A stretch of DNA of 25,613 bases from a virus (lineage: Duplodnaviria > Caudoviricetes), in IMG/VR virus record IMGVR_UViG_3300044626_000486, positions 1 to 25,613 of that record. One strand, 5' to 3'. This document shows positions 1 through 25,613 of the stretch, in pieces. The notes under the pieces were generated by a model, which searched no databases, had not been told where the DNA came from, and saw nothing but the letters and a program-made list of their open reading frames with translations. Each line of letters starts with the position of its first letter. Position 1 is the stretch's first letter. The translations under genes and the position numbers were made by a program.

Positions 1-303
1 AAGATTGCTAGAGCCAGTGATAGCTGGAATGGTTACGGTACTGCTAAACGTAGCACTTGTCCCACTTAAAGCCCCCGTCATCGTTCCGCCCGAAAGCGAC
101 AACTTCGCATCTAACGCATTTTGCAAATCAGTTTGACTGCTTAGCGTTCCAGTGATACTCCCCCATGCCGCAACAGGAATAGCTTGGCTACCCACGTTAC
201 CACTGGTATCGATAGTCAGCATCGACGTAGCCAACGGTGCAGCAGACAGCCAATCAGAGTACAGACCTTTGTTGCGGATCGGAGAGATAACGCCAAGCGA
301 CAT
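1..303 (-). CDS. Tail fibre-like protein, N-terminal part (runs off the left edge; not in the ORF track)
   Basis: My translation from ATG 303 is open to position 1: MSLGVISPIRNKG...WGSITGTLSSQTDLQNALDAKLSLSGGTMTGALSGTSATF. The WGxITGTLSxQTDL and LSGGTMTGAL motifs are typical of phage tail fibres. Confidence 0.75.
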   Translation of the reverse strand, partial: MSLGVISPIRNKGLYSDWLSAAPLATSMLTIDTSGNVGSQAIPVAAWGSITGTLSSQTDLQNALDAKLSLSGGTMTGALSGTSATFSSTVTIPAITGSSNL

Positions 304-313
304 AGCTTAATAC

Positions 314-613
314 CTATTGAGGCAATACGTCTGGAATCTGAAGTTGCTGAACAAGTGCCGCTTGTTGCTCTAGTGTCAGAGAATCAAACATCTGCAAAGC
401 AGACTTCTTTTTGTGCTCAACAAGTTGCTGGTAGTACGAATCGCAGGCCGATTTGAAAATCATTTCGGCATAGCTGGCATCGGTAAATAATGGCTTGGGT
501 TCTTCACCTTCTGGCAGGGCTTCGTTTGCTGCTTGAATAGGTGCGTTGGCTTGCAGTACAACGAACTGCAAACCCCAGAGTTGTTCACTTGTTAGCTTGG
601 TTAGATCGATCAT
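314..613 (-). CDS. Hypothetical phage protein (possible tail-fibre-associated/chaperone)
   Basis: 99 aa helical protein packed in the operon directly upstream of the fibre gene. Function inferred from position only. Confidence 0.6.
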   Translation of the reverse strand: MIDLTKLTSEQLWGLQFVVLQANAPIQAANEALPEGEEPKPLFTDASYAEMIFKSACDSYYQQLVEHKKKSALQMFDSLTLEQQAALVQQLQIPDVLPQ

Positions 614-833
614 TGAACTCTAATTCCCATTTGTAGTTTTCTTGACAATGGCAAGACTGCTTGAACAGTAGCCAGAAAAGCGTATCAATAGAGACCCTCA
701 ATAAAACAGCGTTGCGACTGTAAGCAAGACTTGAAAGCATCCATTGTGATTCTGCAAACACAATAGCCGCCAGCAGCCTACTCACTGCAATTTGAATATG
801 ATCGAAGCGAGTTAACCCTTGATGGATATCCAT
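585..833 (-). CDS. Small conserved-looking phage protein of unknown function
   Basis: Fills the 613-812 gap. The pattern LSSLAY...IDTLFW...HCQENYKWE resembles a recurrent small phage family (LSSRAY...IDxLF...HC...E) found near tail genes. Start uncertain. Confidence 0.55.
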   Translation of the reverse strand: MDIHQGLTRFDHIQIAVSRLLAAIVFAESQWMLSSLAYSRNAVLLRVSIDTLFWLLFKQSCHCQENYKWELEFNDRSNQANK

Positions 834-1180
834 ATCTTCGAGTCCGCGCCCACTGCGGAGTTGACCGTAAAACGAGTAACCTGAGCATGACGGATCTTCG
901 CAAGCTCTGTCGCATCCGTGAACACTTTAATGCCAGTCGCTGCCGTCCACGAAACCAGATCAATCCAGGTCGTGCCATCATAGGTTGTCTGCATCGTGAT
1001 GGTCTTTGTGTTGACACCGGCAGGCAGAACCAACATCACAGAGTCCGCTGGCCCTATATCAATCGACCCGCTCGTGACACCAGCATTGGCAATCGTAACA
1101 TTAGCCCAGCCGTAATCGCGAAAGATCGAAGCCTTAGGCTTGACCGTCAACTCACCAAATTTTCGCACTGCATTAGGCAC
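812..1180 (-). CDS. Putative virion structural beta-sandwich protein
   Basis: VTIANAGVTSGSIDIG...ITMQTTYDGTTW is beta-rich and T/G/S-rich. GGGGA-type SD upstream of GTG. Confidence 0.55.
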   Translation of the reverse strand: MPNAVRKFGELTVKPKASIFRDYGWANVTIANAGVTSGSIDIGPADSVMLVLPAGVNTKTITMQTTYDGTTWIDLVSWTAATGIKVFTDATELAKIRHAQVTRFTVNSAVGADSKIWISIKG

Positions 1181-1191
1181 AACTCATCCCC

Positions 1192-1989
1192 TTATTTTCC
1201 ATCGACTGTTGATCGGATTGCAAAGAACTGGTGATACTTAATCGTCTGAGATAGGTGCCGTCGCCAAGTCTGATACGAACGACCCTGCTGGCCCCAGCTA
1301 ACATCCCAGCTATTTGCCATGTCAAACAACCACTCACCAGAACTAGACAGCACTACATCATCGACAAGCACTGCATGATTACCAACGCCATGACTCTCAC
1401 CAGAAATGCCATTGCTATCAAGATTGCTCCAGCGATTGGATGCGTGAACCGCTATAATGCAATCGAAGCCAAGGGCGCAGGCAACTGCCAACTCAAGCTC
1501 TGTCTCCATCGCATAACACTCAAGCATCACATTGGATGCCATCGAATCCTTCTGCACTTGAGGGATCCGACCCCAGCGGTACTCTGGCCTCTCACCAGCA
1601 ATAGCCTCTGGGATTCCGTGACGCATCATCCATTCCATGCCATCCTTCAGCAAAGCACCCCGATCAACCCCACCATTGATCGCTGAGTACATGGCAAAGC
1701 CACTCAGAGCCTTACGAGGCAGGCCGCGACGAACGCGAGCACGAGCCCCACCACCTGCACAAGCGAAGCCACAACAGGCTCCAAGGTGTTTTTGAGACAT
1801 GATCCAGTCAGAACCAAATCGCTTTCGACCACTTTTACGGCTAGGATCCGAGATAACCTTATTGACCTGCTCACCAGTCAACATTGGCTTCTCGTCCATA
1901 AACAGACGATAGCCGCTTACACGATTGACCGGCTGAATCAAGCCAGTACCGTACAGCTTGCCTTGATACTCTATGATTTCATTAGCCAT
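1192..1989 (-). CDS. Papain-like (C1 family) cysteine peptidase
   Basis: Oxyanion Gln and catalytic Cys in SQKHLGACCGFA (cf. papain QGSCGSCWAF), His in GNHAVLV, Asn in ANSWDVSWGQQG. No signal peptide. Confidence 0.9.
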   Translation of the reverse strand: MANEIIEYQGKLYGTGLIQPVNRVSGYRLFMDEKPMLTGEQVNKVISDPSRKSGRKRFGSDWIMSQKHLGACCGFACAGGGARARVRRGLPRKALSGFAMYSAINGGVDRGALLKDGMEWMMRHGIPEAIAGERPEYRWGRIPQVQKDSMASNVMLECYAMETELELAVACALGFDCIIAVHASNRWSNLDSNGISGESHGVGNHAVLVDDVVLSSSGEWLFDMANSWDVSWGQQGRSYQTWRRHLSQTIKYHQFFAIRSTVDGK

Positions 1990-1991
1990 GA

Positions 1992-2393
1992 CTACTTCCC
2001 TGTGTATTTCTTGACTAAAGCATCAAGAGAAGCCAGTGATGGAGACGCTTCAATGCCTACCAGCTTGCCACCCGCCTCATACACCAAGATCACAGGAGGC
2101 TTCGCAGTTCCCATATTACCAAGGAACTTCTCAACCTCTGGCTTCCTGGCATCTTTAGTAACGTCATATCTCTTAACTGAAACACCGCGATCAGCCAAAG
2201 ACTGCCACTTATCACTATTGACTAGGATCGCTGTATCAACATCTGGCTGACTCGTCTCTTCCATTAAAACGAAATCAACCTTGTCGTACTTGACGACTGG
2301 GCTGATGTCGATCTTGCCTTTACCAGAGGCAAACAAAACCGCAGCCACGAGCAGCAAAACACCACCCCAGAAGGCCCCACCTCTACTTACCAT
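1992..2393 (-). CDS. N-terminal membrane-anchored protein, possible CxxC-less thioredoxin-like fold
   Basis: Start reassigned to ATG 2393 (GGAGG SD). Hydrophobic FWGGVLLLVAAVLFASG. C-terminal KPPVILVYEAGGKLVG...LDALVKKY resembles the thioredoxin cis-Pro/beta3-beta4/alpha4 segment. Confidence 0.55.
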   Translation of the reverse strand: MVSRGGAFWGGVLLLVAAVLFASGKGKIDISPVVKYDKVDFVLMEETSQPDVDTAILVNSDKWQSLADRGVSVKRYDVTKDARKPEVEKFLGNMGTAKPPVILVYEAGGKLVGIEASPSLASLDALVKKYTGK

Positions 2394-2631
2394 TAACCGA
2401 GCCCTCCGTGAATTCATCAAGCACTGACTTATCAACCTCAGCCATCTTGGTTGCGTCTAGCTTGACGACAAGTATCTTTCGAATGCGAATGTACTCTGAC
2501 AGCAAATCAGTCACATCAGCCACTGGCTGCTTGTCTTTCGCGAAGTAGCTCTTGATCTTAGAAAGATCAATCATCGACGATGCGATAAGTATCAAACCAC
2601 CGCAAGCTATTACATAAGGAAAGTATTCCAT
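2383..2631 (-). CDS. Small single-TM protein (holin-like candidate)
   Basis: 82 aa with N-terminal TM YFPYVIACGGLILIASSMI and a charged C-terminus. GGGGGA SD; overlaps the next gene. Confidence 0.6.
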   Translation of the reverse strand: MEYFPYVIACGGLILIASSMIDLSKIKSYFAKDKQPVADVTDLLSEYIRIRKILVVKLDATKMAEVDKSVLDEFTEGSVNGK

Positions 2632-2637
2632 TCTCAG

Positions 2638-2658
2638 TCCCCCTATATTCTTCCCTGC
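2638..2658. repeat. 21-bp exact direct repeat, copy 1 (tccccctatattcttccctgc)
   Basis: Identical to 10344-10364. Intergenic and includes the SD of the 2383..2631 gene. Confidence 0.9.
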
Positions 2659-2667
2659 GGATCAATT

Positions 2668-3651
2668 TCAGAACTGACACTCAATCTGACCACGATCGAT
2701 AAGGAAATTTCTGAACTCGGTCTTTCTCTTACCGTTCACCCTTGCGTGACCGAATCCATGATTCCAGTTGTTGACTGGCGAGTAATCTTTAACCAGCTTG
2801 CAAAGACAACCGATGGAGTACGTATTGTGAGTTACCTTGCGAACCCCCTCCGTCATGCACCAGTGAGACAAGTAGTGATGATGACCGACGACGCCGCTAC
2901 AGCCTGTCCTAGTAAACAAAGACTTCGCTGGATTAGCAGGCGATGTCATACCCTTAGGAAGCTCGTGCCCATGAAATACACACAGATTGCCGACGATAGA
3001 ATGTTGCTTAGATGAGACACATGTAATACCAAGATCACCCAAACCAAGAACCTTATCTAACTCAAACTGCTCAATACCCACCACAGCACTGGCACGCTGA
3101 TACAAGTATCTTTCGTATCTATCCTCGTGGTTCCCAATCTTATAGATGACCTTGCCCTTAAACTGTTTCTTCAGGCTCTTAAGAAAAACCTTCAGTAGTT
3201 CCAGTTCATTGCTAGGACTAGACTGCCTCGGATCAACAACAAAATCAGAGAACTTGTAGAAGTCAACGCAATCGCCATTAAGGTAAAGATTCTTTATCTT
3301 CTTATCGACTGCGTACCTTATGCACGTTTCGATCGCAATTTCGTCATGATATGGAATATGCAGATCGCTTATGACAAGCCAATCCCCTGGCTGATTTAAC
3401 TTCAGAGGTTTCTTGACCTGATTGATGCCAGGAGGCAGTTGCAAGGAACAGTGCTTTTTGTGCTCGCAAACATTAACCTTTTTCCTGTCCCTGCTTCCAG
3501 TAGCACCAAAGCGATATCGAATGGAATGTCGAGCCCGTTCTATAGTGTAAAGCTCTGGGTATTGCTCAACTAGCAATCTTGCTAGTGTCCTATTGCCGAC
3601 ATTAGGAAACTTGTCAATAACCTCGTCAATGATCCTGTCTCGTCTCGACAT
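2668..3651 (-). CDS. Calcineurin-like metallophosphoesterase with an N-terminal helical (HTH-like) extension
   Basis: Motifs SDLH, NGDCVD, GNHE, HGH and GHHH all present. Start reassigned to ATG 3651 (GAGG SD). Confidence 0.9.
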   Translation of the reverse strand: MSRRDRIIDEVIDKFPNVGNRTLARLLVEQYPELYTIERARHSIRYRFGATGSRDRKKVNVCEHKKHCSLQLPPGINQVKKPLKLNQPGDWLVISDLHIPYHDEIAIETCIRYAVDKKIKNLYLNGDCVDFYKFSDFVVDPRQSSPSNELELLKVFLKSLKKQFKGKVIYKIGNHEDRYERYLYQRASAVVGIEQFELDKVLGLGDLGITCVSSKQHSIVGNLCVFHGHELPKGMTSPANPAKSLFTRTGCSGVVGHHHYLSHWCMTEGVRKVTHNTYSIGCLCKLVKDYSPVNNWNHGFGHARVNGKRKTEFRNFLIDRGQIECQF

Positions 3652-3668
3652 AAGCATCCTCATTGTGA

Positions 3669-3689
3669 TTACTGAAGTGACTTCAGTAA
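3669..3689. promoter_or_regulatory. Perfect 10-1-10 palindrome TTACTGAAGT-G-ACTTCAGTAA
   Basis: Lies between the stop at 3691 and the phosphoesterase SD. No U-tract on either side, so operator-like. Confidence 0.6.
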
Positions 3690-3690
3690 G

Positions 3691-4134
3691 CTATTCAGTC
3701 ACTCGCGTCTCGCGTACTGTGACAGTTATCAGCATGGCACAAACATCCAGGTTGCTTTTGCGCCATTTGGGCATAGAGGTGAAATCAGCATGCCGAACAA
3801 TAGTGATTAGCTCACACTCAATTCCGCCAATCCTCTTGCGATGAAACATCTGACGAATCCTAGTTCTAAAGTAGGACTTCGCGGTCAAACCTTCCTGAGT
3901 ATTCATCCTCCCAATGGATCTAGTGATACGAAAAGTGTATTGAATATCATCCTGCAAGTTTGTCCCAACACCCTCAGATTCTTCCATTGGAGAAACAGTG
4001 ATTCCATTGGAAGGTTTAATTTCTGGAGGATCTTCATAGCGCACTTCACTAGCACGAAAAGGCGGAAAGTTTTCAGCCTTAAGTAAAGCTACAATACGAT
4101 CGGCTATCTCTTTGTGCCTGTCCGTCTGTGCCAT
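3691..4134 (-). CDS. Putative tail terminator/completion protein
   Basis: 147 aa with an N-terminal helix (EIADRIVALLKA), alternating beta strands and C-terminal LITVTVRE, as in gpU-like proteins. Located in the structural operon. Confidence 0.5.
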   Translation of the reverse strand: MAQTDRHKEIADRIVALLKAENFPPFRASEVRYEDPPEIKPSNGITVSPMEESEGVGTNLQDDIQYTFRITRSIGRMNTQEGLTAKSYFRTRIRQMFHRKRIGGIECELITIVRHADFTSMPKWRKSNLDVCAMLITVTVRETRVTE

Positions 4135-4385
4135 TACCTACTCGCTATCTGATCCAATCGTAGCCACAGAAGATAAGTAATCAGTAGAGTCACTGCGGTT
4201 GAGGCAACGCAGATTCCGAGGAGGACGTAGGCGGACCACTTTGCAACTCTTTCTCTATCACGCTTTGCTTGTTCAGCAGTGCGGATATTGCCGTATAGTT
4301 GCCGGAAGCTAGCGCGATTGCAATGGCGATGACCGTCGCAAGCCACTTGTAATTGTCTCTCACGAAAATCAGCATGTCCTTCCAT
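4134..4385 (-). CDS. Nested out-of-frame 83-aa ORF with a C-terminal TM helix
   Basis: GGGAG-7nt-ATG at 4385; TM WSAYVLLGICVASTAVTLLITYLLWL; stop overlaps the next ATG as TAATG at 4134. Confidence 0.45.
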   Translation of the reverse strand: MEGHADFRERQLQVACDGHRHCNRASFRQLYGNIRTAEQAKRDRERVAKWSAYVLLGICVASTAVTLLITYLLWLRLDQIASR

Positions 4386-4810
4386 GACGCTACTCCCGAT
4401 TCCTTCATGTCGTTGTGCGGAACGAAGAAGATCCAAAAGAATTGAACCTCTCCGATCACTGGCTCCCGAAACACCGTCAAGCTCCCCCACGCATACCTCG
4501 GCCTCTCCGGTCGTGAGCCGTTCTTGTGAAACGCCTTGACTACCGTGTAGCTCGTCAATTCGCCAGACTTTAATCTCTCCACCAGATCCCGATCCACTGT
4601 CAGGTGCTTTTCGTGCGTTATCTCTCCAAGAACCATGGAGAGAAGCTGACCCTCGGTGTACTCCAGGCATCGACACATCGATGTATTCACCCATCGAAAC
4701 CTACCTTCTTTCGTGACCGCTGCCATACCTATTGGCATGTCGGAGCACAGCCGCACAGCACCCGCTTGGGTAATGGAGACTGGCCCCATATCTGGATCCG
4801 TTAAAGCCAT
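4190..4810 (-). CDS. PAS-domain protein with a C-terminal transmembrane helix
   Basis: DMPIGMAAVTKEGRFRWVNTSMCRCLEYTEGQLLSMVLGEITHEKH...SYTVVKAFHKNGS matches the PAS/PAC consensus (PIGMA...GRF..VN...LGYSEEELL...DITHPDD). TM is WLATVIAIAIALASG. No output domain. Confidence 0.85.
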   Translation of the reverse strand: MALTDPDMGPVSITQAGAVRLCSDMPIGMAAVTKEGRFRWVNTSMCRCLEYTEGQLLSMVLGEITHEKHLTVDRDLVERLKSGELTSYTVVKAFHKNGSRPERPRYAWGSLTVFREPVIGEVQFFWIFFVPHNDMKESGVASWKDMLIFVRDNYKWLATVIAIAIALASGNYTAISALLNKQSVIEKELQSGPPTSSSESALPQPQ

Positions 4811-4825
4811 TGGCGTTATCCGTAA

Positions 4826-5239
4826 TTACATGCTATCCACAATTCGACGCAATGTAGGCATATCCATGTAGCCAGTGTGTGAAATAGCCTTGCCTCTACC
4901 GAAAACCTCAAATCTAGGTACTGGACCTTCGCTCGTATACACTTCACGAAATTTCCAGAACGACCGCAATACTTTCGGTAGCTCAACTTGCTTCCATCGC
5001 TCACACCAAACACACCCGTCTCGTGTGTACATTACGATCGTCCCGTCCTGGCTTTCTGGCTTAGGATCCGAAATAATCTCTGGCTGAACATCGATGATAG
5101 GATCTGGCTCTGCGACAACCTCAATCACTGGCTCCTCAACTTCAGGCTGAGGAATAGTCTTGAGTTGCATGCATGAGCCAATCAATCCCATAATCGCCAC
5201 GATCATGCCGACCTGAAACACTCCCTGCATGGCTTTCAT
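4826..5239 (-). CDS. Thioredoxin/glutaredoxin-like protein with a lipoprotein-type signal
   Basis: IVMYTRDGCVWCERWK gives the CxxC and GPVPRF the cis-Pro. N-terminal hydrophobic stretch ends in a lipobox-like IGSC, followed by a Pro/Glu-rich linker. Confidence 0.85.
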   Translation of the reverse strand: MKAMQGVFQVGMIVAIMGLIGSCMQLKTIPQPEVEEPVIEVVAEPDPIIDVQPEIISDPKPESQDGTIVMYTRDGCVWCERWKQVELPKVLRSFWKFREVYTSEGPVPRFEVFGRGKAISHTGYMDMPTLRRIVDSM

Positions 5240-5541
5240 TACACTGCCCTCAAATCACTAAGAGCCTTGCGAATGATCGATTCCAGCGTCGACTTCAGTA
5301 CCTTATCAACCATGACTTCCATGACATCAGGAATACCTGGAAGATCCAGCGGAGCGATGTACTTGTCGTACAGTTCTCCACAGAATGACACCATCTTCTC
5401 AGCATCAATGCCTGCACTCTTTTCCAGAATCTCCAGAATTAGCTTGGCAAGATTACCAACCACAGATCCCTTGTCCGCTCCACTGACAGCAGCAAACGCA
5501 GCCACCTTACTCTCTAGCTCATACTTGACATCAGGACTCAT
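5239..5541 (-). CDS. Hypothetical helical protein
   Basis: GGAG SD and TAATG coupling to the thioredoxin gene. Confidence 0.7.
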   Translation of the reverse strand: MSPDVKYELESKVAAFAAVSGADKGSVVGNLAKLILEILEKSAGIDAEKMVSFCGELYDKYIAPLDLPGIPDVMEVMVDKVLKSTLESIIRKALSDLRAV

Positions 5542-5564
5542 AACTTAACTCCATTAGGGGGAAA

Positions 5565-6758
5565 CTAGACAGGAGGCAAAACCGTCGTATACCTCCACCA
5601 CTTATCATTCAGTCCAAGCGTTCCAAACATGCTCGGCTCATGATCAAAGTTAGTTGTGCTCTCAGCTTGCATCGCCAATCGGAAAGATTGCTTTGAAAGC
5701 TCCTTAGCCTCAGCCAACTTGGCGTGATCCGCGTTTGTTGAGAAATGCTCGAACGCTAAACTTTCGAAGTAATCCATCATGGTCATCGGATTGATGTCCA
5801 GTGGATCGCTTAGCGAATAACCTCTATCGCTCGCCGTCACAGGAGAGGCTTCCACCAACTCCAGTGTCGTAGAACTAGGAACTCTCCTGACAACAGCTTG
5901 CCATTCAAATTCATCGCGACCCGCAGCACCGTAATGAAGACCACTTGGTAAAGAACTACTAGGAGACAGGCGAAAAATAGTGCCCACCAGATTCTGACTA
6001 AACGACGCACCTGCACAGGTAACTGTATTGCTACCTGACGTTACCGCCGCATCAGCGCCTGACACCTCATATGTCCTTAGTGGCGTAGGAGCCACATCGA
6101 CATGAACTTCATACACCTCAGCCACTGTTGGCGGAGGAACCAAGCAGAAATCCATCACACCCATACGATCGCGACTAGGCAGAATGGCATACTGGATTGG
6201 AGTCCCTGGCTGACGAAACATCTTGCGAAAACGAGGATAGTCTAAAGACGTACAAGCTTTTAACCTGTATATCTGGTTTCCTCTCCACGCTTCCGCTACC
6301 TGCTTGACTGGAACAGGAAACGGATAGCAACTCCGAAACCATGTCAATCCAGTACCAGACACATCCTTACCAGGATTAGTTTCCTCTGTCAGCGTGACGA
6401 TCGTATTACTCACGCGACGTTCGATCTGGTAAACTACATCACCCAGAATAATCTCGCCGCAGACAGCAGTGGTTGGCCAAACCGAGGAGCCAGTGATAGT
6501 CAACTGGCGCTCGTAAGTTCCACCTGTATGGTCATACGACACAGCATCGATCGTCTGCGGAGCCTCAACAAGCAACGTCAGCCTACGATTGTAAAACCTC
6601 CAGTTGTGTATGGCAGGTAACATCCGATAAGCCTTATCGATCGCCACTCGCAAACGTGCAATGTCAACCTCTGAGCCAGCCAGACCGTTACGAAGCAACA
6701 GTCTCTGAACCATGTCCCAGAAAGTGAACACATTGTTCCAGCTAGCTAAGTAGGTCAC
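5565..6758 (-). CDS. Putative head-tail adaptor protein with inserted beta domains
   Basis: N-terminal helices plus NWRF, the GTPIQYA...LVPPP motif and C-terminal helices resemble podophage adaptor proteins. Downstream of the portal. Confidence 0.55.
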   Translation of the reverse strand: MTYLASWNNVFTFWDMVQRLLLRNGLAGSEVDIARLRVAIDKAYRMLPAIHNWRFYNRRLTLLVEAPQTIDAVSYDHTGGTYERQLTITGSSVWPTTAVCGEIILGDVVYQIERRVSNTIVTLTEETNPGKDVSGTGLTWFRSCYPFPVPVKQVAEAWRGNQIYRLKACTSLDYPRFRKMFRQPGTPIQYAILPSRDRMGVMDFCLVPPPTVAEVYEVHVDVAPTPLRTYEVSGADAAVTSGSNTVTCAGASFSQNLVGTIFRLSPSSSLPSGLHYGAAGRDEFEWQAVVRRVPSSTTLELVEASPVTASDRGYSLSDPLDINPMTMMDYFESLAFEHFSTNADHAKLAEAKELSKQSFRLAMQAESTTNFDHEPSMFGTLGLNDKWWRYTTVLPPV

Positions 6759-6772
6759 AGACTACCCCATCA

Positions 6773-7219
6773 TTAGGTGTGAGTAATTGCGCCAGAGACA
6801 GTCATCGCACCACCTGGCAAGCAAGCAGCCAAGAAGCTCGTAGCAGTGCTTGCAAAGGTGAAAGTCAACACCGCAACGCCAGTAGCGCTCGTTACGACTC
6901 GCAACACCTTGTCGGCAACAAGTTCAGCGACAACCCCAGTGGTAGCTGCAATCGTGTAGTCGGTTGCATTGAGTGCAAACGTAGATGTGCTGCTGATCAA
7001 AAGAAAATCCAAACAGACGCGATTATCCAAAGCACGATTGTCGATCGTCTTGACCGTAATCGTCACAGCAATCGCATTGGTAGCCTCAGCACCAATCGAA
7101 TAAGAAACTGTATAAGCACCATCATCCATAAGGTTGATGACATCAGCCAGTTTGCGCCCAGGCGAAGGCTGAGCTACTGCCGCAATAAGTGAACTTCGCT
7201 CGGTCCCAGTTAAAGACAT
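6773..7219 (-). CDS. Putative structural Ig-like/beta protein
   Basis: T/A/V-rich beta strands (TSATGVAVLTFT). GGAG SD. Confidence 0.55.
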   Translation of the reverse strand: MSLTGTERSSLIAAVAQPSPGRKLADVINLMDDGAYTVSYSIGAEATNAIAVTITVKTIDNRALDNRVCLDFLLISSTSTFALNATDYTIAATTGVVAELVADKVLRVVTSATGVAVLTFTFASTATSFLAACLPGGAMTVSGAITHT

Positions 7220-7221
7220 TC

Positions 7222-7782
7222 CTAACTCCTTGCTCCATGTTGATCCACAACAAACTCCCGTAATTCCTGGTCTCCCATCCTAGAAAACTCAGGACTTGAC
7301 TTATACTTTGCGACTTCAGCCTGAACTAAATCCTCAGCCAATCGCACAGGTGCCTTTGGTGCCACCTCGTACTTTTGCGTACCAACTTCATCGCATTGCA
7401 GACGATTCTCTTCACACACCTTGCGAATCTTTGACACGCCATCAGCCTGCGAAACAAAAGCTCGTTTATCTCCTGGCTTCCTAGCAAGCTGACTCAAGTA
7501 AACATCATTGGGGTTTGGGGTATATCCGTCAGCCTTGGCTCCCTCAATAATCTCTTGGAGGAACTCAGGGTCATCCTTAAATTGATTCTCTAGAGTGCCG
7601 CGACCAGAGAAGAATGTGTTCTCTGTACTAACACCAGGGAATTTCTTGGAGGCTAACACCTCCCTCATATTCTTCCTGCCCTTAACGATTTCACTTTCAG
7701 GTAAAGGCGGTTCATAGCGAACCTCCCCATCACTCTCAATCATAGTGTGAACTACACCGTTGATCTTGATCTTATAAGCCAC
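7222..7782 (-). CDS. Hypothetical phage protein
   Basis: GGAG-7nt-GTG at 7782; overlaps the portal stop. Confidence 0.7.
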   Translation of the reverse strand: MAYKIKINGVVHTMIESDGEVRYEPPLPESEIVKGRKNMREVLASKKFPGVSTENTFFSGRGTLENQFKDDPEFLQEIIEGAKADGYTPNPNDVYLSQLARKPGDKRAFVSQADGVSKIRKVCEENRLQCDEVGTQKYEVAPKAPVRLAEDLVQAEVAKYKSSPEFSRMGDQELREFVVDQHGARS

Positions 7783-9889
7783 CACTCAACTCCATTAACG
7801 CTTCAGGGGGTAGGTTCTCTAACATCGCCATCATCTCAGGATCCATCTCAGGACTCTGACTCATAACATCTGGCTGCATCATCTCAGGAGGAGGGGCTTG
7901 CATATCCATAGGCATAGCCTCTGGAGGCATTTCTTCCTGCGGAGGAATCTGCTGTTCAGGAGGTGGCATTTGCTCAGGAGGTGGCATCTGCCCTTGCTGA
8001 GGAGGCATCTGAGGCTGCATAGCAGGAATTAACCAATCGGTCACATCCTGCTCCATCGCATCGCCAATTGACTTAATGAACGCATTAAGAGGCTCTGGAT
8101 TACCTGCCATTGCAATCTGATTAAGCTGCGGCAGAAGATACTGAGCAATGCGAGTCAGGTTCTCATTGTCACGGAACTTGTTTGGCTTGCGTATCGAATT
8201 GGCTTCGATCGTCATAGCCATCTCTCGAACATAGATCTCTGGATCTTCGTTGGCAATCAACTCATCCCAAAGCTGTGCACCCTCTGGGCCAAACAAAGGA
8301 ACCAAATCTTGCCCACGTACATTCCAGCCAGCGTAGATACGCTCAACATTAGCCCTATTGGTTTGCCACGCCTCCACCTTTCGACTCATCCAGTCAGGAC
8401 GTATCGACGTAGCAGCCTCTTTGAAGTTGATGTCCGCCGCAGTACGAGCAACCTTGCCGCCGACATTCATCCCATACAAAGCTTCAGTTAGACCCGTCCG
8501 CTTATCGAAGGACATCGACACGTACTCAAGCATACGTATCACATCGTAATTGATGGCAGGCGACTGAAGCATCGTAACTAGCTCATTGATATTCTGGTGA
8601 GCCATGCCATTTAGCTCAACGATAATGTTGAACTCATTGCTCTTTAGCTTTCCAATAACATCATCGCCAGCTTCCTTGAGCACAGCCCAAATGTTTCTTG
8701 AGTTCTGATAGACACGATCACACAAGCATGACATCATCACATTCAAGAAAATCAACTCACCTAGCCCCATGCCAATCGGAGCCAGAGGCCAAGGGCCACT
8801 AGAAGCCTCATAGAAGTCCAGCAGTGACACAGGCCAGCGACCATCTCTGTAGATCGGAACAGGCCAATCCAATGCCCTACGTATCTCATCGTCGCCAAGC
8901 TCTGCGGTACTTGGCGGAAAGTTAAGCGGAAAGGGTACACCTTTAGCCACAGCCAAGTAAGCGAAGTCGCCAACAGTCTGCTCGAACGCTTCATGTAGAG
9001 TCGAATCAAAATCATCTAGGCGAGTACCCACACCTACCTTAGAGTAGATCTCATACCAGATAATCTTATTAGACGTTGCGTAGGCACTGTTCTTGATCGG
9101 ATGATATTCATCCCTGCCACTCTCAGATACCTCATTAGCGTCTGCACCAGCCACGCCAACATTACGTGCGTAACGACTAAGAGAGCCAGCAGGTAGATCA
9201 AATCTTCGCTCAACATCCCAGTAATTCTCAATGTGCTGTCTGCCAATCCAGCCGCAATCACTCAAGTTTGGCTTAGTACACTGAGGGTCAATAAACAGAC
9301 GCAAGCAAGAATCGAACACCGATCTAGTCAGCACTCGCTCGCTACCTGGGAACTGATACTTCTCCGTCCACAGGCAACCTCGCCCAGTAATCAAAGCCTC
9401 TGTAATCGCAAGCTGGCTTTCAGCAATCAACCCACCATTAGGCTGCTCACGTTGAGCATAAGACAGGTATTGCTCCATGAGTGAACAACGAGTCTTATTT
9501 CGCCTGCGATTACTTTCATATCGCTGTAAAAAATCCTGGTACCTCTGTGCCGTGGCAGGATCGGCAGGATCACCCATGACATCGGGCTCAATGTCTAGAC
9601 GAGCGTAAGGGCGAGCAGAGATACCAGGATAGTCCCAATAGAGTGAAGGACCAAACACGCTGACAAGTTCAAAAGCTTTTGCTATCGTCATTTTGAACTG
9701 AGGGGCTGGCAGGTTACTAAAGAACTTATTGCGGAACGTATCGTCCCACATAAAGCCGCACGTACCCTGATAGAAGTTCCGGCAAATGTCAGCGGTCTGA
9801 CGAAAGGGCTCTCTCGCTTTACGAGCTTGCTCAATCCTCGTCAACCAAACACTCACCAGTCGTTCAAGCCTACCCCGAATCTCAAGCAT
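7772..9889 (-). CDS. Portal protein (P22-like size) with a Pro/Gln/Met-rich C-terminal tail
   Basis: 705 aa downstream of TerL. EALITGRGCLW, LFIDP and FDKRTGLTEALYG...RTAAD are portal-like motifs. Confidence 0.8.
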   Translation of the reverse strand: MLEIRGRLERLVSVWLTRIEQARKAREPFRQTADICRNFYQGTCGFMWDDTFRNKFFSNLPAPQFKMTIAKAFELVSVFGPSLYWDYPGISARPYARLDIEPDVMGDPADPATAQRYQDFLQRYESNRRRNKTRCSLMEQYLSYAQREQPNGGLIAESQLAITEALITGRGCLWTEKYQFPGSERVLTRSVFDSCLRLFIDPQCTKPNLSDCGWIGRQHIENYWDVERRFDLPAGSLSRYARNVGVAGADANEVSESGRDEYHPIKNSAYATSNKIIWYEIYSKVGVGTRLDDFDSTLHEAFEQTVGDFAYLAVAKGVPFPLNFPPSTAELGDDEIRRALDWPVPIYRDGRWPVSLLDFYEASSGPWPLAPIGMGLGELIFLNVMMSCLCDRVYQNSRNIWAVLKEAGDDVIGKLKSNEFNIIVELNGMAHQNINELVTMLQSPAINYDVIRMLEYVSMSFDKRTGLTEALYGMNVGGKVARTAADINFKEAATSIRPDWMSRKVEAWQTNRANVERIYAGWNVRGQDLVPLFGPEGAQLWDELIANEDPEIYVREMAMTIEANSIRKPNKFRDNENLTRIAQYLLPQLNQIAMAGNPEPLNAFIKSIGDAMEQDVTDWLIPAMQPQMPPQQGQMPPPEQMPPPEQQIPPQEEMPPEAMPMDMQAPPPEMMQPDVMSQSPEMDPEMMAMLENLPPEALMELSGGL
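7921..8020 (-). repeat. Imperfect tandem coding repeats in the portal tail (PPPEQM-type)
   Basis: tcaggaggtggcat occurs twice with an 18-bp period, plus related units. Confidence 0.7.
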
Positions 9890-10227
9890 TAGTTAGCTTC
9901 CTTGACCTTACCAGACTTGCGATCAGGGACACCACGAACCTCAACCAGATCCTCATACCACTTGGGGAACATCCACCAACCAGTTCGCTTCGCCAATTCA
10001 GTGGGCTTGCCATCAACGAACAGCCTTGCATCACTTAAGTGCGGCACGCTAGTCACTAAGCCACCACCACTCCTCTTGGACGTTGGAAATGTATTGATTG
10101 ACACTACGCCATTGTGAAACGAATCCGACACGATCCCTGGGACGACATCATCGGGAGCATGTGGAGGACACCACAGAATTGGCAAACCAACCGGAGCCAA
10201 TCCATCAAAATTTTTGTTGAGCGACAT
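9889..10227 (-). CDS. Hypothetical protein between TerL and portal
   Basis: AAGGT SD before ATG 10227; TAATG coupling to the portal. Confidence 0.65.
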   Translation of the reverse strand: MSLNKNFDGLAPVGLPILWCPPHAPDDVVPGIVSDSFHNGVVSINTFPTSKRSGGGLVTSVPHLSDARLFVDGKPTELAKRTGWWMFPKWYEDLVEVRGVPDRKSGKVKEAN

Positions 10228-10229
10228 GT

Positions 10230-11966
10230 TCAAACCTTGTAGGGGGTAAGCGCAGTGCCAAGCAAAACCGAATTATCATCTGGCTTCTTGCGAGACGATG
10301 AAGACGCTTGCAACTGCTGAAACAATTGAAACGCGGGGGATCCTCCCCCTATATTCTTCCCTGCAACTGGAAACCACTTTGGAAAACTGGCACACCAGTA
10401 TTCCGCCGCCACAGCTAAGTCGATCGTCTGATACTTCGCAGGTCGATCACCAACCTCGTTATCCAATCGCTCCTCTTTGATGTAGTCCTCTAATTGCTTA
10501 CAGAGATTCGGACACTTGTGAGTTACAATCCGAAGATACGGAAAGGAGCCAGCTTTATTGTTCACATGCATCCACGACTGCAATCGCATGATGCGAGACT
10601 CCACATTGGGCGAACCCCACATAAAGTGATGCCCCGTCAAGATGCTGTGGATGTTGTGTTCTTTGAATGTTCGCGAGTAGTTGTCAGCAACTGATAACGC
10701 AAAGCCCATCGTCGTTTGCTTACCTGCACGCTGGTCGATAATGAATCGATAGATCGGATAGCCTTGTATCTTGCTCTTAATCATCGGAGCCAGTGTGTCA
10801 GCGTCTGCTCGACCTGGATACAATTCATCGTAAACAACGTAATACTCACCGAAACTCGGCGGCGGTATGGCACAAAAAAGTACCGCTGGCTTTCTCGTGC
10901 CTGGATCAAGAATCATCTCTCTTGTCCAGTCAATTGGAGGCACCCAATTGTTCCGCCTTAGCGTTTCGGAAATCTTGTCCTCAACTCCCTCAGGATAGCA
11001 GGCAGAATGAAAGCTCCTGTCAAATAGCGGATACATCTTGAGTTGTTCAATAGAGTATTCGCCACGATCTCTAGATGACTTTTCTTCGTCGGTAAAGCCC
11101 TCAAGAAGCTCTCTCTTACCAGCAGGATCAAGCTGGCTATTTGCGCTAGTTGTCAGAATCACTTCACCAGCCATCGGATCTGGATCGTCGGCATCTTGCA
11201 GCTTAGCTCGTTCAGTCAAAGCACGCAGAGCCTCATTATTGGCTCTAGGCCAGCTAGACCAGAACAGCCTTCCTCGCCTGTCAGCTAGACGCGATTGCCA
11301 CTCTTGATAGTGCTTTGGATATTTGATCGCCTCGTCTATCCAAATCACATCCACTGGGTCGCCCTGCTTAGGCTCTGCCTTGGATGAGTAGGCATAGATG
11401 TCAGCCAGCGTTTCTTTAGTCACTGGATCCCAGATGACAACCTTCTTGAACTCGTTGTTACCTTTGTTCTCCCAGTCCCAAGATCCTGGCTTTACGAATC
11501 GATTGGGTATCACTGGATAGCTAGGATAAACTTCACCCGATCTAGCTGCATCGTCAGGGTCGGCTTGATTGTAAGATCTCAATTGACCCGTCGAGCGATC
11601 ACGTATCATCTTGAACAATCCTGGCTTAAACAAAAGCCTATGAACTGTCTCTCCAATATGACGCTGATCGTAGCCAATGATCCATATCGTAAGCGGCCTG
11701 CCTAACTGGTGAGGACGACGCGCTCTCACCCTGGTGCCATCTGACAAATGAACGTAACCATCTGTAGCAATAGCTCCGGTGAGAACAGCCAGTGAGGTAC
11801 TCTTACCAGAACGCACACCACCACGAACCAACAACTCTCTGGCGTTGGACTGAAATATGGGATCTTGATGAGACTGAGCACGAAACAGATCAAGAGCGGT
11901 GGTTCGGCGCCGAGCCATTTCCACCAGAGCAGCAGCTTCGCGATTACTCAGATTCAGATTCGTCAT
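10230..11966 (-). CDS. terL: Terminase large subunit
   Basis: Walker A RGGVRSGKS, Walker B VIWIDEA and RNase-H-like nuclease MILDPG. Upstream of the portal. Confidence 0.9.
   Translation of the reverse strand: MTNLNLSNREAAALVEMARRRTTALDLFRAQSHQDPIFQSNARELLVRGGVRSGKSTSLAVLTGAIATDGYVHLSDGTRVRARRPHQLGRPLTIWIIGYDQRHIGETVHRLLFKPGLFKMIRDRSTGQLRSYNQADPDDAARSGEVYPSYPVIPNRFVKPGSWDWENKGNNEFKKVVIWDPVTKETLADIYAYSSKAEPKQGDPVDVIWIDEAIKYPKHYQEWQSRLADRRGRLFWSSWPRANNEALRALTERAKLQDADDPDPMAGEVILTTSANSQLDPAGKRELLEGFTDEEKSSRDRGEYSIEQLKMYPLFDRSFHSACYPEGVEDKISETLRRNNWVPPIDWTREMILDPGTRKPAVLFCAIPPPSFGEYYVVYDELYPGRADADTLAPMIKSKIQGYPIYRFIIDQRAGKQTTMGFALSVADNYSRTFKEHNIHSILTGHHFMWGSPNVESRIMRLQSWMHVNNKAGSFPYLRIVTHKCPNLCKQLEDYIKEERLDNEVGDRPAKYQTIDLAVAAEYWCASFPKWFPVAGKNIGGGSPAFQLFQQLQASSSSRKKPDDNSVLLGTALTPYKV
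10344..10364. repeat. 21-bp exact direct repeat, copy 2
   Basis: Identical to 2638-2658; lies inside the terL 3' end (encodes AGKNIGG). Confidence 0.9.
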
Positions 11967-12582
11967 CTGGATTGTATTCCCAAGTAGGAGACTCTTCTGC
12001 TATCGCTGGAGTAACTTCTACGTCGATAGGCTCACTCTGCATCGCAACGCTATTGATGACCTGAATGCGAAAGTTAGGATCATCCTGCATCATACGAGCC
12101 GCAAGTTGTGCTAAGGTTGCTTTCAGGTCATCGTCCGTAAGACCTGACGCATCCACGTTATTGCGATCATCAAGTTTCTCTTGCAGGCTCAATATCATCT
12201 GCCAATACTTGACGATTACCGAATCCTTTCGCTCAAACATCAATTGTTCTTTTTGCGTCAGATTCTCACCACGGACTTTATCAAAGTCCTCCTTGAGCTT
12301 GACAGCCAATCCATCAGCACCACCCACTAGATCAGTAAACTTGGAGAATACCTGATCAAGAACCTGCTGATCTGATCCAGCCTTCTTGATTCGAGACAGC
12401 AACTCTCTTGAAAACTGGGCTGTTTGACGCGTATCGCTCATCAGCAACTCTCTGTGTATTTGCTCTCGCCTAACTTCTCTGCAATCGCCACAGTACCCAC
12501 CGGAAAGCATGCGATTAGGAAATACTTGACGACATTGATTGCAATGACTTGCCTGATTAGTGACTCTAAGGTTTAGTGACAT
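11944..12582 (-). CDS. Probable terminase small subunit with an N-terminal Zn-finger
   Basis: Overlaps the terL start and is helical; CNQC-x13-CGDC; acidic tail. GAGG SD before ATG 12582. Confidence 0.55.
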   Translation of the reverse strand: MSLNLRVTNQASHCNQCRQVFPNRMLSGGYCGDCREVRREQIHRELLMSDTRQTAQFSRELLSRIKKAGSDQQVLDQVFSKFTDLVGGADGLAVKLKEDFDKVRGENLTQKEQLMFERKDSVIVKYWQMILSLQEKLDDRNNVDASGLTDDDLKATLAQLAARMMQDDPNFRIQVINSVAMQSEPIDVEVTPAIAEESPTWEYNPDDESESE

Positions 12583-12600
12583 ACTGTTCCTCAACGAAGC

Positions 12601-12630
12601 GGGGCCAGTAAGTAATTACTCACCAGCCCC
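12601..12630 (-). terminator. Hairpin (terminator/attenuator-like) upstream of terS
   Basis: Minus-strand GGGGCUGGUGAGU-AAUU-ACUUACUGGCCCC forms a 13-bp stem with 3 G-U pairs; weak U-tail. Confidence 0.55.
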
Positions 12631-12676
12631 TACCCCAGCGGCACCAGCCACCCCCCAGAACATAAAACATTCGGGG

Positions 12677-12868
12677 TTATTTATTTAACTTGATTGGAGA
12701 GACCATGCTCTTCCACATGTCGCCCACCACTGGCTCCTTCTGAAGGGCCGAGGTTTCAGGGACGACGTTCTGAATGATTGGCTCTGAGCCGTAAGCTTTG
12801 GCATTAGCCGTATACTTAGGCTGATTAATTACTTCACCCTTAGGTGTCACGCCCTTAACTTTATCCAC
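12677..12868 (-). CDS. Small hypothetical protein
   Basis: GAGG SD with GTG start; 63 aa, flanked by two hairpins. Confidence 0.6.
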   Translation of the reverse strand: MDKVKGVTPKGEVINQPKYTANAKAYGSEPIIQNVVPETSALQKEPVVGDMWKSMVSPIKLNK

Positions 12869-12898
12869 AACATCACCTCTTGTTTTTTACTTAGTGCC

Positions 12899-12937
12899 AA
12901 CAGAAGCCAGTGAGCAGCATCCCTGCCACCCACTGGC
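12899..12937 (-). terminator. Intrinsic terminator after the capsid/cement genes
   Basis: GCCAGUGGGUGGCA-GGGA-UGCUGCUCACUGGC gives a 14-bp stem with a GNRA loop, followed by UUCUGUU. Confidence 0.7.
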
Positions 12938-12960
12938 CGTTTCCATGGTCACATAAACGA

Positions 12961-13485
12961 TTAGTAGCCTGGGAACTTCCAGACCACATCAATGGTTTGA
13001 TCTGCTGCCGTTGCTGCGGTCACTGCACGACCACACGCACTCAAGGAGCCAGCCGCGTCGTTGGTCACAGTCGTGACTTCACCAGTAGCGGCAGGAATCA
13101 GAATAGCGTTAGCCGAAATAGAACCGGCAGAACGAGCCTTGCCTGGACCTTCAATGAGCATCCAAAAGTGCTCGCCGTTAGCCACAGATGTCACATAAGG
13201 ATCAACTGCACCAACTCCAGTACCAGCAGCGCCGGTAACACCACCAACGTAAGTTCCAGCCAATCCACTTTTCCAGGTTAAGCACTCATTAGGATTGAGC
13301 GCTCCACCGGAGTCATTCTTAACCCACATCGCTTTGATGCGGCGACCTGACAAGAGTTTGCGTTGCGAATCAATCGCAGAGTAATTCACATCAGTGAACT
13401 CTCGAACTGTCCCAAGCAAAGACTCTAGTTCACCGGCTACAGCCTTTTCGCCTAGCCGATACATATTCGTTTGAACTGCACCCAC
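12961..13485 (-). CDS. Capsid cement/decoration protein
   Basis: Directly follows the MCP and is G/A/T-rich; FWMLIEGPG and GRAVTAATAADQTIDV are typical of cement proteins. Confidence 0.65.
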   Translation of the reverse strand: MGAVQTNMYRLGEKAVAGELESLLGTVREFTDVNYSAIDSQRKLLSGRRIKAMWVKNDSGGALNPNECLTWKSGLAGTYVGGVTGAAGTGVGAVDPYVTSVANGEHFWMLIEGPGKARSAGSISANAILIPAATGEVTTVTNDAAGSLSACGRAVTAATAADQTIDVVWKFPGY

Positions 13486-13536
13486 TTTATTTTTCTCCCT
13501 GTTAGGTTTGTTTTGTTACGACGACGGAACTAACGA

Positions 13537-14649
13537 TTAAGAACCGAAAGCACCGTACTTGGCAATATGTTTTGGATTGAACCTTAAATTCCCAAAGAAA
13601 CCAATAGCCACTTCATGGGCCATTGCGGTGTTGTTGAACTCTGGACCAACCAAGTAGAACAACTGATCGTGCAAGCTGAACAAGCTCATTTCATCTAGGT
13701 TCACTGCATAGCCAGTGCCCGCTGGACAATCGAACTCACTCTTAATCATTGCACCGTTGTAGTTGATCACATCTTCTGCAAAGCCAAGCTTGCCAGCGTA
13801 ATCGCTAACCTGCAATCGCTCGCGAACGACCAAGCGATCTTGGAACTCGTCGAACAATTCCTGGCTTAGCATGTGCAAGGTTGGGATCTTGCTGCCACCA
13901 GACAAGTGACGAATCCAGCTACGACCACGACGAATCACATGCTCGCAGTTATCGGCCCAAGTGTTACCACCAGTGCCCCACTGAGGACATGCGTAATTGA
14001 TGAGCTTGGGACTCACGAAATCGTAATCGGCTGTGCCAGATCCAAGAGGCCAGTCAGTGGTGAGCAAGCCCGAAGGACGATTAGCAGCAGCCAAGTTGTT
14101 TGACCATGTTCCACCGTAGGAGCCTGGGCGAACCAACTTGCCACCGTAAGAGGCAGAGCTAGAAGGCAGTGCTACGCGGTCGTTAACCGAAACCGATCCG
14201 TCTGGAACCATCGGGGTATCGATACCCACGATCTGGTCATCGTTGCCAGTGTTTCGCAAGAACAACTCAGCCGACAATCGATTGCCTACCGAAGCGAGAA
14301 CCGAGTCCATCGCATCAGCATAAAGATCGACGATCGCCAACGGACCCTTGTTCATCATCTGAATTTTGAGATCCAGTGCTTGAGTTCCAATCAAGCCAGC
14401 GACTGGTACAGTCAACTGCTCGAATGCTTGGTGATGTTCGTAGATCACACCAACACCACTGGAATGGGTTCGAGCGGCTGGCTGTCGTGCTCGCACAGTC
14501 CAGGTCGTCGACGTTCCGCTCTGGTTGTAAAGAATGCGACCTTCGCTTTGCAGCAAGGCCAACCAGAAACGGTTGCGTACCGTTTGATCGGATGCACCTT
14601 TTAGGTACTTAGGTGCTGTGTTCCGAATGGCTAAAATTGCCTCAGACAT
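13537..14649 (-). CDS. Major capsid protein (HK97-fold, inferred)
   Basis: 370 aa with strong AAGGAG SD, downstream of the scaffold. C-terminal FFGNLRFNPKHIA and YAVNLDEMSL resemble capsid P-domain strands. Confidence 0.8.
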   Translation of the reverse strand: MSEAILAIRNTAPKYLKGASDQTVRNRFWLALLQSEGRILYNQSGTSTTWTVRARQPAARTHSSGVGVIYEHHQAFEQLTVPVAGLIGTQALDLKIQMMNKGPLAIVDLYADAMDSVLASVGNRLSAELFLRNTGNDDQIVGIDTPMVPDGSVSVNDRVALPSSSASYGGKLVRPGSYGGTWSNNLAAANRPSGLLTTDWPLGSGTADYDFVSPKLINYACPQWGTGGNTWADNCEHVIRRGRSWIRHLSGGSKIPTLHMLSQELFDEFQDRLVVRERLQVSDYAGKLGFAEDVINYNGAMIKSEFDCPAGTGYAVNLDEMSLFSLHDQLFYLVGPEFNNTAMAHEVAIGFFGNLRFNPKHIAKYGAFGS

Positions 14650-14667
14650 TGACTACTCCTTGTCTCG

Positions 14668-15876
14668 TTAGTTTCCCCTGTAGTTCGCGCCCAGAATCTC
14701 AGCGTTGTCTGGATCACGCTCTAACATTTCTCGAAATGACATCTTACGATTCACCGGCGTTTCTACCGGCTGCACAAAAGCATTGCTCACTTGCACCTTT
14801 CGTGCGTCAGGCTTCTTCCTGGCCTGCTCTACAAACTGATTCTTCTTTGCTTCAACCTGTTGCTTCTTTTCTGCCGCCAACTCTTCTTGGTTTTTGGCAG
14901 GCTCTACTGGGGGAAGCATCCTGTACGCCAACTTCCAGATACGTAGGTCTGGCTGATCCACACCAAGTTCGTTGCAGATCTCTCGAACCTTGTTGCTGTA
15001 AAGCAGCCCACGCTCTGTAGGAATTTCTTTTCCATCCAAGCCAACCATGACATTGCCATCATTACTGACTCGGAAGAATTCGTTTTTGTGGTCGGTGTAG
15101 AACTTCTGGAACTCGTTCTCTTCTTGCTGCTGGTATCTATAAGCCTGCACCTGCTTTTGCTTCTCAGCTAGATTCGCAGCTAGCTGGGTGTGGTAAGCTT
15201 TAATGCGGCTTTCGATTTTGTTTTCAATTTCCTCTAGCAACCCAGCTTCCTGCATTGCAGTCACTGGATCATTGACCATAAGCTGGCTGCGTCTCTGCTG
15301 CTCAGTGACGGCCTCATTAAGCTGCTGAGCGGCTTTCTGTCCATCGATCCCATACTTAGGATCAGGCAAAAACTTCGAGGTCTTGTCGTCGAACTCGCAA
15401 TACTTGGTTAGATTCTGGTCGATCTCAACCTTTTGCCAGCGACGTAGCTTTTGTTCGTTAGTCTCAGGCTTGACTGGCTCTGCAATCTGTTGCTGAACCG
15501 GCTGCTGCTGACTAAGAGCTTCAACCTGAGCCTGTAACTCAGCCATTCTTCGTCGCTGCTCATCACGCTCAGCAAAAACATTAACCAGTTGCTTCTGAAT
15601 CTCATCCTCAGAATACTGGTCGGCAGCGATATTAACTTTAGCTAATGCTTGCTTTAGCGGAGAGACTTCGGCTACAGGTGCGGGTTCGGAGCCAGCTTCT
15701 GGTGCCTTGGCTTCAGGCTGCTGCTCTACCGCCGACTCGACCTGCTGCTCAACAGCCTCTGGAGTTGCACTTTCTGATTCGACTGACTCAGCCTCAGGTG
15801 CAGTTGCTCCATCACGATTAGCGGCACGCTCCGCTAATCTCTCCTGAATCATCTTGGTCAATTCGCTATCAGCCAT
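14668..15876 (-). CDS. Capsid scaffolding protein
   Basis: Acidic E/Q/P-rich and coiled-coil, directly upstream of the MCP. Start reassigned to ATG 15876 (AAGGA SD). Confidence 0.7.
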   Translation of the reverse strand: MADSELTKMIQERLAERAANRDGATAPEAESVESESATPEAVEQQVESAVEQQPEAKAPEAGSEPAPVAEVSPLKQALAKVNIAADQYSEDEIQKQLVNVFAERDEQRRRMAELQAQVEALSQQQPVQQQIAEPVKPETNEQKLRRWQKVEIDQNLTKYCEFDDKTSKFLPDPKYGIDGQKAAQQLNEAVTEQQRRSQLMVNDPVTAMQEAGLLEEIENKIESRIKAYHTQLAANLAEKQKQVQAYRYQQQEENEFQKFYTDHKNEFFRVSNDGNVMVGLDGKEIPTERGLLYSNKVREICNELGVDQPDLRIWKLAYRMLPPVEPAKNQEELAAEKKQQVEAKKNQFVEQARKKPDARKVQVSNAFVQPVETPVNRKMSFREMLERDPDNAEILGANYRGN

Positions 15877-16002
15877 GTCATTTCCTTGGGGTGGGGTGGA
15901 AGGGGGTCTCCGCATATCTTTCCAACTGCCACAAGAAATAATTGGCTCTCAAAGGTAATACTGGTGAGAGCAGAACAATAATTGGAAGAGGAGGATAAAA
16001 AA
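15877..16002. promoter_or_regulatory. Divergent control region between the late operon and the HTH gene
   Basis: Divergent intergenic gap. Contains IR GCTCTCA-N13-TGAGAGC (15945-15971) flanked by AATAATTGG direct repeats (15937, 15977). Confidence 0.55.
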
Positions 16003-16233
16003 GTGGAGCAGGTAGTCGGAATGATTGACCCCAGAACTGAAGAGCTTGTAACACTCAAGGAGTTAGGTCAGAGGCTACAGAGAACGTACAACAACATCTA
16101 CGAGTTGGTACGTGTTGGCCGAGAGAGTGTTGGAGGCAAGACAGTGCAACTGGAAGTTATTAAAACCCCAGGCGGCATGAGAACTTCGATGGAAGCGTAC
16201 TATAGATTTCTAAGGAAACTAAATGAGTGCTAA
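16003..16233 (+). CDS. DUF1580-type winged HTH (excisionase/MerR-like)
   Basis: IDPRTEELVTLKELGQRL...VQLEVIKTPGGMRTSMEAYYRFL matches the DUF1580 pattern (LET...GG...TS.EA..RF). GAGGAGG SD before GTG 16003. Confidence 0.75.
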   Translation: MEQVVGMIDPRTEELVTLKELGQRLQRTYNNIYELVRVGRESVGGKTVQLEVIKTPGGMRTSMEAYYRFLRKLNEC

Positions 16234-16579
16234 CGAAGATTACATAATCCAAGGATTAGACGCACTGACTCAGGGAATCACTGAGCTTACTACGCAAGTC
16301 GAAACACTTCGAGCAGAGCAAGATGAAGTAAGGATACCGGCGACTGTCACCGTAGCAATGGAATCCCTAAAGATCTTGAGCCGTAGCCAAAAGATTGTCA
16401 CTCGGCATACTGTCGAGAGGAACTCTGGCGTCGACACCACAAACAACGAAGTACCGTGTGAGTCGATCCATAGGTACCCCAGACCGCTTCAGGAAAGCGA
16501 GGCTGAGTTGCGAGATGTTTGTTGCCAACTGATCTCTGGCTATCTTATTCAATCGCTTGGCTCCCACGGCACCGATTGA
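16223..16579 (+). CDS. Hypothetical protein with an N-terminal coiled coil
   Basis: AAGGA SD and overlap-coupled to the HTH gene. The 3' 213 bp are antisense to the recombinase. Confidence 0.55.
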   Translation: MSANEDYIIQGLDALTQGITELTTQVETLRAEQDEVRIPATVTVAMESLKILSRSQKIVTRHTVERNSGVDTTNNEVPCESIHRYPRPLQESEAELRDVCCQLISGYLIQSLGSHGTD

Positions 16580-18043
16580 GTCCAAGAACTGAGGCCAGAT
16601 GTTTTCGACCGAAGTGACCTGACGATTAAATAAAGGCGTATACTTTGGCTTGACCCTTTTGGTCCTCACATCCTTGCGACTCAATCTTCCCTTGATCGCA
16701 TACACCGCTGGCTTAATGCCCTTTTGCTGAGCAGTGATTGCATTGACGATAGCACAGGAGTGCGTGCCCTTGAACCCGTACTCTCGTCGTACAGTCATCG
16801 CCATTTGAAACCTAGCCGCCCTTGCCCAGTCAACGATGTACCTGCTTTGATTGCCACACTTAACACCTTTGTAGAGCATGAATCGATGAGGCTCAGTGTA
16901 GCAGAGACCTTCACGCTTCATACGCGAGAAGCACTCCACAACCCTTGCTGACTTGATTTTGCTTTCTAGTTCCGCAAACATTGTAACCAGACTTAGGTAC
17001 CAGTCTGAGTCAGTGCTGTCGGTAGAGATGTTCTCTTCTATCAGCCTTAGCGTTAAACCCTTCTTCCTCAACATAGCCACTGTATTGGCCATGTCCTTGA
17101 GCGAACGAAAGATACGGTCTCCACGGTAAACAACTAAACAATCTCCTGGCTTTGCTTCCTTCAAGAATCTACTGCCACCTGGGCGCTGATCGAAGGGAAC
17201 CTTAAACGCAGACACCGCCTCGTCAGCCACAACCCCCATGCACTCGCTCTCAGAGTACTTGGCTAACTCCTCCTCAACTCTCATCCGTTGATTGGCTAAA
17301 CCCAAGCCACTCTCTAGCTGACCATCTGATGAAACGCGAATGTAACCCCAAACACGCTTGAGCGATTGAACCTGCTTCTTTGGCTTTGCGTATGGAGATA
17401 GTATCTTGCTTGGCAGATCACCCTCCCTGATCTTAGACACCTCCTCCATCCTAATAGACTTGGGTGTGCTACGTGCCGACTTGATGCCCTTACCTGCCTT
17501 TAGTCGCTTAATCGCCGCAGCTTCCCTCACTCGGAAGCCAAGCATGCGCGAGAAGTGCTCTGCAAGCACAGCCAGTAGGGCCGCCTTCAATTGTCCACTA
17601 GGACTACTCAAATCAATGTCGTCGTTGATAAAGTGAACAAGAATGCCTTTGCGACGAAACAGATCGATCGTAGTACCAAAGTCACCTACGTTGCGGAACA
17701 TTCTGTCCACCGACCAAACGAGAACATGATCTCCTGGCCGTAAGCTCTCAAGCAACTTGGAGCCAGCGGGGCGCTTACTTAGATGATTCTTATCATAAGC
17801 ACTTACTCCCGCGTCAATAAAAAAGCCAGGAGGTGCGGATTCTGGATACCTATCGGTTGACCAAGGTACACCTGCGAGCTTAGAATGTTTATACTGTACA
17901 CATCTATCTGCCTGTGTTTCTGGGCTCAGAGATGTTCGTACACTCCCAGACTCAGAGATTCGGCAATACGCAACAACGCAAGGAGGTCGTTCTGTGAAGA
18001 AAGTAGATCCTGTCGCAGATTTTTTAGCAGGTCGTGAAGCCAA
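16367..18043 (-). CDS. Serine recombinase with two tandem catalytic (resolvase) domains
   Basis: Domain 1: AYCRIS(S30), FIDAGVSA, RPAG, DRMFR. Domain 2: GYIRVS(S238), ADEAVSA, RPGG, DRIFR. GAGGGG SD before the TTG start. Confidence 0.9.
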   Translation of the reverse strand: MASRPAKKSATGSTFFTERPPCVVAYCRISESGSVRTSLSPETQADRCVQYKHSKLAGVPWSTDRYPESAPPGFFIDAGVSAYDKNHLSKRPAGSKLLESLRPGDHVLVWSVDRMFRNVGDFGTTIDLFRRKGILVHFINDDIDLSSPSGQLKAALLAVLAEHFSRMLGFRVREAAAIKRLKAGKGIKSARSTPKSIRMEEVSKIREGDLPSKILSPYAKPKKQVQSLKRVWGYIRVSSDGQLESGLGLANQRMRVEEELAKYSESECMGVVADEAVSAFKVPFDQRPGGSRFLKEAKPGDCLVVYRGDRIFRSLKDMANTVAMLRKKGLTLRLIEENISTDSTDSDWYLSLVTMFAELESKIKSARVVECFSRMKREGLCYTEPHRFMLYKGVKCGNQSRYIVDWARAARFQMAMTVRREYGFKGTHSCAIVNAITAQQKGIKPAVYAIKGRLSRKDVRTKRVKPKYTPLFNRQVTSVENIWPQFLDSIGAVGAKRLNKIARDQLATNISQLSLAFLKRSGVPMDRLTRYFVVCGVDARVPLDSMPSDNLLATAQDL

Positions 18044-18779
18044 GAGATTAACCCCTCTGGAAGAAAGCCAATACTACGAACAAGCAAAGAGCGGCGATAA
18101 AAAAGCAATCGAAATACTGTTGTGCTCTCAGGCACACTGGATCTGGACCCTCTGCCATAATCACCCCAAGCCTCCTCAAGTCAACACGGACGAACTATTC
18201 AACGAAGCAATGTGCCAAGCCTATTTAGCAATAAAGAATTTTGATCCTGCCAAGGGAAGACTTTCATCGTTCTTCTCTCGCGTCATCCCAAGGAAGTGTT
18301 CTGACTACGTGGTGAAGACAAGTAGCACCTTCGGCAAACGAATACCAATGGCCTACTCTTCGGAAACAAATTCTTTTCTCATTGACGAAGACAATGTAAA
18401 AGCAGTGTTAGCCGAAAACAAAGAAAGCAACATCTACGAGGACGAGTACCACAGCGAAGTAGACGAACTTGCTGGAGTAGTGACTTCAATACTAGCGGAG
18501 ATGGAGCCAAGGTCAAGGTGGATTGTTGCAAAAAGACAAGAAGGCAAGACAGCGGAGGAAATTGCAGCCGAGGAGACACTGAACAACCTGCGATCTGGAA
18601 GGATGGGCCGAGTGGTAGAAGCCAGCAGTGTCATGCTGGCCCTACACGCTATTAAACGCGAAGTCTTTCGTGAACTGTCTCGACGCGACATACCTATCGA
18701 TTGCTGCGTCTCTGGCTCCCGAATCGGCAAGCTATTCGACGACCTCAATACCGACGCCCAAAATCGCCTTTTCGACTAA
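17994..18779 (+). CDS. Sigma-70-family RNA polymerase sigma factor
   Basis: LTPLEE...AKSGDKKAIEILL (region 1.2/2.1), DELFNEA...AIKNFDPAKGRLSSF (2.2-2.4), MEPRSRWIV...GKTAEEIA (region 4). Perfect AAGGAGGT SD. Confidence 0.88.
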   Translation: MKKVDPVADFLAGREAKRLTPLEESQYYEQAKSGDKKAIEILLCSQAHWIWTLCHNHPKPPQVNTDELFNEAMCQAYLAIKNFDPAKGRLSSFFSRVIPRKCSDYVVKTSSTFGKRIPMAYSSETNSFLIDEDNVKAVLAENKESNIYEDEYHSEVDELAGVVTSILAEMEPRSRWIVAKRQEGKTAEEIAAEETLNNLRSGRMGRVVEASSVMLALHAIKREVFRELSRRDIPIDCCVSGSRIGKLFDDLNTDAQNRLFD

Positions 18780-19233
18780 GACGCTTAGAAAAGTACTGCT
18801 CAATCCTGTTCCTAGAGCTAGCGTTTGCACGCGAACTTAATCGCCAAACTTGGAATCCTTCGTTGTCGGCGTCTATCCCGAACACATGGAATCCACAGCG
18901 ATGAGCAAACGCAACAGACGCTGGCTCCCAGCCAGGAACAGAGAGGGTAAGCAGCTTGACATGATCTTGCCTCAGCAAACTATTAATCATGCCACGAGCG
19001 TAGCCCTTAAGCCTGTACTCATCCAGAACTGCAAGGCGACGAATGTAGATTTCGTGCATGTCGCGTTCAGCGATCATGACACCTACGATCCTCTTTCCGT
19101 TCTTGATCACCTGGACGATGCTGCTGCCGTCGACCGCTTCTTGCACCTCATGTGCGACGATGATCTTTGGGTAGCAAAGCTGAAGCACCCTTGTGGCCTG
19201 CTTGATGTCATCGGTTCCGTCGATCGCTCCCAT
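18745..19233 (-). CDS. GNAT acetyltransferase (RimI-like)
   Basis: IYIRRLAVLDEYRLKGYARGMI (motif A) and AFAHRCGF. Start reassigned to ATG 19233 (GGAGG). Confidence 0.85.
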   Translation of the reverse strand: MGAIDGTDDIKQATRVLQLCYPKIIVAHEVQEAVDGSSIVQVIKNGKRIVGVMIAERDMHEIYIRRLAVLDEYRLKGYARGMINSLLRQDHVKLLTLSVPGWEPASVAFAHRCGFHVFGIDADNEGFQVWRLSSRANASSRNRIEQYFSKRLSRKGDFGRRY

Positions 19234-19513
19234 TTCTTTTGCCCTCCATAACAGTAATGACCAGCCAGCAATTCTCCTGGGGAGCAACAACTGCGATCAA
19301 TCCGCTGCAACGGCAATGAAGCACTGGCACACCATCCTGCATGCGCCAGCGCCTCAGCCAGAAGCCGCGTTGCATCTCACTACGTATTCTCTCTTGAACT
19401 CCATGCCTGTCCGGTATCGGATCAATCCTGAGCCAATACCGACGCAGTGCATGGTCTGTCACCTCTACCCGATCTGTAGTCTCAATCTTAAAACGGAATG
19501 TCGCCAAATCCAT
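19208..19513 (-). CDS. Small protein with a DUF4258/RelE-like signature
   Basis: VTDHALRRY..RI at the N-terminus and LVITV at the C-terminus. Start uncertain. Confidence 0.55.
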   Translation of the reverse strand: MDLATFRFKIETTDRVEVTDHALRRYWLRIDPIPDRHGVQERIRSEMQRGFWLRRWRMQDGVPVLHCRCSGLIAVVAPQENCWLVITVMEGKRNGSDRRNR

Positions 19514-19928
19514 CGTCTGATGGGAAGTCGTCTTCGGATTTGACTGCGGGCTTACTTGCTGGTTTGCCTGCTGGCTTGCTGCTCGGCGTAGGTCGCTCTT
19601 GTTTTTCACCATTGCCCTTGGGCTTTCCTTCCAGCTTTAGCTGGCTTGCGTGAAGCTCCAAGTTGGATCTCTTCTCTCCATCCTTCTCCCATGAGTTCGT
19701 CTCCAGTTCTCCGTTGACAGTGACAAGACTCCCCTTCTCCAAGTATTGTTCCGCTGTCTCGGCTAACTTCCCCCAGAGAACGACATTAATGTTGCTCCAC
19801 TTAGTCTCCTCTCCCATTTTCTTGCTCCAGCCCAAACGGATTCTGGCTACCTTAGTTCCGTTTTTTGTAGTATTCACACTTGGCGCATCGCTCAAATAAC
19901 CATGAACAGTCGCAAACGCACTAGCCAT
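19488..19928 (-). CDS. ssb: Single-stranded DNA-binding protein
   Basis: VVLWGKLAETAEQYLEKGSLVTVNGELETNSWEKDGEKRS plus the acidic tip GDIPF. Confidence 0.95.
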   Translation of the reverse strand: MASAFATVHGYLSDAPSVNTTKNGTKVARIRLGWSKKMGEETKWSNINVVLWGKLAETAEQYLEKGSLVTVNGELETNSWEKDGEKRSNLELHASQLKLEGKPKGNGEKQERPTPSSKPAGKPASKPAVKSEDDFPSDDGFGDIPF

Positions 19929-20142
19929 TTATCAAGCTCCACTTTCTCAAAGCATCAGAAACACTAATAAACACCACACATTTTTTGCGTAGTAAACGTA
20001 AAACTCTTTCCACATCTTTCTGAGGTAAATCTAAACCTCTCAAATAATCAGCCACCTCCTGATAACACTCTGACAAGTCCGACTTCGTAGGAAACTCCTC
20101 CGCTAGCTTCTCCAGAATGTACGACACGCCATCCTTGTTCAT
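19921..20142 (-). CDS. Hypothetical protein
   Basis: 73 aa; overlaps both neighbours in operon fashion. Confidence 0.6.
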   Translation of the reverse strand: MNKDGVSYILEKLAEEFPTKSDLSECYQEVADYLRGLDLPQKDVERVLRLLRKKCVVFISVSDALRKWSLING

Positions 20143-20570
20143 AATGACAATCCTGTATTCTCGAATAACATATTCATCCAGTACGCTGGTGGTCGCTTCG
20201 GATCAGGAGGTGAGCCCGTCCAAATACGACTATAGAACTCCGGATCGTAGAAGCCAGGATCCATGATCTGTTTGATCCACAGCAGGTGGGAGGCATCAAT
20301 CGTAGGATACGATCTGCCGCCAATCTTCTTCTCTGCGATCCTCTCTGAATCGTTCACATGGCACTCGTGCACTAGCGGACACAGCAGCACCACAGCCCGA
20401 CGATCATTGACGCGATGCATCGCACCTGAACCGCTACTCAAGTGAGCCACTTGCAGCCACCAATCGCCATACCAGTTGGCTGGACGAGTACCCTTGGTCA
20501 ATCCTGAGATCCAGCAGAATCTTCTTCCTGAGATGTCGCGTATTGCTCCAGCATCTCCTTTTTCGCCCAT
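20139..20570 (-). CDS. HNH-like (DUF968/Ref-type) nuclease-fold protein
   Basis: CWISG...QVAHL...D...VLLCPLVHECH. Start uncertain (20570 or 20609). Confidence 0.55.
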   Translation of the reverse strand: MGEKGDAGAIRDISGRRFCWISGLTKGTRPANWYGDWWLQVAHLSSGSGAMHRVNDRRAVVLLCPLVHECHVNDSERIAEKKIGGRSYPTIDASHLLWIKQIMDPGFYDPEFYSRIWTGSPPDPKRPPAYWMNMLFENTGLSL

Positions 20571-20971
20571 ACGTTTTTCAGGTAGCCCTGAAAGTCCTGA
20601 CTGTTCCATCCTTCAGCCTCCGCTTTTCTTAGTGCCACAACCCGCAACCTCGGACTCAATTTCGCAGCAGCTAGGTGGTGAGACCACGATAGGCTGGCAT
20701 TGCGATGCTCTGGTGGATACTTAGCAGCCATCGCTACACACCGATGAAGCAAATCAGGACTAAAGCTTGGATCTACTGCCTGATATGCATCATCACCAAA
20801 CAGTTTTTCTCCTTGTAGGATCGCATCACCAATCCACCAGTAAATGTGTCTTTGCATCCAAGCCAGTCTGCTTAGTGTTTCTTCAAGCTGATCTAGGCTA
20901 GGCGGAGCCGAGCAGTACATCCTGCTATCAGTAAAAATGAAAGGACCATCCCTAAATGAGAAATCGTTCAT
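20498..20971 (-). CDS. LmbU-like DNA-binding regulator
   Basis: WWIGD...GE..FG..Y, RNASLSWSHH and KAEAEGWNSQDF resemble LmbU-family motifs. Confidence 0.7.
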   Translation of the reverse strand: MNDFSFRDGPFIFTDSRMYCSAPPSLDQLEETLSRLAWMQRHIYWWIGDAILQGEKLFGDDAYQAVDPSFSPDLLHRCVAMAAKYPPEHRNASLSWSHHLAAAKLSPRLRVVALRKAEAEGWNSQDFQGYLKNVWAKKEMLEQYATSQEEDSAGSQD

Positions 20972-21894
20972 ACCAGCACCTCAACATCTAAGGTTTGATT
21001 CAATCTATGAAGGCGATGTGTGTCGAAGTATGCTTTCTCAAACTCCATCAGTCCCGCAGCCACCTTCTCGGAAAACTGATTCTTTACTTGATCGATGGCA
21101 TTGAGGCAGTTGATATAGCTTCCGAAAGTAATCAGTAACTTACTGGCTGTCTTCTCTCCAACACCTGACGCACCAGGGATGTCATTGCGACCAACCATAG
21201 CCAGCCAATCCACCCACTGCTTAGGTTCGCAGGCGTAATTCTTAAACAACGACTCGCGATTGAAGAACTGTCCCTTCCAGTACATGTTCACTTTGGGTCC
21301 GAGACACTGATACAAATCCTTGTCTTGGCAAACCATTACACACTTATCGCCAGCAAGTGCATACGAGGTGGATAGTGAGGCCAATACGTCGTCTGCGTCA
21401 TACGTTGGAAACATATATCGTTTCACGCCACGCTTATCAAGTGCCTCCCTAGCACTAGCAACAAAAGACAAAAAGCCGCTAGTGATGTCGAGCCGACTGC
21501 TTTTCCAACGTGAGTCTTTAGCATACCTCCAGCTTTCTTCCTCCATCTCATCAGCAAACAGGAAGAGCGAACTCATTGAGAAAGCCATCTTAATTCTTGA
21601 AATGATGTCAGCGAACTCAGATGCTGGACTGGTATCCTTGGCGCGATGATACGCTAAATGGCAGATAGCCTTGAAGTCAATCACCACCACGATCCTCTCC
21701 TTTCGGCCCTCAAGGAAGTCAGCCAATCGTTTGTTATACGCTGGCAAGCAACCTCTCAAATACCAAGCTTGACTAACAAAGTGCACAAGGTTTCTTGCCA
21801 CTGACACAAGCTGCGGGATGTTCTCACACTCTAAAAGCATCTGCCGAAAATCTTTGATCTGTTCGGCCTGCCACTCCGTTATACTACTAGCCAT
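20968..21894 (-). CDS. 5'-3' exonuclease/flap endonuclease (PolI N-terminal type)
   Basis: VIDF, DADDVLAS, QDKDLYQ and the helix-3-turn-helix NDIPGASGVGEKTASKLL. Confidence 0.9.
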   Translation of the reverse strand: MASSITEWQAEQIKDFRQMLLECENIPQLVSVARNLVHFVSQAWYLRGCLPAYNKRLADFLEGRKERIVVVIDFKAICHLAYHRAKDTSPASEFADIISRIKMAFSMSSLFLFADEMEEESWRYAKDSRWKSSRLDITSGFLSFVASAREALDKRGVKRYMFPTYDADDVLASLSTSYALAGDKCVMVCQDKDLYQCLGPKVNMYWKGQFFNRESLFKNYACEPKQWVDWLAMVGRNDIPGASGVGEKTASKLLITFGSYINCLNAIDQVKNQFSEKVAAGLMEFEKAYFDTHRLHRLNQTLDVEVLV

Positions 21895-23476
21895 TACCTG
21901 TACTCCTAAGTGCTGCTGCTTCCGTTTGATTTACCTTGCGACTCCAAGTTGATTCATCTCGTGGCATCCTTAGCAAATCACCTGGAGGGTAGTAGCCATA
22001 GGTGCGATAGAATAAGGCTTTGAGTTGATTAAAGTTCATGGCACGAGGACTTGTAGAGTTTCGTGTTCTGAAGTAAAGATTGTCCCACCTCTGCTGGTCA
22101 GCACTGGATCTTGGACGAGTACGAGGTGGACGAAAGTTTGGTCCCGTCACCCGACGCAGTTCACCGTTCTGCTGCACAATCATCTTGCTTCTACCGCGAG
22201 ACTCTCTACCGCATCCAACCGGAGGAGCAGGGCAAGCAGGCATATTGCCGTGACGCACAGTTCCACAGTGCGGACACACAATTGGATCTTGGTCAGGATT
22301 TTTTTCCGCTTGCTCGCGTATCTTCTTCTCAATCTGCTCCTCAGTCTGATAGTACATCTCCTCCCAGTTACGGTCCCGATTAGGCCCGCCACCGAATTTG
22401 TAATAGGAGCCAGCATGATCCGTAATTAGAACGTGGTCAGGTGTCTCTGCCGAATAGCGAATAACCCTACCCGTCGATTGCAAGTACGTCTTGATCGATC
22501 CCATGGGACAGGCAAGAACTAAGTGATACATCTGTGGCAAGTCGATGCCCTCCCTGAGGACAAAGCGATTGCATATCACCTTGATGTCACCAGCTTTCCA
22601 CGCCTCCAGTACCTCTTGTCGAATCTTGCCATCTGTGTCCGTGTACACCTGATCGTTGATCTGCACTTTATTGGCATCAATATGAGCAGCCTTTACGCCC
22701 TGCCGCATGAAGTCCAGCGTCAATCCAATCGATGACTCTACGCAGGGTGCGAACACAAGCGTTGGCCTTTTGTCTGGATTCTCGGTAAACCACTCTTCAA
22801 TCACACGACCAACAATCTGCTGACTCCACACATGTTTTCTGATGTCACCGATACTGTACTCGCCCGTCTTGACTCGCTTAACCTTCGACAAGTCAAATTC
22901 AAACGGAGCCTTAATCACAGCCCTTACGTGAGCACCAGCAGCCAAGCATTCTGAAGGTTTACCTGACACAACCAGCTTCGGGTACAAGTGACTCATACCC
23001 ACAGGAGTTGCCGACAAGCCGACGATCTTTCGATTGCGATGCAGGTAAGACCTTAAGAACTTTTCGCTCTCACCACTGGCTTGCAAGTGCCCCTCATCCA
23101 CAAACACATAGTCAGCGTCAAACGGTTCCCAGCGATTACTGTTAATGGTTCTTGAGATCTCCGTCTGAATGGAACTAATCTGTATATCCTGCGTCGAATC
23201 AAAATGCTCAGCCAGTGATGCTGCTCGCACACCAAAGCCTATACCTTTAGCTTGAGCGTTAAGCATCGTTTGATGCGTGAGCATCTTGCGGTTAGTCAGG
23301 ATCAAACACTTAGCTCCCTGGCTCTGATAATACTGAGCTAGTGCCCACATCATGTCTGACTTACCTCCACCCGTAGCACTACATAGCGTTACGGCATTCG
23401 TCGATCTCAAAGCCTCCACTACCTGCACTACACCATTGATCTGATGAAGCCAAGGAGTCCTTGAGAAGAATGGCAT
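21887..23476 (-). CDS. SF2 DExH helicase (RadD/YejH-like) with a C-terminal Zn finger
   Basis: ATGGGKS, DEGH, LSATP, LREGIDLP, QSTGRVIR and CPHC...CPAPPVGC. Start reassigned to ATG 23476 (TAATG overlap). Confidence 0.9.
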   Translation of the reverse strand: MPFFSRTPWLHQINGVVQVVEALRSTNAVTLCSATGGGKSDMMWALAQYYQSQGAKCLILTNRKMLTHQTMLNAQAKGIGFGVRAASLAEHFDSTQDIQISSIQTEISRTINSNRWEPFDADYVFVDEGHLQASGESEKFLRSYLHRNRKIVGLSATPVGMSHLYPKLVVSGKPSECLAAGAHVRAVIKAPFEFDLSKVKRVKTGEYSIGDIRKHVWSQQIVGRVIEEWFTENPDKRPTLVFAPCVESSIGLTLDFMRQGVKAAHIDANKVQINDQVYTDTDGKIRQEVLEAWKAGDIKVICNRFVLREGIDLPQMYHLVLACPMGSIKTYLQSTGRVIRYSAETPDHVLITDHAGSYYKFGGGPNRDRNWEEMYYQTEEQIEKKIREQAEKNPDQDPIVCPHCGTVRHGNMPACPAPPVGCGRESRGRSKMIVQQNGELRRVTGPNFRPPRTRPRSSADQQRWDNLYFRTRNSTSPRAMNFNQLKALFYRTYGYYPPGDLLRMPRDESTWSRKVNQTEAAALRSTGNG

Positions 23477-24330
23477 TAAGGCTTCTTGCATTGTTCTCTC
23501 CATATCGTGACGAACGAAGCAAAGGCCACCTGCACTCTCTCTTTCCATGGAGATCGCTTTAGCTTTTTACCTTCGGCAACCGAGTCGATGCGAGCAGGAA
23601 GCTCAGCAATAAACCTCTCAATCTTGGCTATCTCTTGCTCAAGACGTTTGTTTTTCTGCTCAGGCTTTTCCGGTTGGCCCGACTGGTGCTCAGCAACTGC
23701 CTGAACAACTTCCTCCACAGAACGGAATACTAGATCCTCGCCTACGTTCGTTGGCAAATTCTCTAGCACATCACACACCTGAGATTTCTGCGACTCAGGC
23801 AAGTCCTTGATCGACAGAATAGATTCTGGGGTAGCTGCAATGTGACCATGAACAATGTTCCGCTTAGCCTGCGGAGTTAAGGAATCAAGCACTTCCGTCA
23901 CTGCTAAATCCGACCAGATCTGGCGAGCCGAAACACCCGTTGCTTTAGCGACTGAATCTACAATTGCAGTCTTTAACCCACGAACATTACTAATCTTGCT
24001 CGCCTTGGCTTCGACAAGCATAGCCCTCCACCGAGCCCGACTAATACCATCTCCATTACGCCGACCGAACTGATGAGCGAAGATCCAATCCTTAACCTGC
24101 TGACGATTCTCAAAAGGAATGTCGATCGTAGTAAAAGGTACGTTCTCGGCTAACGCAATCTCGTAGCGAGTCATACCGTCCACGACTATATCCTCACCCT
24201 CCCATACAACAATCGGATCGATCACTCGGCCATCGCGAACAATGTTCTTGCGTAACTGATCTAGCTCTTCAGCACTATGAGCCTCTAGTAAATTCCTGAA
24301 CTCATCATCAACGACCAATAGCCTGTTCAT
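23476..24330 (-). CDS. ParB/Srx N-terminal domain protein with an HTH
   Basis: EELDQLRKNIVRDG..DPIVVW...VDGMTRYEIA, QFGRRN and VAKATGVSARQI. AAGGA SD before ATG 24330. Confidence 0.85.
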   Translation of the reverse strand: MNRLLVVDDEFRNLLEAHSAEELDQLRKNIVRDGRVIDPIVVWEGEDIVVDGMTRYEIALAENVPFTTIDIPFENRQQVKDWIFAHQFGRRNGDGISRARWRAMLVEAKASKISNVRGLKTAIVDSVAKATGVSARQIWSDLAVTEVLDSLTPQAKRNIVHGHIAATPESILSIKDLPESQKSQVCDVLENLPTNVGEDLVFRSVEEVVQAVAEHQSGQPEKPEQKNKRLEQEIAKIERFIAELPARIDSVAEGKKLKRSPWKERVQVAFASFVTIWREQCKKP

Positions 24331-24526
24331 CCACTTGTTCCTTCCATAGGTAGCTCTTGCCAGAACTCGTCTCCACCTCTTCTGCATATCCTCGCTCAAC
24401 AGCCTGCTTCCAAATCGTCTCGTCCTTCATGCTACAACTGTCTACCAGAGCAGCACCCAGGAACATTGAAACAGCCATACACAAGCACGTTATGCTGATA
24501 CAGTCATCTACTTCTTTCTCACGCAT
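24308..24526 (-). CDS. Small membrane-anchored hypothetical protein
   Basis: GGAGG SD, TAATG coupling at 24526, hydrophobic N-terminus and AVERGYAE. Confidence 0.6.
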   Translation of the reverse strand: MREKEVDDCISITCLCMAVSMFLGAALVDSCSMKDETIWKQAVERGYAEEVETSSGKSYLWKEQVDEQAIGR

Positions 24527-24780
24527 TACCAAGCCCCTCCGAACAGCAAGAACGCAGCCAGTGCGATAATAGGCCACACCCACCACGGAGCACCTAGAAA
24601 TATCAACAACCCTTGCATCAAGAACTTCATTGCCCAAGACGGCAGAAAACCGCTAAGCTTTTCGTAGAGATTGAAAATCGCCTGACGGATCCTCTTGAAT
24701 GGCCTGAATCTCCTGCGCTCACTACCATCCTGATTCTGCGATTGTCTGCGGCCCCAACCCCTGAATCTCTTCAGCATCAT
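24526..24780 (-). CDS. Small membrane protein with a basic N-terminus
   Basis: AAGGAG SD before ATG 24780; C-terminal hydrophobic helices. Confidence 0.65.
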   Translation of the reverse strand: MMLKRFRGWGRRQSQNQDGSERRRFRPFKRIRQAIFNLYEKLSGFLPSWAMKFLMQGLLIFLGAPWWVWPIIALAAFLLFGGAW

Positions 24781-25613
24781 AGAACTCCTTTGTGAAAACA
24801 AATTGACTTGGGACGACTGGATCGACACACAAAACAAGACGATCCTTGGCTCGTGTCATTGCCACGTACATCAATCGCCTCTCCTCAATTATTCCCTCCT
24901 CAGAGCGAATGGATTTCTTGCTTGGAAAAACTCCCTCCTTAAGGTCAGCTATGATCACCACTGGCCACTCTAGACCCTTCGCCTGATGGATCGTAGATAC
25001 AGTGACCGCATCCTTGCTTGACTCAACCTCCGCAGGCGAAACCAGCTTCTCAACCGCATCACGCACGAAGTAACCACCCACGCTCTTCTTGACCTCAACT
25101 ACACTTGAACGAAGCTCTGGCACATCCTTCACTTCCTCAAGCGCCTCAGCAAACACTAACTCTGTATTGCTACACGAGCTAATAAATTTCACAATCGACA
25201 CCCCATTCCTGTTGGTCACTAGAGAAGCCAGGATGTCCTCTGGCTCATTCCCTGTTAGATGGATCGATATTTGACGAGCAGCTTCCTTGAACAGAATCTG
25301 ATGAATGACATTATCCCTGTTCATGCCAAACATCGCGGCCATAGCCAGAAATGCTACCTTACCTTGCACTGGCTTGACTGCGTTGCATGGCACATTAGTC
25401 TCTGCTAACTCACGAGCCAAATACTCTACCGTTCGGTTTGTTCTGCAAAGAATCGCTATCTCCTGTGGCTGATATAGATCCTCCATGAGCCTCAATACCT
25501 CTAGGACTGGACGATCGGTAGAGACTGTCACTGGCTCAAACACACTATCTCGCACAGAAACCACATCGGCCTCAGCGTCAGGATTAAACTGAATTAGATG
25601 ATTACTTGCTCGC
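24722..25613 (-). CDS. UvrD/PcrA-like SF1 helicase, C-terminal part (starts beyond the right edge)
   Basis: Frame open to the window end (RASNHLIQFN); IAILCRTN, STIHQAKGLEW and EERRLMYVAMTRAK. Confidence 0.92.
   Translation of the reverse strand, partial: RASNHLIQFNPDAEADVVSVRDSVFEPVTVSTDRPVLEVLRLMEDLYQPQEIAILCRTNRTVEYLARELAETNVPCNAVKPVQGKVAFLAMAAMFGMNRDNVIHQILFKEAARQISIHLTGNEPEDILASLVTNRNGVSIVKFISSCSNTELVFAEALEEVKDVPELRSSVVEVKKSVGGYFVRDAVEKLVSPAEVESSKDAVTVSTIHQAKGLEWPVVIIADLKEGVFPSKKSIRSEEGIIEERRLMYVAMTRAKDRLVLCVDPVVPSQFVFTKEFYDAEEIQGLGPQTIAESGW

Follow-up and report, generated by a model that had tools for sequence, protein, structure and literature searches.

A stretch of viral DNA of 25,613 nucleotides (the window, by which we mean the whole of it) encodes a serine recombinase in which two intact catalytic domains, D1 and D2, are carried in tandem on one chain. 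This is a conserved architecture among the phage relatives described below, and covariation within the family makes it somewhat probable that one chain is a ready-made cutting dimer for an asymmetric site, two such chains synapsing like to like. The gene is made up as follows.

16367 to 18043, minus strand: tandem-domain serine recombinase gene, 558 aa, a single ORF with a TTG start.
17498 to 17980, minus strand: catalytic domain D1 with helix E, aa 22-182; the S30 codon is at 17954-17956, and D1 has no DNA-binding domain of its own.
17357 to 17497, minus strand: basic, fast-evolving linker, aa 183-229, with pLDDT 59-65 for aa 191-220.
16910 to 17356, minus strand: catalytic domain D2 with helix E, aa 230-378; the S238 codon is at 17330-17332, and Q14 and E118 are kept.
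16370 to 16909, minus strand: predicted recombinase-domain-like DNA-binding region (about aa 379-500, from the model alignment) and helical tail, with no zinc ribbon.

The reading frame is uninterrupted over its 558 codons, and PF00239 matches the protein in two stretches (E 1.6e-49, 168 bits against the Pfam cut-off of 23.3), as had been expected when the two domains were initially annotated; no other Pfam family matches it up to E 1. TTG 18043, the sole start codon upstream of the first catalytic motif, lies inside a head-to-head sigma-like gene, and we accept it as the start because in L004, a relative with 61% identity, this codon is ATG, and because GAGGGG stands 8 bases upstream. In the databases the recombinases of this family are called 'DNA invertase Pin-like', and nothing more specific.

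Word-indexed searches yielded 24 and then 26 near-full-length relatives, two of them in common. A profile search of 1.84 billion representatives at 50% identity gave 366 matches at E <= 1e-30; among the best 150 of these, 10 were already known; of the remaining 140, 138 carry both domains, and the last two are short fragments. The odd TTG start within another gene, and the many database copies that begin past the first serine, might suggest an artefact of annotation or assembly, or a recent read-through of two adjacent resolvase genes. We find this scarcely credible: besides the 138 two-domain representatives, each of the 15 locus groups whose DNA was read has the gene as one frame, the DNA of all three shortened database copies examined shows the motif upstream in the same frame, and D1 and D2 belong to separate deep clades. 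The frame is also intact in five other assemblies of the phage (three identical, two with 36 base differences and one residue change), no indel or joint was detected at the gene in contigs of eight sequencing runs, and in runs X11, X12 and X18, which were not flagged as possible sources, it is spanned by one contig in each. The initial annotation had reckoned with a stop or frameshift between the domains, with homologues that were always two separate genes, and with a domain degenerate across homologues; neither the contigs of the eight runs nor the five assemblies contain such a stop or frameshift, the homologues are always one gene in the loci read, and the catalytic serine is kept in 154/155 D1 and 155/155 D2 copies. 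Synonymous and non-synonymous differences (8/0 in D1 and 13/0 in D2 between the window and L010; 20/2 and 11/3 between L004 and L007) indicate that the gene is under purifying selection, with D1 constrained as much as D2.

D1 and D2 are 31% identical (47/152). The motif residues of D1 are Y26-x-R28-x-S30, D77, R91 and D113-R114-x-x-R117, and those of D2 are Y234-x-R236-x-S238, D274, R287 and D309-R310-x-x-R313, which agrees, like the two PF00239 stretches, with the original description of two full catalytic domains with nucleophiles S30 and S238. In the Tn3/gamma-delta numbering used from here on for positions such as Q14, E118 and R125, both domains of the window protein have Y6, R8, S10, Q19, D36, S39, R45, D67, R68, R71 and R125, and both have S at position 119; the departures are in D1, where the Q14 position is S34 and the E118 position F164. 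The same is seen in the nearer family, in which D1 has S for Q14 in 32/34 cases and is without E118 in 56/57. For Tn3 resolvase, Olorunniji and Stark (PMC2794168) rank Y6, R8, S10, D36, R68 and R71 as most important, put Q14, Q19, R45, D67 and E118 in a less extreme class, assign no catalytic part to R119 and R125, and give a 50-100 fold fall in cleavage on mutating Q14 or E118. To judge from the two PF00239 matches, the fold and the presence of all six key residues in both domains, the window protein belongs to the serine recombinase superfamily.

Key residues were counted in 155 of the 196 two-domain sequences, namely those covering all twelve key columns. All six are kept in 143 copies of D1, in 138 of D2, and in both domains of 126 proteins. 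Position 118 is E in 133/138 copies of D2, whereas D1 has E in 45, K in 37, Y in 20 and Q in 12; it is K or R in 44/190 copies of D1, D2 keeping E or D. The absence of Q14 and E118 from D1 in the window's clade, together with the variability of the D67 position of D1 (D in 104/138), could mean that D1 seldom cuts and serves as a structural or regulatory partner, comparable with the accessory subunits of a resolvase synaptosome, and that the D2s of several chains carry out catalysis. We consider this quite improbable, since D1 has retained its serine and its six key residues no less often than D2, S occurs at position 14 in 9/103 single-domain relatives as well, and R71 has become G in seven copies of D2 but in none of D1. 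Moreover, Q14 has been lost from D1, D2, both or neither according to clade (among 158 sequences, D1/D2 are Q/S in 37, S/Q in 33, Q/Q in 33 and S/S in 26), so the D1 of the window is not uniquely crippled. A strict rule of one Q14 per chain was considered and rejected.

Individual sub-clades show further variations. Nine (P0147, P0152, P0156, P0173, P0177, P0193, P0198, P0218 and P0228) have G, A or C in place of R71 of D2, and their second site may be dead; two others (P0141, P0159) show a reversed asymmetry, E118 being kept in D1 and lost in D2.

When 44 diverse pairs were placed in a tree with 41 single-domain proteins, a starred branch had every one of the 44 D1 domains on one side, and 43/44 D2 domains clustered together. 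The trees were quick trees, with no root inferred, and the pattern agrees with a single ancient duplication or fusion. The C-terminal region of the tandem family is also present in the nearest single-domain proteins (HMM E 3e-18 to 1e-11). The picture of a single-chain pseudo-heterodimer, put forward from the window's letters, is thus borne out by a family in which the architecture is conserved, one gene encodes it, both serines are kept and D1 and D2 form separate clades, and the suggested search for homologues found both the same architecture (in the 138 representatives above) and conserved synteny with head genes (in 13/13 locus groups, described below).

With 24 aligned rows, AlphaFold gave a model of pTM 0.42, and with 150 rows one of pTM 0.80 and mean pLDDT 89, so that D1, D2 and the C-terminal region are predicted to pack in a defined arrangement. 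Each domain has a long helix E of its own, as originally noted (148-182 in D1, 346-378 in D2), and a fold search with the model returned serine recombinase catalytic domains at Z 13-15. D1 comes within 1.6 A of Sin 5c32 and D2 within 2.1 A of 2gm4, both activated subunits; the inactive 2rsl, at 3.3 A, fits worse. Between the two domains, the distance from the R125 position of D1 to the Y6 position of D2 is 40-86 residues (median 51, in 196 sequences), of which about 16 are helix and strand. The linker is the fastest-diverging part of the recombinase, and the description of it as a basic connection between the domains holds for aa 183-229, with low pLDDT at 191-220.

Aligned together with D2, the C-terminal part models as an integrase-type recombinase domain. 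Residues 224-497 match SPbeta integrase 8-291 (9dxd; Z 11.1, 3.8 A, 239 residues), and 229-500 match Bxb1 1-276 (9iu2; Z 14.1, 5.8 A, 249 residues); the fit of D2 plus C-terminal region to SPbeta integrase is 3.6-3.8 A over 223-239 residues for the synaptic states and 8.4 A for the dimeric state. The window protein has no PF13408 match and no CxxC, and CxxC occurs in only 7/193 C-terminal regions of the family (these being 104-235 aa long). A degenerate recombinase domain without a zinc ribbon had been proposed at the outset, and fold and cysteine content support this; PF07508, which had been suggested for the check, had no match either in the window protein or in 13 other two-domain proteins.

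How might two domains on one chain be paired? In the serine recombinase tetramer, as set out in PMC4058570 and PMC6007550, each cutting dimer sits on a single duplex, and rotating dimers, which antiparallel E helices hold together (PMC4058570), span two duplexes. As a control we used 103 single-domain serine recombinases from the loci and matches, with tree correction, among which 105-120 is the strongest informative charge pair (r -0.62; 53 +/- and 10 -/+) and 102-124 the next (r -0.44). We infer from helix geometry that the 105-120 contact marks the rotating dimer; no paper stating this contact was found in the literature, and positions 102, 105 and 124 are given as activating in PMC2602789. 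Among 190 tandem proteins (about 175 effective sequences), 105-120 covaries within D1 (r -0.48, bootstrap -0.63 to -0.30) and within D2 (r -0.20, bootstrap -0.36 to -0.04, p 0.013), but there is no charge covariation across D1-D2 (r +0.15 and +0.12); the 109-120 pair shows the same pattern, within domains and not across, and dropping the 21 sequences of the window's clade leaves the 105-120 result unchanged. Because residues 15 apart on an unbroken helix cannot touch, the antiparallel partners are likely to be D1:D1' and D2:D2'. Some weak D1-D2 pairs, chosen after inspection (107-103, r -0.31; 118-118, -0.18; 118-122, -0.28, p 0.06), fall near the same helix position; in the cutting dimer of resolvase E118 faces E118 (PMC2794168), and these weaker signals are as might be expected for a D1-D2 cutting dimer in which the E118 side chains meet. 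The D1 pair 102-124, which came top in DCA, failed the independent-pairs test (median p 0.29) and carries no weight in this argument.

A mechanically simpler alternative follows the proposal made for IS607 transposase: one chain would be a rotating dimer bridging two sites, two D2s with their DNA-binding domains holding a phage site while the two tethered D1s captured a loosely specified target, and no linker would run across the swivel. In IS607 TnpA the dimers form rotating pairs (PMC4058570), D1 has no DNA-binding domain, and the monomer model with pTM 0.80 has both domains activated. Nevertheless, we rate this as improbable, since the antiparallel 105-120 and 109-120 pairs covary inside each domain and not D1 against D2, and since the undocked model has the same activated conformation in both catalytic domains, so that this conformation does not discriminate between pairings. 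Against the cutting dimer, for its part, stand the absence of Q14 and E118 from D1 in the nearer family and the fact that the activated monomer model fits a rotating pair within the chain at least as well. Of the two possibilities offered by the initial annotation, the cutting of an asymmetric site is therefore the one favoured by covariation, and the bridging of two sites is disfavoured.

The accepted view of serine recombinases is that DNA is exchanged as one pair of subunits rotates freely against the other pair, and links across the tetramer would be expected to block this movement. Because covariation favours the chain as the cutting dimer, the tether would cross the rotation interface, in keeping with the early suggestion that it would constrain rotation. 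In such a cutting dimer, D1 would cut one half of the crossover site and D2, anchored by the predicted DNA-binding domain, the other; two chains, one per site, would form the usual four-domain synapse, whose rotating pairs would be D1:D1' and D2:D2'. The linker (25-70 residues) would cross the flat swivel, allowing a half turn and hindering repeated turns: after the half turn the D1 halves would have changed places and each chain would straddle both products, and repeated turns would wind the linkers. The site would need one strongly read half, and the products would be the same kind of site as the substrates, so that the tether and a neighbouring Xis-like protein, and not a zinc ribbon or coiled coil, would have to supply direction. 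PMC4817059 describes repeated turns as rare with wild-type Hin and frequent with activated Hin. Diagonal contacts across the tetramer are expected, according to PMC3783163, to inhibit rotation, and this expectation counts against a model in which the linkers cross.

A family with its linker predicted to lie across the rotation interface would provide a direct test of the rotation model (half turns yes, multiple turns no), and could show a new way to set the direction of recombination; two separately mutable active sites with one DNA-binding domain would suit engineers concerned with asymmetric targets and single- versus double-strand control. On a bolder reading, which we think rather unlikely, the tether would be a built-in ratchet that imposes the half-turn limit and gives direction with no need of a zinc ribbon, a coiled coil or a synaptosome; the protein would integrate the phage at asymmetric sites needing one specific half-site, as an undescribed class with hundreds of clusters. 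If true, this would make it a natural single-chain heterodimer for genome editing.

Comparison with known systems brings out what is distinctive. In the large serine integrases (SPbeta, Bxb1, phiC31, A118/LI) the catalytic and recombinase domains are like D2 and the C-terminal region as modelled, and the phage setting with a small helix-turn-helix (HTH) neighbour is similar, but the window protein is preceded at its N-terminal side by a further complete catalytic domain, has a single predicted DNA-binding domain for its two active sites, and has neither zinc ribbon nor coiled coil. In LI integrase the zinc ribbon and coiled coil set the choice of attP x attB (PMC3783163); the tandem family would have to be controlled otherwise, plausibly by the tether and the HTH protein. 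The small resolvases and invertases (gamma-delta, Tn3, Sin, Gin, Hin) have the same catalytic fold and residues, with the lowest rmsd (1.6-2.4 A) to subunits in the activated state, and recombination between like sites is predicted for the tandem protein too; it differs from them in having two catalytic domains, and a recombinase-type in place of a small HTH DNA-binding domain. It has 558 aa against about 190 and no PF02796 match up to E 1, and no convincing res accessory-site array or inverted crossover sites were found in five regions or in G003, a 70-kb record rated complete. IS607 TnpA likewise has fewer specifically bound half-sites than active sites, and provides a precedent for loose reading of the target (PMC4058570), but the N-terminal domain of the window protein is a second catalytic domain and not of MerR type, no TnpB is adjacent in the window (the neighbours are sigma-like, hypothetical and HTH genes), NF033518 scores 20 bits against a cut-off of 110, and the gene has a fixed core-gene position in phages. 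Closest in sequence are single-domain phage proteins of 240-430 aa with a catalytic and a short recombinase domain (P0051, P0079, P0081, L035, L039, L040, L048), likely to represent the ancestral form before duplication or fusion. A possible new architecture had been suspected from the start, and we found no description of a single-chain serine recombinase with two catalytic domains in the literature searched (main texts, few of them from subscription journals); the phrase 'two catalytic domains' in PMC9943657 refers to the normal dimer.

The window, a phage contig, carries genes for capsid, portal, helicase, SSB and exonuclease, and the phage was detected in lake and drinking-water metagenomes. 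Around the recombinase gene lie the following.

15916 to 15981, no strand: sole non-coding gap near the gene, the divergent scaffold/HTH promoter region; a weak candidate recombination site.
15982 to 16233, plus strand: small helix-turn-helix gene of Xis-like type, probably starting at ATG 16021; its product may be a directionality factor or a regulator.
16223 to 16579, plus strand: hypothetical gene of 118 aa that overlaps the 3' end of the recombinase gene; it is conserved in L024 and the window's clade.
17994 to 18779, plus strand: sigma-70/ECF-like gene (PF04542, E 2.5e-7), overlapping the recombinase start head-to-head.

Two-domain genes were found in 15 groups of loci, carried by uncultured phages of the 70-kb class, and the same head-gene family adjoins the recombinase in all 13 groups with enough flank. 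A small HTH gene lies within about 0.8 kb of the recombinase in 14/15 groups and is head-to-head with the scaffold gene wherever both are seen; none was found at L044, the one locus that provides the context of clade A5. The HTH protein of the window has no Pfam match, some of its orthologues match HTH_17 (L034 at E 2e-6, above the cut-off, others below it), and one of them resembles DUF1580 at E 0.027; in calling the gene Xis-like we presume on what is generally known of the HTH_17 family. The 118-aa hypothetical gene matched no family. The sigma-like gene, preceded by AAGGAGG at 17980-17986, is at the same place in 10/15 groups. In L101 the recombinase is flipped and lies downstream of the HTH gene, and in L048, L054/L055 and L108 a single-domain recombinase occupies the same spot beside the same head genes.

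What does the recombinase do for the phage? Integration and excision of the phage genome has, we estimate, a little less than an even chance of being its role, and we place it ahead of multimer resolution. In G003 it is the only PF00239 gene, and a scan of the 75 ORFs, most of them without a PHROG, named no other integrase and no repressor. Its being the sole recombinase there, and the adjacency of the Xis-like gene in 14/15 groups, even where the recombinase is flipped, count in favour of integration and excision; against them, no repressor was recognised in G003, and no prophage and no junction were found. In Ralstonia phage RSM3 a small serine recombinase is annotated beside attP in the phage record. 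The same architecture might alternatively act between identical sites ahead of packaging, resolving circular multimers of the phage or inverting a segment, with the HTH protein regulating the head operon and not recombination. Like-to-like synapsis, which gives products of the same kind as the substrates, would suit this, as would the rarity of CxxC in the family, the position near head genes in every group with enough flank, the head-to-head arrangement of HTH and scaffold genes and the lack of a prophage, and an integrase without its coiled coil acts as an unregulated resolvase (PMC3783163). We think this role doubtful, however, since no repeated candidate site or inverted form was seen, and since resolution between like sites needs a topological filter, of which none was identified.

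The recombination joints that might have decided the role were sought, as the initial annotation had advised, but no attP/attB pair, prophage or inversion joint was present at the locus in contigs of the eight runs. In run X1 one contig departs from the phage sequence at 15943, within the scaffold/HTH gap, with about 100 unlike bases, which could be a host junction or a related phage; this loose end had no match in viral contigs, and the phage side matched three known contigs only. Repeat scans around the gene in the window and four relatives gave chance-level repeats only, an exact-repeat search of G003 nothing at the recombinase, a promoter scan chance level, and tRNA scans of 37 loci no tRNA beside the gene; Rfam gave no match, either in this hunt or for a CRISPR-like array in L008. 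As to hosts, the two-domain protein was absent from 50,697 phage records and 72,556 plasmids (plasmid query P0145), and the capsid protein had no match in the same phage records. Searching 185,579 genomes with patterns of the window's clade gave one match, a contig of 41 kb on which the genes scanned were either phage-like or unassigned, and the atlas clusters of the family are viral. In RNA run X20, contigs lay on late genes only, and none on the recombinase.

Finally, we draw attention to some features of these genomes in their own right. Over 15982-18779 of the window the plus strand carries the HTH, hypothetical and sigma-like genes, and the recombinase lies between them in antisense and overlaps both neighbours, a layout that suggests antisense control; in L101 and L048 the recombinase runs in the same direction as the HTH gene. 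An AT-rich TATT-type motif precedes the HTH gene at 15876-16020 and in the gaps of L004, L005, L006, L008 and L018, and in nearer relatives a C-rich CCCCAAGG motif precedes the scaffold gene in the divergent gap; these are candidates for an early promoter and a phage-sigma promoter. G003 has an imperfect terminal direct repeat of about 1.1 kb (L135:1-1100 and the end of L138), and several short repeats recur upstream of its small genes at 1.3-6.7 kb. In L008 a TnpB-like ORF (5684-7597, plus strand; NF040570, E 6.8e-12, below the cut-off), with weak Cas12f1-like and T5orf172 matches, is followed at 7560-8116 by the CRISPR-like array, which has eight repeats of period 71-74 and lies beside the sigma-like gene. 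Among the late genes of the window, a 206-aa gene (4190-4810, minus strand) encodes a protein with a PAS-like domain (PF00989, E 2e-4, just under the cut-off) and a hydrophobic C-terminal segment.
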